Source of the DNA: a virus
DNA: 64,000 nt
Strand: one strand, 5' to 3'
Virus record (IMG/VR): IMGVR_UViG_3300032242_001752
Location: 1 to 64,000 of that record
How positions within the stretch are numbered: position 1 is the stretch's first letter; every line of letters begins with the position of its first letter. Made by a program: the position numbers and the translations under genes. The notes under the pieces were generated by a model. That model searched no databases. It had not been told where the DNA came from and saw nothing but the letters and a program-made list of their open reading frames with translations. Shown one piece after another: positions 1 to 64,000 of the stretch.

Positions 1-74
1 CCCAACTCAACAAAACGCTACAAACAACTTCGTTGTTTGTTTTAAGGGCTTTTGTAGCGTTTTGTTGAGTCGGG
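1..74. repeat. Long hairpin element with CCAACTCAACAA-type ends, copy 1
   Basis: 1-24 pairs with 51-74 (one mismatch); internal alternative hairpin ACAAACAAC-TTC-GTTGTTTGT. Confidence 0.9.
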
Positions 75-79
75 CGTGT

Positions 80-98
80 CGTTATCAAATTGTTATAA
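80..98. promoter_or_regulatory. 19-bp box CGTTATCAWWYGTTATAA-type (copy 1 of 9)
   Basis: CGTTATCAAATTGTTATAA; same motif at 959, 987(rc), 2064, 2093, 2121(rc), 3306, 3328, 3365. Confidence 0.85.
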
Positions 99-114
99 AC
101 TCACCCCCGAGGGG

Positions 115-144
115 GCGAGGAGGGCCTGGGCAAACCCTCCTCGC
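115..144 (-). terminator. GC-rich hairpin after cassette 1 genes
   Basis: GCGAGGAGGG/CCCTCCTCGC 10-bp stem just 3' of the stop at 152; no clear U-tract. Confidence 0.55.
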
Positions 145-151
145 TGTTCAA

Positions 152-448
152 TCAAACTATTGTGATAAGTGAAACTGGTGTGTCTTGTTCAGTGCAATAC
201 TGAAGTTTACCCCAAGGTGTTTCCACGAAGAAGTAATAGCCCTGACAGTCTAATTCGTGAAACGCTTTGAATAGCCCAGATAAGCGTGGATTATTTGGAG
301 GTGATTGACAAGCGCCCAGAAGTTCGATTTTGACTGGCTCAACTAGGAACTCGTCCTCTAAATACCTAAGTATAGCCATTACATAACCGTTCCATAGTTC
401 GCCATCGGCTCCTGTGGTGAGGTGTTGCTCTGTGATTCTAATTTCCAT
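152..448 (-). CDS. hypothetical (probably early) protein
   Basis: 98-aa ORF, RBS AAAGGAAA upstream. Confidence 0.8.
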   Translation of the reverse strand: MEIRITEQHLTTGADGELWNGYVMAILRYLEDEFLVEPVKIELLGACQSPPNNPRLSGLFKAFHELDCQGYYFFVETPWGKLQYCTEQDTPVSLITIV

Positions 449-470
449 TTTTCGTTTCCTTTGGTTAGAA

Positions 471-500
471 GTGAGCCAGTTTTAGGACATGGCTCAGGTC
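471..500 (-). ncRNA. intergenic H-type pseudoknot motif, copy 1
   Basis: GAC-C-TGAGCCA-T-GTC-CTAAAAC-TGGCTCA; covaries with 3 other copies. Confidence 0.7.
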
Positions 501-506
501 GCAAGG

Positions 507-857
507 TTATCTAGGGCTAATTGTCCCAGATTCTACACCCTTGATAAATTCACCAAGAGTGGAGTGGATTAGCACGATTTCGGCTAGTGTGAACTGACCA
601 CGCAATAACTCCGTGTTAGTGTATAGCGTTTCACCATAAAGACCAGTTAGGTAAACCCAAACATCTCGGTCAATGTGGATGGCGTGCTTGCCCTCGTTGC
701 CGTGCCAAACAGACACAGACACAAGGTCGGTTGTGTGAGGACTTACTACATCCTCGCCAGCGATGTTGTTGGTAGAGATTTCGCCCTTTACCCAAGTTTC
801 GTGATTCTCAACTGGTTCGGGTTTCACCTCAACCTTGATTTGGTGCTTAGTGTTCAT
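507..857 (-). CDS. hypothetical (probably early) protein
   Basis: 116-aa ORF, RBS TAGGAG. Confidence 0.8.
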   Translation of the reverse strand: MNTKHQIKVEVKPEPVENHETWVKGEISTNNIAGEDVVSPHTTDLVSVSVWHGNEGKHAIHIDRDVWVYLTGLYGETLYTNTELLRGQFTLAEIVLIHSTLGEFIKGVESGTISPR

Positions 858-926
858 ACTGAACTCCTAAATAAGTGTAAAGACTGCCCAGATAACTTTT
901 GTTCTCTCTCGTTCCTTACAAAAACT

Positions 927-977
927 AATCTAGCCTATTACACACATACCCCCCCTGTCGTTATCATTTTGTTATAA
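927..977 (-). promoter_or_regulatory. cassette promoter: 19-bp box-N7-GGGTATG-N12-TAGATT
   Basis: identical spacing in three cassettes. Confidence 0.75.
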
Positions 978-1005
978 ATCTCTGCTTTATAACGATTTGA
1001 TAACG
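959..1005. repeat. inverted pair of 19-bp boxes with 9-nt spacer
   Basis: 959-977 and 987-1005(rc); same geometry at 2093-2139. Confidence 0.85.
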
Positions 1006-1007
1006 AA

Positions 1008-1099
1008 CCAACTCAACAAAAGCTAATGGCAGCAAGCTGCCTATTAGCTTTATAATACCTAGGCTATATAATTATAGCCAGGTATTATTGTTGAGTTGG
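1008..1099. repeat. T-shaped (three-way) palindromic element, copy 2
   Basis: outer stem CCAACTCAACAA/TTGTTGAGTTGG; arm hairpins 1020-1050 and 1053-1087. Confidence 0.9.
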
Positions 1100-1171
1100 C
1101 GCACCTCTGCCCCTCTGCTCCCGAGCACGCCAAAACCAGCCCCCATTGCTGGGGACTGGCTGGCTGGTTGC

Positions 1172-1417
1172 TTACATCACTTTGTGTTCGCAATCACACT
1201 TTGCATCGTGGTCGCGACCCAGTGAACCTTCGGGCAAGTCTAGACTACGCTCCAACAGGTCTAAGCCTGTCCAGAATGACTCACGCCAGCCTGGGCTGTC
1301 GTCCCAGTCCTGTTGGTGATAATAGTCCAGAGCCGTAGTTATCTTGTCCACTAACTGAGTAGCAGTCTTTGTGATAGCGTGGTTTTGTAGGGTTACCCAG
1401 ATTTGTTCTTCGAACAT
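1172..1417 (-). CDS. hypothetical (probably early) protein
   Basis: 81-aa ORF, RBS AAAGGAAA; C-terminal HDAKCDCEH. Confidence 0.8.
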   Translation of the reverse strand: MFEEQIWVTLQNHAITKTATQLVDKITTALDYYHQQDWDDSPGWRESFWTGLDLLERSLDLPEGSLGRDHDAKCDCEHKVM

Positions 1418-1442
1418 TTTATTTCCTTTTCTTGTTTGTAGG

Positions 1443-1473
1443 GTGAGCCAGTTTAGACACTTGGCTCAGGTGT
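1443..1473 (-). ncRNA. intergenic H-type pseudoknot motif, copy 2
   Basis: ACAC-C-TGAGCCA-A-GTGT-CTAAAC-TGGCTCA. Confidence 0.7.
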
Positions 1474-1481
1474 TGGTTTTA

Positions 1482-1961
1482 CTAGTTGATTAGTCCTAGT
1501 TCGCGGTGCTCAAACTCAACTTCAAAGGCACTTGCTTTTAGACACTTGCCGTCAGTTAGTTCGTGGTCGCAAACTCCGTCAAAGCAGTCGGACTCTTGCG
1601 TGAATACCACAAAGGTATCTGCTAAGTGGCAACGCTGAGCAGTCCACGTGCTAGGACCATAAAGGTCGTATTCCATAGCCGTCAAAAATACGCCGTCGTG
1701 TTCGCCGTTAGTTGCGTATGTGATGCCGTCCATGTCGCAAGAGTCAAAGAATGACTGAATGCTCGCAAAGTAGTTGCCGAATGCTTCCCAGTATTCAACT
1801 CGTTTGATGTCAGTTCCTGATGTCATACCACGCCAAGTTTGCTGACGTTCATTGACATCTTTCCTGCTATACCAATACTTGACCAGTTCCAAAGGCGTGT
1901 CAAGCGTATAAGTGTAATCGCTAGACTCAACGGAACTGACTAACAAAGGATTTGTATCCAT
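1482..1961 (-). CDS. hypothetical (probably early) protein
   Basis: 159-aa acidic ORF downstream of the cassette promoter. Confidence 0.8.
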   Translation of the reverse strand: MDTNPLLVSSVESSDYTYTLDTPLELVKYWYSRKDVNERQQTWRGMTSGTDIKRVEYWEAFGNYFASIQSFFDSCDMDGITYATNGEHDGVFLTAMEYDLYGPSTWTAQRCHLADTFVVFTQESDCFDGVCDHELTDGKCLKASAFEVEFEHRELGLIN

Positions 1962-2031
1962 TGCCCGTTCTCTCTGCTAGGGAACTACTTGCCTAGACAC
2001 TTTATCTAGGTCCCGTTTCCCTAACAAGATA

Positions 2032-2082
2032 AGACTATGCTATTTTAGGCATACCCTATCTCTCGTTATCAATTCGTTATAA
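2032..2082 (-). promoter_or_regulatory. cassette promoter: 19-bp box-N7-GGGTATG-N12-TAGTCT
   Basis: same spacing as 927-977 and 3274-3324. Confidence 0.75.
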
Positions 2083-2092
2083 TCTTTTTTTT

Positions 2093-2139
2093 CGTTATCA
2101 TTTCGTTATAAACTCTCGCTTTATAACAATTTGATAACG
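2093..2139. repeat. inverted pair of 19-bp boxes with 9-nt spacer
   Basis: 2093-2111 and 2121-2139(rc). Confidence 0.85.
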
Positions 2140-2142
2140 GCC

Positions 2143-2248
2143 CCAACTCAACAAAACTATTGGCAAAAAGGCCTGACGGCCTTTTAGCCTAATAGTTTTA
2201 GCCCTATACTATGCTAAAGCATATAGTATACGGGCTTTGTTGAGTTGG
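2143..2248. repeat. T-shaped (three-way) palindromic element, copy 3
   Basis: same 12-bp outer stem; two internal hairpins of largely different sequence. Confidence 0.9.
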
Positions 2249-2312
2249 CGCGATCTCTAGGCTGGCTGTGTCCCCGAAGGGAGGGAGGCTGGTTTCCCAG
2301 CCCCCCAGTTGT

Positions 2313-2531
2313 TTATTCTACTTCGTCTAATGCCCACGAAGTAAGTTTGATGTTTGTAATCTGTCTAGACGAATCTAGGCAGGTTTGACACAGGTGAGCG
2401 CCTTCATTTTCCACAGGGATCCACTGAGCCATGTGAGCCTTTGGAAGTGTAACAAAGACGCTAACAACTTTAGCGAAGTGTGTTGCCGGTGTTTCGGTTG
2501 ATGTTTCTAGGCATTTAGCACATAGATTCAT
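2313..2531 (-). CDS. small Zn-binding hypothetical protein
   Basis: CAKC...CQTC; start moved to ATG 2531 because the upstream GTG lies inside the pseudoknot motif. Confidence 0.7.
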   Translation of the reverse strand: MNLCAKCLETSTETPATHFAKVVSVFVTLPKAHMAQWIPVENEGAHLCQTCLDSSRQITNIKLTSWALDEVE

Positions 2532-2555
2532 TTCATTACTTTCTTGTTTGAGTGA

Positions 2556-2586
2556 GTGAGTCAGTTTATCCACTTGACTCAGGTGG
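2556..2586 (-). ncRNA. intergenic H-type pseudoknot motif, copy 3
   Basis: CCAC-C-TGAGTCA-A-GTGG-ATAAAC-TGACTCA; compensatory changes in both stems. Confidence 0.7.
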
Positions 2587-2591
2587 TATTG

Positions 2592-2771
2592 CTAGTGGCT
2601 AAATACGCTATGTGTTTCGTGCTTGCCACGTGGTCTTACAAGCATTAGCACCTTGTAAGTTTTGGTGTTGTTGATGTAGCAGTCAGGGTTGTCGCATTTC
2701 CAACAACCCGCTAAACCCTTGCCCATAAAGTAATCAAAGGTCTTGTTGTATAACTTGCAGTAAGTAGTCAT
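2592..2771 (-). CDS. 59-aa Cys-containing hypothetical protein (not in ORF track)
   Basis: MTTYCKLYNK...CWKCDNPDC...; TAATG overlap with upstream ORF. Confidence 0.6.
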   Translation of the reverse strand: MTTYCKLYNKTFDYFMGKGLAGCWKCDNPDCYINNTKTYKVLMLVRPRGKHETHSVFSH

Positions 2772-2857
2772 TACTTACCCGCTTTCTGCCATAGTCGCCC
2801 AATGTAGAAAGCGATAATCATTTCAAGTAAGTCTTGCCCATTGAATATGTGAATCAC
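2771..2857 (-). CDS. 28-aa microprotein (not in ORF track)
   Basis: GTG start after GAAAGG RBS: MIHIFNGQDLLEMIIAFYIGRLWQKAGK. Confidence 0.55.
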   Translation of the reverse strand: MIHIFNGQDLLEMIIAFYIGRLWQKAGK

Positions 2858-2880
2858 TTTGTTGCCTTTCTATTTGTAGG

Positions 2881-2910
2881 GTGGCAGTTTTGGACGGGTC
2901 TGCCAACCGT
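2881..2910 (-). ncRNA. intergenic H-type pseudoknot motif, copy 4 (diverged)
   Basis: ACGG-T-TGGCAG-AC-CCGT-CCAAAA-CTGCCA. Confidence 0.6.
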
Positions 2911-2922
2911 GTTTGTTGCGAA

Positions 2923-3201
2923 CTAGATAGATGCTAAGTCAGCGACTACCCTAGCGTTTACCCTTGCCCAAAACTCAGCGCAGGTAATTTGGAATGGTTT
3001 GCCAAGTTCCAAAGCCGAGACTGTGGTGGCGTATAGTGTTTCCCAGCGTGCCATTTCTAGTTCGTATTCTTGAACCATAAACGCATCGTTGCTCGTAGCC
3101 TTGACTGTGGCTAGTGCTTCACTAGCCTTGTCGTAAGCATCACGAATTACACTAACAAGGTCTAACCCTGTCCTGTAATCCGTCTCTAAAACAATTTCCA
3201 T
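2923..3201 (-). CDS. hypothetical (probably early) protein
   Basis: ATG 3201 after GGAGAG; helical 92-aa protein. Confidence 0.75.
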   Translation of the reverse strand: MEIVLETDYRTGLDLVSVIRDAYDKASEALATVKATSNDAFMVQEYELEMARWETLYATTVSALELGKPFQITCAEFWARVNARVVADLASI

Positions 3202-3273
3202 TGCTCTCTCCAATTACCAAGCAACTCTCGCCTAAGCCCTTTTGTCTTAGTGTCTTGTTTGCCTGATAAAGCC

Positions 3274-3383
3274 AAACTATCAGTTTCACCACATACCCCA
3301 TTCGTCGTTATCAATTCGTTATAATGCCGTTATCATTTTGTTATCTAAGGGGGGTAGGGTTAATCGTTATCAAATCGTTATAA
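3274..3383 (-). promoter_or_regulatory. cassette promoter with three 19-bp boxes (3306, 3328, 3365)
   Basis: box-N7-GGGTATG-N12-TAGTTT. Confidence 0.75.
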
Positions 3384-3509
3384 TCCACCAGGCCACAGAT
3401 AGGATTTTTTGATTTAAATAGTCAGGCAGTAGCCTAAATGCGGGATATGCATTTTCAATTAAATATTTGATTAGGTGCGGGATTGGCCGCATTGGCTGCA
3501 TAGCTTATT

Positions 3510-3537
3510 TTGCAATGTCAGGGGTCTGTGCTATAAT
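3510..3537 (+). promoter_or_regulatory. sigmaA-type rightward promoter
   Basis: TTGCAA-N16-TATAAT with extended -10 TG. Confidence 0.6.
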
Positions 3538-3587
3538 TCCGGAAGCTTACGGTGCGGTTTCCCTGGTTTTAATACATAATGGATAAC

Positions 3588-3764
3588 ATGGAACCTGATA
3601 AGAACCAATTTGGTAGAATCAAGGACAAGGTTGTAAGCTTCCTTAAGTTTAAAGATAACAAGATAGCTGAGACTACGCCGTTTGGCCCTATGAGCAAGTA
3701 CCAAGAGAATCCTGAGAACAGGATTATACACAAGTCTGTGCGAGAGGACCGCAATGAGCGATGA
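3588..3764 (+). CDS. small protein, N-terminal MEPDKNQF
   Basis: ORF track (second ATG chosen); first of a chain of overlapping ORFs. Confidence 0.65.
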   Translation: MEPDKNQFGRIKDKVVSFLKFKDNKIAETTPFGPMSKYQENPENRIIHKSVREDRNER

Positions 3765-4044
3765 GCACGTGCACGTCATAACAGACTGTAAAGCTTGTGG
3801 AATAAAGCGGTTTGCAGAAGGAAAGCCGCGCGAGTCTCACTCAGTCATCCCAGTTGAAAAGGGAATTAGTGAAGTTCCAGCAACATATACCTTCTTAGCC
3901 GAGAGCTCACACGAATTAAATAACCACAAGCAAGATATGATACATAGAGTGTTTAGACAGACGAAAGGCAAGCCTTTCTTTAACCCTATGAACTCTAGAA
4001 TAGTAAACTTCAATCACGGCAAGGACCACAATGGAACCGAGTAA
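3754..4044 (+). CDS. hypothetical protein (CxxC)
   Basis: 96 aa, coupled to neighbours. Confidence 0.7.
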   Translation: MSDEHVHVITDCKACGIKRFAEGKPRESHSVIPVEKGISEVPATYTFLAESSHELNNHKQDMIHRVFRQTKGKPFFNPMNSRIVNFNHGKDHNGTE

Positions 4045-4507
4045 AGGTCAGTTTTACAATGTTAATGGCAACAGACGAGTTGTGACCACTTCTGTGCAGG
4101 AAAAGAACAAGCCTCACTACAAGCTAGTGGGAGAAGGCATCGACCGCGATGTCGCTGACTTGCTAGCCGAGCAAGAGGCCAATCCTACCTCTGGCCTTCG
4201 TGGCCGCAAGACCAAGGCTAGCGATCTAATGGGCAATCAAGAAAAACTACTTGAGAACCTAGGTAAAGACGTTAGAAGAACAGCAAGAGCCGAAGGTGCA
4301 TCAAACAAGTCTGAAAACACTCGTGAGCTAAGGACTGCAGAAGCTTTTAGAACTAACCCTACAATTGCTGAACTAATGAAACGAGAAGAGCCGCTTGAAG
4401 TAAGTGGTGACGCACTAGCCAGAGTTAGACGTGGCGATGCACCGAAGCTTATCGCAACCACCGCAACCTGGGATAAGCGTAAGAAAGACCTTGGTGTAGG
4501 AGAATAA
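4031..4507 (+). CDS. hypothetical protein, N-terminal MEPSKGQF
   Basis: 158 aa, RBS AAGGA. Confidence 0.8.
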   Translation: MEPSKGQFYNVNGNRRVVTTSVQEKNKPHYKLVGEGIDRDVADLLAEQEANPTSGLRGRKTKASDLMGNQEKLLENLGKDVRRTARAEGASNKSENTRELRTAEAFRTNPTIAELMKREEPLEVSGDALARVRRGDAPKLIATTATWDKRKKDLGVGE

Positions 4508-4827
4508 TGAGCAACGGAAGCAAAAAGACTAGAGCTGCGAGCAAGACTGGTAGAACAGCCCACTTTGAGGCTGGAGTCAGTGGTGGCCGCGAGTATTGGG
4601 ATAACAGAGACAATGGTCCTCACAAAAAGACCTATGAAGTGTCTAAGAGAGACACTCTTCCTTTTGGCCCTAAAGAGCAGAAGGCAACAAAACTAGGCTG
4701 GCACATGAAGACCGGTAAGTACCCTACACACCACCCATCTATGGAATATGATGAGCGTTGTTCTAAGTGTGAAGCTTTAGACAGTACTTTTGACCATCCT
4801 AATGGCCGTAAGATAACTGACGACTAA
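4507..4827 (+). CDS. hypothetical protein (CxxC)
   Basis: TAATG overlap. Confidence 0.75.
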   Translation: MSNGSKKTRAASKTGRTAHFEAGVSGGREYWDNRDNGPHKKTYEVSKRDTLPFGPKEQKATKLGWHMKTGKYPTHHPSMEYDERCSKCEALDSTFDHPNGRKITDD

Positions 4828-5279
4828 TGAAGCCACGCGATAGCCAGCTACCAGAAAAACCTAAGCACGACCACCCGTGGAAGCGTATTGAATGGGGTAA
4901 CGTTGCTCGCAGCAATGACACTGAAGGTAATAAGAGTGGATTTAAAAGCTTAGCTGGGGCAAAAGCAAAAGCCCGCAAGTGGCTAGAGGCTTCCGGATTA
5001 AATAGGCTACACGCACCAAAAGTAGCCGGAGCTGACCACGTTAATATTAAAATTACTAAAGATACCAATGGTGACCACAATATTGAATATCAAAATAAAT
5101 ATTGTGAAGCCTGCGCACCTGAGCGTATCCATACCATTAGCTCTACTCCTATCGAAAGTTGGAAAACAATAGCAGAAGAAGCAGCTGCCGGTAGAGATGT
5201 GCGTCCAGGCGGACACAGAAAATATGCAGTCCCAGCTAACCCAACTGAGACTCCGCCTCCTCATAGGATGGACGCGTAA
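4827..5279 (+). CDS. hypothetical protein, N-terminal MKPRDSQL
   Basis: TAATG overlap; CEAC motif. Confidence 0.75.
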   Translation: MKPRDSQLPEKPKHDHPWKRIEWGNVARSNDTEGNKSGFKSLAGAKAKARKWLEASGLNRLHAPKVAGADHVNIKITKDTNGDHNIEYQNKYCEACAPERIHTISSTPIESWKTIAEEAAAGRDVRPGGHRKYAVPANPTETPPPHRMDA

Positions 5280-5506
5280 TGAAGCCACGCGGGCTATTAG
5301 AAGAGTTCCAACACGGCCGTGCGCCGGAGCTCAACCAGGTGCTAGGTGTATTCACCCAAAATAATGCCGTTTTAGGGCTGGATGTACAAGGTGCAATTAG
5401 AATTAATGATGGTATCTTTACCGGGCCTAAAGGTGCATATCAAGGTTATACTAGTTCTGTTAACGCGTCTAATGTTACGCAAATACCTTATGGGAGCGCG
5501 CAATGA
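5279..5506 (+). CDS. hypothetical protein
   Basis: TAATG overlap; begins ATGAAGCCACGCG like the previous gene. Confidence 0.7.
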   Translation: MKPRGLLEEFQHGRAPELNQVLGVFTQNNAVLGLDVQGAIRINDGIFTGPKGAYQGYTSSVNASNVTQIPYGSAQ

Positions 5507-5679
5507 ATCCAAAAGAAGGCCAATTTAAAGGCCAGCTAAATGCTGAGCCGTCTGGTGAACTTGAGGTGTTAGAGCATCAATATCAAGAAGCTATGTCTCA
5601 GGACCCTCGCTACCTTACTGATGAGGACAAGCAGGAGATGAGTAACTTCTACGACAAGCAAGCAAAGGAAATGAAATAG
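5503..5679 (+). CDS. 58-aa protein, N-terminal MNPKEGQF (not in ORF track)
   Basis: ATGA overlap, GGAG RBS, fills the gap exactly. Confidence 0.7.
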   Translation: MNPKEGQFKGQLNAEPSGELEVLEHQYQEAMSQDPRYLTDEDKQEMSNFYDKQAKEMK

Positions 5680-5909
5680 TGCACCCTAAGTTTCGTCAAC
5701 TTCCACACAAGCCGCGTAATCCTCTACCAGTACGTTTAGAGGCACCAGAGCACGAGCACGACTTCCGCAGAAAATACTACCCAGATGGTACTTTAAAGTC
5801 TCAGACCAACTGTAAGACGCGTTACTGCAATGTTATGCCAGGAGTAAACGACTATGGAAAGCCGTATCCTGCTACTATTCACGACCCAAAACCTAAAGAG
5901 GATAACTAA
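5679..5909 (+). CDS. hypothetical protein, N-terminal MHPKFRQL
   Basis: TAGTG overlap. Confidence 0.7.
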   Translation: MHPKFRQLPHKPRNPLPVRLEAPEHEHDFRRKYYPDGTLKSQTNCKTRYCNVMPGVNDYGKPYPATIHDPKPKEDN

Positions 5910-6250
5910 TGGCTGAAAAGAAAAAAGCAACTAGTAAGAAGAAGAACAAGACCTTAGCGGGCAAAACTTCTGATGGTAAGAAGGTCTATGGCCCTTTTAA
6001 GGGCTCAAAGAAAAACGGTGGTCGTCCCATGATGTCTGTCGTAAATCCAGATGGCTCACGCACGTCTATCTCAGCTGCTCGTTATAAGTATGAAAAGACT
6101 CACGGCAAGCTTCCTAAGAATGTTGACGTGGACCACAAGAACAATAACCACTCTGATGATAAATCAGGCAACCTTCGCGCTTTAGCTCACGGTAAGAACA
6201 CTGCTAAAGAGAACAAGCGCCGCGCAGGAAAGAAAGAGAACCAGAAGTAA
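5909..6250 (+). CDS. HNH endonuclease-like basic protein
   Basis: DVDHKNNNHSDD..NLRAL..N motif. Confidence 0.75.
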   Translation: MAEKKKATSKKKNKTLAGKTSDGKKVYGPFKGSKKNGGRPMMSVVNPDGSRTSISAARYKYEKTHGKLPKNVDVDHKNNNHSDDKSGNLRALAHGKNTAKENKRRAGKKENQK

Positions 6251-6591
6251 TGGCTACTCCAGCTAAAAAAGTATCAAAGCCTGCTGTAAAGCCGGCTTCT
6301 AAAAAAGTAGCTGCTAAGCCAGCTGCTAGGCCAGCTGTTAAGCCAGCTACTAAACCGGCTGTTAAACCCGCTGCTAAAGAAAAGTACAATCCTAAAGCAG
6401 CTATTTGGGGTTGCTACGGGTGCGGTCACGCAAATGCTCCGGAAGAAAAAACATGCTGGGATTGCGAAACTAGCCACCCAGGACAGATGAGATGGCTTGA
6501 CCCTTCAACAGGTGAAACTGCTTCTGGAAAACAAATTGCTGCTGCGCCTAAGTCTTTGAGAGACAGAGTATCTGCTGCATACAAAGACTAG
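6250..6591 (+). CDS. histone-like KPA-repeat protein with Zn ribbon
   Basis: tandem KPA(A/V) repeats; WGCYGC...CWDC. Confidence 0.7.
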   Translation: MATPAKKVSKPAVKPASKKVAAKPAARPAVKPATKPAVKPAAKEKYNPKAAIWGCYGCGHANAPEEKTCWDCETSHPGQMRWLDPSTGETASGKQIAAAPKSLRDRVSAAYKD

Positions 6592-6703
6592 CAGTAAAAA
6601 TAATTCAGTTTAGATAAGAAATCTGAAACAACTAACGCCATACTTAGTAATATGGCGTTCCGATCAAACGTCTTTAATTAATCTCTAGAGAAAGTACATA
6701 TTC

Positions 6704-9049
6704 ATGTCAAACAACCTAGGTGACTTCCAGGACAGCGGTACGCTAGTCCAAAACACCAATGCAATTGTTAGCGGTGCTACTACAAGCAGCACAACCGTTG
6801 TAATTGCCGCAGCTAACCCTTATATCTTCGTCGGCCAGACCGTAACCGGTTTTGGTATCCAGAACGCTAACGGTATTATCGGTGCTACTAAGGTCACAGC
6901 AATTAGCGCTGATGGTCTAACCCTTACCCTAAGCAACCCTGCAACCCTAGTAGACAAGACAGCTCTTGTTTTCTTATCAGTCTACGCTCCACTTGTAACA
7001 ACTACAGTTAACGGTGCTATTTCAAGTGCTACTCAGTCAGTAACTATTGTTGCTAACACCCTAATCGCTGCTGGTCAGATTGTTTCTGGTGTCGGTATCA
7101 ACGCAGCTACCGCTACAACTCCAAACACTGTAAATAACATTGGTACAACCACTGCCCTAGTTCTTAGTGCCCCTACTTCTGCAGCAGTTGCAGACAAGGC
7201 TGTTCTAGTGTTCTGGTCACTTGCTAACGCTAACATCGGTACTGACTTTGTATGGGGTAACTATGCAATCCAGCCAAACGATGACCGTGCAACTACTCCT
7301 GCTGGTAACTATGCAACCACTGGTGTTCAGTCTGTAACTATCTCCGGCGCAACTAGCGATGGTAAGTTGACTACTTACACAACCTCAGCTGCTCACGGTC
7401 TTGTTGTAGGTCAGGTTATTAGCACAGGTATCTACGCTATCGGCGGTACAGTTGCTTCTCCAACAGCTGGTACAACAGTATCAAATACCACAGGTACTTC
7501 TACTTCAGTAACTCTTGCTGCAACTACTGTTACAGCTGACACTACTCAGAAGACTGTTACTCTAACCACTTCTGCTGCTCACAACATTAGTGTTGGTGAA
7601 ACTGTACTTATCTCCGGTGGTTTGACTACTGCTGCTGTTTACAACGGTACTTTCGTAGCTTTGGCTGGTACAACAGGTTCTACACTAGTAGTTGCTAACG
7701 CTACTGCTGCTGTTGCATCTCCTGCTAACTCGACTACTGCTTGTACACTGACTGTTTACCACTTCGATGTTAACCAGCTTCCAATCGTATCTGTTCCTTC
7801 AACAACTACATTTACAGTTGCTCAGGCACTTTCTAACATCGGTTCAGTTGCTCCTACAGGTAAGACTGCATCGCTAGAGGTTACTTTAGACTCAAGCTGG
7901 TCAGCTACTACTAAGCAGCAGAGCTCTCGTCTATCTGCTACTTCAATCAGCAATACTATCAACGGAAACGCTTACTCTACTCCTGTTTATGATGGCGTTC
8001 TTACTGACGCAGGTTTCTACGGATTCCCTAACTTCAACACCGGTAAGTACTCAGCGTCTGCTGCTACTGTTGGTGGAAGCACAGGTAACTCATATATCGT
8101 AGTAACTTGCCCAAATAACTTTGCTGAAGTACTAACTCTAGGTACTAGCACAGTTAACGTAACTGGTTTCAACAACTCTGCGCTAACCACAGCATTGACA
8201 GGTGCAACAGTTATCTCAGCTACTTCAGACTACTTTGTAGTTGCAGGTACTAACGCACTTCTAGGTACAACCGTAACTGGTACTGCACTTGTGCAGGTTG
8301 TCGGTTGGGGTGTTGCTAACTACAACGTAACTGCCGTTACTGTTGATGGTACTACTAACACCACTTACATCTACACTGCACAGAACAACTTGCAGAAGGG
8401 TGACAAGGTCACAGTAACTGGTTTGGTAAGCAACGCTACGTTGTCGCCAAACGTAAGCAACGTAACCGTGGCTTCTGCTACAGCTACTAGCTTTACAGTA
8501 ACTGGTCAGACTGCGTCAACACTTAACTACGCTCTGACAGGTCAGACTGGTAAGGTTGAATACTACGCTGCTTTGGCTAACGTAGACGGCGCTTACTCAG
8601 CTGGTACTTTCGGTTACCTAGTTCCTAACGTAATTGGTAAGTATGACGCTGTGGCAAACGACGCTCTAAAGGACCGTGGTTTTGTACAGAGCGCTGGTTC
8701 AACTACATCATCAAGCTCTAACGCAGTTGGTGTAAGCTCTGTTGCTCGTACCGCTGGTAGCACCTTGGCTGTTCTTACAAACAGCACAAGCACGGACTTT
8801 ACCAACATCGTTGTAGGTGACGTTCTAACCGTTTCTAGCTCGTCACTTGCAGGTCTTGTGAACGCTCTTGACTACCAGGTTGTAGCCAAGATTGACGCTA
8901 AAAACATCGTGGTTAACTCAGGTTCTAGCGCTGTGCTTTCATCAGGTACGCTAACCCTAACCCCTCGCGTAGGTACTGTACACACTCAGCAGTATGCTGC
9001 TGGTACGTCACAGACTGCTACTGCAATCACTACTGGTCTCTGGGCCTAG
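6704..9049 (+). CDS. large Thr/Ala/Ser/Val-rich virion surface or decoration protein
   Basis: 781 aa of repeated beta modules (TSAAHGLxVG, GQxVxGxGI), PASTA-like C-terminal segment, strong codon bias like the capsid gene. Confidence 0.6.
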   Translation: MSNNLGDFQDSGTLVQNTNAIVSGATTSSTTVVIAAANPYIFVGQTVTGFGIQNANGIIGATKVTAISADGLTLTLSNPATLVDKTALVFLSVYAPLVTTTVNGAISSATQSVTIVANTLIAAGQIVSGVGINAATATTPNTVNNIGTTTALVLSAPTSAAVADKAVLVFWSLANANIGTDFVWGNYAIQPNDDRATTPAGNYATTGVQSVTISGATSDGKLTTYTTSAAHGLVVGQVISTGIYAIGGTVASPTAGTTVSNTTGTSTSVTLAATTVTADTTQKTVTLTTSAAHNISVGETVLISGGLTTAAVYNGTFVALAGTTGSTLVVANATAAVASPANSTTACTLTVYHFDVNQLPIVSVPSTTTFTVAQALSNIGSVAPTGKTASLEVTLDSSWSATTKQQSSRLSATSISNTINGNAYSTPVYDGVLTDAGFYGFPNFNTGKYSASAATVGGSTGNSYIVVTCPNNFAEVLTLGTSTVNVTGFNNSALTTALTGATVISATSDYFVVAGTNALLGTTVTGTALVQVVGWGVANYNVTAVTVDGTTNTTYIYTAQNNLQKGDKVTVTGLVSNATLSPNVSNVTVASATATSFTVTGQTASTLNYALTGQTGKVEYYAALANVDGAYSAGTFGYLVPNVIGKYDAVANDALKDRGFVQSAGSTTSSSSNAVGVSSVARTAGSTLAVLTNSTSTDFTNIVVGDVLTVSSSSLAGLVNALDYQVVAKIDAKNIVVNSGSSAVLSSGTLTLTPRVGTVHTQQYAAGTSQTATAITTGLWA

Positions 9050-9059
9050 TAGTAATTGG

Positions 9060-9090
9060 AAAGCCCCGGTCTTTTGGCCGGGGTTTTCTT
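9060..9090 (+). terminator. intrinsic terminator
   Basis: GCCCCGGTC/GGCCGGGGT stem followed by TTTTCTT. Confidence 0.8.
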
Positions 9091-9132
9091 ATTTAAACTG
9101 ATAAACTCATTAAAAAGAATTAGGATTTAATC

Positions 9133-9930
9133 ATGGCTAATGAAAATGTTGAAGGCTCTGCCGCTAGAAATTTAGCTGGCGGGGGCAAGTACTCAGGCGA
9201 CCATGTAAGAGGTCTTGCTCGTGACGTTCTTTGGAATCGTATCTTTAACGGTCCTGGTAAACGCAATAAAGAAGCTAAAGCTGGTGCAACCGGTATGACC
9301 GCTGAGGACTGGGAAAACCTTTCTATATTCAAAGAGAAAGAGCACGCCCTGGGCCAAGACGCAGCTAATAACGACCTCGGTAGAGCAATGATGCACCTTG
9401 AAAGCGTAAACGCTAATACTCCAACGGGCCGTGCACTAAGCGCCTCTTCATATGACCGCTCCAAAGGCGCGTACTCTGTTAGATTTACTTCTAATCCAAC
9501 TAGAAGTACTGGAACTGGCGTGGCTGCTTCTCAGGCTGAAGGTAGACAAACTGCTGGTAATAAAGGAACTACTGGTAAAGGCGCTAAAGCTGGTAGGGCT
9601 GTAGGCGCTGTTATAGGCGGAGCTGTTACTGAAAATCCAGCAGGAGCTGCGGTTGGAGCAAAGCTTGGTGAAAAAGTCGGCGATGCTATTGAAAAGAAGA
9701 TAACCGGTAGAAAGCCTAGGAACACCGCTGCTTCTACAACTAAACCTACAACTAAAACGACAACTACTCCTCGCACGCGTACCGCAAGACCTAGGCCTTC
9801 TGATTTTTCTGCTCCAGATACTACCACTGGTCCTCAGTTTAGAGATGACCCAACTGAGTATGTTCCTAGAGAAACAACTCCTTTGAACCGCCCTGCACAG
9901 GTTGCAGCTAAGGGTAAAACAGTAAAGTAA
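9133..9930 (+). CDS. hypothetical protein with glycine-zipper-like segment
   Basis: 265 aa; GAKAGRAVGAVIGG..GAAVGAKLG. Confidence 0.75.
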   Translation: MANENVEGSAARNLAGGGKYSGDHVRGLARDVLWNRIFNGPGKRNKEAKAGATGMTAEDWENLSIFKEKEHALGQDAANNDLGRAMMHLESVNANTPTGRALSASSYDRSKGAYSVRFTSNPTRSTGTGVAASQAEGRQTAGNKGTTGKGAKAGRAVGAVIGGAVTENPAGAAVGAKLGEKVGDAIEKKITGRKPRNTAASTTKPTTKTTTTPRTRTARPRPSDFSAPDTTTGPQFRDDPTEYVPRETTPLNRPAQVAAKGKTVK

Positions 9931-9933
9931 TCC

Positions 9934-10137
9934 ATGCCTAGCTTAAAAGTAGACATACGCCGTAAAAACGGCCTAAGAGCCCTTAAAGGGGCTACTACGT
10001 CTACTGACCCGTATGAGAGAGATGAACGCCCTGTAGGGCGCTCCAGAGAGTTTACAGACGCACTTCTGCGCTCTGGAGACAGCGTTATATCCGGCATACC
10101 TACTCACATGAAAGAATGGGGAAGATGGCGGACCTAA
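9934..10137 (+). CDS. hypothetical protein
   Basis: 67 aa in operon context. Confidence 0.6.
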   Translation: MPSLKVDIRRKNGLRALKGATTSTDPYERDERPVGRSREFTDALLRSGDSVISGIPTHMKEWGRWRT

Positions 10138-10292
10138 AAAGAACTAAAGAGTTTAAAAAAGCGGCTGTTTATAAAGCCGTAAAGATAAATGATCCGCGCT
10201 TCGGTACTCGAAAAATACATTTGAATCAATCGGAAAAGCCAACCACTTTTTCATATGCTAACCCTGGCCGTAACTGGTGGGGCTATAACTAA
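10125..10292 (+). CDS. 55-aa basic protein (not in ORF track)
   Basis: MADLKRTKEFKK...; fills gap, GGGGAAG RBS. Confidence 0.55.
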   Translation: MADLKRTKEFKKAAVYKAVKINDPRFGTRKIHLNQSEKPTTFSYANPGRNWWGYN

Positions 10293-10301
10293 TAGGAATC
10301 T

Positions 10302-10571
10302 ATGACTACCGACCAATTAATTGCCCTATTGTCTGCGCTTTGTGCATTTCTTAGCCTAGGTGGATTTATAGTTTCTCGCCTTGTTAAGGGATATACCAGC
10401 GAGATAGTTAGTAGCCTTGTAAAAGACTATTTATCAGAACTTAAGCCAAATCATGGCTCATCTCTTAGAGACGACATCGTCTGCATAAAGACTGATTTGA
10501 CTGAGCTTAAGCTAGATGTGGCTACATTAGAAGGTAAGTTTAGTCAGCACATCAAAGAGAATAATATTTAA
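10302..10571 (+). CDS. single-TM coiled-coil membrane protein
   Basis: N-terminal hydrophobic helix; LKPNHGSSLRD motif. Confidence 0.7.
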   Translation: MTTDQLIALLSALCAFLSLGGFIVSRLVKGYTSEIVSSLVKDYLSELKPNHGSSLRDDIVCIKTDLTELKLDVATLEGKFSQHIKENNI

Positions 10572-10589
10572 ATCTGTTATTATTAGTTA

Positions 10590-10754
10590 ATGCGCATAAC
10601 TAATCACCAGGCTTATCAAGCCCATCCAGTACCAAAACATGTTTATTACGCAGAGGGCGAAGACCTGCCTCTGGACTATGAGATTTTACAGGAACCTGAG
10701 CAGGTTTTTGAAGAAGATGACGATAACTTTGATGACTATGAGGATGAAGATTAA
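10590..10754 (+). CDS. 54-aa acidic-tailed protein, probably leaderless
   Basis: TATTAT 6 nt before ATG; TAATG overlap with next gene. Confidence 0.55.
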   Translation: MRITNHQAYQAHPVPKHVYYAEGEDLPLDYEILQEPEQVFEEDDDNFDDYEDED

Positions 10755-11239
10755 TGGCAAATAAAGGCAATAATCCTTGGGCTAATCAAAGAAAAAAGGA
10801 TGCGCAAACTAAAAATACTGAGTATTGGTTAGATGTGCTAGCTGGAGAAGAAAATCCAGATCTTGAAATACCTAAAGATGAAAACTTTGAAGTAGAGCAA
10901 AAAGAAAAAGAGCAGGATAGTTTTCCGTCTTTAATGACCACTATCTCTACTAATCCAGAGCGCCCTAGAACTCTTAAAGCCGGATATGATTTTCAAAACG
11001 AAAATCTAATAGTAATTTTTAGAGACGGTACCTGGTGGGAGTACAGAGGTGTTCCTGTGTATATGTGGTATGATTTTCTTTCAGCAGAATCTAAAGGCAG
11101 GTTTTTAAGAGAATCTGGGCTAGACCACTGGTCAGATATGGGCCCAGTAGACATTAACTCAATGCCTAAACATAGAAGAGTTCAGATGAGTAACATTAAA
11201 GAGTTTTCAGACCGTATGTACCTAGGAGCTAAGGAATAA
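10754..11239 (+). CDS. KTSC-domain protein
   Basis: GYD....L.V.F.DG..WEY..VP...W..F..AESKGRF. Confidence 0.8.
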   Translation: MANKGNNPWANQRKKDAQTKNTEYWLDVLAGEENPDLEIPKDENFEVEQKEKEQDSFPSLMTTISTNPERPRTLKAGYDFQNENLIVIFRDGTWWEYRGVPVYMWYDFLSAESKGRFLRESGLDHWSDMGPVDINSMPKHRRVQMSNIKEFSDRMYLGAKE

Positions 11240-11242
11240 GAC

Positions 11243-11497
11243 GTGAAATCAGTCGGATCACTATACGTTGATACTATTAAATTAAAACACCCTATTACCC
11301 CAGTATTTGAGTGGGGCTGGAGCCAGGAAACAGAGCATCCATACCGTGCAAGTAAAGTGTGTGTTGTACTTTGGGTACCTTTCATTAAGCGAGGCTATGC
11401 CATTGGTCTATGGGGTAATCCTATTGATGAAGACGAAGCCCTTGGTAAAGTACTACGCCAGCTAGATACTCCTAGCGAGGAGATTAAGAAATGGTAA
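11243..11497 (+). CDS. hypothetical protein
   Basis: GTG start after AAGGA. Confidence 0.7.
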   Translation: MKSVGSLYVDTIKLKHPITPVFEWGWSQETEHPYRASKVCVVLWVPFIKRGYAIGLWGNPIDEDEALGKVLRQLDTPSEEIKKW

Positions 11498-11736
11498 GTT
11501 TTAAGAAGAAAAAATGGGATAAGCCATTTCCTGAAAAAATTGCTAAAAGAGTAGCCCGCATCGGCACTATAGATTTGACTATGTGGGCAGACCAGTCTTT
11601 ATATGAGCTTGGTCGATTACTCAGTATTTACGAAAAAACCCGTACCCCAGAAGCTATGAAAGAGCTAATAACTGGTGTGGAAGCTTTACACGCTGTGGTA
11701 GAAGAGCTAAATAGAAGAACTAATATTACCTTATAA
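11491..11736 (+). CDS. hypothetical protein
   Basis: 81 aa helical, upstream of terL. Confidence 0.7.
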   Translation: MVSFKKKKWDKPFPEKIAKRVARIGTIDLTMWADQSLYELGRLLSIYEKTRTPEAMKELITGVEALHAVVEELNRRTNITL

Positions 11737-11767
11737 GGTTTAATATTTATTTATGGTATCATGAGTA

Positions 11768-11835
11768 TGCCAACCTTCCTTCTCTCCCGTGTGGCACTTA
11801 GTAGCCCTGAGTCATATTGGCTCAGGGCTACTTTA
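11768..11835 (+). ncRNA. putative small RNA or terL leader: CU-loop hairpin plus terminator-like hairpin
   Basis: TGnTATCAT -10 at 11757; TGCCA/TGGCA stem with loop CTTCCTTCTCTCCC; 15-bp hairpin 11800-11832. Confidence 0.5.
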
Positions 11836-11849
11836 ATCTAAGGCGATAT

Positions 11850-13430
11850 ATGAATGACAATGAAGAGTACTATGACGATGAACTCGATGAATATGAGGAC
11901 TCTGTTGATAGTGAGTTTGAGCCGTATGACGATGGCTTAGATGAATTATCTCGTGAATTTGTAGACCAATTAATTGATAAAATTATGGTTTTTATGCACG
12001 CTCTTATTGGACATGAACTACGCACTTATCAAAAGCCTTTAGCACGCCGTATCATCGAATCTGTGGTTATCAATGAGGGTGAAGAAATTACCGCACTGGC
12101 TTCTCGTCAGTCCGGTAAGTCTGAGACTGTAGCCGATACCGTAGCCGCTCTTATGGTTATTCTTCCTAGGCTCGCCAAGATGTACCCTGACCTACTAGGT
12201 CGTTTCAAAGACGGACTGTGGGTAGGCTTATTCGCCCCTGTAGAAAGCCAGGCAGAAACTCTATTTAGTCGTGTCATTACTCGCCTTACAAGTGAACACG
12301 CTCTAGCTGTGCTTGAAGACCCTGAGATTGACGATGAGGCTAAGAAGGTTGCTGGTGTTACCAAGCAGGTTAAACTTCTTAACTCTGGCTCATCAGTAAT
12401 GATGATGACTGCCAACCCTAGAGCCAAAATTGAGTCTAAGACTTTCCATCTTATCGTTATTGATGAGTGTCAGGAAGCGGATGACTTTATCGTAGCTAAG
12501 TCTATCGGTCCTATGCTTGCGTCTACAAACGGTACTATGGTAAAAACCGGTACCCCTACTACACATAAAAACAATTTCTATCGCGCAATCCAACTCAACA
12601 AACGCCGTGCTACTGGCCGAGGCGGAAAGCAAAATCACTTTCAGTGGGACTGGCGCGATGTCGCTAAGGTAAGCGAAGAGTACGGTAAGTTCGTTCGTAA
12701 AGAGATGCTCCGTATCGGCGAGGACTCTGACGAGTTCCAGATGGCCTATAACTGTAAGTGGCTTCTAGAACGCGGTATGTTTGTGTCATCTACCGTCATG
12801 GATGAGCTAGGCGATACATCCATGAAGACTATAAAGGCCTGGCACCGTACCCCAGTTATCGTAGGTATTGACCCTGCCCGTAAAATGGACTCGACAGTAG
12901 TAACTGTTATTTGGGTGGACTGGGATAGGCCCGATGAGTTTGGTTACTATGACCACCGCGTGTTTAACTGGCTAGAGATTCAAAATGATGACTGGGAAGA
13001 CCAGTACTTTCAAATCGTTAACTTCCTAGAAAACTATAACGTCCTGTATGTTGGCGTAGATGCCAATGGTGTTGGGGATGCAGTAGCTCAACGTCTACGT
13101 TTATTGTTGCCTAGAGCCGAGGTTATTTCTGTAAGCAGTAGCCAGCAAGAGCAGTCTAAACGTTGGAAGCACTTAAAGACCTTGATTGAACGCCGCCTTA
13201 TCGGGTGGCCTGCTCACGCTGAAACTCGTAGGTCTAGGTCATGGAAGCGTTTTTATCAGCAAATGACTGACCTAGAGATTAAGTTCCAGGGTCCTAATTT
13301 CCTAGCCCATGCGCCTGAAGAAGCCCATGCTCACGATGACTATGCTGATAGTTTGGCTATTGCAGTAAGCTTAACGCTAGATCTTACGATGCCTTCTGTA
13401 GAAGTAAGTTCTTCACCATTTTTTAGATAA
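11850..13430 (+). CDS. terL: terminase large subunit
   Basis: Walker A ASRQSGKSE, Walker B IVIDECQ, nuclease GIDPAR and DDYADS. Confidence 0.95.
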   Translation: MNDNEEYYDDELDEYEDSVDSEFEPYDDGLDELSREFVDQLIDKIMVFMHALIGHELRTYQKPLARRIIESVVINEGEEITALASRQSGKSETVADTVAALMVILPRLAKMYPDLLGRFKDGLWVGLFAPVESQAETLFSRVITRLTSEHALAVLEDPEIDDEAKKVAGVTKQVKLLNSGSSVMMMTANPRAKIESKTFHLIVIDECQEADDFIVAKSIGPMLASTNGTMVKTGTPTTHKNNFYRAIQLNKRRATGRGGKQNHFQWDWRDVAKVSEEYGKFVRKEMLRIGEDSDEFQMAYNCKWLLERGMFVSSTVMDELGDTSMKTIKAWHRTPVIVGIDPARKMDSTVVTVIWVDWDRPDEFGYYDHRVFNWLEIQNDDWEDQYFQIVNFLENYNVLYVGVDANGVGDAVAQRLRLLLPRAEVISVSSSQQEQSKRWKHLKTLIERRLIGWPAHAETRRSRSWKRFYQQMTDLEIKFQGPNFLAHAPEEAHAHDDYADSLAIAVSLTLDLTMPSVEVSSSPFFR

Positions 13431-13507
13431 ATCACGTTTATCCTGCGGATTATTGTATTTAGTATAAAACTTATATAGAGGCCCTCAACCTTTATTAGGA
13501 GATATTA

Positions 13508-13906
13508 ATGTCAATTGCACCAGACCCACAGTTCCCGGAACGCGCACCTATTGCTTACGACCGTAAGGTAGCATCTGCACTTCCTGGCCAGCGCGGACCT
13601 CTTCGTTTCGAAGAAGGTATCGGCACTGACACAGACGTACCAAACGAGTTCATGCTCGGAGCTCAGCAGGGGTACACCCCGGCTGCAGGTCGTCCAAACC
13701 GTAACGCCCCTGTACACACTAAGACTGCAGAAGAGACTATGGGCGAACGTGCTCACGTTGGCTCAGCTGCATGGGTAGAAGCACAGGATTACCTAAGCGA
13801 GTTCTCAGGCGCAGCCTTCGAGGACCACGGCTCAAACGTCATTGAAGAAGTTTTCCGCAATGGCTCACGTCAGCAGCACCCGAACCCAGCACAGGTTCAG
13901 GACTAG
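13508..13906 (+). CDS. hypothetical (likely virion) protein
   Basis: TAGGAG RBS, strong codon bias, between terL and portal. Confidence 0.8.
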   Translation: MSIAPDPQFPERAPIAYDRKVASALPGQRGPLRFEEGIGTDTDVPNEFMLGAQQGYTPAAGRPNRNAPVHTKTAEETMGERAHVGSAAWVEAQDYLSEFSGAAFEDHGSNVIEEVFRNGSRQQHPNPAQVQD

Positions 13907-13914
13907 GTTCTAGC

Positions 13915-13954
13915 GCTTAACCCCGTCTGTCCTAATAGATGGGCGGGGTTAAGC
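13915..13954 (+). terminator. terminator hairpin
   Basis: GCTTAACCCCGTCTGTC/GATGGGCGGGGTTAAGC. Confidence 0.75.
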
Positions 13955-13974
13955 TTCTTATAAGGCGGTGAATT

Positions 13975-14292
13975 ATGGCTCTGATTAAGGGTCAAGAAGT
14001 AAAAGAGACTCCCCATCAATACCCCGCTAATCCTCGTCTCTGGAACTTAATCACTACTCAAGCCAAAACTCGTTTTGCTAAATATCCTTCTCCTGCTGCG
14101 GCTCACTGGGTTCACACCAAGTATATTCAGCTAGGCGGTCAGTTCGTTGACCGTGAAAAAGACGTTGACCCTCGTATGCGCGACAGGGCTCAAGAAGCTA
14201 TGGATAAAAAAGAAGAAGCGCAAAAGTCTGCCGTACGAAAAGATGTACAAAAAAAGGTGACTAAAAAAGTTACCCGCCCTATTGCTAAATAG
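13975..14292 (+). CDS. hypothetical protein
   Basis: PANPRLW...KYPSPAAAHWV...Y...GG. Confidence 0.75.
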   Translation: MALIKGQEVKETPHQYPANPRLWNLITTQAKTRFAKYPSPAAAHWVHTKYIQLGGQFVDREKDVDPRMRDRAQEAMDKKEEAQKSAVRKDVQKKVTKKVTRPIAK

Positions 14293-14368
14293 TAATACTC
14301 TAAAAAATAATTCTATTTTGCGGTACACTATTAGTACTTACGCTAATTTAACCGGAAGCTCTTTATAG

Positions 14369-16090
14369 ATGTCAATTGACTTTTCACCCCCGTCATATAG
14401 AGCCGCATCTTCTGACCTTGCTATTAGCATCTCTCCACTTGGGCTTGTAGAACTTGCGGATGAAGAGTTTGAGGTTCACGGTCCTCGCCTAAACCGTTAC
14501 AGCCTTAACTGGGCGATGTACCTAGGTCACCACACTTCTTATCGTCGCCAAGCCGGTGAACCTTCAGTTGTCCTTAATTATTACCGTGCTATTACGGACT
14601 TTATTATTAACTTCACATTTAGCAAGGGTGTTCAGTTCCGTAGCGCTAAGGCTAACGAGGCAATTGTCCCACAGCTTCTAGAGCGTGTTTGGGAAGTAGA
14701 TAATAATAAGGCTACTGTACTTTGGGAAATCGGTCAGCAGGGCGGTGTTTCTGGAGACTGTTTTATTAAAGTAGCTTACGAAGAAGGCTACGAAGACCCT
14801 GCCGGAGGTATCCATCCAGGCCGTGTTCGTATCCTGCCTCTTAACTCCTCATTTGCTTTCCCAGAGTTTCACCCTCACGACCGCGAGCGTTTAATCAGAT
14901 TTAAACTTAAGTACCGTTTCTGGGGAACTTCTTTAGAAGGAACTCGCCAGGTTTACACCTATACTGAGATTCTCACAGAAGACACAATTGAAGAATACAT
15001 CAACGATGAGATGGTGGATTCAAGACCTAATCCATTGGGCATGATCCCTATCGTTCATATCCCTAACGTTCGTGTATCCGGTTCTCCTTGGGGCCTATCT
15101 GACTGTAACGAAATTATTAGCATTAACCGCGTCTACAATGAGACTGCTACAGACATCGCTGACATTATTAACTACCACGCTGCCCCTGTAACTGTTATTA
15201 TCGGTGCTAAGGCTAGCCAGTTGGAAAAGGGCGCTAACAAAGTATGGGGTGGACTACCTAAAGACGCTAAGGTAGAGAATCTTGAAGGCGGAGGCCAGGG
15301 ACTAAAAGGCGCTATGGACTTTATGGCACAGCTTAAAAAAGCTATGCACGAAATGACAGGTGTTCCTGAGACTGCTCTTGGACAAGCTCAGGCTATTTCT
15401 AACACATCTGGTGTTGCTCTTTCTATCCAGTTCCAGCCTTTGATGAACCGCTATCACCAAAAGATTGTGCAGTATGCTCACGGACTAGAAAGAGTTAATG
15501 AACTTGTACTACGCACTTTGGCATTTAAAGAACCAGAGACTTTTGCGATAAATCCTGACCTGGATGTTATGCCTAAGCCAGACCAGGTTATTGAACTTGA
15601 CCCAGCAGACCCAGAGACTTATCGCACATATGCTCATTTTCCTCCACCGCTCCCTCTTGACAAGCTAATTGTATTGAACGAAATTCAGTCATTGCTATCT
15701 CTAGGACTACAGTCTAAAGAAGGCGCTTTGCGTGACCTTGGTGAAGAGTTCCCTGCATCTAAGCTTGACGAAATACGTAGAGAACTTATTGACGACGCAG
15801 TTGCCGATGGCGCTTTGCGTCTTGTACAGACTGAAATTGACCAAGACATTATGTCTATGACAGGCCAGATGGCTCCGCCTGACGGAACCAGTGCTGGTGG
15901 TGGAGCTGCTCCTGGAGCCGCTGGCGCTGCTGCCGCAGGCGCTATACCTGCCGCTCCTGCTCCAGTGCTTGACCCAAACACCATGGATAAGCTAGCTCTA
16001 GGTGAATCAGAACTTAGAAACCGCTTAGTAACAGAAGCTTACGGAACTAAACTTCCGCAAAGAAATGTCCCGCAAGATTATGAAAAATAA
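14369..16090 (+). CDS. portal protein (SPP1 gp6-like)
   Basis: NPLGMIPIVHIPN, G.SD, SGVAL motifs; position after terL. Confidence 0.9.
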   Translation: MSIDFSPPSYRAASSDLAISISPLGLVELADEEFEVHGPRLNRYSLNWAMYLGHHTSYRRQAGEPSVVLNYYRAITDFIINFTFSKGVQFRSAKANEAIVPQLLERVWEVDNNKATVLWEIGQQGGVSGDCFIKVAYEEGYEDPAGGIHPGRVRILPLNSSFAFPEFHPHDRERLIRFKLKYRFWGTSLEGTRQVYTYTEILTEDTIEEYINDEMVDSRPNPLGMIPIVHIPNVRVSGSPWGLSDCNEIISINRVYNETATDIADIINYHAAPVTVIIGAKASQLEKGANKVWGGLPKDAKVENLEGGGQGLKGAMDFMAQLKKAMHEMTGVPETALGQAQAISNTSGVALSIQFQPLMNRYHQKIVQYAHGLERVNELVLRTLAFKEPETFAINPDLDVMPKPDQVIELDPADPETYRTYAHFPPPLPLDKLIVLNEIQSLLSLGLQSKEGALRDLGEEFPASKLDEIRRELIDDAVADGALRLVQTEIDQDIMSMTGQMAPPDGTSAGGGAAPGAAGAAAAGAIPAAPAPVLDPNTMDKLALGESELRNRLVTEAYGTKLPQRNVPQDYEK

Positions 16091-16216
16091 TTACCATTTA
16101 GCGTGACAAAATAAAGATATCGAGTAAAACTTGATATTAGAACACATCGAGTGGCTATACGTGATACGTGTCTAAGACACATTTGAAGAACGCCCCCTAG
16201 AAAATAAGGATATACA

Positions 16217-17020
16217 TTGAGTACAGCAGAAACATCACCGAATGCTGAAGCCTTCCAGGCAGAAGCAGGAGTAGCTCCAACAGTAGCAACGCCTGACGCT
16301 GATGCGTCAATTGCTACGTCAGTGTCTTCAACCGAAGCGCCTGCAACACCTAGTCGAGTCTATACAGACGATGACCTAGCTAAAGTTCGCGCTCAGGAAA
16401 AAGACAAACTTTACCCTCAAATCGATTCACTAAAAGCTGAACTTGCAGAGATTAAACGTCAACGCGATGAAGAGCTTGCAGCGAAACGTGCGGAAGAAGA
16501 GGCTCGTGCCGCTGAAGAGCGTGCAAAAGCCGAAGCTGATATGGACGTTCGTGACCTTCTAAAACAGAAGGAAGCTGAATGGCAGGAGCAATTGGAGCGT
16601 GAGCGTCAAGAACGCGAACGCGCATTTGCACTATGGGAGCGCGAAAAGAACTACGCTGAACTTACCAGTTACAAGCAGCAAGTGCTTGAAGCTGAGCGGG
16701 ATAATATTATGCCCGAGTTGTTAGACCTTCTAAAGGGCGAAACCCCTGAAGAAATTAATGCGAGTGTAGCGGACCTAAAAGAACGCTCTGCTCGTATCCT
16801 TGATTCGGCACAGGCAGCAATGCAGAATGCCCGCAAGGAAATGACGGGTAGTCGGGTAACCGCACCACCCACCGGACCATTGGATATTAATTCGGAGCAA
16901 CGTACGCTTACGGCACAAGAAATTGCTGCCATGCCGATGAATGAATACGCACAATATCGTCAACGTCTATTGAGTGACAAAGCTCGTGGACGCGGACAGG
17001 GTTTGTTCGGGAACCCATAA
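16217..17020 (+). CDS. capsid scaffolding protein
   Basis: charged coiled coil directly before the capsid gene. Confidence 0.8.
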   Translation: MSTAETSPNAEAFQAEAGVAPTVATPDADASIATSVSSTEAPATPSRVYTDDDLAKVRAQEKDKLYPQIDSLKAELAEIKRQRDEELAAKRAEEEARAAEERAKAEADMDVRDLLKQKEAEWQEQLERERQERERAFALWEREKNYAELTSYKQQVLEAERDNIMPELLDLLKGETPEEINASVADLKERSARILDSAQAAMQNARKEMTGSRVTAPPTGPLDINSEQRTLTAQEIAAMPMNEYAQYRQRLLSDKARGRGQGLFGNP

Positions 17021-17058
17021 AACCAAAAAGTCAAAATTCTATTTAGGAGCCCACACAA

Positions 17059-18147
17059 ATGGCATCAGGTATTACGGGTACCGGCAATCTAGCTGCCGCC
17101 CCAACCTCGTACTCAGGTACAAACACCCAGCTAACTCAGGCGATTCAGCAAATCTGGTCAAAGGAAATCCTTTTCCAGGCTATGCCGATTCTTCGCTTCG
17201 AGCAGTTCGCAGTTAAGAAGACAGAACTTGGTGTCGCACCGGGTCTTCAGATTAACTTCCTGCGTTACAACAACCTCGGATTTGCTTCGGCACTTGTTGA
17301 AGGTGTACGTATGCAGACCAACGCTCTGACTGCACAGCAGTTCTCAATCACCGTTTCAGAGCACGGATACGCACTTGCAGTTTCAGAGCTATTGCTAAAC
17401 GCATCTTTCGATGACGTTATGGCATCTGCTTCTCGTCTGCTTGGTCGTAACATGGCCCTTTACCTAGACAAGCTAAGCCGCGACACCCTTTACGGTGCGA
17501 CTTCTCAGGTTTGGGGTGAAGACCGTACCAACATGACCGCTATCACTAACGGTACTGGTAACTTCAACCAGTACGGTTACGGTACTAACGGTTCAAGCAA
17601 CGCTGGTATGACAGGTAACTACTTCTTGACTCCACGTACCGTTAAGGACGTAGTAGAGAACCTAGCGACCAAGAACATTCCAAGGCTTGGAGAAACTTAC
17701 GTTGCCTTCGTTCACCCTCACCAGTCACGTCGTCTACGCGACACTGCTGAGTTCATCGAAGTAACTAAGTACGCTGCTCCTGGTAACTTCATGCTAGGTG
17801 AAATCGGTCGTCTATACGACACCGTATTCATCGAGACTACTCAGGTCCGTAAGGTCACCAACGGTGCAGGTACTAACTGGACAGTTGACACAGCGGTTTC
17901 TAACCCAGTTCCAGCTGCTGGTGGAGGTTATGTAAGCCCTTCTGAGTGGACTGGTAACGGTTCATCTGACCGCTACGACGCTATCTTCATTGGAGATAAC
18001 GCATTCGGTCACGCTATTTCACTTCCTGTTGAGCTACGTGACGGTGGTATTCTAGACTTCGGTCGTGAACACGCACTAGCATGGTACTCAATCTTCGGTC
18101 TAGGTCTAATCACTGACCAGGCTGTGATTGTAGCTTCAACCAACTAA
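17059..18147 (+). CDS. major capsid protein (N4-gp56-like family)
   Basis: LxEG, VHP, GEIGRLY..F.ET, DFGR motifs; highest codon bias. Confidence 0.92.
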   Translation: MASGITGTGNLAAAPTSYSGTNTQLTQAIQQIWSKEILFQAMPILRFEQFAVKKTELGVAPGLQINFLRYNNLGFASALVEGVRMQTNALTAQQFSITVSEHGYALAVSELLLNASFDDVMASASRLLGRNMALYLDKLSRDTLYGATSQVWGEDRTNMTAITNGTGNFNQYGYGTNGSSNAGMTGNYFLTPRTVKDVVENLATKNIPRLGETYVAFVHPHQSRRLRDTAEFIEVTKYAAPGNFMLGEIGRLYDTVFIETTQVRKVTNGAGTNWTVDTAVSNPVPAAGGGYVSPSEWTGNGSSDRYDAIFIGDNAFGHAISLPVELRDGGILDFGREHALAWYSIFGLGLITDQAVIVASTN

Positions 18148-18154
18148 TTGTGAC

Positions 18155-18182
18155 AGGGGGGTCAGCAATGGCCCCCCTTTTA
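18155..18182 (+). terminator. intrinsic terminator after capsid gene
   Basis: GGGGGGTCA-GCAA-TGGCCCCCC followed by TTTT. Confidence 0.8.
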
Positions 18183-18224
18183 CAGCCCCCCGCAATACCG
18201 AGACACTAATTAGGAGAATACCCC

Positions 18225-18593
18225 GTGGCAACACAAAAGAAACCGGCTGACTTTACAGGTCGCCAAAGAGATGCCCTTGTCGCACAGCAGATTGAGGACC
18301 AAGCAGCTCGCGCAAGCGAACTAGCTATGGCTACCGCAGAGGCTGCTCGTAAAGTAGAGACTGAAGTCATCGACGCTACTAAGCCTAATCAAGCACAGCC
18401 AATCCTGCTTGACCAGGTTGTAAAGAGCGAAGATAAGGCTGCAACAGTCACTATCAGAATCTCGGACGATATCGAAGGTATGACTTTCGGTCCTGGAAAC
18501 TATTACACCTTTAAGGCTGGACAGAAGTATGAAGTTACTCCTGAACTAGCAGCTCACTTGGAGCTAAAGGGTTACGTATCCGCGAGATACTAA
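18225..18593 (+). CDS. head-associated hypothetical protein
   Basis: TAGGAG RBS, follows the capsid gene. Confidence 0.75.
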   Translation: MATQKKPADFTGRQRDALVAQQIEDQAARASELAMATAEAARKVETEVIDATKPNQAQPILLDQVVKSEDKAATVTIRISDDIEGMTFGPGNYYTFKAGQKYEVTPELAAHLELKGYVSARY

Positions 18594-18706
18594 AAACTAC
18601 TTCAGACGGGGCAGCGGGCTATTATGCCCGCTGTTTCGTTTATCCAGACTTTTTGTACGTTCTAAGTCATTATAGAAATGACTACTTTTGTTAGGTTGGG
18701 CTTAAT

Positions 18707-19978
18707 ATGGCAACTCTTACAGACCTCATTACTAAGGTCCGTACTGAAATTAACGACCAGGCAAAACAATTTACTAAGACTTTTACTGGCGATGGTGTTA
18801 CCACTACTTTTAATTTAGGGGTTAAACCAGTTGACTCTTCAACTCTTTTAGTTAAAGACAACACCACTACTCTTCTTAATCCAGCTGACTACACAATAGA
18901 AACTGTTTATGGAGTTATCCATACAACTACAGCTCCTGCATCTGGTCATACATTAAGCGTAAATGGAAATGTGTGGCGTTATTTTTCAGATGCTGAGATT
19001 ACAGACTTTGTTAATACCGCTCTTTTACAGCACACTAATAACCGCACAGATGCCTTTGGAAGCGCTATAACTATCTCTACCCTACCTGAGATTGAAGTTT
19101 ATCCATTGACCATCCTATCGGTCGTAGAAGCCCTATATGCCCTAGCTACGGACGCGTCCTTTGACATCAATATTAGCGCCCCAGATGGTGTTACTATCCC
19201 TCGTAGCCAGCGATTTAGTCAAATAAGTGCTTTAATCAATCAGCGTATGGAAAACTATAAGAGCATTTGTGCCGCTCTTAACATTGGTCTATGGCGCATC
19301 GAGATTGGAACTCTACGCAGAGTGAGTCGTACTACTAATAAGCTTGTTCCAGTTTATGTTCCTCAAGAAATTGATGACTCAAGTAGTCCGGACAGAGTTT
19401 ACTTGCAAAATGACTTAAATGGATATGCTCCAATTGCATCCACAGCAACCACTCTAGACTTGAAGGCTTACCAGGGTGACACGTTTACCCAGACTATTAC
19501 GCTTCCATCTACAGTTGGATTTACAACTTCTGCTAGCGTAACGGCTAACGTAGCGGCAAATACAAATATAACTATCCCTGCAAATACTAATATCACTGTA
19601 GGCATGAATGTTACCGCAAGCGGAGGAACTGTTACCACCTTCCCTGCTGGAGTAACTGTGACTAAGATAGTTAACTCTACAACTATTTGGCTAAGCGCTG
19701 CGGTAAATGTTTCAGGAACTACTTTGACATTTATTAACCAGACTCTAGCTGCTCAAGTTAGAACTTACCCAGGCTCTCCTACCCTCTGGGCAACATTTAC
19801 TATTGCTATCGTTGACCCAGTAGCTAGAACTGTTAGTTTGACTCTGCCAAGCGCAGCAACTACTTCACTACCTGTTAGAACGTTCTGGGATATCCAAGGA
19901 ACATCTACCACTAATCAGGCTGTTACTACTTACTTTAAAGGCCAAATCTTTACCACGCAGCAAGTCACGATTGTATAG
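18707..19978 (+). CDS. head-tail adaptor or neck protein with extra beta domains
   Basis: LITKVRTEI.D and YFSDAEI..F adaptor-like motifs; inserted modules. Confidence 0.65.
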   Translation: MATLTDLITKVRTEINDQAKQFTKTFTGDGVTTTFNLGVKPVDSSTLLVKDNTTTLLNPADYTIETVYGVIHTTTAPASGHTLSVNGNVWRYFSDAEITDFVNTALLQHTNNRTDAFGSAITISTLPEIEVYPLTILSVVEALYALATDASFDINISAPDGVTIPRSQRFSQISALINQRMENYKSICAALNIGLWRIEIGTLRRVSRTTNKLVPVYVPQEIDDSSSPDRVYLQNDLNGYAPIASTATTLDLKAYQGDTFTQTITLPSTVGFTTSASVTANVAANTNITIPANTNITVGMNVTASGGTVTTFPAGVTVTKIVNSTTIWLSAAVNVSGTTLTFINQTLAAQVRTYPGSPTLWATFTIAIVDPVARTVSLTLPSAATTSLPVRTFWDIQGTSTTNQAVTTYFKGQIFTTQQVTIV

Positions 19979-20053
19979 TTCACGCTCTATTAGTCGTGGT
20001 TTTCCCGTAAAATAAAACCAGGTTCATGCTTTAACCAAATTTAGGAATGTAAA

Positions 20054-22930
20054 ATGACCGTAAATAATCCTCAGTTAGACCCTACCAATAAGCTACGCGT
20101 TACGCAGCCACAGGCTCTAATCGATACAGACTTTGAATATGGTACTCAGGTATCTAAGTGGGAGAACGTTGCTCTTACTAATAACCGCCCATTTGTTTAC
20201 CCTAGCTCAGCTTTAGCTATTACTAACGTAGCTATTGACGCTACTGACCCTACTCAAATTAACGTGACTAGCACGGCTAACCCAGGCGTTAACTCCGTGG
20301 TAATTGTAAACGATACGCTTTTAGTAGCGGCTAATGGTACTTTCGTAGTAACTGCTAGCTCTGGTTCTGCTTTCTCTTACAAAATGAAAACCGCTGGTAC
20401 TACAAGCCAGGTTATTTATGACGCAAATAAGACCGGTATATCTAAAGGCGCTTTGTACACAGGCGCTCAAATTGGTGGAGATCTTGCCCAAACTGCTTTT
20501 TCACTAGCTCCATTTGATGGTTCTACACCAATCACAGTAACTACTACAGTACCTCACGGCCTTTCTATTGGAAATGAAATTGCAGTCACAGCTACAGGTG
20601 CAACAGCTGGAGTTACAGGGTCCTTCTTAGTTAGCCGTGTAAATAGCGCTACCCAGTTTACTTACAATGCAAGGGTTACCGTTGGCTCACTTGGTACCTT
20701 TACTGATGGCCGTATTTATGTTCGCCCACAGGCCCAGTTCTTACACCGTCCTTATGATGGCGGTGTTATCTTTACAAGTAACGGTCAGTCATCTTGGCAG
20801 TCAGCTGCTCGTCAGACTCGTCGTTACTTCCGCTATCAGTCAGGTAAGGGTATTCAGATTTCATCTGGAACTATTTTAAAGCCTAATTTCCAAGCAGATA
20901 CTTTGATTTATACTCAAGCAACTGGTTTGATCACGGTTACTACAAAAGACCAGCACAATCTACAGACCGTACCGCCTGACGCTACTGTGACTATTTATGG
21001 CGCTAATGAGTCTGGTTTTAATGGTACTTTCCAAATTACCAGCGTTACTTCTGGTAATACGTTTACTGTAACTCCAGTAGCTAACGCCTTTAGCGCAGAC
21101 ACTACCGCGTCTGGAAACTTTTATGTTTCTACATCAGGTTGGTGGGGGGCTAGAAACCGCTTGGGTATCTTTGACCAACAGAACGGTTTATTTTTTGAGT
21201 TTGATGGCCAACAGCTATATGCTGTTCGCCGTAACTCAACTTACCAGATTGCTGGTCGTGTAGACGTCACTAACGGTAGCACCAACGTTACTGCTAGCAC
21301 TGCGGCAGGTAACGCGTTTATTGGAACATTATTCTCTAAGCAACTTACTCCAGGTGACTTTATCGTTATTAAAGGTCAATCATATCGTGTAGAAGGAATT
21401 ACCTCTGATACATCTATGATTATTTCTCCAGCGTATCGTGGTACAACCGCTACTGCAATTATGGTATCAAAGACCGTAGACACCCGTGTTCCACAATCAC
21501 AGTGGAACCTTGACAAAATGGATGGAAGCGGACCTAGCGGAACTAACGGTAGCAGCCTTACCTCTCCTTCAGGCTACACAATTGACTTAACCAGGATGCA
21601 AATGTTCTACATCGACTTCTCTTGGTACGGTGCCGGATTCGTTCGTTGGGGCCTTCGTGGCACCGATGGTGACGTAACTTATGTCCACAAAATGCAAAAC
21701 AACAACGTAAACGCTGAAGCATATATGCGTTCTGGTAACTTGCCTGGTCGTTATGAAAGCGCAACTATTCCTCCAGTAACTACCGCTACCGCAAGCATTA
21801 GTTCTACTGACCTTGTAATTAACGTTGCAGACACTAGCCAGTTCCCATCAACTGGTGTTTTGCAAATTAAACAATACACAAGCGCGACTGCTGCAAAAAT
21901 TGAGCACGTTTACTATTCAAGTAAAACTGCTACAAAGTTTATTATCCCAGCGTATAGCGGAACGGTTAATACTTCACTAGGCCGTGCTGGCGCAGGCGCT
22001 ACTTTTACAACTACTACATTCGGTTCAGGAGCTACCGCTAACCGAATTACAGTAAGCCCTGCTTCTAGCTTGTCAACTGTTCAAATTGGTATGCGCTTGC
22101 AATCAGTAGGAAATACTACGGGCGGTACTGTAAACGCCTTTACTGATGCTACCTACATTACTAACTTAGACACAGTAAATGGTTACGTTTACACTAGCCA
22201 AACTCCTTTGGTTACTACAGCTAATACCAAGGTTACAGCTCTAAGTATGAGTGCAAGCACCCCTCAGGCATTTACTTATTCATCTACTCAGCCTATTGCA
22301 GTTGAATTGGCTTACCCTACTTTGGCCCCTACAATCAGCCACTGGGGTACTTCGGTAATCATGGATGGTCGTTTTGATGATGACAAGTCTTTGCTATTTA
22401 CCTACGGTCAAACAGCAAAGACTACAATTGCGGCATCTGCAACTAACGCTCTTATGTCCATCCGTATCGCTCCTTCTGTGGATAACGGTACAATTGGTGC
22501 GTTTGGTTCAAGAGAGCTTATTAACCGTATGCAATTGGTTCTTCGTGCCCTAGATATATCACTCCTAACTGCAAACAGTAACATCCTAGTAACAGCTGTG
22601 CTTAACGGTGTACCAGGTTCTGCTGTGGCATGGTCAGGAATTGGTACTCCAACATCAAGCCTTGCACAAATCGCAGACTATGCAGGAACTACAGTTACAG
22701 CTACTGGTGGTGAAACTACTGGTGGATTCTTTGTATCTACCACTGCCAGCGTTGATTTATCCCTAGTTCGTGACTTAGGTAACGCAGTACTTGGTGGAGG
22801 AAGCACTAACTCTAACACCGGTATTTACCCAGATGGACCAGATACGCTGACTATTTTGGTTAAGAACCTAAGCACAACTGCTAGTGTTGACGTAGTAGGC
22901 CGTCTATCTTGGACCGAAGCTCAGGCTTAA
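20054..22930 (+). CDS. large virion structural or fibre protein
   Basis: 958 aa; RQTRRYFRYQSGK and IDFSWYGAG motifs of large-phage structural proteins; repeated beta modules. Confidence 0.65.
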   Translation: MTVNNPQLDPTNKLRVTQPQALIDTDFEYGTQVSKWENVALTNNRPFVYPSSALAITNVAIDATDPTQINVTSTANPGVNSVVIVNDTLLVAANGTFVVTASSGSAFSYKMKTAGTTSQVIYDANKTGISKGALYTGAQIGGDLAQTAFSLAPFDGSTPITVTTTVPHGLSIGNEIAVTATGATAGVTGSFLVSRVNSATQFTYNARVTVGSLGTFTDGRIYVRPQAQFLHRPYDGGVIFTSNGQSSWQSAARQTRRYFRYQSGKGIQISSGTILKPNFQADTLIYTQATGLITVTTKDQHNLQTVPPDATVTIYGANESGFNGTFQITSVTSGNTFTVTPVANAFSADTTASGNFYVSTSGWWGARNRLGIFDQQNGLFFEFDGQQLYAVRRNSTYQIAGRVDVTNGSTNVTASTAAGNAFIGTLFSKQLTPGDFIVIKGQSYRVEGITSDTSMIISPAYRGTTATAIMVSKTVDTRVPQSQWNLDKMDGSGPSGTNGSSLTSPSGYTIDLTRMQMFYIDFSWYGAGFVRWGLRGTDGDVTYVHKMQNNNVNAEAYMRSGNLPGRYESATIPPVTTATASISSTDLVINVADTSQFPSTGVLQIKQYTSATAAKIEHVYYSSKTATKFIIPAYSGTVNTSLGRAGAGATFTTTTFGSGATANRITVSPASSLSTVQIGMRLQSVGNTTGGTVNAFTDATYITNLDTVNGYVYTSQTPLVTTANTKVTALSMSASTPQAFTYSSTQPIAVELAYPTLAPTISHWGTSVIMDGRFDDDKSLLFTYGQTAKTTIAASATNALMSIRIAPSVDNGTIGAFGSRELINRMQLVLRALDISLLTANSNILVTAVLNGVPGSAVAWSGIGTPTSSLAQIADYAGTTVTATGGETTGGFFVSTTASVDLSLVRDLGNAVLGGGSTNSNTGIYPDGPDTLTILVKNLSTTASVDVVGRLSWTEAQA

Positions 22931-22933
22931 TAT

Positions 22934-23467
22934 ATGCGTTCCTACAACGTTGGTGGTAGGTTTGATTCTGACTTTGAGTCCGATCAAATCAGCGATGGCA
23001 TATCTGCCGACCTCACCAACACTGTAGGAACCACAGCTGAGTGGTGGAAGTTTGATGCTACCAACTCTGTAAAAGATACTATCTATGACGTTGAGCCTAT
23101 TGGCACTGGCCGTGTTTGGATAGGTCCAGCTATTATTCCTGTAATCCGTGCTACGGTAACTGAAGGCTCATCGCTTCTTAATGAACGCGGTTTCTACAAC
23201 GTAGATGCGTTGCACCTTACTCTCAATATTGACGACGTTTACGCAATTTCCCCTGAGCTATTCTACGATAAAGGTTTAGTTAAGACCACAATTGACCTAG
23301 TAGATAAGTATAGAATTGTATTTAAGAATCAAGTATTTAGGCCTACTAAGACTCAACCAGCTGGTTTAGTTTCTAATCGCCACACTTTGATTATTGTCGA
23401 GTTAACCCAGCTTGCGCCAGATGAGTTAGTAAATGACTCTCAGTTCTTGGCGTACGCCCAACCATAG
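22934..23467 (+). CDS. putative head-closure protein
   Basis: position and beta-rich 177-aa sequence. Confidence 0.5.
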   Translation: MRSYNVGGRFDSDFESDQISDGISADLTNTVGTTAEWWKFDATNSVKDTIYDVEPIGTGRVWIGPAIIPVIRATVTEGSSLLNERGFYNVDALHLTLNIDDVYAISPELFYDKGLVKTTIDLVDKYRIVFKNQVFRPTKTQPAGLVSNRHTLIIVELTQLAPDELVNDSQFLAYAQP

Positions 23468-23475
23468 GAGCTAAA

Positions 23476-23922
23476 ATGGCTAAGAAAAAAGACGGCCTGC
23501 CAGAAGTTACTGATTACGGTACGCCTAAGTATCACCCTCAAACTCACATGGGAGTCATTCACGGGTACACCGAAAAAGGTGACCTAGTGGGAGTGACAAA
23601 GGCAGCAGACCCTGAAGCAGGTAATCCAGCTGGAAAGCCATGGGACATTATCCGTTTGCACAATGAAATGGATAACATGTCTAAAAAGGGAATTACTCCT
23701 AAGTTTAGTCTTGTAGAGCGCCCAAAGACAGAATCCGCAGATGACAAAAGTGCTGAAGCTCGCGCTAAGGGCAGTGCTACTACTCCTATGAATAAAAATA
23801 GAGGTGTAGCTAAACCCAAGCCAAAAGCTCCTGCTAAGAAGGCAGCCATTGCTAAAAAGCCTGCTGCTAAAACTGCTGCAAAGCCAGCTGCCAAGAAACC
23901 TGTGGCCAAGAAGACTAAGTAA
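23476..23922 (+). CDS. basic protein with histone-like KPAAK tail
   Basis: Lys/Ala/Pro-rich C-terminus. Confidence 0.8.
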   Translation: MAKKKDGLPEVTDYGTPKYHPQTHMGVIHGYTEKGDLVGVTKAADPEAGNPAGKPWDIIRLHNEMDNMSKKGITPKFSLVERPKTESADDKSAEARAKGSATTPMNKNRGVAKPKPKAPAKKAAIAKKPAAKTAAKPAAKKPVAKKTK

Positions 23923-24059
23923 TGCCGTTCAAGTCTAAGGACCAAGAAAAGTGGATGTTTGCTAATTATCCACAAATGGCTAAACAATGGGCTGCAGTTA
24001 CCCCAGATCAAAAAGCTTTACCTAAAAAAGTAAAAAAGAAAAAGAAGAAGAAGAAATGA
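23922..24059 (+). CDS. 45-aa basic protein MPFKSKDQ... with poly-Lys tail (not in track)
   Basis: TAATG overlap. Confidence 0.75.
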   Translation: MPFKSKDQEKWMFANYPQMAKQWAAVTPDQKALPKKVKKKKKKKK

Positions 24060-24166
24060 CTATCGATTTACCTTACGCTACCGGAATAGCGCTTATTGTC
24101 GGATTAACTATCGTGTCTATTGTGTTTATTATTGCTAAAGCAGTAGTGGCAGTGAAGAGGAAATAA
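24056..24166 (+). CDS. 36-aa single-TM microprotein (not in track)
   Basis: ATGA and TAATG overlaps; hydrophobic. Confidence 0.6.
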   Translation: MTIDLPYATGIALIVGLTIVSIVFIIAKAVVAVKRK

Positions 24167-24330
24167 TGGCAGATAAACCTGTTTGGGATAAAAAGAATCC
24201 TAAGAAGAATCACAAAGACTTAAGCCCTAAACAAGAATCGGCCGCTAAAGCCAGAGCTAAAGCTGCTGGTCGTCCTTACCCTAACCTAGTTGATAATATG
24301 GCAGTTGCCAAAAAGGCAAAGAAGAAATAA
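24166..24330 (+). CDS. 54-aa basic protein (not in track)
   Basis: LSPKQESAAKARAKAAGRPYPNLVDNM. Confidence 0.75.
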   Translation: MADKPVWDKKNPKKNHKDLSPKQESAAKARAKAAGRPYPNLVDNMAVAKKAKKK

Positions 24331-24564
24331 ATGGCTAAGGTAACTGCTGGTGGTCTAAAGCACAACGTCACTAAAAAACAAGAAGACCGTGGTGCCGGTA
24401 ATAAAGGCGACATCATTGTCGAACAAAATAGCAAGTCTGGCAAAAAAGAACGCATGAACCTTACTAAATTAGCTGGTGCCAAGACTGTTAAGCAAGGCAT
24501 TAAGGCTACTAAGGCATACCATAAGAAACACCCTAATATTGCAAAAGGAAAAAGAAATGGCTAA
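24331..24564 (+). CDS. basic hypothetical protein
   Basis: 77 aa, Lys-rich. Confidence 0.75.
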   Translation: MAKVTAGGLKHNVTKKQEDRGAGNKGDIIVEQNSKSGKKERMNLTKLAGAKTVKQGIKATKAYHKKHPNIAKGKRNG

Positions 24565-24868
24565 AACACCTGCTTGGGAGCGTAAAGAAGGCAAGAACCC
24601 TAATGGCGGATTAAACGCCAAGGGCCGTGCTTCTGCTAAAGCTCAGGGCCACAATCTAAAGGCCCCAGTAAAATCTGGCGATAATCCTCGTCGCGCATCT
24701 TTCCTTGCTCGTATGGCTGGTAATCCAGGCCCAGAGCGTAAGCCTAATGGCGAACCTACAAGACTTCTACTTAGTCTACAGGCATGGGGAGCTTCCTCAA
24801 AAGCTGACGCTAAGAAGAAAGCAGCAGCTATGTCAAAACGACTAGATGCTAAAAAGAAAAAGAAGTAA
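24557..24868 (+). CDS. DUF6321-like basic protein
   Basis: AWERKEGKNPNGGLNAKGRAS...RRASFLARM; start moved to ATG 24557. Confidence 0.7.
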   Translation: MAKTPAWERKEGKNPNGGLNAKGRASAKAQGHNLKAPVKSGDNPRRASFLARMAGNPGPERKPNGEPTRLLLSLQAWGASSKADAKKKAAAMSKRLDAKKKKK

Positions 24869-24876
24869 GGAGCATT

Positions 24877-24933
24877 ATGCCAGAGTGTAAATGCGATAAT
24901 TGTAAATGTCGAAAGGACCAGCCAAATGGCTAA
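24877..24933 (+). CDS. 18-aa Cys-rich micropeptide MPECKCDNCKCRKDQPNG
   Basis: AAGGAG RBS; overlaps the next start. Confidence 0.5.
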   Translation: MPECKCDNCKCRKDQPNG

Positions 24934-25174
24934 AGAAAAGATTTGTAGTTGCGGTAAGTGTTCCGCATGTAAGGCTAAGGCTAAGAAGAAAGCTCCTAAG
25001 AAAGCTCCTCTAGGCCAGGGCGGTAGATTTAAGGCTATTGAAAAAGAAGCCGCCAAATCTGGCGCAAAAAACCCAGCCGCTGTTGCCGCAGCTGCCGGCA
25101 TGAAAAAGTACGGCAAAAAGAAAATGGTAAAGCTTGAACAAAAAGGCAAGCGCGACGCTAAGAAAGGCAAATAA
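24926..25174 (+). CDS. basic protein with N-terminal CxCxxCxxC
   Basis: LGQGGRFK...GAKNPAAVAAA.G.KKYGKKKM. Confidence 0.75.
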   Translation: MAKEKICSCGKCSACKAKAKKKAPKKAPLGQGGRFKAIEKEAAKSGAKNPAAVAAAAGMKKYGKKKMVKLEQKGKRDAKKGK

Positions 25175-25176
25175 CC

Positions 25177-25416
25177 ATGGCAATGCACTCAAAGAAGAAC
25201 GCAGCTAATAAAGGCAAGAACCCTTGGACCGGCTCAAAGGCTGATGAAAAAGCCGATAAGAAAGAAATGCAGGGCATGAGCCCTAAGCAGAAGGCTGCCT
25301 TTAAGAAGGGCGACAAGAAGATGGATGCTAAGAACCCATCTAAAAAGGCTGACATGAAGATGGATGCTGCTTTGGCTAAGAAGGTCAAGAAGACTGTTCC
25401 TGCTAAAAAGAAGTAA
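25177..25416 (+). CDS. basic K/D/M-rich protein
   Basis: 79 aa, last gene of the cluster. Confidence 0.75.
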   Translation: MAMHSKKNAANKGKNPWTGSKADEKADKKEMQGMSPKQKAAFKKGDKKMDAKNPSKKADMKMDAALAKKVKKTVPAKKK

Positions 25417-25428
25417 ATAAAAAAGTTT

Positions 25429-25455
25429 AGCCCCCTAACTGGGGGCTTTTCTTTT
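25429..25455 (+). terminator. intrinsic terminator
   Basis: AGCCCCC-TAACT-GGGGGCT followed by TTTCTTTT. Confidence 0.8.
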
Positions 25456-25559
25456 ATCCTATAAGTGACCCCATGCGGGGGTTGATTCAAACTTGCGTTT
25501 TACTTTGCGACTCCAATGGAGATTACTATGTCATATCTTGAAAGCCCGAGGGCTCGATA

Positions 25560-25886
25560 ATGACCGCTAAGTTTATAAACGCCTCTGTAACTTCCCTAAA
25601 GGGCCTAGACAAGTCCCTTACTACAGAGCTACGCGCCGATGCTGTTAAAGCTGGTTGGCCTGCAAAAGTAGCTAAAAACCTAACTGTAACTGTAGATAAA
25701 CTGTCTATTCTTATTAAGTACCCTGACGAGTATAACCAGCAGGTAGACGATTTAGAATACGGTACAGAGGATCTTACCCCTAAGCCTATATTTCGCACTT
25801 TCTTAAACAAGCACTCTGATTTAATAGATAATCAGGTTTCTGAGTGGTCATTAGACTATTTAATTAATGGAGATATTATCCCATGA
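25560..25886 (+). CDS. neck or tail-completion protein
   Basis: LEYGT....P.P..R motif, position. Confidence 0.6.
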   Translation: MTAKFINASVTSLKGLDKSLTTELRADAVKAGWPAKVAKNLTVTVDKLSILIKYPDEYNQQVDDLEYGTEDLTPKPIFRTFLNKHSDLIDNQVSEWSLDYLINGDIIP

Positions 25887-26494
25887 GTTTTATCTTAAGT
25901 GAGGACCTAGCTCTTAAAACGCTACTTACAGGAATTACTGTAACAGACGACAAGAACGCTAGCCGTGCTGTGGGAGTTTGGTTTGCTAACCCTGACGTGG
26001 AATCTCGTAGCCAAAGCTACCCATACATTACTATTGAGCTACTAGATTTTGACCCAGCCGGCTACCGTCAGCATTCTGGTATTTTCGTAGATAATGACCT
26101 TCAGGGTACAATAACCCCAGCGTCAGGCACAGACTACATCTATGAGATTCCTATTGCCTGGGACTTAATGTACCAGATTACTACCTATTCTCGTCATCCT
26201 AGGCATGACAGAACCATTATTGCTTACCTTTTAAATAAGGTATTTGTATCAAAACGCGGCTATTTGACCGTCCCTAACGACCTGGGAACTGAGTCATCTT
26301 ATCGCCATTTGATATTAGAAGAGTTCACAAAACGTGATACCATTGAAGATAACCGCAGGTTATATAGAAATGTATTCACTGTAACTGTGAGTAGCGAAGG
26401 TACTGTCGCGTCGTACACATCGACTAAGGAAGTATCTACAGTTAAAATTAACGCTGAAATAAACGACATCCCATCTGGCAAACAACCTATCTAA
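25883..26494 (+). CDS. tail terminator or completion protein
   Basis: YPYITI..., directly before sheath. Confidence 0.6.
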   Translation: MSFILSEDLALKTLLTGITVTDDKNASRAVGVWFANPDVESRSQSYPYITIELLDFDPAGYRQHSGIFVDNDLQGTITPASGTDYIYEIPIAWDLMYQITTYSRHPRHDRTIIAYLLNKVFVSKRGYLTVPNDLGTESSYRHLILEEFTKRDTIEDNRRLYRNVFTVTVSSEGTVASYTSTKEVSTVKINAEINDIPSGKQPI

Positions 26495-26533
26495 TATTTG
26501 ATAACCCCCTAACTATTATCAAGGAGAAATCTA

Positions 26534-29260
26534 ATGGCGACATATAACCGCCCTGGAGTGTACATCGAAGAAGTCGCAACCACTCCACCAGTACCAGGCA
26601 CATCTACTGCCTCTGTAGCTACCTTTATGGGCGCGCTAGTTAAAGGCCCACTAGACGCTACTTTGGTAACATCATGGGTACAGTTTACTTCACTGTACGG
26701 TGATGTTACAGCTAACTCAGTTGACCCAGATGTCCCAACTGCAGTTTACCTATTTTTTGCAAATGGTGGAAGCCAGTGCTACATTCAGCGTGTAGTTGTA
26801 ACCATGGCTGCTGTACAGTCTGGTGCAACAACTACTGCTAGCAAGACACTTAACGTAGGTGCTGTATCTAGCCTACTTACTTCTGACGGTGGTGCTTCTG
26901 GTTCTATATCTGTAGGTATGTTTATTACCGGTACAGGTATCCCAGCTGGAACTACTGTTACTGCAATTAACTCTCTTGCTCTTACCCTAAGCCAGAACGC
27001 CACTGTTCCTGCTAATACTACTTTGACTATTGGTACTCCAATATCATCTTCTGCGATTATTTACGGAAGCACAACTTCTGGAACCACAGCGACACTTGCT
27101 ATTCAGACCCCTGTTACAAGCACAACTATTGGTACCCAGTCTGTAGTTGGTAGCGCAACAATTGCTACTCAGACACCTACTGGTACTACTAACATCACTA
27201 TTGCTACCGGTACTCAAGCATTTACTTCAGGTCAATCTGTAACTATTTCAGGTGTTACGCCTGCAGGATACAACGGAACTTGGGTTGTTCAGGCTGGTAC
27301 AACATCTACAAGCCTTATTGTTGCAATCGGTTCTAACCCAGGAGCTATTACAGTTGCTGGTTCAGTAGCTCCTGCACAAGCTAATATTACTACTGGAACT
27401 CAATCATTTACTGCTGGTCAGTTTGTTACTATTGCAGGTGTTACTCCAGCTGGTTACAATGGTACTTGGACTGTGCAAACTGGTACTACTGCAACTAACC
27501 TTATTATTAACACTACCTCTAACCCAGGAGCTATTACAGTTGCTGGTGCGGTAGCCCCCGCTGGTCAGACTCTTACTACGTACACTACTAGCTCAGCTCA
27601 CAATCTAAAGGTTGGTCAGACTGTAGTTATCGGAGGAACTAACCTTGCTCCAACTATTCACGCAGGTAATTTCGTAGTCACTGCTGTCCCATCTGCAACC
27701 ACTTTCTCTGTAGTAAACCCATTGGCACCTATTGCTCCTATTACAGCTGCAGGTACAGTTACAGTTCCAAACAACTCGGTAACTACTGGAGAACTTGTAC
27801 TTACCGCTAAGAATCCTGGTGTATGGAGTAACGGTCTATACTACGAAATCTCTAGCTCAACCACTAGCGGAACATACCCAGGTAAGTACTTTAACTTGGC
27901 TATCTACTCTGGTGGAACAAGCTCAGGATTTATTGTAGAACGCTTTAGCGACCTTACAATGTTGACTACAGACTCTTCATATGCGCCTACTATTATTAAC
28001 GCATCATCTTCATACATAATTGCCACAGACCCTAACTCTGCAAACCACGGTTCTGATAAGTTTACCGCCGCAAATAATCCATTATCAGTTGCTTTAACAG
28101 CTGTTTCTGGTATTAACTCTGCGACAGTAACTTCAAGCACAACTGTAATTCTTACATCAGACCCTGGTGTAAGCACTGGTATGTATGTTTATGGTAGCGG
28201 TATTACTAACGGAACTACAGTATCTACTTACGTACCATCTACTAAGACCGTTACATTAAGCGCTGCTATGTCAATTTCAGCTGGAGCGGTTATCACATTT
28301 GTAAATACTCCGCTTACAGGTGGTAGCGATGGAACGACTGTAAACAATACAGCTATTGCTGCTACTGCTTCTTTGGCAAAGTTGGACGTTCTTGCATCTC
28401 CACTATTGCTGAACGCTCCTGGTGTTACTGAAGTAACTAACGTAAACAACATGCTTAACTACGCTTATAACCGTAGTGACTGCTTTGTTATCATCGACCC
28501 TACTCAGACCACTACTGATAGCGTAAGCCAGCTAGCGCTTGCAAATAACTATACAGGTGGTTCAGGAGGTTCTGCAGCTCTTGGTTTTGGAGCAGTTTAC
28601 TATCCCAACTTAACAATCCCAAGCCTTACTTCAACAGCTCCTGGAGCAACTTCTACGGCTTATCCAGGTGGTGCAGTTGCAGCTAAGTACGTCACAACTG
28701 ATGCATCTCGCGGTGTGTTTAAGTCACCTGCTGGTCTAGAAGCTAGATTGGCTGGAGTAGTATCAGTAGCTAAGCTAACTAACACAGAACTGGACTACCT
28801 AAACAACGGTAGCAGCAGCACTACGTTTGCTAACGCAACTCCAGTTAATGCTATTCGTTACATTCCAGGCTCTGGAATTGTAGTTATGGGAGCTCGTACT
28901 CTTAGCACCTCATATAACAATAAGTATGTTTCAGTTCGTCGTAGCTTGATTCAGCTACGTAGACAACTTACTGATGCTACAGCTTTTGCTGTATTTGAGC
29001 CAAATGACCAGCGTCTATGGAACCGCATTAAGACCACATGTGAAGTTAACCTAATTGGCTTCTGGCAGTCAGGTGGTTTGCGTGGAAGTACTCCATCAGA
29101 TGCGTTCTATGTAAAGTGTGACAGCACCATTAACACTGTATCAAGCATTGCTGCTGGTGAAGTTCACGTTGAAGTCGGTGTGGCTCTACAGCGCCCTGCT
29201 GAATTCATTGTAATCCGTATTAGCCAGTACGACAGTGGTTCTGTTGTCACAGTCCTTTAG
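26534..29260 (+). CDS. contractile tail sheath protein with large insertion
   Basis: RPGVYIEE N-terminus; FFANGG; VFEPND; PAEFI C-terminus. Confidence 0.95.
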   Translation: MATYNRPGVYIEEVATTPPVPGTSTASVATFMGALVKGPLDATLVTSWVQFTSLYGDVTANSVDPDVPTAVYLFFANGGSQCYIQRVVVTMAAVQSGATTTASKTLNVGAVSSLLTSDGGASGSISVGMFITGTGIPAGTTVTAINSLALTLSQNATVPANTTLTIGTPISSSAIIYGSTTSGTTATLAIQTPVTSTTIGTQSVVGSATIATQTPTGTTNITIATGTQAFTSGQSVTISGVTPAGYNGTWVVQAGTTSTSLIVAIGSNPGAITVAGSVAPAQANITTGTQSFTAGQFVTIAGVTPAGYNGTWTVQTGTTATNLIINTTSNPGAITVAGAVAPAGQTLTTYTTSSAHNLKVGQTVVIGGTNLAPTIHAGNFVVTAVPSATTFSVVNPLAPIAPITAAGTVTVPNNSVTTGELVLTAKNPGVWSNGLYYEISSSTTSGTYPGKYFNLAIYSGGTSSGFIVERFSDLTMLTTDSSYAPTIINASSSYIIATDPNSANHGSDKFTAANNPLSVALTAVSGINSATVTSSTTVILTSDPGVSTGMYVYGSGITNGTTVSTYVPSTKTVTLSAAMSISAGAVITFVNTPLTGGSDGTTVNNTAIAATASLAKLDVLASPLLLNAPGVTEVTNVNNMLNYAYNRSDCFVIIDPTQTTTDSVSQLALANNYTGGSGGSAALGFGAVYYPNLTIPSLTSTAPGATSTAYPGGAVAAKYVTTDASRGVFKSPAGLEARLAGVVSVAKLTNTELDYLNNGSSSTTFANATPVNAIRYIPGSGIVVMGARTLSTSYNNKYVSVRRSLIQLRRQLTDATAFAVFEPNDQRLWNRIKTTCEVNLIGFWQSGGLRGSTPSDAFYVKCDSTINTVSSIAAGEVHVEVGVALQRPAEFIVIRISQYDSGSVVTVL
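27191..27547 (+). repeat. intragenic tandem duplication (186-nt period) in sheath insertion
   Basis: 30-nt identity at 27332-27361 and 27518-27547; duplicated TGTQxFTxGQxVTIxGVTPAGYNGTW. Confidence 0.85.
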
Positions 29261-29272
29261 GAGGAAAAATAA

Positions 29273-29902
29273 ATGGCACAAAGCGCAATTTCACGCTTTT
29301 CTAAACTAGCGACTGACCCGTTAAGAAATTTCAGGTTCGTTGTTGATTTTCGCGTAACTGGTGACACAGGTGTACCTGGGTCAGCTCAACCGGGAACTAG
29401 CAGCTTCTTGAACTTCAAGGGTGGGTTTACATCAATCGATGGTCTAAACATCAGCACTCAGAGCATCAGCTACCGTGAGGGCGGTATGAACACTACCCTT
29501 CACCAAGTTCCTGGTATGACTTCATTCTCACAGATTACTCTTAACCGTGGTGTTATTTTGGGTCAGTCTGAAGGAATCAACTGGATGAAGCAGCTATTTG
29601 CAGCTTCAGCTGGTGAAGGTATCCCGGGTGTTGATGGCTCTAGCTTCCGTTGCGACCTAGACATCTACGTACTAGACCACCCAATTACAGGTTCTCCGCT
29701 AATTGCTGCTGGAGATATCGTAAGCACCTCAGCCTACAAGATGAAGTTTATTGTGCACAATGCGTTCATCGTAAACCTATCTTACTCAAACCTGAATGCT
29801 ACAGATAACCAGTTGATGTACGAAACTCTATCTCTAGTACACGAAGGTCTATCAGTGCAGCTAGCTAACTTCGGTTCTAGCGTCTCAGCTACACTGACAT
29901 AA
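29273..29902 (+). CDS. tail tube protein (T4 gp19-like)
   Basis: DPLRNFRF, YREGG, ITLNRG, LVHEG. Confidence 0.9.
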   Translation: MAQSAISRFSKLATDPLRNFRFVVDFRVTGDTGVPGSAQPGTSSFLNFKGGFTSIDGLNISTQSISYREGGMNTTLHQVPGMTSFSQITLNRGVILGQSEGINWMKQLFAASAGEGIPGVDGSSFRCDLDIYVLDHPITGSPLIAAGDIVSTSAYKMKFIVHNAFIVNLSYSNLNATDNQLMYETLSLVHEGLSVQLANFGSSVSATLT

Positions 29903-29952
29903 TTTAATAATTAAAATCTGGTAAAATATCTATATCTAATTAGGAGTATAAA

Positions 29953-30753
29953 ATGGCAGACAATTTGACTAACGACCCAGCCGTGTTAGCGGAAGCGGTA
30001 AAAGAACTAAATAGTACAGATGATACAAAGATAACTACTTTGTCTCCTTCTAACTCTGATGTTATTTTGCCGGGTGGGTTTATCGCCAAAGATGGTTCTG
30101 TAATTAAGTTTGCCGAAGTGCGTGAGCTAAACGGCATTGATGAAGAAGCAATCTCTAAGGCAGGTTCTGTAGGCCGCGCCCTTGCTGCAATGTTGCAGCG
30201 AGGCGTGGTATCTATTGGAGCTAATCCAGCAGATAAGAATGACATTGATGGTTTGCTTAGCGGAGACCGTGACGCACTACTACTAGGTATTAGAAGGGTA
30301 ACTTTCGGAGATACCGTAGAGTTTGAGTTTCCATGTCCTCACTGTAAGACAGACCTAGATGTAATAGTAGACCTGGGTAAGGATATTCCAGTTGTAGAAT
30401 TGGATGACCCTATTCAAGGCAGAACTTTTACCTATGTTTCAAAAAAGCATGGAGCAATTGTAGTAGGTCTGCCTACAGGTAACGTTCAGAAGAAGCTAGT
30501 AGAGAACTCTGACAAGACTGTTTCTGAATTAAATACTATTCTTTTGGCTGGCTGTATTAAAACCATTAATGGTTCTGCATCATTAGGTGCTACCTCAGCT
30601 CTAGCACTTGGCATGGTTGACCGCGAGGCAATCGTTGCTGAGATTGTAAAGAACAACCCGGGCCCACGCCTCGGGGAGGTGAAGACGACTTGCGAGGCTT
30701 GTGGCGAGGATATTCCTATGCCACTGTCGTTAGCTGACTTGTTTCGTCTATAA
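29953..30753 (+). CDS. tail assembly chaperone
   Basis: CPHC and CEACG; position between tube and tape measure. Confidence 0.75.
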   Translation: MADNLTNDPAVLAEAVKELNSTDDTKITTLSPSNSDVILPGGFIAKDGSVIKFAEVRELNGIDEEAISKAGSVGRALAAMLQRGVVSIGANPADKNDIDGLLSGDRDALLLGIRRVTFGDTVEFEFPCPHCKTDLDVIVDLGKDIPVVELDDPIQGRTFTYVSKKHGAIVVGLPTGNVQKKLVENSDKTVSELNTILLAGCIKTINGSASLGATSALALGMVDREAIVAEIVKNNPGPRLGEVKTTCEACGEDIPMPLSLADLFRL

Positions 30754-30892
30754 AGAAAAAGATTACGAACAACTACTCGACCAATACGAAGTACTATCTC
30801 GATCATTTCCTGGCTGGACCCTGTCTGACATAAGAGAGTTGTCCGTAAGAGAACGTAAGAACTGGCTGTCTAGGGCAGCCCGAGGTAAGTAA
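30743..30892 (+). CDS. frameshifted (+1) C-terminal extension of the tail chaperone
   Basis: frame without a usable start: YKEKDYEQLLDQYEVLSRSFPGWTLSDIRELSVRERKNWL; TTT CGT C shift site. Confidence 0.6.
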   Translation, partial: FVYKEKDYEQLLDQYEVLSRSFPGWTLSDIRELSVRERKNWLSRAARGK

Positions 30893-30901
30893 GGCGAGTA
30901 C

Positions 30902-32992
30902 ATGGCTGACGTAAAATCCAGTATGAATTTAGGTAGCACAGGTTCTACCTCTAAGTCGTCGCGCCTAGTCGCTGACCTTAAAGATAATTATGTAAAGCTA
31001 GACCAAGTTCTTGCTGGCATTGAAAAAAAGTCTAAATCAATTGCGGAAAATCTAAAGAGCGCATTCCCTGGAGGTATGGGCGGAGGCTCAGGCCCAGGTG
31101 CTGGAAGTTCTATGAACTTCGTTGATGGCGGAACAGTGCCGGTAGGCGGACGCTCTAATAGCGGATTTGTTCAACAGGCTACCGGAGGTAAGTTTGACTG
31201 GAAGGGCGCAGCCGGAACTATGGCTGCCGCTGCTTTTTCTGGAGCCTCAAAGCTAGTTGTTCCTGGCGACTATATAACCAATGACATAGCTAAAAATAGA
31301 TATTCATTCTTTAATAGCGGTGCTCCAGGAACTAACTCTAGTGCATTTACAGGAATGATGAATGCCGGAACACCTATTAGCAATATGGATGCTACAAATG
31401 CTATTATGGCTGGTTCTAGCATGGGATTCATGCCGGGACTAAAAAATTATAGTACTATCAGCAATAGCGCAGCTGGGATATCTAACCTGGTACCTGGTGT
31501 AGGTCTTGAAGCTGGTATGAATGCTACTGCAGCACTTAACCAAGGCTCAAGCGTTAATAAGCTTCGTATGATTGGTATTCAAGTCCGTGACAATAACGGA
31601 TTTATGCGCGGTGTTGAAGACATTGCTAAAGATTTATGGAATACCTTAAATAGAAATAAGACTAGCGGTGGCGGCACTCGTAGCGGCAAAATTACTCAAG
31701 AGGACCTGTCTTACTCTTTACAGCCTGGTATGTCTTTGGATATGCTATTAAACCAATATTTTGGTAGCGATGCTGTTTTACGTCAAAGCGTTATTTCATA
31801 CCTATATCAGTTTGCTTCTCAGGGAACAGGGGCAGTTACTAAAGATACGCTTCAGGCTAGTGGTGCAATGCCTGGAATTTCTGCAAGTATGGGTGCTAGA
31901 GAAGCAGCTTCTTATAAGTTTACGGACACCTATACCGACTCCGGTATTCAAGGCATTATGTCGGCTAATGGTGTTATTACGGGAGCAGCTAATTTTCTAT
32001 CAGATAGTGCAACCGCATTAGGTAAACCTGCAGTCACTGCTGCAACATTTTTAGAGACTATGGGTGGTGCCGGTAATGGCGCTGGAGCTGATATTTTTGG
32101 TGGTTTTGGTAAGCTAATACAGGGTAGGAGTTTAAGCACAGCGCTTGAAAAAGCTGGTGGTGCGATTGCATCACGTGCTTTAGAAACATCAGTAGGACTT
32201 GCTTATGTGGGAATTACCGCTGCAGCTTTATCTATAATTAATGACGCTATGACAAGCGTTACTGCAGATAAACTTACTCCTTTTCAAAAAGTAGCTTTTG
32301 GAGTTAACGTTGCCACCCAAGGTTCCCCTAAAAATGGTGGATTTGGTACCGGTGTTGCCCTTTCTAATTCTGACCTAGGTATTGGTTCTGGTTCCGTAGT
32401 GACTATGGACCCATGGAATGATAAGTACGGTGTTACAAGCGGATGGCATGAACACCGTACGTATAAAATAGGAAATAGAAGCATTACTGATATTCACGAC
32501 GGTGTTGACTACGGTGCTCCTGGAGGAACTCCAATTAATCCAGTAGCTGATGGAATGGTTGTAGCTAATAAATGGGAGCCAGGCGGTAAAGGTAATTACT
32601 TAGTAGTTGCACACCGAAATGGTTATCAAACTATCTATGGCCACATGAAAGATAAAAGTGCTTTGCCTACAGGTATGCACGTATCTACTGATACTGTACT
32701 AGGTCAAGTAGGTAAAACCGGAGCTGCTACTGGAAATCACTTGCACCTTGGTGTTCAAGATAGTCACGGAAAATTATATAACCCTAATGACTTTTTAAAT
32801 AATAAACTTCCGGCTATTGGCGGCGGAAGTGGTATGGGTGTAGCTACCTCTGATTACACCAATAATTACGGCGGAGTAACTGTCAACATTAACATGCCTG
32901 CTAATGCTGCTATTAATGAAAATACTTTAGCTCAGGAAATTAAACGCGTACTTACTCAAGACGCTAGAATCAAAGAGGCGGTAAGAGCTTAA
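30902..32992 (+). CDS. tape measure protein with C-terminal M23 peptidase
   Basis: Ala/Gly-rich helical body; HDGVD, YGH, HLH. Confidence 0.8.
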   Translation: MADVKSSMNLGSTGSTSKSSRLVADLKDNYVKLDQVLAGIEKKSKSIAENLKSAFPGGMGGGSGPGAGSSMNFVDGGTVPVGGRSNSGFVQQATGGKFDWKGAAGTMAAAAFSGASKLVVPGDYITNDIAKNRYSFFNSGAPGTNSSAFTGMMNAGTPISNMDATNAIMAGSSMGFMPGLKNYSTISNSAAGISNLVPGVGLEAGMNATAALNQGSSVNKLRMIGIQVRDNNGFMRGVEDIAKDLWNTLNRNKTSGGGTRSGKITQEDLSYSLQPGMSLDMLLNQYFGSDAVLRQSVISYLYQFASQGTGAVTKDTLQASGAMPGISASMGAREAASYKFTDTYTDSGIQGIMSANGVITGAANFLSDSATALGKPAVTAATFLETMGGAGNGAGADIFGGFGKLIQGRSLSTALEKAGGAIASRALETSVGLAYVGITAAALSIINDAMTSVTADKLTPFQKVAFGVNVATQGSPKNGGFGTGVALSNSDLGIGSGSVVTMDPWNDKYGVTSGWHEHRTYKIGNRSITDIHDGVDYGAPGGTPINPVADGMVVANKWEPGGKGNYLVVAHRNGYQTIYGHMKDKSALPTGMHVSTDTVLGQVGKTGAATGNHLHLGVQDSHGKLYNPNDFLNNKLPAIGGGSGMGVATSDYTNNYGGVTVNINMPANAAINENTLAQEIKRVLTQDARIKEAVRA

Positions 32993-34323
32993 TGGGAAAT
33001 ACTAGTAGCAGTCCTAGCAATAGAGGCGGAGCGGCTTGGAGTACTCCTGCAACTTACGCTTACACATTGGGTAATGCTTACAACTATCCTGACTTTAATA
33101 TCTCCTCAAGTAACCCGTTGAACTTTGAAGTCCAACCATTTTTATTTGACTTGATAAAAAGAAATGAAGATGTTGTACAACTTTATAAAGCCCCGTACGC
33201 TGACGCAAATGGGGACCAGAAAATATATTCTTCTGAGCTTGAAGCCAGCGTAGCTGCCTCTCCTACTCTTTACCACAAAGTAGGAACTCCTGTACACCTT
33301 ACAAAAAGGGGTACAAATGAAACTTTAGATTTGGCTTATTACTATGTACCTGGCCCTGAAGCTATTAAAAAAACTCCTGAGATTAATAGCGCTCCGGCAG
33401 AGGACATCATAATTCCTGCCGGTCCACAAGACCCAAATCAGTATCAATGGAACTTGCCGCCTCACAAGTGGAGCTTGCCGTTTACTCCAGGAACTGATTT
33501 GAATAACATGCCTACTGGTCACAGAAAATCTCCGTCTGATGACAGATATCGTAGAGGACGTATTTGGTGGAGAGCTACTGATACCACAATTACTACTACA
33601 GATGGCACAGGAAAATCCGTTCCTATTGATAACTCTGATAGAAAATACGGATTCCAATTCCTATGGAATCCTGAAAGTTTTAGCACCGCTGTGTCTGTTC
33701 AAATGGACGCAACCCCTCAGGTACAAGATAGATTTGCCTCTACTGTAGGAGCGTTCCCTGCTACTGAGACTATTAGTTTTACTTTAAGAATTGATAGAAC
33801 AAACGACTTTGCCGCTGCTAATGCGTACTTTAAGAGACCTACTAATATTATTCAGGACACCACTAATAATGGCGCTAATAACTTTATTAGCAATAAAGAT
33901 ACTGCTCGTTTTATTAAGTACTACCAAAACTCTGGAAGTTTTAATAGCGCTTTAATAAAAGATGGTAAAACAATCACAGTTGAGCAGAAGCTGGTTGACT
34001 TATTTCAGCGCGGTACCTTAGCCGATATCGAGTACTTGTATAAGGCAATTAACGGTGCTGGCCCAGGCGGAGGCTCTTCTATTGCGGACCGTTGGAAAAA
34101 TGGTCGTGGAATAGTTACAGCTGATATTGGTTGGCTAATGCCTACCCTATTAAATATTGATATTGGTCCATTAGCCTATGTAGGATATGTGACCGGTATG
34201 AGTGTTACCCATATTGGATTCACTCCCGACATGATTCCTATTAGAAGCGATGTGACAGTATCGTTCAACTTGCTTGCGACTGCTGGACTTAACACCACTT
34301 CTAATACCGGAGGTACTAAGTAA
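32992..34323 (+). CDS. baseplate or tube-initiator protein
   Basis: FQFLWNPES and F..DMIPIR..V motifs, position. Confidence 0.6.
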   Translation: MGNTSSSPSNRGGAAWSTPATYAYTLGNAYNYPDFNISSSNPLNFEVQPFLFDLIKRNEDVVQLYKAPYADANGDQKIYSSELEASVAASPTLYHKVGTPVHLTKRGTNETLDLAYYYVPGPEAIKKTPEINSAPAEDIIIPAGPQDPNQYQWNLPPHKWSLPFTPGTDLNNMPTGHRKSPSDDRYRRGRIWWRATDTTITTTDGTGKSVPIDNSDRKYGFQFLWNPESFSTAVSVQMDATPQVQDRFASTVGAFPATETISFTLRIDRTNDFAAANAYFKRPTNIIQDTTNNGANNFISNKDTARFIKYYQNSGSFNSALIKDGKTITVEQKLVDLFQRGTLADIEYLYKAINGAGPGGGSSIADRWKNGRGIVTADIGWLMPTLLNIDIGPLAYVGYVTGMSVTHIGFTPDMIPIRSDVTVSFNLLATAGLNTTSNTGGTK

Positions 34324-34610
34324 TGCCTATTTATCTTGGCTCTAGATATGAAAAAATGCCAGTTAAGTTCTTTACGTTTAATCCCAATAGAGACCCTGGA
34401 CCTGTAGTTTACTACGAATTTTCTTCAGTACCTACATCTAAAATGAACTACTCCGTATATCAGTGGAAGACCGGTGACCGCATAGAATCTTTGGCTGCCC
34501 AGTTTTATTCTTACCCTACTAAATGGTGGATTATTGCTGACCATAACCCGCAGATTTCTGACTGGTTAAACGTTCCTATTGGCACAGAGATTAGGATTCC
34601 GCGTGCCTAG
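34323..34610 (+). CDS. LysM-like (tail X) baseplate protein
   Basis: GDRIESLA..FY..P.KWW.IAD.NP...IRIP. Confidence 0.8.
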   Translation: MPIYLGSRYEKMPVKFFTFNPNRDPGPVVYYEFSSVPTSKMNYSVYQWKTGDRIESLAAQFYSYPTKWWIIADHNPQISDWLNVPIGTEIRIPRA

Positions 34611-35949
34611 TACAGTTAGTCTACTAGCAGATAACGGCGCAGTTACCTCTGGTTATGCGTCTGTTTATTTTCCTGAAAGCCCTAATGCTCCTAGAAGGGT
34701 ATATAAAGTTACCCTTCGGCAAGAAGTATTTTCGCATGACTATGCTGATATTTATTTCAGGGACTGGAAAGTAAATCCTTCTACTATTAAACCAATGACT
34801 AAAATAGTATTAACTATTAGAAATAAGAAATACCACGGATTTGTTCATAATGTTGAGAATGTTCAGGAGTCCGCTAAGAACTTTACAAAGATTGGTTTCA
34901 TAGGTGCTTCACACGTATTTAGGCAGTCTAGCCAAAAGATTTATCGTGATGTAACTGCTAGCCAGGTGATTGTTGAGTTGGCAAAGAAGTATAACTTTGC
35001 ATATAAAGTTACCCCACATAAGAGAGTCTATTCTTCTATTGTTCAAGGTGGCCGAACTGATTGGCAGCTAATGGTAGATTTAGCTAATGAATGTGGTTAC
35101 TTCTTACGAGCAGAAAACACCGAGATTTACTTTCACCCATTAATGGAAGACTTTAACTACTATATAAATGAAGCTGTAATTTTTGATAAGGGCGACGCTG
35201 GATTTAAAGGCAGAAGACCAATCTATAATTTTAGTCCGGTAATTAGCGAAACCATGACCCACTTTGGTTTTAAAAAAGCCGCTACTTCTATTGCTGGTGT
35301 TAACCCTATTGACGGAACTACCTTTAAAATTACTAATCAAGACCCGTTTACCCCTAACCGTGTAAGCTCAAACCCTGAATCTTTTGACGACCATGATACT
35401 ACTGCTGTAGCAAATGACTATACTACTGCATCACTTTTGGCTAAAAGTTCAGATGACTATAGTAGCTTTCCATACATTGCGGATGTAGACACCATCGGTA
35501 TTGAAAAAGTACGCCCATGCCTTCCCGTATACCTAAATAACGTAGGTGACCAATACTCAGGATACTGGACGGTCTTAAGTATTAGGCATGAAGTAATTGA
35601 GGCTCAGTTAAATCAGCCGCTATACACATGTTCCATGACCGTAGCCACTGACTCTTTAGGGCAAATATCTGATCCTAATAAGCCTGTTATTCCACCAACT
35701 AATCCAGTTAGAACTATTATTCCTAATGTAGATAATACGGTTATTGTTCCACAAACTGTTATTAATAGTCCTGGTTTATCTATTATTCCAATTCCACAAT
35801 ACGAAATTGTTGATAGAATTAACCGTCCAGGTATTGATGTTCAGCTAGCTTCTGTGTCTAAGTGGGCATCTACTCACGGCGACCTTAATTACAGATATAG
35901 TGAAAATAACATGCCGCCTATTGTCCGTGCAAAGGTGATTACGATATGA
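34603..35949 (+). CDS. baseplate hub protein (GpD/gp27-like)
   Basis: TASQVI..LA..Y, Q...TDWQL...LA, YSG.W.V..I.H. Confidence 0.75.
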   Translation: MPSTVSLLADNGAVTSGYASVYFPESPNAPRRVYKVTLRQEVFSHDYADIYFRDWKVNPSTIKPMTKIVLTIRNKKYHGFVHNVENVQESAKNFTKIGFIGASHVFRQSSQKIYRDVTASQVIVELAKKYNFAYKVTPHKRVYSSIVQGGRTDWQLMVDLANECGYFLRAENTEIYFHPLMEDFNYYINEAVIFDKGDAGFKGRRPIYNFSPVISETMTHFGFKKAATSIAGVNPIDGTTFKITNQDPFTPNRVSSNPESFDDHDTTAVANDYTTASLLAKSSDDYSSFPYIADVDTIGIEKVRPCLPVYLNNVGDQYSGYWTVLSIRHEVIEAQLNQPLYTCSMTVATDSLGQISDPNKPVIPPTNPVRTIIPNVDNTVIVPQTVINSPGLSIIPIPQYEIVDRINRPGIDVQLASVSKWASTHGDLNYRYSENNMPPIVRAKVITI

Positions 35950-36674
35950 GTCGCGTAGGTCAGTATTTTGGTATTTATAGAGGAGTAGTTGTTGCTACTA
36001 ACGACCCTCTTAATAAAAATAGAGTCATGCTTAAGGTTCCACAGGTTTCGGGAGAAGAAGTCACTAACTGGGCCTGGCCTATTATCGGCGCATCTGCAAA
36101 TAAAAAAACACCGTACGGTTCTTGGATTAGCACAGCCACGCAAACAACTGCAGATAGTACTATAAATAACATAATTGCTTTGGACACTGTAGAAGGAAGC
36201 TACGGCATAGATTTAATTAACCCTAGTACTACGACCCCGGCCACTTCTGCAATTAAGTTTAGCTATGCTGGCACGTACAATATTCAGATATCTGCTCAGT
36301 TATACACCACTATCGGTGGAAATGGTTTTTTAAACGCGGATATGTGGATGAGACAGAATGGTATAGATGTGCCAAATTCTGTGGGTTCTATATCTGTCGG
36401 TTCTAAAAACCCTTATACAGTTGCTAGCTGGAATTACATAATAGATATTTCTGCTGGTGATACTTTACAGTGGATTTGGCACGTAAATACCTCTACGTCC
36501 ACCTCTTTGCTTGCCACCTCTGCACAAGCTGGTCCGCCTGCTCAACCTGAAACTCCTTCATTTACCGTGTCTGCTACGCATGTGAGTGGCTATTTACCTA
36601 GTCCTGGAAATCCTTGCTGGGTTATGTTTGAGGGCGGAAACCCTAATTTTCCACTATGGTTAGGAACATTCTAA
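35946..36674 (+). CDS. baseplate spike (gpV/gp5 OB-fold) with inserted domain
   Basis: GIYRGVV...DP...RV..KVP...WA and WVMFEGGNPNFPLWLG. Confidence 0.8.
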   Translation: MSRVGQYFGIYRGVVVATNDPLNKNRVMLKVPQVSGEEVTNWAWPIIGASANKKTPYGSWISTATQTTADSTINNIIALDTVEGSYGIDLINPSTTTPATSAIKFSYAGTYNIQISAQLYTTIGGNGFLNADMWMRQNGIDVPNSVGSISVGSKNPYTVASWNYIIDISAGDTLQWIWHVNTSTSTSLLATSAQAGPPAQPETPSFTVSATHVSGYLPSPGNPCWVMFEGGNPNFPLWLGTF

Positions 36675-37100
36675 ATGAGTGAAATGCAATTAAATTATCC
36701 ATTTGCTTTTGGTAAAAGCGGAGATAGCGCTTATATTACTGGAGTATCTGATACTAACGACTATAGGATTATTTGGCAAAATAGAATCCTTCTTACGCTT
36801 GGAACTAGGCCCGGAGAACGGGTTATGCGACCAGATTTTGGCAGCAACCTATATAGCGCATTATACGAAAATGAATCTACGGCTGCTGAAATAGCCCATG
36901 ACAGCATTGTTCAAGCATTTAGCAAGTGGCTATCTGACCTAGAACTTAAGACCATAACTCCGTTATTTGACGCAAATACCGGGTTAATGACTGTGACAAT
37001 TGTCTACGGACTGCCAAATGGTGAAGTAGATAGTGTTACAATTAATACAGGTATTTTTAACCGAGCTGGCGAGCTTATTCAGGAGATAAAGAATGTCTAG
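36675..37100 (+). CDS. baseplate wedge protein (gp25/GPW)
   Basis: TRPGERVMRPDFGS. Confidence 0.9.
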   Translation: MSEMQLNYPFAFGKSGDSAYITGVSDTNDYRIIWQNRILLTLGTRPGERVMRPDFGSNLYSALYENESTAAEIAHDSIVQAFSKWLSDLELKTITPLFDANTGLMTVTIVYGLPNGEVDSVTINTGIFNRAGELIQEIKNV

Positions 37101-39261
37101 TACAGTAACCTCTACTGTAACTTATATCCCGCAAATTGATTACACTTCTAGGGATTATGTTTCCATAGTCAACGATTTGACTACTATTGCCCAGCAGTTC
37201 AACCCTACCTGGAGTGCTAGCGATCCTACGGATATCGGTGTTACTCTAATTGAGCTATTTGCCTATTTAGGTGACCTATTAAATTATTATGCAGACCGTT
37301 CTGCATCAGAAGGGTTCCTAGCTACAGCTAGTCAGAGACAAAGCATTTTGCAATTAGCAGCTATGTTTGGATATACCGTTACTACTAATCAACCAGCGGT
37401 TGCAACAATTACGCTTGCAAATACTTCTGGAAGCTCTGTCACTGTGCCTGCATTAACCCAATTAAAATCTACCCAGGTAGTTAACGGACAAAATACAGAT
37501 GTTACTTTTGAACTAGATGCTGATACTACTATTTCAGCAAACAGTTCTGTTACCACTACGGCTACTCAGGGCATTACATATTCGAATGTTACTCTAGGAA
37601 CTTCCACAGGCGCGCCTAATCAAGTATTTAAAATTAATGCTATTGGCGTAATAGTTAATGGCGTAGGAGCTACTGCAAGCCTTAAAGTGTATGTCGGTAC
37701 TACACAGTACACTTATGTGTCTTCTCTAATTGACAGCGCTTCTTATGACTCTACATTTACTACATCAATTGATGCTGATGGTTACACCTACATCATTTTT
37801 GGAGATGGAGTAGCTGGCCGTATTCCACCAGCATCTTTGACTGTAAGCGCTACTTATAGACTTGGAGTAGGTTCTCAAGGAAACGTCCCCGCAGGTACTA
37901 TTCTAAGCCTAGCTACTAATAACGTATCTAACGTTACCGTTACTCAACCTTCTGCTGCCACTGGCGGAGCTGATATAGAAAGCAGCGACTCAATTAGAGT
38001 TAATGCTCCAAGAGCGTTAAGAACTTTGCGCAGAGCAGTTTCATTAAAAGATTATGCTTACATGGCTTTACAAGTAGCCGGTGTAGCAAAAGCTATTGCA
38101 GACTCATCTGTATGGACCACAGTTAACTTATATATTGGACCTTACAGCACTGCCGCTACAAGTACATATGGGCCTTACACCGGTGTTACTGCCATTGCTG
38201 CCACTGCATCAGACAGTACTACCGGAAGCGGTTATCTAACCTACACTTGTGCAAACTCCGGATTAGCTGTTGGTCAATATGTAACAGTTACAGGTATGGC
38301 ACCTGTTAACTATAATATTTACACTCCCGCATTAATAACATACGCAGATACTACGAAGTTTACTGTTGCGGGTAGCATAGCAGGAACATTTAATCAGTCG
38401 TTATCTGCTACAGCCCAAGTAACATCTACAGGCTCTAACTCATCTGATTTTAATACTTTAGCTAGCACAGTTCTTACCTACTTCACTGATAAGGTAGCTC
38501 CAAACGTTACGCTTAACGTACTTCCTCCTACATATGTGCAACTTAACTTAGATATGACTGTTCAAGTTTTAAAACAGTATCAGCAATCAGCTGTTTTGGC
38601 TCAAGTAAATAACGTTTTATCAAATCTATTTGATTATACAAACGCATTCTTTGCTGATAAAGTTCCGCAGCAGTATATTCTTCAGGCTTTAAGTAATATT
38701 GATGGTGTAGACATCACTACAAAAGTAACTCATCTTCGCAAAAATAAAGATGAAAAAATCTTTAGCGTGGCTAGCTGGACAGCTACTACCTCAGCAGTTA
38801 CTCTAACAACTACTGCTGCGCACACAATAACTGTGGGCTCTACGATTAGGGTTTATAACGTAGACCCTACTATTGATGGCTCATATACAGTAACCTCTGT
38901 GGGAAGCACGACAGTTACGTTTAACCTAACTGGAACTGCTACTCCTACAGGTATTACGGCATCTGCATGGACTACTGCGTCTACACAGTTAACTGGTTTA
39001 TCAAGCGTTGCAGGTATTACTGTCGGTATGAACGTTACTGGAACTAACTTAGTAAGCACTGTAAAATCGGTTGGTACTACAACTATTGACCTTGTTACTA
39101 AGCCAACGGGCTCTGGTTCAGGAGCGCTTACGTTTACTAAGCCATATACAGCTGCAGATAACTACGTTAAAGTAGTTGCTGTAGATGACATTGTATGTGC
39201 TACAAATGAAATTCCTATTCAAGGCATATTTAATATTACCGCTGTTGGCGGACTTTCTTAA
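37093..39261 (+). CDS. baseplate J-like protein
   Basis: DYTSRDY, FGDG..G.IP, GG.D.ES, RAVSLKDY. Confidence 0.9.
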   Translation: MSSTVTSTVTYIPQIDYTSRDYVSIVNDLTTIAQQFNPTWSASDPTDIGVTLIELFAYLGDLLNYYADRSASEGFLATASQRQSILQLAAMFGYTVTTNQPAVATITLANTSGSSVTVPALTQLKSTQVVNGQNTDVTFELDADTTISANSSVTTTATQGITYSNVTLGTSTGAPNQVFKINAIGVIVNGVGATASLKVYVGTTQYTYVSSLIDSASYDSTFTTSIDADGYTYIIFGDGVAGRIPPASLTVSATYRLGVGSQGNVPAGTILSLATNNVSNVTVTQPSAATGGADIESSDSIRVNAPRALRTLRRAVSLKDYAYMALQVAGVAKAIADSSVWTTVNLYIGPYSTAATSTYGPYTGVTAIAATASDSTTGSGYLTYTCANSGLAVGQYVTVTGMAPVNYNIYTPALITYADTTKFTVAGSIAGTFNQSLSATAQVTSTGSNSSDFNTLASTVLTYFTDKVAPNVTLNVLPPTYVQLNLDMTVQVLKQYQQSAVLAQVNNVLSNLFDYTNAFFADKVPQQYILQALSNIDGVDITTKVTHLRKNKDEKIFSVASWTATTSAVTLTTTAAHTITVGSTIRVYNVDPTIDGSYTVTSVGSTTVTFNLTGTATPTGITASAWTTASTQLTGLSSVAGITVGMNVTGTNLVSTVKSVGTTTIDLVTKPTGSGSGALTFTKPYTAADNYVKVVAVDDIVCATNEIPIQGIFNITAVGGLS

Positions 39262-39272
39262 GGAGAAAATAA

Positions 39273-39983
39273 ATGGCAAGCTATCCAAGTAACGTTAAAT
39301 CGTTTACAACTAAGGTTGACGGAGTCACTACAGTCGCCGCCGCTGACATTAATGACGTTCAAAGTGAAATTGTAGCTGTTGAGACAGCTCTGGGCACTAA
39401 CCCTGCTACTTCTGTGCTAGGTTCTGGCTCTATTGGCTCATACACAGCTGCTCCGGGCACACTAACTAACGTGAGTGCCAGGCTTCAAAATATTGAGGCC
39501 GGACTTAGTGCCAGCTCTACAGACGGTTCTCGCATTGGATACACTCAATTAGCCACTGGTTCTGTTGGTACATCTACTTCTATCACGGTTGCTGGTGCTA
39601 GCTATGTAAAACTTGTTGTAGTAATAAATATTACTACTATTGGTTCTGGTACAGCTATTACTATGGGCGCAAACAGTGCCACCTCATCTAAATACGGTCA
39701 CTTTAGCTTTGCCGCTACTCCAGCAGGTTTGGGTAGCGCAGCTGGTTCTGGTGGTATTCCGGTGTCTAGCGCACAGGTTCCTGCAAGCGGTGACACTATC
39801 ACAGTTGAATTCTACAACGTTGCTGGTGCTGGAGTTAAGCCTGTTAGCTTTATTAACGCGTATGGTTGGGGTACCGGCGCTTTGATTTCTGGTGGAACAG
39901 TTACCTCTGCTATTACTACAATTACTATAACCTGTAGCACAGCTCCAACTACATCTACTTACACAGTTTACGGCGTTAAGTAA
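39273..39983 (+). CDS. tail fibre or structural protein
   Basis: A.DINDVQ.EI.AVE..LG N-terminus; ends YGVK. Confidence 0.6.
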   Translation: MASYPSNVKSFTTKVDGVTTVAAADINDVQSEIVAVETALGTNPATSVLGSGSIGSYTAAPGTLTNVSARLQNIEAGLSASSTDGSRIGYTQLATGSVGTSTSITVAGASYVKLVVVINITTIGSGTAITMGANSATSSKYGHFSFAATPAGLGSAAGSGGIPVSSAQVPASGDTITVEFYNVAGAGVKPVSFINAYGWGTGALISGGTVTSAITTITITCSTAPTTSTYTVYGVK

Positions 39984-39994
39984 CAGGAAAATAA

Positions 39995-42900
39995 ATGACA
40001 ATCTATGGTTCTAAACCCTATTACTCTTTTACATACGGTTCTCCGGCTGTATTAGACTTTAGCATATCTCCGTTTAAAGCGATTGCTACGGACTATGGAA
40101 CTATATCTTTGTCTTGGTATATGCCTGGTTATGATGCTACTTTCTCAAAGTTAATCGTATTAAGAAGCGCACTAGGATTTCCTACAACTGCTGACGAAGG
40201 CGATTTAATTTATTCCACGACTAAGGTTGCTTTGTCTGTTGGAGGAAGCGGAACCCCAGTTACTTTAACTGGAGTAACATCATCCGGAACTAAATTTACA
40301 GTGTCTAGCACTACTGGTTTATCTGTAGGACAAACTATTACAGTGACTTCAGGTACGGGTACTTTATCCACTTCCGATATTACATATATTTCACAAATAC
40401 TTAGTTCTACAACTTTTTCAGTTAATCTGGCACCTAGCGTTGCGCTCTCTGGAGCTACCATAACTGCAACTAATTCTTTGTTAAATAAGAAGTTTACCTA
40501 TGTAGATAGTGGTGCGTATATCGACCAGCTAACTGGCTCTACAACTCCTACATACACTGCAACTACAGCGTTAGCTGTAAATAATGACACTCGCGTTACG
40601 CTAAAAGCAAGCAATTCAAACATTGCTGTTAAACAGTCAGTTACATATAAATCCAGCGGAAAAACTACAGGTCCTAACTCCGGTAGCGGTATCGTTGGTG
40701 GAACTACTGTTGCATCTATCAACGGAACTTCTTTAGTTCTTAGCGACTACGCTAATATCCCATCTGATACCGTACTAACATTTTCCCCTGTTTCTTTAGA
40801 TACAGGGCAGACTTATTACTACTCTATCTTTGTATATTCAAATAACTATTGGCAAAGAGTAGGTAAGCCTGCTGCCGGAGTTTCTATTAAAAATTATAAT
40901 ACCGCAACAACGATGTATGAACATTTGCCAGAGGTGTATCGTTCTCCTGCCGCGCTATCGTCATTCTCCACTGCTACTCAAAACGTAGATCTGTATAACT
41001 TTTTACGAGTATTTGCTGTTCAGTACGATCTTACAAAGACTATGATTGATAACGCTAAGAATAGATATGATGTTAAAAATCTTGATGGTCGTATGATTCC
41101 CGCTATGCTGGCGAGTTTTGGATTTAACTATGAAAGTGTTTTAGGGCTTCAGCAAGCTAGAAGGCTGCTTCAATACGCATCCTTTATTTATTTGAATAAA
41201 GGCTCTGTAAAAGGGCTTAAAGAGTTTATTGCAGCATTTGCGGGTTATAACGTGACTATTGGTAGCATAAAAAATCTTCTGCTTACACTAGACTGCTCTT
41301 CTTTTGAAAACGGAACTGGTTTTTGGGATATTACTTCCGGTACAGCCACTATAACTAATACCAACTCAACAACAGAAGGCGGAAGTCCGGCCCCTTATTT
41401 AGAGGCTAATTCTCCAGTGGGTTACTTAAATAAACAGGCTGGTTATCTAAAAGTATCTGCAACCTCCGGCGCGTCTGCTGTAACTATCAGCTACGGAAAC
41501 TCATTAGATGATTATGCAATTAGCACAACGGTTACTACAACCACTACGGGTTATGTAACCTTAACTACTGATAAATCTAACCCATTTACTGTAGGTCAAT
41601 CGGTAAATATTAAAGGCCTTTCCCCAGCATCTGTAAACGGTGTTTATAAAATAGTTAGCGTAAGTTCCTCCAGAGTATTTACTTTAGCTAATGCCGCTGT
41701 TTCATCAGGAACTGCTATTTCGGGGTCAGGTTTTGCATCCGTATTTGATCCTACTTTGTATGGAGTACCTGTAACTGCCGGTAACTACTATAAATTAGGT
41801 ATTTATAGCCAACCAAAAACTGGAAGCAGTTGCAGTATTACAGTTGGTATTAACTGGTATGACCAATTTGGGTCATACTTAAGCACTGTATTTGATGGCC
41901 CTTACGGTGCAACTACCCCTGGTTCTTGGACTCAAACTATAAATACTGCCCAGCTTGCTCCGGCAAGAGCCGCATACGCTGTTCCTTACTTTACCCTAGA
42001 TACATTTACTGGTACTCCGGACGTAGAATACTTTGATGCAGCGCAGTTTGAACAAGCCTATAGTACGGCATATAATCCGCTTCCATACACAGACGCTAGA
42101 CGTTTAGATTTGTATTTAACTCCTACCAGAGCTAATGAAATTATTAATCCTGGTTTTGAAACATCTGTAGCTAACTGGTCAGTTACTAATGGAAGCATTG
42201 CTCTAGAAACTGGGGCATCTAATATTTATCCAACCGCTAGCATTGGCGCAGGTACTTCTGTAAGTGCTGGATCAGCTAAGATTACGGCAACAGGTTCGAT
42301 TACCACACTTACTCAACTACTTTCAATATCTAACGTGTCCGTAGCCACTAGCGGAAGGTTACTTATTGGAACAGGGTATAGCACTTATGGAACCAATAAT
42401 TTATCCCTAGGCCAAACTATAACTAAAATATCTGGAACGGGTACTTTAGCAGCTAGTACCTTGATATCGTCTATTCAATCTTCTTCAAGATTTACAGTTA
42501 GCCCTAACCCAACTGGTAGTGGAAATATGACTATTGGTGTATCTGGCACTAAAATACTTCCAAATTTATCTTATGCACTTAGTATGTACGTAAGCGGAAC
42601 AGCCGGAGCAACAATAACTCCTACAGTTGTTTGGAAAAATTCTTCTGGAACTACTGTTCAAACAGATACTGGCTCAGCTACTACGCTAACTTCTTCGTTC
42701 CAGAGAGTATCTTTACTGCCATCTTCTATTTTTGGAACGGTATCTACTTCTTCATTATTTAGCACATCATTAGTTTTAACAACTGACATTTCTGCAGTCA
42801 CTGGTCAATCGGTAAGCGGTGCAGGCATTTTAGCCGGAACTACCGTATCTTCTTACAATAGTAGTACTAAAACTATTACGCTTAGCCAAGCCGCAACTGT

Positions 42901-43240
42901 AACTGCTGGAACAACTATTACCATAAGCCAAATGGTATCTCCGGCAACGGCATCTATTGCAGTAATTAACTTTGTATTTAATGGAGCTAACGGAAACGTG
43001 TACTATGTAGACTCCGTGCTTTTTGAGCTTGCAGCCAGTGCCTTGCCGTACTTTGATGGAGGAACTGGCTATAGGATGACTGACGACCTTATCTGGGAAA
43101 GTAATTCTGTTACAGATGGTAGAGGATTGTACTACAAAAATAGGTCTGCGGCTATTGCTAGACTTAATACAGAGTTAACTGAGTATATTCCTATGGGAGC
43201 TACTTTTGCCTTAATCACAGGCCGCTCAGCATTGTATTGA
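39995..43240 (+). CDS. baseplate wedge or receptor-binding protein with carbohydrate-binding-like modules
   Basis: LPEVY, KGS..GL gpI-like segment; NPGFE, DAAQFE, YFDG CBM-like repeats. Confidence 0.65.
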   Translation: MTIYGSKPYYSFTYGSPAVLDFSISPFKAIATDYGTISLSWYMPGYDATFSKLIVLRSALGFPTTADEGDLIYSTTKVALSVGGSGTPVTLTGVTSSGTKFTVSSTTGLSVGQTITVTSGTGTLSTSDITYISQILSSTTFSVNLAPSVALSGATITATNSLLNKKFTYVDSGAYIDQLTGSTTPTYTATTALAVNNDTRVTLKASNSNIAVKQSVTYKSSGKTTGPNSGSGIVGGTTVASINGTSLVLSDYANIPSDTVLTFSPVSLDTGQTYYYSIFVYSNNYWQRVGKPAAGVSIKNYNTATTMYEHLPEVYRSPAALSSFSTATQNVDLYNFLRVFAVQYDLTKTMIDNAKNRYDVKNLDGRMIPAMLASFGFNYESVLGLQQARRLLQYASFIYLNKGSVKGLKEFIAAFAGYNVTIGSIKNLLLTLDCSSFENGTGFWDITSGTATITNTNSTTEGGSPAPYLEANSPVGYLNKQAGYLKVSATSGASAVTISYGNSLDDYAISTTVTTTTTGYVTLTTDKSNPFTVGQSVNIKGLSPASVNGVYKIVSVSSSRVFTLANAAVSSGTAISGSGFASVFDPTLYGVPVTAGNYYKLGIYSQPKTGSSCSITVGINWYDQFGSYLSTVFDGPYGATTPGSWTQTINTAQLAPARAAYAVPYFTLDTFTGTPDVEYFDAAQFEQAYSTAYNPLPYTDARRLDLYLTPTRANEIINPGFETSVANWSVTNGSIALETGASNIYPTASIGAGTSVSAGSAKITATGSITTLTQLLSISNVSVATSGRLLIGTGYSTYGTNNLSLGQTITKISGTGTLAASTLISSIQSSSRFTVSPNPTGSGNMTIGVSGTKILPNLSYALSMYVSGTAGATITPTVVWKNSSGTTVQTDTGSATTLTSSFQRVSLLPSSIFGTVSTSSLFSTSLVLTTDISAVTGQSVSGAGILAGTTVSSYNSSTKTITLSQAATVTAGTTITISQMVSPATASIAVINFVFNGANGNVYYVDSVLFELAASALPYFDGGTGYRMTDDLIWESNSVTDGRGLYYKNRSAAIARLNTELTEYIPMGATFALITGRSALY

Positions 43241-43290
43241 CGTTTTATATTTTTTGTGTATACTGATACTTCCGTTCATAGGAGGTAAAT

Positions 43291-43911
43291 ATGAGACGAG
43301 TAACCATCGCGGTTATAGGTAACGCAAAAACAACCAGGGCTAACGTAGAGGCCCTAATTAGTGATGTAGTGGATTCGGTTGACGAAGCTGCTATTGCCAC
43401 AGTATATGATGAGACCCCATCTGAGGGCATTGTCTGGGCTCAACAGTGGGCTGCCGATAAAGGCATCAAGTTAAATAATTATCCGAGCAATAACTACACT
43501 CAGTTATTTGAAGATTACAAGGCTGAAGACGTAAAGTTCTTCATGCTTTGGTCTGATGAAGATACCGAGTGTCAACTAGCGGCCTCAAAGGCTCAGGAAG
43601 CCCGTGTAATGGCTTATGACCTTACAGACGGACTTATACACATACCGCTCAATTCTAACCCCATCTTGCGCCCACAGGAGCCCAAAATACCGGTAGCTGA
43701 AACTGTTACGGTAGTTACACCAGAGCCAGCTGTGGAAATTAAAGCAACTCCTGATATTGAAGTGGCCGAGGAAGATGAAGAAATCATCGACAATGTTGAT
43801 TACGATAGTGAGTATGACCTAGAGGAAACTCTAACTGTGCTAGTATCTGAACTTGGTAAAATCTTTGCGCGTTCATTCGCCAAAGAGTTTAAAAAAATTA
43901 TCAAGGACTAG
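43291..43911 (+). CDS. hypothetical protein (possible SLOG/Rossmann-like N-terminus)
   Basis: AGGAGG RBS; VTIAVIG start, acidic tail. Confidence 0.7.
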   Translation: MRRVTIAVIGNAKTTRANVEALISDVVDSVDEAAIATVYDETPSEGIVWAQQWAADKGIKLNNYPSNNYTQLFEDYKAEDVKFFMLWSDEDTECQLAASKAQEARVMAYDLTDGLIHIPLNSNPILRPQEPKIPVAETVTVVTPEPAVEIKATPDIEVAEEDEEIIDNVDYDSEYDLEETLTVLVSELGKIFARSFAKEFKKIIKD

Positions 43912-43912
43912 T

Positions 43913-44785
43913 ATGCCAATTGAACTAAGTAGGCAAGCGCAGGATTGCCTAGCATTCCTGTACCTAAATCCTACACTTACAATTAATCACCGTACCCTGA
44001 TGGAGCACAAGGGCTTAAGCAGACGAAAGAGCCTATCTGTCCTACAGGAGCTACGAGACGCAAACTGCCTCAAAATGACTAGACTAGTCGGAGGCGGAAC
44101 TAAAACTAAAGTGGTAATGTCAGACGTGACCAAATCGGTATTGTCTGGTTATCGCCATATAGCAGTACAGCTAGTAAGCAGTATTTACAATAGCTATACA
44201 GCTAGTACTACTAATATAGCTACAAATAAATTCCTCGACGAGGTCGAGGGGAAGGAAAAGCAAGTGGGTTATGATTTCTTTGAAAAGACTTCGTCTCCGG
44301 ATGATGAGACTCTGGTGGAGCGTGCAAAGCACATGGCTGCTAAGAAAGCTGAGTACGCGGAGGTTCGCGAGGCTAAGGCGCAAAAACACAAGGACCAACA
44401 CCGCTCTAAGATCGCACCGGTACACTGGACCTGCAAGGATGTCGCGTACGAGTTTGCCGATAGGATGGCAGACATATGGACTATCAAACCATTCAATGTC
44501 ACGCAGTCAAGATTCGTACAGGCCCTTTCCGTATTCCGGAAACAGCAGGATACGAATGGAGAGTTGGAGCTTAAGCTCATCGAACTATTCTTCAGCACCA
44601 TCAAGCATGACAAATACACAGATGGCAACCATCTCTGGAGAGCCTTCCTCTACAAAGCCCCCAGTTTGCTAACGCAGGCTCGAGAGAGTATTATCACCGT
44701 AGAGCAGATGGAAACGAATATTATTCGGGACCAAGAATTAACTAACCGTAAGCTTGCTCTGCTAGACGAGGATGACGATGTATAA
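43913..44785 (+). CDS. putative replication initiator (N-terminal HTH)
   Basis: HTH-like GLSRRKSLSVLQEL, low-complexity linker, upstream of a DnaC-like loader. Confidence 0.6.
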   Translation: MPIELSRQAQDCLAFLYLNPTLTINHRTLMEHKGLSRRKSLSVLQELRDANCLKMTRLVGGGTKTKVVMSDVTKSVLSGYRHIAVQLVSSIYNSYTASTTNIATNKFLDEVEGKEKQVGYDFFEKTSSPDDETLVERAKHMAAKKAEYAEVREAKAQKHKDQHRSKIAPVHWTCKDVAYEFADRMADIWTIKPFNVTQSRFVQALSVFRKQQDTNGELELKLIELFFSTIKHDKYTDGNHLWRAFLYKAPSLLTQARESIITVEQMETNIIRDQELTNRKLALLDEDDDV

Positions 44786-45464
44786 GCCAGATGAACTACC
44801 TGCCCGTAGACGCACTTGGGTAAAGATTGCAAGTATTCCACCAGCCAAACTAGGTTGGACCCTAGAGGATTGCACAGCGGTTCCTAGTGATGTTATGACA
44901 GCAGTTACCAAGTGGACTTCGGCGATTACATCAAACAAAGTAATTCGCGCTGAGGGTAAAGCAACCTGTGGACTTGGTCTGATGCTATATGGACTACCTG
45001 GTCGTGGTAAAACCACAATGGCAAATACTTTGCTACAAGAAGTTTTACGAACCGCTGCCCCTGAAGTTCTAGGCATGACACCGGGTAAGATTGTTTCTAG
45101 ACCTGCCTACTTTATTACCTACAACGCTCTTCTTGACCTTAAGGGCGCAATCATGGAAGACCATGACAATGATGACGAGCTGCTTTATAACGGCATCCTT
45201 GGCGAAGCGTATGATGACGCTTACAATGTTCGAGTATTAGTCCTAGACGATGTAGGCAAGGAACACGCAAGCGCTTCGGGGTGGCAAAAGAATATGCTGC
45301 ACCATGTGCTTCGTACGCGGTTTAATAATGGACTGCCAACTATCGTTACGACTAATCTAAAGATTGATGACTGGGAGGCTCACTACGGGTCTGCTACGCA
45401 GTCGTTCGTACACGAATCGTTTATATATGTAAACATGGATTCGATTTCAGATTTGAGAAAATAA
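44772..45464 (+). CDS. DnaC/IstB-like helicase loader ATPase
   Basis: GLPGRGKT, LVLDDVGKE, R....LPTIVTTN. Confidence 0.88.
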   Translation: MTMYKPDELPARRRTWVKIASIPPAKLGWTLEDCTAVPSDVMTAVTKWTSAITSNKVIRAEGKATCGLGLMLYGLPGRGKTTMANTLLQEVLRTAAPEVLGMTPGKIVSRPAYFITYNALLDLKGAIMEDHDNDDELLYNGILGEAYDDAYNVRVLVLDDVGKEHASASGWQKNMLHHVLRTRFNNGLPTIVTTNLKIDDWEAHYGSATQSFVHESFIYVNMDSISDLRK

Positions 45465-45465
45465 C

Positions 45466-45765
45466 ATGGCAGGTAAGCGATTACTACAGGTCTTTTTAAG
45501 TCCTACTTCAGATAATCCAGGCCCAGGAATTTTTGAGGTAAACACAGATGCTTTTAAGCACCTAACTTGCAACTGTCCAGGATTTATAGCAAAAAATACT
45601 TGCAAGCATACGTCATTAATTGAGCGCAGGATAGAAGAGAACAATGGCCTATATCCATTTGATTTTGCAGAGAAAGTTACAAATACTGAAATAATTGAGG
45701 CCATGAGTAGTGAACAAAACTTTAGAGAATTTGTAATTAAATACGCTAAAGTAGAAATTTACTGA
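45466..45765 (+). CDS. SWIM zinc-finger protein
   Basis: CNCPGF....CKH. Confidence 0.8.
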   Translation: MAGKRLLQVFLSPTSDNPGPGIFEVNTDAFKHLTCNCPGFIAKNTCKHTSLIERRIEENNGLYPFDFAEKVTNTEIIEAMSSEQNFREFVIKYAKVEIY

Positions 45766-46172
45766 TGCAAGGTAATGATATTAGCAATTCCTTACCTCAG
45801 CGGATTATAGTAACCGCAGAGGTAATTACAGACGTGAGTGAAGAAACTACAAAAGTTTTAGGATTCGTGCCTGTAAAAAGAAGGCGCAAAGAGTACAACC
45901 GATTGGTGCTTAGTCACCTATACATGGTAACTTTAAAGCGTGGTATTACAATGGAGCTGGTCAGCTTTACACATTCAGATGATGACATGGTAGAGTTGAT
46001 GCTTCATCTAGATAAGGTCGGAACGAATCCGTTTCGTTACGGCACATCTTACAAGTCGGTTGATAAGTTAGTTTCAGAACTTCCTTACCGACCAGAAGTC
46101 ATCGGCGTAATTGATATTCCATCGCGACTACTTAGGTACGGTCGATGGGGAATGGACTTTCCTAGTTTATGA
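45765..46172 (+). CDS. hypothetical protein
   Basis: 135 aa, coupled. Confidence 0.75.
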   Translation: MQGNDISNSLPQRIIVTAEVITDVSEETTKVLGFVPVKRRRKEYNRLVLSHLYMVTLKRGITMELVSFTHSDDDMVELMLHLDKVGTNPFRYGTSYKSVDKLVSELPYRPEVIGVIDIPSRLLRYGRWGMDFPSL

Positions 46173-47395
46173 GTACAGAAACAAAACTAATTGGAGCGGC
46201 TATCCGTGTCCGAGATTTAGCACCGCTATTTGAGCGCGGAGTATCCGACAACTGGTTTTCTAATGAAGATGACAAGCGTGTCTGGTCATTTATGCGAACT
46301 CACTTTGCTAAGTATGGTGAAAGCCCTAGCGAAGAAGTAGTAGCTGCTAACTTTCCGACCTATCGAATCGCAGAACTAACTGACTCGATGGATTTCCTAC
46401 TAGACGACCTAGTAGATAAACGTCGCAAACTTTCTATTAGCAATACTCTACGCTCTGCTGTAGAGGCTATTCAAACGGATAAAGACCATGAGTCAGCTTT
46501 GCTTATTATGCAAAGTGGGTTGGTCAAGCTTGAGGAAGAGGGACTGAACAAGACCTCAGATATCAACTTGATTACCACAACAGAATCTCGCTGGGAAGAC
46601 TATCTGTTCCGTAAGAATAATCCTGGCCTACTAGGTGTTGCCACCGGTTTTCCTACAATTGACGCTGTCACTAACGGCCTACAGAATGGTCAGTTAATCG
46701 TTATCGTGGCTACGCCTAAGACAGGTAAGTCAACGCTTGCTTTGCAGATTGCTAATAATATTCACAAGCAAGATATGTCGCCTATGTTCCAGTCATTTGA
46801 GATGACTAACCGCGAACAGCAAAACCGATATGACTCAATGCGAGCTTTGGTTTCGCACAACAGACTTATCTCAGGTACTCTTAACAAAGATGAAGAAAAG
46901 CGCTTTCAAGATTCCCTAACTGCAATGGCTGATGACCCTACAAATTTCTGGCTTGTAGATGCGGCCCACGGAATTACCGTGTCAGCTATCCAGAGTAAGA
47001 TTCAAACCCTAAACCCAGACGTTGTATTCATCGATGGTGTTTATCTGATGATGGACGAGCAGACTGGTGAGTCAAACACGCCACAGGCTTTGACAGGCAT
47101 TACTCGTTCACTAAAGCGCTTGGCTCAAAGAACTAATAAGCCTATCGTGATTACCACTCAGGCCCTTAACTGGAAAACTAAAAAGGGTAAAGTATCCACA
47201 GACTCTATCGGTTACTCATCATCATTCCTACAGGATGCTGACGTAGTATTCGGACTTGAACGTGAGGACGAGAACGTAGATGACACCAGAACGCTAAAGG
47301 TTATGGCTGCTCGTAACAGCGGTAACGTAGAGGCCTCTCTGATGTGGGACTGGGCCAGTGGTCTATTCCGTGAGATGACTGGAGATGACGTATGA
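46169..47395 (+). CDS. dnaB: replicative DnaB-like helicase
   Basis: GVATGFPTID...GLQ, ATPKTGKS, FEM, FIDG.YLM, QDAD. Confidence 0.92.
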   Translation: MSTETKLIGAAIRVRDLAPLFERGVSDNWFSNEDDKRVWSFMRTHFAKYGESPSEEVVAANFPTYRIAELTDSMDFLLDDLVDKRRKLSISNTLRSAVEAIQTDKDHESALLIMQSGLVKLEEEGLNKTSDINLITTTESRWEDYLFRKNNPGLLGVATGFPTIDAVTNGLQNGQLIVIVATPKTGKSTLALQIANNIHKQDMSPMFQSFEMTNREQQNRYDSMRALVSHNRLISGTLNKDEEKRFQDSLTAMADDPTNFWLVDAAHGITVSAIQSKIQTLNPDVVFIDGVYLMMDEQTGESNTPQALTGITRSLKRLAQRTNKPIVITTQALNWKTKKGKVSTDSIGYSSSFLQDADVVFGLEREDENVDDTRTLKVMAARNSGNVEASLMWDWASGLFREMTGDDV

Positions 47396-48342
47396 GACTA
47401 GAAGAAATGGAAAAAGTCCTAGAAAGGCTTAGCATTGAGCCAATAAATTCTAGAGGCTCAGAAATTCTTGCACTATGCCCAGGCCACAAAGAGCTAACAG
47501 GCAAGGAAGATAGAAACCCATCTTGGTGGATTAACTCAGAGACCGGTGCGCACATCTGTTTTTCTTGCGGGTTTAAAGGCAATATCTGGTCTTTGATTGC
47601 TACCGTACAAGGGTATAAAGACGCAAATGGTTTTCTAGATTATGCAGACGCTAAAGACTGGTTGTATTTATCATTTGACAATATACAGCTCGGTCCTGCA
47701 GAAGAAGACCAAGAGCAAGAGTCTATTTTTAAAGAAGTAACTAATATTACAGAATCAAGACTTGCTCTATTTACCTTGCCGCCTGCTCATGCTTTGGCTG
47801 CCAGGGGACTCACACTTCAAGCAGCTGAGCAATACCAGCTACTATGGGACACAGCTCATTCAAACTGGATTACGGTAATTAGAGATCCGTATTCAAATAA
47901 ATTATTAGGATGGCAGGAGAAAGGCTATTCCCGTCGTTATTTCAGGAATTACCCACAAGGCGTAGAAAAGTCTACGACCCTGTTCGGATATAAGCAATAC
48001 ACGGGAGGACGCATGATTGTGGTAGAATCTCCTTTAGACGTAGTTAGGCTAGCATCTGTGGGAATTCAAGGTGGCGTATCTACTTACGGGTCTATCATCT
48101 CTAATACTCAACTAGAGCTAATTAAAGATGCAGATGAAATCGTATTTGCTTTAGATAATGATGAGTCAGGAATGAACTCTACGAAAAAGATGCTCGAACA
48201 AAATTTCGAAGCATGGTACTTCAACTATTCGAACACAGATATGAAAGATATAGGCGCTATGAGCAAGGCTGAAATCCTTAATGGATTATCTACAGCTAAA
48301 CACTCTGTGCACGGATTAGGGGCACTTACATGGGATTTGTAG
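47392..48342 (+). CDS. DNA primase (Zn finger plus TOPRIM)
   Basis: CPGH...CFSC; VESPLD; LDNDESG. Confidence 0.9.
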   Translation: MRLEEMEKVLERLSIEPINSRGSEILALCPGHKELTGKEDRNPSWWINSETGAHICFSCGFKGNIWSLIATVQGYKDANGFLDYADAKDWLYLSFDNIQLGPAEEDQEQESIFKEVTNITESRLALFTLPPAHALAARGLTLQAAEQYQLLWDTAHSNWITVIRDPYSNKLLGWQEKGYSRRYFRNYPQGVEKSTTLFGYKQYTGGRMIVVESPLDVVRLASVGIQGGVSTYGSIISNTQLELIKDADEIVFALDNDESGMNSTKKMLEQNFEAWYFNYSNTDMKDIGAMSKAEILNGLSTAKHSVHGLGALTWDL

Positions 48343-49913
48343 GAACACTTCTTCCTTATCAGCCAGAGGCTGTAGATAAGATGACCGAACGCGGAAAAAT
48401 GCTTGTTGCATACGATTTAGGATTAGGTAAAACAGTTCTAACTATTGCCGCAGTAGAAAAACTTATGGATGACCAAAAGATTACTGAGCCAGGATTAATT
48501 ATCTGTTTATCCAGCCTGAAGTATCAATGGGAATCATCTATTACAAAATTTACTAACGGCTCAAAAGCTATTGTAATTGATGGCTCACCTGAGCAAAGAA
48601 AAAAGCAATATGAAAGAGCTATGCGCTGGCGACTATCTGGAATTGACTATATCATCATGAACTATGAGCAAGTAGTTAATGACTGGGCATATGTAAGTAA
48701 ATTGCCTAGAGGTTTTATTGTGTTGGACGAAGCCACTGCAATTAAATCTTTTAAATCAAAACGCGCTAAAGCAGTTAAGCGATTGGCTACTTGTGACTAT
48801 CGATTTGCGCTTACAGGAACCCCTATCGAAAACGGTAAACCAGAAGAACTATTCAGCATCATGCAGTTTGTAGATGACAGTGTTCTTGGTCGATTCGACA
48901 AGTTTGATATGACCTTTATCGTTCGTAATGGCTGGGGTGGAGTAGACCGCTATCGCAACTTACCTACCTTACATGAGAGGATGAAAGAAGCATCTGTTCG
49001 TAAAGCACAAAAAGACCCAGATGTAGCACCTTTCTTGCCCGCCACTATTCACAAAGACCCTGTATACGTAACTATGGACAGAAAGACATCTAAACTATAT
49101 AAACGTATTTCAGATGATTTACTTATGGACCTAGATAATGCTCAAACACTATTTGGTAGTTCATTTAATATAATGTCGCATTATGGGTTTGAAAAATCAT
49201 GGGGAGGCCCTGCAGACGAGCTCCGGGGACAAGTTATGTCTAAAATAGGCGCTCTAAAAATGCTGACATGCTCCCCAGATTTGCTAAAAACAAGTGCTAA
49301 AAAGTTCAGGGACGGCAATGGTGAAGGGTCTGCTTATGCGGATATTTTAGATCAAGAGGGTTTACTAGACAGTATGCCAAATACAAAACTAGATTCCTTT
49401 ATCGCCTATGCCAAAGATTTCCTAGAGCAAGATGAAAAAAATAAGCTAGTTGTATTTTGCTCTTATGTAGATATGGTTGATATAATTGCAGATAGGATTG
49501 GCCGAGACATTAGCGTTACTTATACCGGTCAACTAGATGCTAAGACTAAGGAGAATCATAAAAATGCGCTTAACAATGACCCTAATATTCGTGTGTTCAT
49601 TAGTTCTGATGCCGGCGGTTATGGCGTTGACCTTCCGGCTGCGAACATGCTCATTAACTATGATTTACCTTGGTCTTCTGGTCTGGCTACTCAGCGTAAC
49701 GGGCGCATTCGTAGAGCTTCTTCTGAGTGGAAAACCATAGTTATTCAAGACTTTTTAGTTTCTGGCTCAGTAGAAGTTAGGCAATACGCAGCTCTTCAAC
49801 AAAAAAATGCAGTAGCTTCGGCCGTTATTGATGGCGAAGGAATTAATGATAAAGGAGGGGTGGACTTTACCATCGGAACTCTTCGCGGGTTCTTATTGGA
49901 TACGTCTGTATAA
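48330..49913 (+). CDS. SNF2-family helicase
   Basis: GLGKT, LDEAT, LTGTPIEN, G.DL, Q.NGRI.R. Confidence 0.9.
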   Translation: MGFVGTLLPYQPEAVDKMTERGKMLVAYDLGLGKTVLTIAAVEKLMDDQKITEPGLIICLSSLKYQWESSITKFTNGSKAIVIDGSPEQRKKQYERAMRWRLSGIDYIIMNYEQVVNDWAYVSKLPRGFIVLDEATAIKSFKSKRAKAVKRLATCDYRFALTGTPIENGKPEELFSIMQFVDDSVLGRFDKFDMTFIVRNGWGGVDRYRNLPTLHERMKEASVRKAQKDPDVAPFLPATIHKDPVYVTMDRKTSKLYKRISDDLLMDLDNAQTLFGSSFNIMSHYGFEKSWGGPADELRGQVMSKIGALKMLTCSPDLLKTSAKKFRDGNGEGSAYADILDQEGLLDSMPNTKLDSFIAYAKDFLEQDEKNKLVVFCSYVDMVDIIADRIGRDISVTYTGQLDAKTKENHKNALNNDPNIRVFISSDAGGYGVDLPAANMLINYDLPWSSGLATQRNGRIRRASSEWKTIVIQDFLVSGSVEVRQYAALQQKNAVASAVIDGEGINDKGGVDFTIGTLRGFLLDTSV

Positions 49914-49914
49914 T

Positions 49915-50091
49915 ATGCCTAGTTATAGTTTTAAATGCCCAAACTGTGAAGCAACAGCTACGGTTACTCAAGATGTAAGCGATAATCCAAAAACTCCTGA
50001 GTGTCTTAGCTGTGAAACAGATATGATTAGAGTATACGGAGGCCTTTCTGTACAATTCAGAGGCGGCGGATGGGGAAGTAGTCGCGGATGA
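49915..50091 (+). CDS. FmdB-family zinc-ribbon protein
   Basis: MPSYSFKCPNC...CLSC...FRGGGW. Confidence 0.8.
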   Translation: MPSYSFKCPNCEATATVTQDVSDNPKTPECLSCETDMIRVYGGLSVQFRGGGWGSSRG

Positions 50092-50324
50092 CATTTGAAG
50101 AATGGTTGCAGTACGGCCTTACACAGGGTTGGTGTGGCCCATCTATTTGCGAAATACATGATGGCTTACCGATGAGTGTTGAGGAAGAAATAGCTTATGA
50201 AAATGGAGAAGACCCGTGCATCCATATCATAAGACTTTACGAAACTCAGCTAGACAAAGCTGAGGTGGAAAAAAATCACGCCCCAAGCATCTGGAGAGCA
50301 ACAAACTCTGGATATGAGCTATAA
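50088..50324 (+). CDS. hypothetical protein
   Basis: GWC..IC..HDG.P...DPCIH. Confidence 0.75.
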   Translation: MTFEEWLQYGLTQGWCGPSICEIHDGLPMSVEEEIAYENGEDPCIHIIRLYETQLDKAEVEKNHAPSIWRATNSGYEL

Positions 50325-50333
50325 GGAGATAAA

Positions 50334-50465
50334 ATGGCAAAAGGAAAGCCAGCACCAGCAGCGCCTGTTAAATCAGGCAGCGGTCGTAACAACGGTAAAG
50401 CGTTTAAAAAGCGTCCTAAAGTTTGGGATGCAATTAAGCGTAAGTTAGTCACTAAAAAAGACTAA
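50334..50465 (+). CDS. 43-aa basic protein (not in track)
   Basis: AAGGAG RBS; MAKGKPAPAAP... Confidence 0.7.
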   Translation: MAKGKPAPAAPVKSGSGRNNGKAFKKRPKVWDAIKRKLVTKKD

Positions 50466-50506
50466 AATAAAATCCCCCTGCCAAATAAGCAGGGGGATTT
50501 TTATTT
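50466..50506. terminator. bidirectional terminator between convergent units
   Basis: AAAAATCCCCCTGC/GCAGGGGGATTTTT. Confidence 0.85.
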
Positions 50507-50511
50507 ACAGA

Positions 50512-50904
50512 CTAGGCTGTTGGTGGAGTTTCTTCTGCAGGTTCTTCTGCAGGAGCATCTACATGGTCTTCTAGTTCAGACAAGTCACCAAAGTCAGATA
50601 GCTGAGGTGTTTCAGCTGCTGATTCTTCAAGCGCCTTTTTGATTTCAGGGTCATTAGCCGACTGCTTTGCGACAGCCGCACGGAATCCTTTTTCAATGTC
50701 TTCGTCAGAGATGCTAGCATCCCAAGCAAGTTGAACACCAAAATAAATGATGATAGAAGCAAATACGGTCATAACACCGTTTATAGCTCCTAGAAGTGGG
50801 CCAATACCGCTAGCGGAACCTGTGGCCATACCCGGAATAGCTGCAAAGAAAATTACACCTACTGAACGGACAATTAAATTCTTTAATTTATTTAGCAATT
50901 GCAA
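50512..50904 (-). CDS. putative holin
   Basis: two hydrophobic segments, acidic tail, overlaps endolysin stop. Confidence 0.6.
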   Translation of the reverse strand: MQLLNKLKNLIVRSVGVIFFAAIPGMATGSASGIGPLLGAINGVMTVFASIIIYFGVQLAWDASISDEDIEKGFRAAVAKQSANDPEIKKALEESAAETPQLSDFGDLSELEDHVDAPAEEPAEETPPTA

Positions 50905-51439
50905 TCTCCTGTTTACAAGTTGGGCAAACCTTTACGTCTGCGTGAACGGGTGCAGCGACTGGTGCAGCGGGAGCAGCAGGTGCAACAGCTGGCTTTGCAG
51001 CCTTCTGTTTTGCAATCTGGCCTTTAATGTAATCGTGAGCGTTAAATACTTTACCGCCAAACACGCCTTCTACAGTTGTGCTTAGAGTAAAGTGAAGGTG
51101 GCAACCAAAGCTCGCTGAGCCTGTGTTACCTGCTTTACCAACTACGTCTCCTGACTTCACGACTGTTCCAACCGGTAGCGGCGATGGTTCATTCATGTGG
51201 CAGTAACCAAAGTAGTGATTATTGTCGGTTTTTAGTACAACAACGTTACCAAGAACGGTGCTTTGTGCTAGAGGTCTGTTAAGTACGATTGTTCCATCGT
51301 TTACAGCGAGCAAAGGCTCGCCAACTGCAAAACCGTTATAGTCGGTTCCACGGTGACCAGGAGCTTTGTGCCACTGGTCTACTGCGCCAAATAGTGATCC
51401 GAGTTTGACCTTCTTTACTGGGAAAATCCAGTTACCCAT
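50888..51439 (-). CDS. endolysin, M23 peptidase
   Basis: HRGTD, YCH, HLH; RBS GAAAGGA before ATG 51439. Confidence 0.85.
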   Translation of the reverse strand: MGNWIFPVKKVKLGSLFGAVDQWHKAPGHRGTDYNGFAVGEPLLAVNDGTIVLNRPLAQSTVLGNVVVLKTDNNHYFGYCHMNEPSPLPVGTVVKSGDVVGKAGNTGSASFGCHLHFTLSTTVEGVFGGKVFNAHDYIKGQIAKQKAAKPAVAPAAPAAPVAAPVHADVKVCPTCKQEIAIAK

Positions 51440-51487
51440 AGTGGGATTCCTTTCGAAGGGTTGGAGGGACACTTCTATTGTCGCTTA

Positions 51488-51649
51488 TTAATCCCTATTT
51501 CGCAGTGGATACGTGGCTATCCAGATGACTAGCGAGCCGATAATACACCAGCCAACTACGACTTTAGCAGACCCTTCTAGGACTACCCAGGCCACAAACA
51601 TGCCCAAAAGCGTCCATAATTGGCCTAGGAGGTCATTTAAGAACTTCAT
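51488..51649 (-). CDS. 53-aa two-TM membrane protein (not in track)
   Basis: QLWTLLGMFVAWVVLEGSAKVVVGWCI; start overlaps the upstream stop. Confidence 0.7.
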   Translation of the reverse strand: MKFLNDLLGQLWTLLGMFVAWVVLEGSAKVVVGWCIIGSLVIWIATYPLRNRD

Positions 51650-51945
51650 TTAACTTTCCTTCGATTAGAACCAGATGAGCCGGAAGACGCGCCTCCAGCG
51701 GCATTAGCTGCGGCACTAGCAGCGCTTTGAGCTGCCATTAGCCCGGCTTGGGTTGCTACTTGCGTAACGATAATTGCCGAAATAACCACCTTCTGTGCCT
51801 TTTTACGGACAGCAGGTGGCAAATCAGCACCGATGTTGTTCAAAGCATTGGCAACATCAGTAAACCCTTGAAATACTGCCCCCAGTACCGGAACTGCTGC
51901 AATAGGGTTATTATTGCTATAGTCCTTTGGGGGTATTATTTTAAA
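51646..51945 (-). CDS. -1 frame C-terminal extension (hydrophobic anchor) of the PA14 protein
   Basis: frame open 51963-51646; slippery T TTA AAA plus 3' stem-loop. Confidence 0.65.
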   Translation of the reverse strand, partial: FKIIPPKDYSNNNPIAAVPVLGAVFQGFTDVANALNNIGADLPPAVRKKAQKVVISAIIVTQVATQAGLMAAQSAASAAANAAGGASSGSSGSNRRKVK

Positions 51946-53399
51946 ACTAAAACAAACTGCTGTCTAGAAAGGTACGCACCGTCAGCGTAATATTTAGGAT
52001 TACTTTTCTTTGGCCGTCTTTTGTCAGCGGCAGTTGGTTTAGGAATATTTGCTAAGTCAATCTTGGCCTGAGCAAGTTGCGCCTCTAAACTGTCTACCTT
52101 TTGAGCGGCATTGTCAATTCCAGAGAAAGTAACGCTGTATTGATTCTTTAAGTCCCTTAAATTAGCATCGGCTACTGCTTTAGTATCACTACTAGTTTGC
52201 CAAGTATTTTCCGCAGATTGTACGTCTGAATTCTTTTGGTTTAAAACAGCCCGTTTTCCGGATAACGTGGCACCGGCATATCCATAAGCAGTTACCTTAC
52301 CGTCATAGGCATCGCAAGCATTTTGGTAAACAACATTTGCCTGCTCTTCAGCAGCCACTGCTTGAACATAATCGTTTGTCTTTTGGTCCAAGATAGTCTT
52401 TAGGGCTGGGTCTTTAACCATAGTTACTACTGCATCTTGGGTAAAGAAGGATGCTGGAGCTACTGCATAAGCGCTACCATTTAAAGGCTTGTAGTTCAAG
52501 GTAGAACAAGCACCACCAGTCCACTCGTAGAACCAAGCATCTACAGCGTAAGATTTACCACCAGTAAAGCTAAACAGGCCAGTTGAGTTTGCTCCACAGC
52601 CTTTTAGTGACCAGTCATTGATTACCTGAGTACCGTTGATAGACATGTAGAAACCGTCATCAGCAGGGGCCTGGAAGTAAACTTTAGTGGTAGTTGGATA
52701 TGTAATGTAACCACGGTAGTGAAGCATAATGTAATCAGAGCCACAGCCAAGAATATCTCCATTACCCCAGTTAGCGTTAATCTGCGTAACTGTAGTTGTC
52801 TTACACTTTGTGTAGGCAGTATCTGACTTCTGTGGGGGATTACCGTTACGGCTAATTCCTGTATAGACATCTACTTTCAAACCAGGTGTACTACCAGAAC
52901 CGCCAGCGTTAATCAACTTAGTGTCGTAATCATTTTGTGCTTGGTTCATGGCTGCCTGAGCATTATCGCTATTTTGCTGGGCGGTTACATAATTTGCGTA
53001 TGTGCTATCTACAAGGTCACTAGCTGCATTGACTGCATCTACGGCTTTAGAAACAGCCGCTTCCGCAGCTTGCTCATCAGCAAATGCTGCATCGTAGCTT
53101 GCTCTTTTATCTGTGTAGTCAGCTTGAGCAGCGTCTAGGGCATCTTGCGCCTGAGTAACAGCTGTTTGGGCATCATTAATTTGATTTGCCTGGTCATTAG
53201 AAGAGTTAGTCCAGCTGTCTAATTCAGCTTGGGCGCTATTTAGCTGAGATTGTAAATCAGCAATTTTAGCTTGGGCAGCTGCAACTTGATTATTGTAATC
53301 AGTGGTGCTGTCAGCAGAGGCAGGGCTTGATAAAAAGAATACGAACAGTAGTGCGAGAGGGGTTACGAATAGTGCTGCGAACTTACGCAGTCTAGACAC
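51936..53399 (-). CDS. exported coiled-coil protein with PA14 domain
   Basis: signal peptide ending SPASA; ADDGF, WFYEWTGGA PA14 motifs; GTG start after AAGGA. Confidence 0.85.
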   Translation of the reverse strand: MSRLRKFAALFVTPLALLFVFFLSSPASADSTTDYNNQVAAAQAKIADLQSQLNSAQAELDSWTNSSNDQANQINDAQTAVTQAQDALDAAQADYTDKRASYDAAFADEQAAEAAVSKAVDAVNAASDLVDSTYANYVTAQQNSDNAQAAMNQAQNDYDTKLINAGGSGSTPGLKVDVYTGISRNGNPPQKSDTAYTKCKTTTVTQINANWGNGDILGCGSDYIMLHYRGYITYPTTTKVYFQAPADDGFYMSINGTQVINDWSLKGCGANSTGLFSFTGGKSYAVDAWFYEWTGGACSTLNYKPLNGSAYAVAPASFFTQDAVVTMVKDPALKTILDQKTNDYVQAVAAEEQANVVYQNACDAYDGKVTAYGYAGATLSGKRAVLNQKNSDVQSAENTWQTSSDTKAVADANLRDLKNQYSVTFSGIDNAAQKVDSLEAQLAQAKIDLANIPKPTAADKRRPKKSNPKYYADGAYLSRQQFVLVLK

Positions 53400-53576
53400 T
53401 TGGTTCCTTTTCAAAAATAGGGGATAATTTATTGTCCCTCATAAGGGTGTATTTTTTCTGCTTAAACTTGACAAAGCCCCTAAAACCTGTGCTATGGTTT
53501 TACCCATAACTGAATATAGTGTCACTTCGACAATAAACGACCCCAGCACTAAAGCAATGAAAGGTAAGGTCGCCAA

Positions 53577-54101
53577 ATGAAAAAGTACGTAATAATCGCC
53601 AGCGTAATGTTAACTCTCGCTGGTTGTTCTGCTTCTGCAGCAACTGCTGTAGTTACAGATTTACAAAAAACAAATACACAGGTTTCACATGTGTCTTTTA
53701 ACCAAGCTTTAACATCTAAAGCTAATGGTAAAAAAATGATTCGCACTGTGAACTACCTAATATCACGCGTAGGAAGAACCTCTTACGTATTCTCAGGAGA
53801 AACCCCATATGGTTGGGATTGCTCCGGTATGGTCCGTTGGACATACAAACAATTTGGTATCACGCTCCCTCACTCTGCTAATAAACAGGGTCATTTGGGA
53901 GCCCGTGTAAACAAACCTAAAATAGGCGACATAGTTGTTTTTGCCTATAAGGGACGCACGGATTTCTACCACGCCGCCATCTACATTGGTAAAGGCAAAG
54001 TAATCAACGCTAACTACGGCTCAGGCACCACTATAATCGAGCCATTATCGGACTACAAAGGTAGCGAAATTCGGTTTATCCGAGTGTTACCTACGATATA
54101 A
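53577..54101 (+). CDS. NlpC/P60 peptidoglycan hydrolase, lipoprotein
   Basis: lipobox LAGC; WDCSG, GDIV.F, HAAIY. Confidence 0.9.
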   Translation: MKKYVIIASVMLTLAGCSASAATAVVTDLQKTNTQVSHVSFNQALTSKANGKKMIRTVNYLISRVGRTSYVFSGETPYGWDCSGMVRWTYKQFGITLPHSANKQGHLGARVNKPKIGDIVVFAYKGRTDFYHAAIYIGKGKVINANYGSGTTIIEPLSDYKGSEIRFIRVLPTI

Positions 54102-54111
54102 TGTAACGGTC

Positions 54112-54184
54112 GCCTCAATAGCTCAGTTGGTAGAGCGCAATACTTGTAATATTGATGTCGCGGGTTCGATTCCTGCTTGAGGCT
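54112..54184 (+). tRNA. tRNA-Thr(TGT)
   Basis: cloverleaf GCCTCAA/TTGAGGC, anticodon loop CTTGTAA, TTCGATT T-loop; TATAAT upstream. Confidence 0.93.
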
Positions 54185-54290
54185 CTTTTATGGTAAAATC
54201 TTCTTAGACACGCCAATCGGGTGTCATAAATAATACTGTGCTACGGGCAGTAAAAGTACCAAGGCACAGTTGTCGTCTAAAGGAGACAAC

Positions 54291-54845
54291 ATGAACATAT
54301 TAAGTGATGAGTTCCCAGACCCATGGGATAAGCACAGAAATCCATATGACCCATATGGTAAAGCAATTCCAAATCCGCATGACCCTGCGGATGTTTATAA
54401 AAAGTGGCAAAAACCTGCCGCCCCTAAAGTCATTACTATTAATGACTTGTTTCCCAGCTTAGACCGCTGGGCTATTGGCTATTCGTCAATCCTAGAACAA
54501 CTTAAGGAAATGTCTGCTGTAAAGGCGAGCTACCCTCCTTATGACATTATTGACCAAAACCCATTTTCCACCCTTATCAACGTCGCTGTGGCTGGTTTCA
54601 CTAAAAAGGACCTTACAATCACAGTCGAAGAAAGGACGTTGAAAATTGAAGGAACAAAAGAAGAAAAAGAATCAGAAGGAACGCTCGTTCACAACGGCAT
54701 TGCTGGACGCGATTTTAAACTCACCTTTGCCTTGGCTGAGTTTTATGAAGTAGAGTCAGCTGCTGTTAAAGACGGTATCCTAACGGTCAAGCTCATTAAA
54801 AATATTCCTGATGAAAAAAAGCCAAAGGTTATTGACATCAAGTAA
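54291..54845 (+). CDS. Hsp20 small heat-shock protein
   Basis: YPPYDI, AVAGF, GIAGRDF, DGIL.V; AAGGAG RBS. Confidence 0.92.
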   Translation: MNILSDEFPDPWDKHRNPYDPYGKAIPNPHDPADVYKKWQKPAAPKVITINDLFPSLDRWAIGYSSILEQLKEMSAVKASYPPYDIIDQNPFSTLINVAVAGFTKKDLTITVEERTLKIEGTKEEKESEGTLVHNGIAGRDFKLTFALAEFYEVESAAVKDGILTVKLIKNIPDEKKPKVIDIK

Positions 54846-54868
54846 TTTTGATGTAAACTAAAAGTCCT

Positions 54869-54897
54869 CCCGGCAAGCTTTCGACGTGTTTGCCGGG
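54869..54897 (+). terminator. hairpin after hsp20
   Basis: CCCGGCAAGC/GTTTGCCGGG; no U-tract. Confidence 0.45.
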
Positions 54898-54905
54898 GGG
54901 AGCTA

Positions 54906-54985
54906 GGGCCTGAAATGGTGTCGATTGCAGAACAAAGCCTCCAGTAGGAATCTGTAAGACCACAGTTCAATTCTGTGCAGGTCCA
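54906..54985 (+). ncRNA. minimal tmRNA-like RNA (tRNA-like domain only)
   Basis: acceptor GGGCCTG/CAGGTCC-A with G3.U70; stemless D-loop AAATGGTGTCGA; helix TTGCAGA/TCTGTAA; GAC plus T-arm CACAG-TTCAATT-CTGTG. Confidence 0.8.
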
Positions 54986-55006
54986 CGATGCACGCATGTC
55001 CAGCGG

Positions 55007-55156
55007 CATTGGGGTCACGTACCTCACCTTAGTCGCGAGGCTAGGCGTTTAAGGCTCTTTACTGCTGAGTCCACAAAACCAACCAGCAGAGCGAAAGCTT
55101 GAGACGACTCGCAAGAGTGGGAACGCCCGAAAGGGTCAGTACTAGGTTTTCCAATG
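55007..55156 (+). ncRNA. unassigned structured RNA with four GNRA tetraloops
   Basis: GCGA, GAAA, GCAA, GAAA capped hairpins; closing CATTGG/CCAATG. Confidence 0.6.
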
Positions 55157-55226
55157 ACCATTAGCTCAATGGCAGAGCAGAGAGCTGTTAACTCTAAGGT
55201 TCCTGGTTCGAGTCCAGGATGGTCAG
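55155..55226 (+). tRNA. tRNA-Asn(GTT)
   Basis: TGACCAT/ATGGTCA acceptor, anticodon loop CTGTTAA, TTCGAGT T-loop. Confidence 0.93.
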
Positions 55227-55246
55227 CTTTATGGTAAAATATAGGT

Positions 55247-55411
55247 ATGCCAAACGCACCTAAGACCCCGACGCGCACCGTAAGAGTGCCTGATGATCTG
55301 TGGCTTGCCGCTCAAAAAGAAGCCGCCAAGCAGGGAATCACCGTAACCAGCGTCCTTCTAGAAGCTCTAGAAAAATTTATTTCTGAGGGACTTGACAAAG
55401 TCTCAGAGTAA
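55247..55411 (+). CDS. ribbon-helix-helix DNA-binding protein, leaderless (not in track)
   Basis: TPTRTVRVPDDLW..A...A...G.TVTSVL..AL; TAAAAT 6 nt before ATG. Confidence 0.8.
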   Translation: MPNAPKTPTRTVRVPDDLWLAAQKEAAKQGITVTSVLLEALEKFISEGLDKVSE

Positions 55412-55421
55412 GTGTTAGCGT
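55392..55421 (+). promoter_or_regulatory. sigmaA-type promoter
   Basis: TTGACA-N18-TAGCGT. Confidence 0.6.
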
Positions 55422-55473
55422 TGTACCGCTAAGACATAGCATCCCCTACGGGGGTTAGACTACAGAGGTACAA

Positions 55474-55908
55474 ATGCCAATTAATCAAGAAACACCAAGC
55501 CCGGATATTGAACGTGTCCGCAAAGAAGTTCAGCAATACGTCTTTCTAAAAGACGAAGTATCTGGAATTGAAACTAGAGTAGGCGAGCTAAGAAAGCGTA
55601 TTCTATCCCTAGTTGAAGAACTGGGCGAAACTAACGACAAGGGAAGCATTGTACTTCCTATTTCCGATTCTGTCAGCAACACAGCTAGCGTGGTAAAGCA
55701 GCGCCGTGTGTCTAAAGTATTCGACGAAGACAAAGCCCACAACCTATTAGCAGAAAAAGGTTTAACTGAGTTTTGCACAAAAACCATTGTGGTACTTGAC
55801 CAAGATGCTGTCATGGCTGCATACTATGATGGTAAGTTAACCGATGCAGACATCGAAACAATGTTCCCTGAGAAAGTTTCATGGGCACTAATTTTGGAGA
55901 AGAACTAA
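55474..55908 (+). CDS. hypothetical protein
   Basis: GAGG RBS; N-terminal coiled coil. Confidence 0.8.
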   Translation: MPINQETPSPDIERVRKEVQQYVFLKDEVSGIETRVGELRKRILSLVEELGETNDKGSIVLPISDSVSNTASVVKQRRVSKVFDEDKAHNLLAEKGLTEFCTKTIVVLDQDAVMAAYYDGKLTDADIETMFPEKVSWALILEKN

Positions 55909-56141
55909 TGGCTAAGATGGCAGAACTACACGCAGAACTAACTGAACTACCTGACTCAGAAAAGTCATATATGGAAGGCTTTTTTAGAGGCCGCGCCGAA
56001 GGACTTGCTATCGGTCAAGAAGAGGGCGAATTCACAGAACGTGAACGCATTATCAAGCTGCTAGAAACTAATTTGCCTTTGGTATTTACTGAAACAGTTG
56101 CTCAAGTAACCGTAGCTTTAATTAAAGTAGAAGATAAATGA
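55908..56141 (+). CDS. hypothetical protein
   Basis: TAATG overlap; ERERIIKLLE motif. Confidence 0.7.
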   Translation: MAKMAELHAELTELPDSEKSYMEGFFRGRAEGLAIGQEEGEFTERERIIKLLETNLPLVFTETVAQVTVALIKVEDK

Positions 56142-56206
56142 GTTTCCTTATCGGATGCTTCATTGTTCTAGTCGTATTTGGAATTATAAGTTTTTTTAAC
56201 GCATGA
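56138..56206 (+). CDS. 22-aa hydrophobic micropeptide (not in track)
   Basis: ATGA overlaps at both ends. Confidence 0.45.
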   Translation: MSFLIGCFIVLVVFGIISFFNA

Positions 56207-56640
56207 CCCAAATAAACCCAGGGCTATACTCCAGTGCTACTGATGACTGGGGTACGCCTAAACCATTATTTGATGAACTAGACTCTGAGTTTAGTTTTAC
56301 CCTAGATGCCTGTGCTAGTGCTCATAACTTCAAAGTAAACAAGTATTTTACTAAAGAAGACAACGCGCTAGTGCAGGACTGGGTAGGGATTGTCTGGATG
56401 AATCCGCCTTATGGACGTACTATTGGTCAGTGGATGAAAAAGGCATTTGACGAATCTCAAAAAGGTGCTACAGTAGTCTGTCTAGTACCTGCTAGAACTG
56501 ATACCGCGTGGTGGCACGATTACGCTATGAAAGGCGAAATTCGTTTTCTACGTGGTAGAGTAAAGTTTCAACAACCGGGTAAGAGCGGAAAAGACTCCGC
56601 TCCATTCCCGAGTGCTATAGTAATTTTTAGGAGCAACTAA
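56203..56640 (+). CDS. phage DNA N6-adenine methyltransferase (Dam-like family)
   Basis: W.TP, F.LD.CA, WMNPPY, LVPARTDT.WW. Confidence 0.9.
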   Translation: MTQINPGLYSSATDDWGTPKPLFDELDSEFSFTLDACASAHNFKVNKYFTKEDNALVQDWVGIVWMNPPYGRTIGQWMKKAFDESQKGATVVCLVPARTDTAWWHDYAMKGEIRFLRGRVKFQQPGKSGKDSAPFPSAIVIFRSN

Positions 56641-57131
56641 TGCAAACATTTCTGCCGTATAAAAACTTTGCCGAATCGGCCAGCGCTTTAGATAATAAGC
56701 GTTTAAACAAACAAATACTTGAAGGCTATCAAATCCTCAAGGTACTTAATAATGATGACCCTAAAGCTGGTTGGAGAAATCACCCAGCTGTAAAAATGTG
56801 GAAAGGCCACGAAGGACAGCTTTGGCTATACATCATGAACATGGTAGATGAAGCCAATAAGCGTGGAATTAAGACCGAAAACAACATGGACAACCTCCGT
56901 GTACTAAAAAAATACACCTCAAGAAATTGGGGATGGGCTTTACCTAAGTGGTATACAGACCCCTTCACAATGCGTAGAGTCCTTGCTACCCATAAAGCTA
57001 ACCTTTTCCGTAAAGACCCTGTATACTATTTTGAGTTTGCCTCGTCAGTTACCGATAAAGCAAATACACCATGTTGCGAAAAATGCAACTATTACTGGGT
57101 AACCCATAAGGAGAAATCTAATGAAAGTTAA
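56640..57131 (+). CDS. pyrimidine-dimer DNA glycosylase-like (MSMEG_6728 family)
   Basis: MQTFLPY..F..SA..LD.KRL.KQ..E, HPAV.MW, H..NL.RKDP. Confidence 0.85.
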   Translation: MQTFLPYKNFAESASALDNKRLNKQILEGYQILKVLNNDDPKAGWRNHPAVKMWKGHEGQLWLYIMNMVDEANKRGIKTENNMDNLRVLKKYTSRNWGWALPKWYTDPFTMRRVLATHKANLFRKDPVYYFEFASSVTDKANTPCCEKCNYYWVTHKEKSNES

Positions 57132-57369
57132 AGTTTATACAAATCCAAACTGTGTACAGTGCGATGCAACGAAGCGTTGGCTAACCGCAAACAAAATTAA
57201 CTTTGAAACCAAGCTAATTTCAGAAAGCCCTGAAATTGAGGACCTTATCAAAGAAAAAGGGTTTGTTGCTGCCCCAGTTGTGACCGCAGATGAAATGTCA
57301 TGGTCAGGGTTTAGACTAGAAAAGCTTAAAACAATCAACAATATAATTTTTTCTGAGGAACACAAGTGA
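57121..57369 (+). CDS. nrdH: NrdH-like glutaredoxin
   Basis: CVQC, APVV, WSGFR. Confidence 0.9.
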   Translation: MKVKVYTNPNCVQCDATKRWLTANKINFETKLISESPEIEDLIKEKGFVAAPVVTADEMSWSGFRLEKLKTINNIIFSEEHK

Positions 57370-57548
57370 GCGATAAAATAACTCTTACCAAAAAAGATGT
57401 TTTTGGATTTGCGTTAATTATAGTACTTATGCTAGGCTCTTTGGTCTATGGATTTTTTCTATTAAAAAACAAGACCCCAGAAAACTGTTGGGGTCAGTAT
57501 ACGACAGAAGATGCAGCTATTTATAACTGCGAAAAACATCATGGCTGA
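57366..57548 (+). CDS. small membrane protein
   Basis: single TM, two Cys. Confidence 0.65.
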   Translation: MSDKITLTKKDVFGFALIIVLMLGSLVYGFFLLKNKTPENCWGQYTTEDAAIYNCEKHHG

Positions 57549-58011
57549 AAAAGATTTTATTGACGACATGTTCGGAGAACTTGATGTTTACTACCCAGGT
57601 AGTAAACGTAAAAGACTTCAACCTGTAGAAAAGCCTGCTCTGGACACAGACTGGCAAAAAGATTCATATAAAAAAACTTTGCCAAATGGTAGAGAAATTG
57701 AAGTTTATACGCTAGGCTCATTAGCTAAAGCACTAAACCGAACAATTCCAACGCTAAGGCAATGGATGCAAAGAGGAAAACTTCCTCAAGCTCCGTACCG
57801 TTTACCAGCTAAAGCTGATAAAAACGGTAAGGTGTTTGAAGGCAGGCGACTCTACAGTAAGGAAATGGTAGAAGTTACAGTAAATTTGTTTCTAAAGGCT
57901 GGACTTTTAGACACAGATCGTATAGACTGGAACATACACCGGAATCTTACTAGTAGGATTGCCGAGGCGTGGGAAACAATCCGCGCAGAAGAAAACAAAA
58001 CAATCGATTAA
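57541..58011 (+). CDS. MerR-like HTH DNA-binding protein
   Basis: YTLGSLAKALNRTIPTLRQW...G.LP...RRLYS. Confidence 0.75.
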   Translation: MAEKDFIDDMFGELDVYYPGSKRKRLQPVEKPALDTDWQKDSYKKTLPNGREIEVYTLGSLAKALNRTIPTLRQWMQRGKLPQAPYRLPAKADKNGKVFEGRRLYSKEMVEVTVNLFLKAGLLDTDRIDWNIHRNLTSRIAEAWETIRAEENKTID

Positions 58012-58020
58012 GGAAAATAA

Positions 58021-58677
58021 ATGCCAATCAACAATGCCCCAGATGCCGCTAGCTACCTTGCCGACGACATCGATGCCCGTCCATCACAGGCCACCGCAAC
58101 ATCCACATCAGTTCAGTCTGGTTGGGATGCAGCAGGTAGCCTAAGCACCTCAAGTGACTTCCCAACAGAAGTTAAGTTTGAGGAAAACAAGCACCAGGTC
58201 TTCAAGTTTCTTGACGAGAATGGCCCATTTGCTATTTACAAGCAGCACTTTCTAAAGCAGAAGACAAGCGGTAAGCGCTCGTATGTCTGCATCGGTGCTA
58301 ACTGCCCACTCTGTGTCAAGCTTGAAGACAGACCAGAGAACAAGCGCGCATTTACAGTTGTAACCCTAAACTCACCAGAGAGTATGCAGCGTCAGATGCT
58401 CATTTCAGGTGCACGCCTATATCAGGCCTTGCATGCCGCACACTACTCACCACAGGGTCCTTTGACTAAGGGATACTGGGCTGTCGTGCGTATCGGTAAG
58501 GGTCCACAGACCAATTACACAGTAACTCCAATTAAGGAACGCGACCTAGGCGAAGACTGGAACCTAGATGCAGATGCAGCCGCTAAGGTTGTAGAGGCAT
58601 CAGACGTTTACACCCGTAGCCTAATCAAAGAGCACTCATTTGAAGAGCTTGACGAAATCGCAGATTCTTTAATCTAG
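58021..58677 (+). CDS. single-stranded DNA-binding protein (gp32-like)
   Basis: H...C....CPLC, G.G.QT.Y, acidic C-terminus; before polymerase. Confidence 0.7.
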   Translation: MPINNAPDAASYLADDIDARPSQATATSTSVQSGWDAAGSLSTSSDFPTEVKFEENKHQVFKFLDENGPFAIYKQHFLKQKTSGKRSYVCIGANCPLCVKLEDRPENKRAFTVVTLNSPESMQRQMLISGARLYQALHAAHYSPQGPLTKGYWAVVRIGKGPQTNYTVTPIKERDLGEDWNLDADAAAKVVEASDVYTRSLIKEHSFEELDEIADSLI

Positions 58678-58737
58678 ATTCGATAGTAGTGGGCGGGGAT
58701 TTGACATCCCCGCCTATTACGCTATTGTGGAGATACT

Positions 58738-60720
58738 ATGAATATTATTACTACTGCCGAACAACTTTCCGAAATGGTAGATTACTACCTAACTCAAAAT
58801 GCCTTTGCCTTTGACGTTGAAACCGTAGGCCCTCGTAGAGGTATGACCCCCGTAAATGAAGTCCTGTGGATTACATTTGCAACTAATGGTCGCTGCGATG
58901 TTATTCCTATGGGACATCCAAATGGCGACTTTATCGAAGAAGTTTTCCCACTGACCGGTCAGGGAGAAATTCGTAAGGAAAAGGGATTACCCCTTAGACC
59001 TAGCGACTACAGCCGTGACTCAAAGAAAGCAACCAAGGTCTTTGGACCTGCACCAGAACAGCTATATCCAGCTGAGGTGTTCAAGGCCCTAGAGCCACTT
59101 ATGTTTTCTGAAACTATCCTAACTATTGGTCATAATTTAGTATTTGACTTGACATCAGTAGCTAAGTACTACGGTGGTCGAGTTCCTACTGGTCCATACT
59201 TTGACACGATGATTGCATCGTTTATCTCAGACAACCGTAATAAGAATAAGTGCGGTCTTGCTGACTGCCTTAAGCGCGAGTTTGGGTATGAAATGGAAAA
59301 AGGCGTGGGTAAAGAGGTTGAGGTTTATGACTTTAACACCGTAGCCAAGTACGCCTATCTGGACTCAAAGTACACTTTCTTATTGTGGAAGTCACTTGTA
59401 CCAAAGCTAGAGGATGCCGACCTTAACCGCGTTATGTCCTTAGAAATGGACGTGCTTGCTGTTCTATGCGACATGAAATTAACCGGTGCAACTATTGATA
59501 CCGAATCACTTAAAAACCTTAAGTTTGAGTTAGAACTAAAGGTAGATGAGACTCGTGCAAGAATTTATTTAATTGCAGGTCGAGAGTTTAATATTAATTC
59601 CAACCAAGAAAAGCAGGCACTTCTATACGGGTCTAAAGAAGAAGGCGGTAGAGGCTTAAAAGCTAAAGTGCTTACCACAAAAGGTAATGAAAAGGATAAA
59701 GCCGGAACTTCATTATCTGAATCAGATTACTCAGTATCTGCAGAGGCGCTAGAGCCTTACAGAGATAAGGATGATTTAGTAACAGCTTTGCTAGAGTATG
59801 CAGATTATAATAAGCTACTTTCAACCTATGTAATTCCATATCTTGGAGGAGAAGTTGAGCGCACAACCGCTGGAAAGACTCGCACAGAGACCAAAGATAC
59901 GCTGCTAATTGACGGCAGACTTCACGGAGACTTTGTGCAACACGGTGCTGAAACCGGTCGTTTCTCTAGCCGCAACCCTAACTTGCAAAATGTTCCGGCA
60001 CCTAGCACTATTCATGGTAAGGCCATTCGTAATCTATTTGTGGCTCCGCCAGGACATAAGTTAGTTGTAGCTGACTACTCACAGATTGAACCTAGAGTCA
60101 TTGCCTCATTCTCGGAAGATCCGATTATGATGGATAACTATTTGACCGGCCAAGATATATATACAACCATTGGTAACACAATGAATGTAGGGCGTAAAGC
60201 AGGTAAGGTACTTGTTCTAGCCATGGCGTACGGAGTAGGTCCTGACAAGATTGCTAGCCAGATTGGCTGTACCAAGACTGAGGCTAAAAATCTATTAGAT
60301 AGGTTTGCCAGAGAGTTCCCAGCCATTTCTGCTTACCGTTCTAAAGTAATCGGTGCAACTCGAGCAGGTAAACCTGTTCCTCACATCAAGACCCTTACAG
60401 GTCGTCGTCGCTATCTTCCAGAGATTATGTCAAGAGATAACGGGCTACGAGCAGGTGCTGAGCGTCAAGCGTTTAATACTAAAATCCAAGGCAGTGCCGC
60501 AGATATTATTAAGATTGCTATGGTTCGCGCCTGGAACATGATTCCAAAAGAAGCAAAGATTATACTCACAGTTCACGATGAACTAGTATTAACTACACCA
60601 GCAGAACTTGCTGATGAAACTGCAGAAAAACTGCGCCAAGCGATGGAAGAGATTGAGGTTTTAAAAGTGCCTTTAATTGCTGACATCACAATAGTAGATA
60701 GGTGGGGTGAGGCAAAGTGA
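58738..60720 (+). CDS. polA: family A DNA polymerase (3'-5' exonuclease plus polymerase)
   Basis: FDVET, HNL.FD, TGRFSSRNPNLQN, DYSQIE, QGSAAD, VHDE. Confidence 0.96.
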   Translation: MNIITTAEQLSEMVDYYLTQNAFAFDVETVGPRRGMTPVNEVLWITFATNGRCDVIPMGHPNGDFIEEVFPLTGQGEIRKEKGLPLRPSDYSRDSKKATKVFGPAPEQLYPAEVFKALEPLMFSETILTIGHNLVFDLTSVAKYYGGRVPTGPYFDTMIASFISDNRNKNKCGLADCLKREFGYEMEKGVGKEVEVYDFNTVAKYAYLDSKYTFLLWKSLVPKLEDADLNRVMSLEMDVLAVLCDMKLTGATIDTESLKNLKFELELKVDETRARIYLIAGREFNINSNQEKQALLYGSKEEGGRGLKAKVLTTKGNEKDKAGTSLSESDYSVSAEALEPYRDKDDLVTALLEYADYNKLLSTYVIPYLGGEVERTTAGKTRTETKDTLLIDGRLHGDFVQHGAETGRFSSRNPNLQNVPAPSTIHGKAIRNLFVAPPGHKLVVADYSQIEPRVIASFSEDPIMMDNYLTGQDIYTTIGNTMNVGRKAGKVLVLAMAYGVGPDKIASQIGCTKTEAKNLLDRFAREFPAISAYRSKVIGATRAGKPVPHIKTLTGRRRYLPEIMSRDNGLRAGAERQAFNTKIQGSAADIIKIAMVRAWNMIPKEAKIILTVHDELVLTTPAELADETAEKLRQAMEEIEVLKVPLIADITIVDRWGEAK

Positions 60721-61175
60721 CCTCTTGGCCATTTGTAAATCCAGATGAGGATGGGGACATCCACAAAATACCAGTTAGTACATTATATAGATGGTACCTG
60801 TACGATACCCTAGGCGATGAAGCTAATCAATATATTGATGTGTTTAACTTATCACCTGTCAGTGAAGAGGGCGATGAAAAAGAGATTGAAGAGTCGGAAC
60901 GCAGACTAGGCGTAATAGATTCACTACTTCCATTTATTTCGCTATATGCAACTATGACGGCGCAATGCTCGTTCGAAGCACACCGCAAGGAGATGTTAAA
61001 AATTCCGGGTGTTACTGAAAGTGTGTTAGAATCTAGTGCAGATACTTTAAAAGAGTTTTATAGCGCATTAACTTTTAATGGTCTAGTGTCAGCTTTTGCA
61101 GCTGCTGTTGACCTTAAATTAGTTACATTACCAGGATTTAGAACAGGAATCCAAAAGGAGAAAAATGAACAGTAG
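60717..61175 (+). CDS. hypothetical protein
   Basis: GTGA overlap. Confidence 0.75.
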   Translation: MTSWPFVNPDEDGDIHKIPVSTLYRWYLYDTLGDEANQYIDVFNLSPVSEEGDEKEIEESERRLGVIDSLLPFISLYATMTAQCSFEAHRKEMLKIPGVTESVLESSADTLKEFYSALTFNGLVSAFAAAVDLKLVTLPGFRTGIQKEKNEQ

Positions 61176-61593
61176 TTCATGGTGGGCAGATAAGCTCGGT
61201 ACACCAAGACAATCGCAACCACAACCTAGATTACCGGAGCAACAGGTTCCGGTAGTAAACCCAGGAGTAACCCCACAGTACCCAGGGTATACGCCTAATC
61301 AAGGATATCCACCGGTAACTCAGCAACCTGTATATAACCCAGAGCTAGAGGGACACAGATTGCCAGCTAGCGCAATGACACCAAGTCGTTGTCCAAACTG
61401 TTCCAGCGGTAACTATGGCAAGATGACCCCAGAGACAGCCCCACGTTGCTATGACTGCGGATATCCAATTCAACAGTCAGGCTCAGGTATGCCAGGAGTT
61501 AGAATTCCTACAAACGGAAATACTGAAGCTGCTAAGCAAATCAGTACCCAAAATAATTTTAATCCAAATACGATCATCGATAGGATTGGCTAA
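61165..61593 (+). CDS. Pro/Gln-rich zinc-ribbon protein
   Basis: CPNC.S.NY...RCYDCGYP. Confidence 0.75.
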   Translation: MNSSSWWADKLGTPRQSQPQPRLPEQQVPVVNPGVTPQYPGYTPNQGYPPVTQQPVYNPELEGHRLPASAMTPSRCPNCSSGNYGKMTPETAPRCYDCGYPIQQSGSGMPGVRIPTNGNTEAAKQISTQNNFNPNTIIDRIG

Positions 61594-62609
61594 TGTCACT
61601 TCAAAAAGTTCTAGCACAAATTAATAAAAAGTATGGCGAAAACACCGTTGTACTAGCATCAGACGTAGCTGCACCAACTCGTTTTACATCAGGTTCATTG
61701 TCGCTAGATATGATTTTGGGTGGAGGTTGGCCAACCAACCAGTGGCATGAAATTATCGGTGAGGCAAGCAATGGTAAGACTGCTTTGGCACTTAAGACCA
61801 TTGCCGCTAACCAAAAGCGTGACCCTAACTTTACAACTATTTGGATTGCTGCTGAGCAGTGGGTACCAGAGTACGCAGAGATGTGTGGCGTAGACCAAAC
61901 TCGCGTTCACGTATTTACCAGCAATGTCATGGAAACAGCCCTTACAGCGGTCCTAGAGTTCATTGAAACCAAAGAAGTAGACTGTGTGGTAATTGACTCA
62001 CTTCCAGCCCTCGTGCCTTCAGCAGAAGACGAGAAAGAGATGGATGAGTTTACCGTTGGCCGTGGAGCTATGCTTATGGGCAAGTTTTTCCGCAAGATGG
62101 AAAAGGCGGGTAAACGTGACCTACTAGGTGGCGAACGTCCTTTCATCGGTCTAATCATCAACCAGTTCCGTATGAAGATTGGTGTCATGTATGGTGACCC
62201 TCGTACCACTCCAGGCGGAGAGGCTAAAAACTATTTCTTCTTTACTCGTATTGACGTTAAGCGTGACGAGTGGATTGAGATTGGCACAGGCCAGGAAAAG
62301 CGTAAAGTTGGTCAGACTATTAAGTTCCAAACTAGAAAGAACAAGTCAGCTCCTCCGGGACAAACTGCCTTTGTAGATTTCTACTTCGACGACGGCTCAG
62401 GCATCGACAAGGGCGAGTATGACTTTGCTAAAGAAATCGTATCGCTAGCAATCATTAATAAAATTGTTACACGCGCTGGCGCGTATTACCGTTATTCAGA
62501 ACGTCAGTGGCAGGGTGCAGATGCGTTGCTTAATTCAATTCGTGAAGAAGTTGATTTGCAAGAGCAGTTGACTAAGGACGTGATGAGCACCCTAAAGGGA
62601 GTGCTATAA
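61593..62609 (+). CDS. recA: RecA-like recombinase
   Basis: SGSLSLD..LGGG, GEASNGKT, VIDS, INQ.R.KIGV.YGDP.TTPGG. Confidence 0.95.
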   Translation: MSLQKVLAQINKKYGENTVVLASDVAAPTRFTSGSLSLDMILGGGWPTNQWHEIIGEASNGKTALALKTIAANQKRDPNFTTIWIAAEQWVPEYAEMCGVDQTRVHVFTSNVMETALTAVLEFIETKEVDCVVIDSLPALVPSAEDEKEMDEFTVGRGAMLMGKFFRKMEKAGKRDLLGGERPFIGLIINQFRMKIGVMYGDPRTTPGGEAKNYFFFTRIDVKRDEWIEIGTGQEKRKVGQTIKFQTRKNKSAPPGQTAFVDFYFDDGSGIDKGEYDFAKEIVSLAIINKIVTRAGAYYRYSERQWQGADALLNSIREEVDLQEQLTKDVMSTLKGVL

Positions 62610-62812
62610 TGCCTAGAGTTAAGTTTATTAGAGCCTGCTCCATTATCGACTGTGCTGTAGACCATTATGCTAAAGGATTTTGTAAACAGCATTACATGGC
62701 TGCAAACAGGGAAAAGTTTAATCCTAGTAAAAATCCAAATAAGCCAGCGGCACCAGAGTTTGACTATGAAGACTTTTGGCAATTTGTGAAGAAAGAATTA
62801 AAAATTGGCTAA
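62609..62812 (+). CDS. small Zn-finger protein
   Basis: C....C......GFCKQHY. Confidence 0.65.
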   Translation: MPRVKFIRACSIIDCAVDHYAKGFCKQHYMAANREKFNPSKNPNKPAAPEFDYEDFWQFVKKELKIG

Positions 62813-63149
62813 ATCAGAGGGTCAAAAGCAATCCCTTAAACACGAGAAGCGTCTTGCCAAAGCTGTCGGAGGTCAACGTAATGTTGCCTCCGGCGCTTTT
62901 TGGTTTCGTAAAGGTGATGTCAGGTCTCAAGACCTTCTAATTGAGCATAAATGGACCGGTAAAAAGTCATTTACCCTTAAGTCAGATATCCTAGAGAAGA
63001 TTACCACTGAAGCCCTCCTAGACAGTCGTACGCCTGTTTTAGGCATAAGCCTAAATGACGTTAATTATGTAGTCATGGACGAAAATGACTTTTTAACTAT
63101 GCGCGAGTTTCTGATACAATGTATAGAGGAGCACACGGAAGAGAAGTGA
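62805..63149 (+). CDS. Holliday junction resolvase-like PD-(D/E)XK nuclease
   Basis: E.R.AK..GG....SGA....GDV.....IEHK. Confidence 0.75.
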   Translation: MAKSEGQKQSLKHEKRLAKAVGGQRNVASGAFWFRKGDVRSQDLLIEHKWTGKKSFTLKSDILEKITTEALLDSRTPVLGISLNDVNYVVMDENDFLTMREFLIQCIEEHTEEK

Positions 63150-63168
63150 CCCTACCATCGGAGTTCAT

Positions 63169-63543
63169 TTGTCCAACCCCTTTATTAGCCTATTTTCTGA
63201 GCCGGAAGAGTGGCAAAATCAAGCCAAGTGTGGCACTAGAGACTATAATGAAATCACTAAAGAATATACGTCTGTGTATGACCCAGACTTGTGGTTTCCG
63301 CCTCGTGATAAAGATTTATATAAACCAATAGCAGATAGAGCTAAATCAATTTGTTTTGGTAGAGATGGTCGCGGAGAATGCCCTGTAAGACTACAGTGTT
63401 TAATGTTCGCAGATAAGACCGAAGAGGTGCACGGAATCTGGGGCGGAATGAGCCACAGAGAAAGAAATGCACTAAAGCGTAAAGCAGAAAAACAAGGAAC
63501 CACTCTAGAAGAACTTGCAAAAAAATCTAGTAGACAAACTTAA
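63169..63543 (+). CDS. whiB: WhiB-family transcription factor
   Basis: W...AKC...WFP...AKSIC...CPVR.QC...GIWGG. Confidence 0.9.
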   Translation: MSNPFISLFSEPEEWQNQAKCGTRDYNEITKEYTSVYDPDLWFPPRDKDLYKPIADRAKSICFGRDGRGECPVRLQCLMFADKTEEVHGIWGGMSHRERNALKRKAEKQGTTLEELAKKSSRQT

Positions 63544-63580
63544 AAAAGTATGCTAGGTTCTTCAGTGGAGGAAATAAAAT

Positions 63581-64000
63581 ATGCCAGATAAAAAACTGAA
63601 AAAGATACCTGCCGGTGCACTGAAGAACTTTGTAGATGCGGGTAAAGCAACAACTAGAGTGATTAGCAAAGTTGAACGCTTTGTATTATCACAGCCAATT
63701 GATAACTCGCGTGCATTTAACGGGCTACATCCATCAGCCATGGTAAGCGAATACTGGTGCCATCGTGCATCCTATTTCCACTTAAAAGGAAATATTCCAG
63801 CCCCACAAGACCGTAACTTTAAACGCGAATTAATTTTTGCGCAGGGTCATGGAATCCACAATACGTGGCAGAACTGGCTACGCGACATGGGTAAGCTGTA
63901 TGGCGTTTGGAAATGCCTTAACTGTGACGCACACTTCTGGGATACTAGCCCAGTAAACTGTGATGCCTGCCAAACAAATGGTCCATTGGTATATAAAGAA
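63581..64000 (+). CDS. Cas4-like PD-(D/E)XK exonuclease (runs off window end)
   Basis: LHPS......C.R, G..IH..WQ, CxxC pairs; GGAGG RBS. Confidence 0.65.
   Translation, partial: MPDKKLKKIPAGALKNFVDAGKATTRVISKVERFVLSQPIDNSRAFNGLHPSAMVSEYWCHRASYFHLKGNIPAPQDRNFKRELIFAQGHGIHNTWQNWLRDMGKLYGVWKCLNCDAHFWDTSPVNCDACQTNGPLVYKE

What the first reader, a model, noticed from the sequence alone, without database searches (positions are those of the whole stretch)
54906..54985. An 80-nt tmRNA reduced to its tRNA-like domain, with no tag reading frame
Seen: the tmRNA TLD hallmarks are present: a 7-bp acceptor with G3.U70 and discriminator A (alanine identity), a stemless D-loop with GG and ending TCGA, a helix-2 stem, a GAC linker and a T-arm. 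Helix 2 is closed by only 19 nt where tmRNA has a few hundred nt of pseudoknots and tag ORF. There is no anticodon arm, the order is not circularly permuted, and CCA is not encoded. Known: some phages carry full tmRNAs, and tag-less forms are known from jakobid mitochondria. Inference: an alanylated SmpB-binding RNA that sequesters SmpB, frees stalled ribosomes without degradation tagging, or counters tRNA/mRNA-cleaving defences.
Basis: partly seen in the sequence, partly recalled or inferred. Interest (0 to 1): 0.9.

Follow-up and report, generated by a model that had tools for sequence, protein, structure and literature searches.

The report
Phage tag-less mini-tmRNA gene
This uncultured 88-kb phage carries a real 80-base gene for only the alanine-accepting, tRNA-like end of the bacterial ribosome-rescue RNA (tmRNA), without the tag message. 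One such phage RNA (mycobacteriophage DS6A) is already published, so this is a new member of a known kind, and it probably interferes with or short-cuts the host's rescue-and-tag system.

Summary
There is a 7-bp acceptor stem with G3:U70 and A73, a stemless 12-nt D-loop analogue (AAATGGTGTCGA), a 7-bp helix 2a closed by 19 nt, GAC and a T arm. CCA is not encoded. ARAGORN and the Rfam tRNA and tmRNA models do not call it.

It is nevertheless a conserved RNA gene. I collected 50 distinct 77-80-nt homologues from IMG/VR phage contigs: 98.5% of cells are paired, 18 of 22 pairs show compensatory changes, and G3:U70 is kept in 48 of 50 while acceptor positions 4-7 covary.

Its two ends match tag-encoding tmRNAs in the same register, including the G.U pair in helix 2a. 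A covariance model built without DS6A hits mycobacteriophage DS6A end to end (80 nt, 64 bits, E 5e-16). DS6A is the published "TLD only" tmRNA; a similar RNA strongly inhibited tmRNA in E. coli (Mao 2009, read only through PMC4131195 and PMC11915505).

The phage encodes no SmpB and no CCA-adding enzyme. The likely mechanism is a host-processed, alanylated, SmpB-binding competitor of host tmRNA; tag-less rescue remains possible.

This scan has found the same kind before on other genomes. Not found in the papers I could search: the size of the family, selection on G3:U70, and a conserved covarying cap hairpin shared with DS6A.

The parts
54906..54985 (+). Whole mini-tmRNA gene (mature RNA from G1 to discriminator A73, 80 nt; CCA not encoded, next bases are CGAT)
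   Evidence: Sequence. CM R1 matches 54906-54985 end to end, though the window copy was among the sequences R1 was built from. Fifty distinct homologues of 77-80 nt.
54906..54912 (+). Acceptor stem, 5' strand GGGCCTG (G3 at 54908)
   Evidence: Pairs with 54978-54984. Positions 4-7 covary in the family, and G3:U70 is kept in 48 of 50.
54913..54924 (+). Stemless D-loop analogue AAATGGTGTCGA (GG, then TCGA)
   Evidence: Same 12-nt length and NNNNGGNNTCGA form as in ARAGORN-called tmRNAs. Near-invariant in the family, also among members fetched by the 3'-only pattern.
54925..54931 (+). Helix 2a, 5' strand TTGCAGA
   Evidence: Pairs with 54951-54957. All 7 pairs show compensatory changes. Same register and G.U wobble as helix 2a of a Clostridia MAG tmRNA, UUGCAGG/CCUGUAA.
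54932..54950 (+). 19-nt cap that replaces the pseudoknots and tag ORF: ACAAAG, 3-bp hairpin CCT/AGG (54938-54940 with 54946-54948) with loop CCAGT, then AA
   Evidence: The three hairpin pairs covary; the innermost shows GC 17, CG 16, UA 8, AU 5. The DS6A element has a similar cap, with AAAACCGCA identical to the model consensus.
54951..54957 (+). Helix 2a, 3' strand TCTGTAA
54958..54960 (+). GAC linker before the T stem
   Evidence: GAC in 47 of 50 family members. The tmRNAs fetched by their 5' end alone also have YAAGAC here.
54961..54977 (+). T arm: CACAG, TTCAATT, CTGTG
   Evidence: Four of 5 stem pairs covary. The T loop is TTCAATT or TTCGATT in all 50, partly fixed by the search patterns. 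The Rfam tRNA model aligns to this half (20.2 bits).
54978..54985 (+). Acceptor stem, 3' strand CAGGTCC (U70 at 54982), and discriminator A73 (54985)
   Evidence: A73 is invariant.
54866..54900 (+). GC-rich 11-bp hairpin with no U tract, 5 nt upstream of the gene; probably part of the precursor leader or the Hsp20 3' end
   Evidence: Read from the sequence. The terminator scan does not call it. A sigma-70-like match lies at 54832-54859 (10 of 12, not above chance).
54270..54845 (+). Hsp20/alpha-crystallin gene directly upstream, same strand
   Evidence: Pfam PF00011, E 1.1e-16. An Hsp20 homologue lies about 65 nt upstream of the element in 20 family loci.
54112..54185 (+). tRNA-Thr(TGT), flanking tRNA gene
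   Evidence: ARAGORN and Rfam.
55155..55227 (+). tRNA-Asn(GTT), flanking tRNA gene; in relatives it follows the element after 4-5 nt
   Evidence: ARAGORN and Rfam; family context.

Best explanation
54906-54985 is a functional phage gene for a tag-less mini-tmRNA. It consists of the tRNA-like domain (TLD) of tmRNA plus helix 2a, closed by a short conserved cap. It belongs to the type published for mycobacteriophage DS6A.

Inferred steps, none tested here: it is transcribed with the neighbouring phage tRNA genes. Host RNase P cuts the 5' end, the 3' end is trimmed, and the host CCA-adding enzyme completes it. Host AlaRS charges it with alanine through G3:U70 and A73, and host SmpB binds its elbow and D-loop analogue. 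Because it has no resume codon, tag ORF or stop codon, it cannot complete trans-translation. It therefore competes with host tmRNA for SmpB, and probably also for EF-Tu and stalled ribosomes. The result would be less ssrA tagging and degradation during infection.
For: Shown here:
- The RNA is conserved and structured. There are 50 distinct homologues, 98.5% of cells are paired, 18 of 22 pairs have compensatory changes, and 0 of 500 shuffles reach this.
- G3:U70 is kept in 48 of 50 and A73 in 50 of 50, while acceptor positions 4-7 change freely among GC, CG, AU and UA. That is the pattern expected if AlaRS recognition is under selection.
- The two ends equal those of real tmRNAs. A 3'-only pattern fetched ARAGORN-called, tag-encoding tmRNAs that begin GGGCCTG + 12-nt NNNNGGNNTCGA + TTG. 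A 5'-only pattern fetched bacterial tmRNAs that end YAAGAC, T arm, CAGGTCCA, with helix 2a in the same register.
- Model R1, built without DS6A, hits DS6A 28478-28557 end to end (80 nt, 64 bits, E 5e-16), and the cap is similar.
- About half of the family loci lie within 1.5 kb of phage tRNA genes, and several lie only 1-5 nt from the next tRNA.
- The phage itself has no SmpB and no CCA-adding enzyme, so it must rely on host factors.

From papers:
- DS6A is listed as 'TLD only', and a similar molecule strongly inhibited tmRNA in E. coli whether or not it could be charged, perhaps by titrating SmpB (PMC4131195; PMC11915505).

Weak: a contig from a lake metatranscriptome library carries a relative of the element, covering 54904-54986.
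Against: - There is no direct evidence of expression, processing, charging or SmpB binding for this RNA. The RNA-library contig could be DNA carry-over, and it belongs to a relative.
- The Rfam tmRNA models (RF00023, RF02544) and ARAGORN do not recognise the element.
- If SmpB titration alone were the function, charging would be dispensable, as was reported for the E. coli test. Yet G3:U70 is strongly conserved, which points to a role that needs alanylation and possibly ribosome entry.
- Two homologues have A3:U70 (L145 and L162).
- The host is unknown, so compatibility with its SmpB and AlaRS is assumed.
- Close relatives lack the gene, so it is dispensable.
Confidence: 0.65

Rival explanations
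1. Productive tag-less rescue. The Ala-charged mini-tmRNA with host SmpB and EF-Tu enters ribosomes stalled on broken or non-stop mRNAs and accepts the nascent chain. The ribosome is then freed by drop-off, peptidyl-tRNA hydrolase or ArfB-type release, without a degradation tag being added. The phage would gain ribosome recycling, for example when host nucleases cut its mRNAs, while its truncated proteins are not marked for proteolysis.
For: Strong conservation of G3:U70 and A73 while the stem covaries suggests that charging matters, which simple SmpB titration would not require. CDS-less tmRNAs in mitochondria co-occur with SmpB, and the authors suggest they still help deal with incomplete mRNAs (PMC11915505). 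A TLD fragment is accepted by stalled ribosomes together with SmpB and EF-Tu (PMC3968760).
Against: Without a resume codon and a stop codon there is no known route to termination after transfer to Ala-TLD. The published E. coli test of a similar RNA reported inhibition of tmRNA, not rescue (PMC4131195). Nothing here tests this reading.
Confidence: 0.22
2. A tRNA mimic that acts outside trans-translation. It could be a decoy or sponge for a host defence that attacks tRNA acceptor ends or T arms, or for AlaRS, the CCA-adding enzyme, RNase P or RNase R. It could also donate alanine to a non-ribosomal transferase.
For: The element sits among phage tRNA genes, which are often read as counter-defence. 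Phage factors that use tRNA and tmRNA fragments against nucleases are known (AcrIIIA1, PMC11662646).
Against: The conserved parts are those that define the tmRNA TLD, namely the D-loop analogue GG..UCGA, helix 2a and GAC, and not only the generic acceptor and T arm. No partner protein is consistently linked apart from Hsp20, and that link is seen in one group of syntenic loci only.
Confidence: 0.1
3. Not a working gene: a decayed tRNA-Ala or tmRNA remnant, an attP fragment of ssrA, or an assembly artefact that deleted the middle of a full ssrA.
For: The gene callers miss it. Close relatives lack it.
Against: Fifty distinct variants from independent assemblies all measure 77-80 nt and show compensatory changes in all four helices. 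The probable source run has one contig that crosses the stretch with 0 differences. Both halves of the TLD are present, which an att fragment would not have. No full-length tmRNA was found at this spot in related loci.
Confidence: 0.03

Closest known systems
TLD-only ('standard, no CDS') tmRNA of Mycobacterium phage DS6A (JN698994 28478-28557; tmRNA Website tmID 11587; Mao et al. 2009 RNA Biol 6:355, cited through PMC4131195 and PMC11915505)
   Same: Same length (80 nt) and same order of parts: 7-bp acceptor stem with G3:U70 and A73, stemless D-loop analogue AAUGGU(G)GUCGA, helix 2a, a cap with AAAACCG..CGG, then the T arm. CCA is not encoded. R1 matches it end to end at 64 bits.
   Different: The sequences diverge: 70% versus 49% GC, CAC instead of GAC before the T stem, one extra base in the D-loop analogue and a 4-nt instead of 5-nt cap loop. 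The DS6A host is an actinobacterium; the host here is unknown, and relatives of this phage are seen in a freshwater and a lake-water library. The window's copy lies between tRNA genes behind an Hsp20 gene; the DS6A copy lies between gp33 and a DNA polymerase III gene.
Bacterial and phage full-length tmRNA (ssrA; Rfam RF00023)
   Same: The termini correspond base for base: acceptor stem, 12-nt D-loop analogue, helix 2a with its G.U pair, the GAC linker, the T arm, and G3:U70 with A73.
   Different: Everything between the two strands of helix 2a is missing and replaced by 19 nt: the rest of helix 2, the pseudoknots, the resume codon, the tag ORF, the stop codon and helix 5. The Rfam models give no hit.
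CDS-less tmRNAs of jakobid and oomycete mitochondria (Rfam RF02544) and of Mallomonadaceae plastids (about 65 bp)
   Same: These are tmRNA derivatives without a tag reading frame (PMC11915505).
   Different: The organellar forms are usually circularly permuted, and they co-occur with an imported SmpB. RF02544 gives no hit here. This element is a phage accessory gene, not the cell's only tmRNA.
tRNA-Ala
   Same: G3:U70, A73, and the acceptor stem with T arm.
   Different: There is no D stem and no anticodon arm. The Rfam tRNA model scores 20.2 bits against a threshold of 29, and only on the T-arm half. ARAGORN makes no call.

Membership tests
tmRNA tRNA-like domain (TLD) | Acceptor stem made from the 5' and 3' ends, with the G3:U70 wobble and A73 (alanine identity; PMC3968760) | tested here: met
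   GGGCCTG pairs with CAGGTCC, followed by A. In the family, G3:U70 is kept in 48 of 50 and A73 in 50 of 50, while positions 4-7 covary.
tmRNA tRNA-like domain (TLD) | tRNA-like T stem-loop | tested here: met
   CACAG TTCAATT CTGTG. Four of 5 pairs covary, and the Rfam tRNA model aligns to this arm.
tmRNA tRNA-like domain (TLD) | Reduced D-loop without a stem (PMC3968760) | tested here: met
   The 12-nt AAATGGTGTCGA has no partner strand. It has the same length and the same GG..TCGA form as in ARAGORN-called tmRNAs.
tmRNA tRNA-like domain (TLD) | No anticodon arm; helix 2 leaves the elbow in its place | tested here: met
   A 7-bp helix in which all pairs show compensatory changes, in the same register as helix 2a of a tag-encoding tmRNA.
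Full tmRNA (ssrA) | mRNA-like domain with resume codon, tag ORF and stop codon, plus pseudoknots | tested here: not met
   Only 19 nt lie between the helix 2a strands. ARAGORN finds no tag. RF00023 gives no hit on the element.
Full tmRNA (ssrA) | Binds SmpB and is alanylated by AlaRS | not testable with these tools
   This needs biochemistry. The phage encodes no SmpB of its own.
DS6A-type TLD-only tmRNA | Non-permuted RNA of about 80 nt made of the TLD and helix 2a closed by a short cap, carried by a phage | tested here: met
   R1, built from 19 environmental sequences without DS6A, hits DS6A 28478-28557 across model positions 1-80 at 64 bits, E 5e-16. The DS6A locus is unannotated in GenBank but is listed as 'TLD only' in PMC4131195. 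I could not check that the tmRNA Website coordinates are the same; the held supplementary files of PMC11915505 do not contain the entry name.
Mitochondrial tmRNA (RF02544) | Match to the family covariance model | tested here: not met
   No match at E <= 10 in the whole phage record.
Canonical tRNA (RF00005) | Cloverleaf with D arm and anticodon arm; score above the family threshold | tested here: not met
   20.2 bits against a gathering score of 29, with the middle of the model skipped. ARAGORN makes no call at default settings, and at a relaxed threshold it calls nothing at this place either.

The most novel reading that the evidence does not exclude
The tag-less mini-tmRNAs would form one old family that has spread among phages of very different hosts, rather than arising by repeated accidental deletions. 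The basis is the shared covarying cap hairpin (YAAAR-CCN-loop-NGG), seen from a 70%-GC mycobacteriophage to contigs of 39-57% GC. On this reading their function needs alanine charging, because G3:U70 is kept in 48 of 50. They would then act on the ribosome as charged anti-tagging or tag-less rescue factors, not merely as SmpB sponges. This differs from the E. coli result, where chargeability did not matter.
Probability: 0.3. Interest if true: 0.6.

Novelty: new member of a known kind. Interest (0 to 1): 0.4.

Why it matters
Trans-translation is the main ribosome-rescue and protein-tagging system of bacteria and is an antibiotic target. In the tmRNA database described in PMC11915505 there are only 9 'standard, no CDS' entries, DS6A among them. 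Here the same design turns up in at least 50 sequence variants in uncultured phages, with the alanine identity pair under visible selection. That suggests manipulating host ribosome rescue is a common phage strategy that routine annotation misses, because ARAGORN and Rfam do not call these genes. It also offers natural minimal TLD RNAs for work on SmpB, AlaRS and EF-Tu recognition. For this window alone the finding is a correct annotation of a known kind of gene, not a new mechanism.

Tried and rejected
- Gene callers. ARAGORN at default settings, ARAGORN at a relaxed threshold, and Rfam at gathering and at E-value thresholds made no tmRNA call. RF00023 on the whole phage hit only the T arm of tRNA-Thr at 12.5 bits, and RF02544 hit nothing. 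These models are not built for a 300-nt internal deletion, so the misses do not count against homology.
- Single-sequence folding gave z = -1.8, which is uninformative.
- BLAST of the 80 nt against 50,697 GenBank phage records gave only chance-level pieces. The DS6A element found only DS6A itself at full length. Partial hits in Tunturiibacter phage Tunturi_5, Achromobacter phage JWDelta and Pseudomonas phage NoPa scored only 19.6-21.6 bits with R1 and are not counted as members.
- The scan of bacterial genomes used a 17-base pattern. It gave useful tag-encoding tmRNAs for comparison but no mini form and no host assignment. A Gemmatimonadaceae MAG tmRNA shares 21 of the first 22 bases with the element, but I do not treat that as host evidence.
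- Expression. One 170-nt contig from a lake metatranscriptome library covers 54904-54986 with 11 differences, so it comes from a relative. Contigs cannot show RNA ends, and DNA may be present in such a library, so I treat this only as a hint.
- A full-length tmRNA at the same spot in sister phages was looked for in 71 Hsp20-anchored loci and not found. Close relatives go straight from Hsp20 to tRNA-Trp or tRNA-Asn.
- Linked partner proteins. Apart from Hsp20 in one group of syntenic loci, the flanking genes are ordinary phage genes: NlpC/P60 peptidase, capsid, Dit-like tail protein and PA14-domain protein.
- The paper of Mao et al. 2009 is not held. Its results are quoted only through two later papers from the tmRNA Website group.
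- From memory only, the cap looked a little like the region upstream of the resume codon in E. coli tmRNA. I did not test this and set it aside as probably coincidental.

Full report
**What is there.** The window is the first 64 kb of an 88,562-bp IMG/VR virus record that CheckV rates 97% complete. At 54906-54985 on the + strand the sequence reads GGGCCTG | AAATGGTGTCGA | TTGCAGA | ACAAAG-CCT-CCAGT-AGG-AA | TCTGTAA | GAC | CACAG-TTCAATT-CTGTG | CAGGTCC | A, followed by CGAT. That gives:
- a 7-bp acceptor stem with G3:U70 and discriminator A73;
- 12 unpaired bases with GG that end in TCGA;
- a 7-bp helix closed by 19 nt;
- a GAC linker and a normal T arm.

There is no anticodon arm and no encoded CCA.

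**What the standard tools say.** They do not see the element. ARAGORN and Rfam at gathering thresholds call only tRNA-Thr (54112-54185) and tRNA-Asn (55155-55227). At permissive thresholds only the Rfam tRNA model touches it, at 20.2 bits on the T-arm half. The tmRNA models RF00023 and RF02544 do not. The single-sequence fold is unremarkable (z = -1.8).

**Is it more than chance?** Yes. I used an Hsp20 anchor search and three DNA pattern scans of IMG/VR, and a covariance model, R1, built from 19 sequences with a hand-drawn structure. Together they gave 60 loci carrying 50 distinct sequences of 77-80 nt.
- An independent MAFFT and RNAalifold run recovers the acceptor stem, helix 2 and T stem, and 13 of 20 predicted pairs have compensatory changes.
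- On the model-fitted alignment, 98.5% of cells are paired, against a shuffle mean of 71% and slid controls of 32-47%. Eighteen of 22 pairs have changes on both sides, and 0 of 500 shuffles reach any of the observed measures.
- The 3:70 pair is G:U in 48 sequences and A:U in 2. The four pairs below it change freely among GC, CG, AU and UA, and A73 is invariant. That is the pattern expected if recognition by alanyl-tRNA synthetase is under selection.

A caveat applies. Two of the scans fixed the D-loop analogue and the T loop, so invariance there is partly built in. The scan that fixed only the 3' part still returned mini forms that all carry [AG]AATGG[TA]GTCGA.

**Is it a tmRNA tRNA-like domain?** Two reciprocal tests say yes.
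- *3' pattern.* The 3'-only pattern (AAGAC, T arm, CAGGTCCA) also fetched RNAs that ARAGORN calls as standard or permuted tmRNAs with tag reading frames, such as ANDNSYRMVA and AEDFALAA. Their 5' ends, which were not part of the pattern, read GGGCCTG + 12 nt of the form NNNNGGNNTCGA + TTG or TTA. That is the same length and form as in the element.
- *5' pattern.* A 5'-only pattern run on bacterial genomes gave mostly chance hits. It also gave tag-encoding tmRNAs from Clostridia and Gemmatimonadaceae MAGs. Their 3' ends, which were not part of that pattern, read YAAGAC, T arm, CAGGTCCA. In one Clostridia MAG, helix 2a is UUGCAGG/CCUGUAA, against UUGCAGA/UCUGUAA here, in the same register and with the same G.U pair.

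The element is therefore a tmRNA in which everything between the two strands of helix 2a is replaced by 19 nt. It meets the features that the review PMC3968760 gives for the TLD: an acceptor stem formed from both ends, G3:U70 with A73, a T arm, a reduced D-loop without a stem, and SmpB taking the place of the anticodon arm.

**Prior art.** R1, which was built without it, hits Mycobacterium phage DS6A (JN698994, 28478-28557, between gp33 and gp34). The match is end to end: 80 nt, 64 bits, E 5e-16. The parts come in the same order and the cap is similar, with AAAACCGCA identical to the model consensus.
- Hudson, Lau and Williams list 'Mycobacterium phage DS6A (TLD only)'. [quoted passage not shown] 2009 (PMC4131195).
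- The 2025 update of the tmRNA database repeats this. It counts 9 'standard, no CDS' sequences among 97,179 and 79 bacteriophage tmRNAs, taken from RefSeq viruses (PMC11915505).
- I could not read Mao et al. itself.
- The full-text searches I ran turned up no paper describing a large phage family of this type.
- This scan has reported the same kind of element on other genomes, and those follow-ups name the same closest relative. I reached DS6A through the model search before that look-up.

**Context.**
- *Neighbouring genes.* The gene lies in a + strand run: NlpC/P60 peptidase, tRNA-Thr, Hsp20, mini-tmRNA, a 169-nt spacer, tRNA-Asn, small ORFs, Dam methylase, a pyrimidine-dimer glycosylase and a family A DNA polymerase.
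- *Leader.* A GC-rich 11-bp hairpin without a U tract ends 5 nt upstream of the gene. A sigma-70-like match at 54832-54859 is not above chance.
- *tRNA neighbours.* About half of the family loci have phage tRNA genes within 1.5 kb, and in several the gap to the next tRNA is only 1-5 nt. That fits co-transcription and tRNA-type processing.
- *Hsp20.* An Hsp20 gene lies about 65 nt upstream in 20 loci.
- *Other settings.* Other carriers have the element between structural genes, and carrier contigs range from 4 to 208 kb.
- *Dispensability.* Close relatives by Hsp20 (79-85% identity) go straight from Hsp20 to tRNA-Trp or tRNA-Asn, with neither a mini-tmRNA nor a full-length tmRNA. A contig in run X3 shows the same. 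The gene is an accessory cassette.
- *Host factors.* The phage has no SmpB and no CCA-adding enzyme. CCA is encoded in only 9 of the 50 variants.

**Artefact check.** The probable source run has a 15.3-kb contig that crosses the stretch with no differences, though it is not independent of this assembly. The 50 variants from other assemblies all have the short form. An assembly deletion is excluded.

**Mechanism.** Shown here: this is a conserved, structured RNA gene with the TLD architecture and the alanine identity elements, set among tRNA genes, in a phage that lacks SmpB. Everything below is inferred from established knowledge of tmRNA (PMC3968760) and from the published E. coli test.
- RNase P makes the 5' end, the 3' end is trimmed and CCA is added.
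- AlaRS charges the RNA, and host SmpB binds it.
- Without a resume codon, tag ORF or stop codon, the RNA cannot complete trans-translation.
- It therefore competes with host tmRNA and lowers ssrA tagging during infection.

The strong retention of G3:U70 suggests that charging, and so probably delivery by EF-Tu to stalled ribosomes, is part of the function. That keeps the tag-less rescue reading alive. I put about 0.9 on the identity as a TLD-only tmRNA. Among mechanisms I put about 0.65 on competitor or inhibitor and about 0.2 on tag-less rescue, with the remainder on other tRNA-mimic roles or no function.

**Verdict.** This is a new member of a known kind. What may be new at the family level is its breadth in uncultured phages, the selection on G3:U70 and the conserved cap shared with DS6A. 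I rate interest as moderate.

Noticed in passing
window 55051-55153: A module of about 103 nt in the spacer between the mini-tmRNA and tRNA-Asn recurs at 94-98% identity in related loci but in different places. In L012 it follows the mini-tmRNA directly (1617-1719). In L004 it lies after tRNA-Asn (3895-3975). It also occurs in L182, and in a contig of run X3 its order relative to tRNA-Asn is swapped. It is predicted to fold into several hairpins. It could be a small mobile non-coding element or another small RNA.
   Followed up: partly
window 54993-55053: A second spacer piece of about 61 nt is shared (87% identity) only with L002/L101, again directly after their mini-tmRNA. The region between the phage tRNA genes looks like a mosaic of short cassettes.
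   Followed up: no
window 54270-54845 and 20 related loci: An Hsp20 small heat-shock protein gene lies about 65 nt upstream of the mini-tmRNA, on the same strand, in 20 loci with several different acceptor-stem variants. A chaperone next to an anti-tagging RNA may be a protein-quality-control module, or it may be no more than shared ancestry.
   Followed up: partly
L145:424-502 (-) and L162:1039-1117 (+): Two family members have A3:U70 instead of G3:U70, and their cap is diverged. They should not be alanine acceptors. They are natural test cases for whether charging is needed.
   Followed up: no
L114:3839-3926 (-) and L093:76-177 (+): Longer relatives of 88 and 102 nt have the same acceptor stem and T arm but a larger insert in helix 2 and a different D-loop analogue. 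R1 scores them at 38 and 34 bits. They may be other size classes of tag-less tmRNA.
   Followed up: no
L184:1483-1527 (Achromobacter phage JWDelta, KF787094 about 19750-19794): An unannotated stretch reads AAUGGUGUCAA-GAC, T arm, CGGCUCCA with no helix 2 at all (R1 21.6 bits). It may be an even more reduced or a split TLD in a cultured phage. I did not locate a 5' acceptor strand.
   Followed up: no
window 54866-54900: An 11-bp GC-rich hairpin without a U tract lies between the Hsp20 stop codon and the mini-tmRNA, ending 5 nt before G1. It could be a processing or stability element of the precursor.
   Followed up: no
L090/L127 (phage DS6A): The published DS6A TLD-only tmRNA is not annotated in either GenBank record (JN698994, NC_023744). 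The phage also encodes an RtcB-like RNA ligase (gp76).
   Followed up: no
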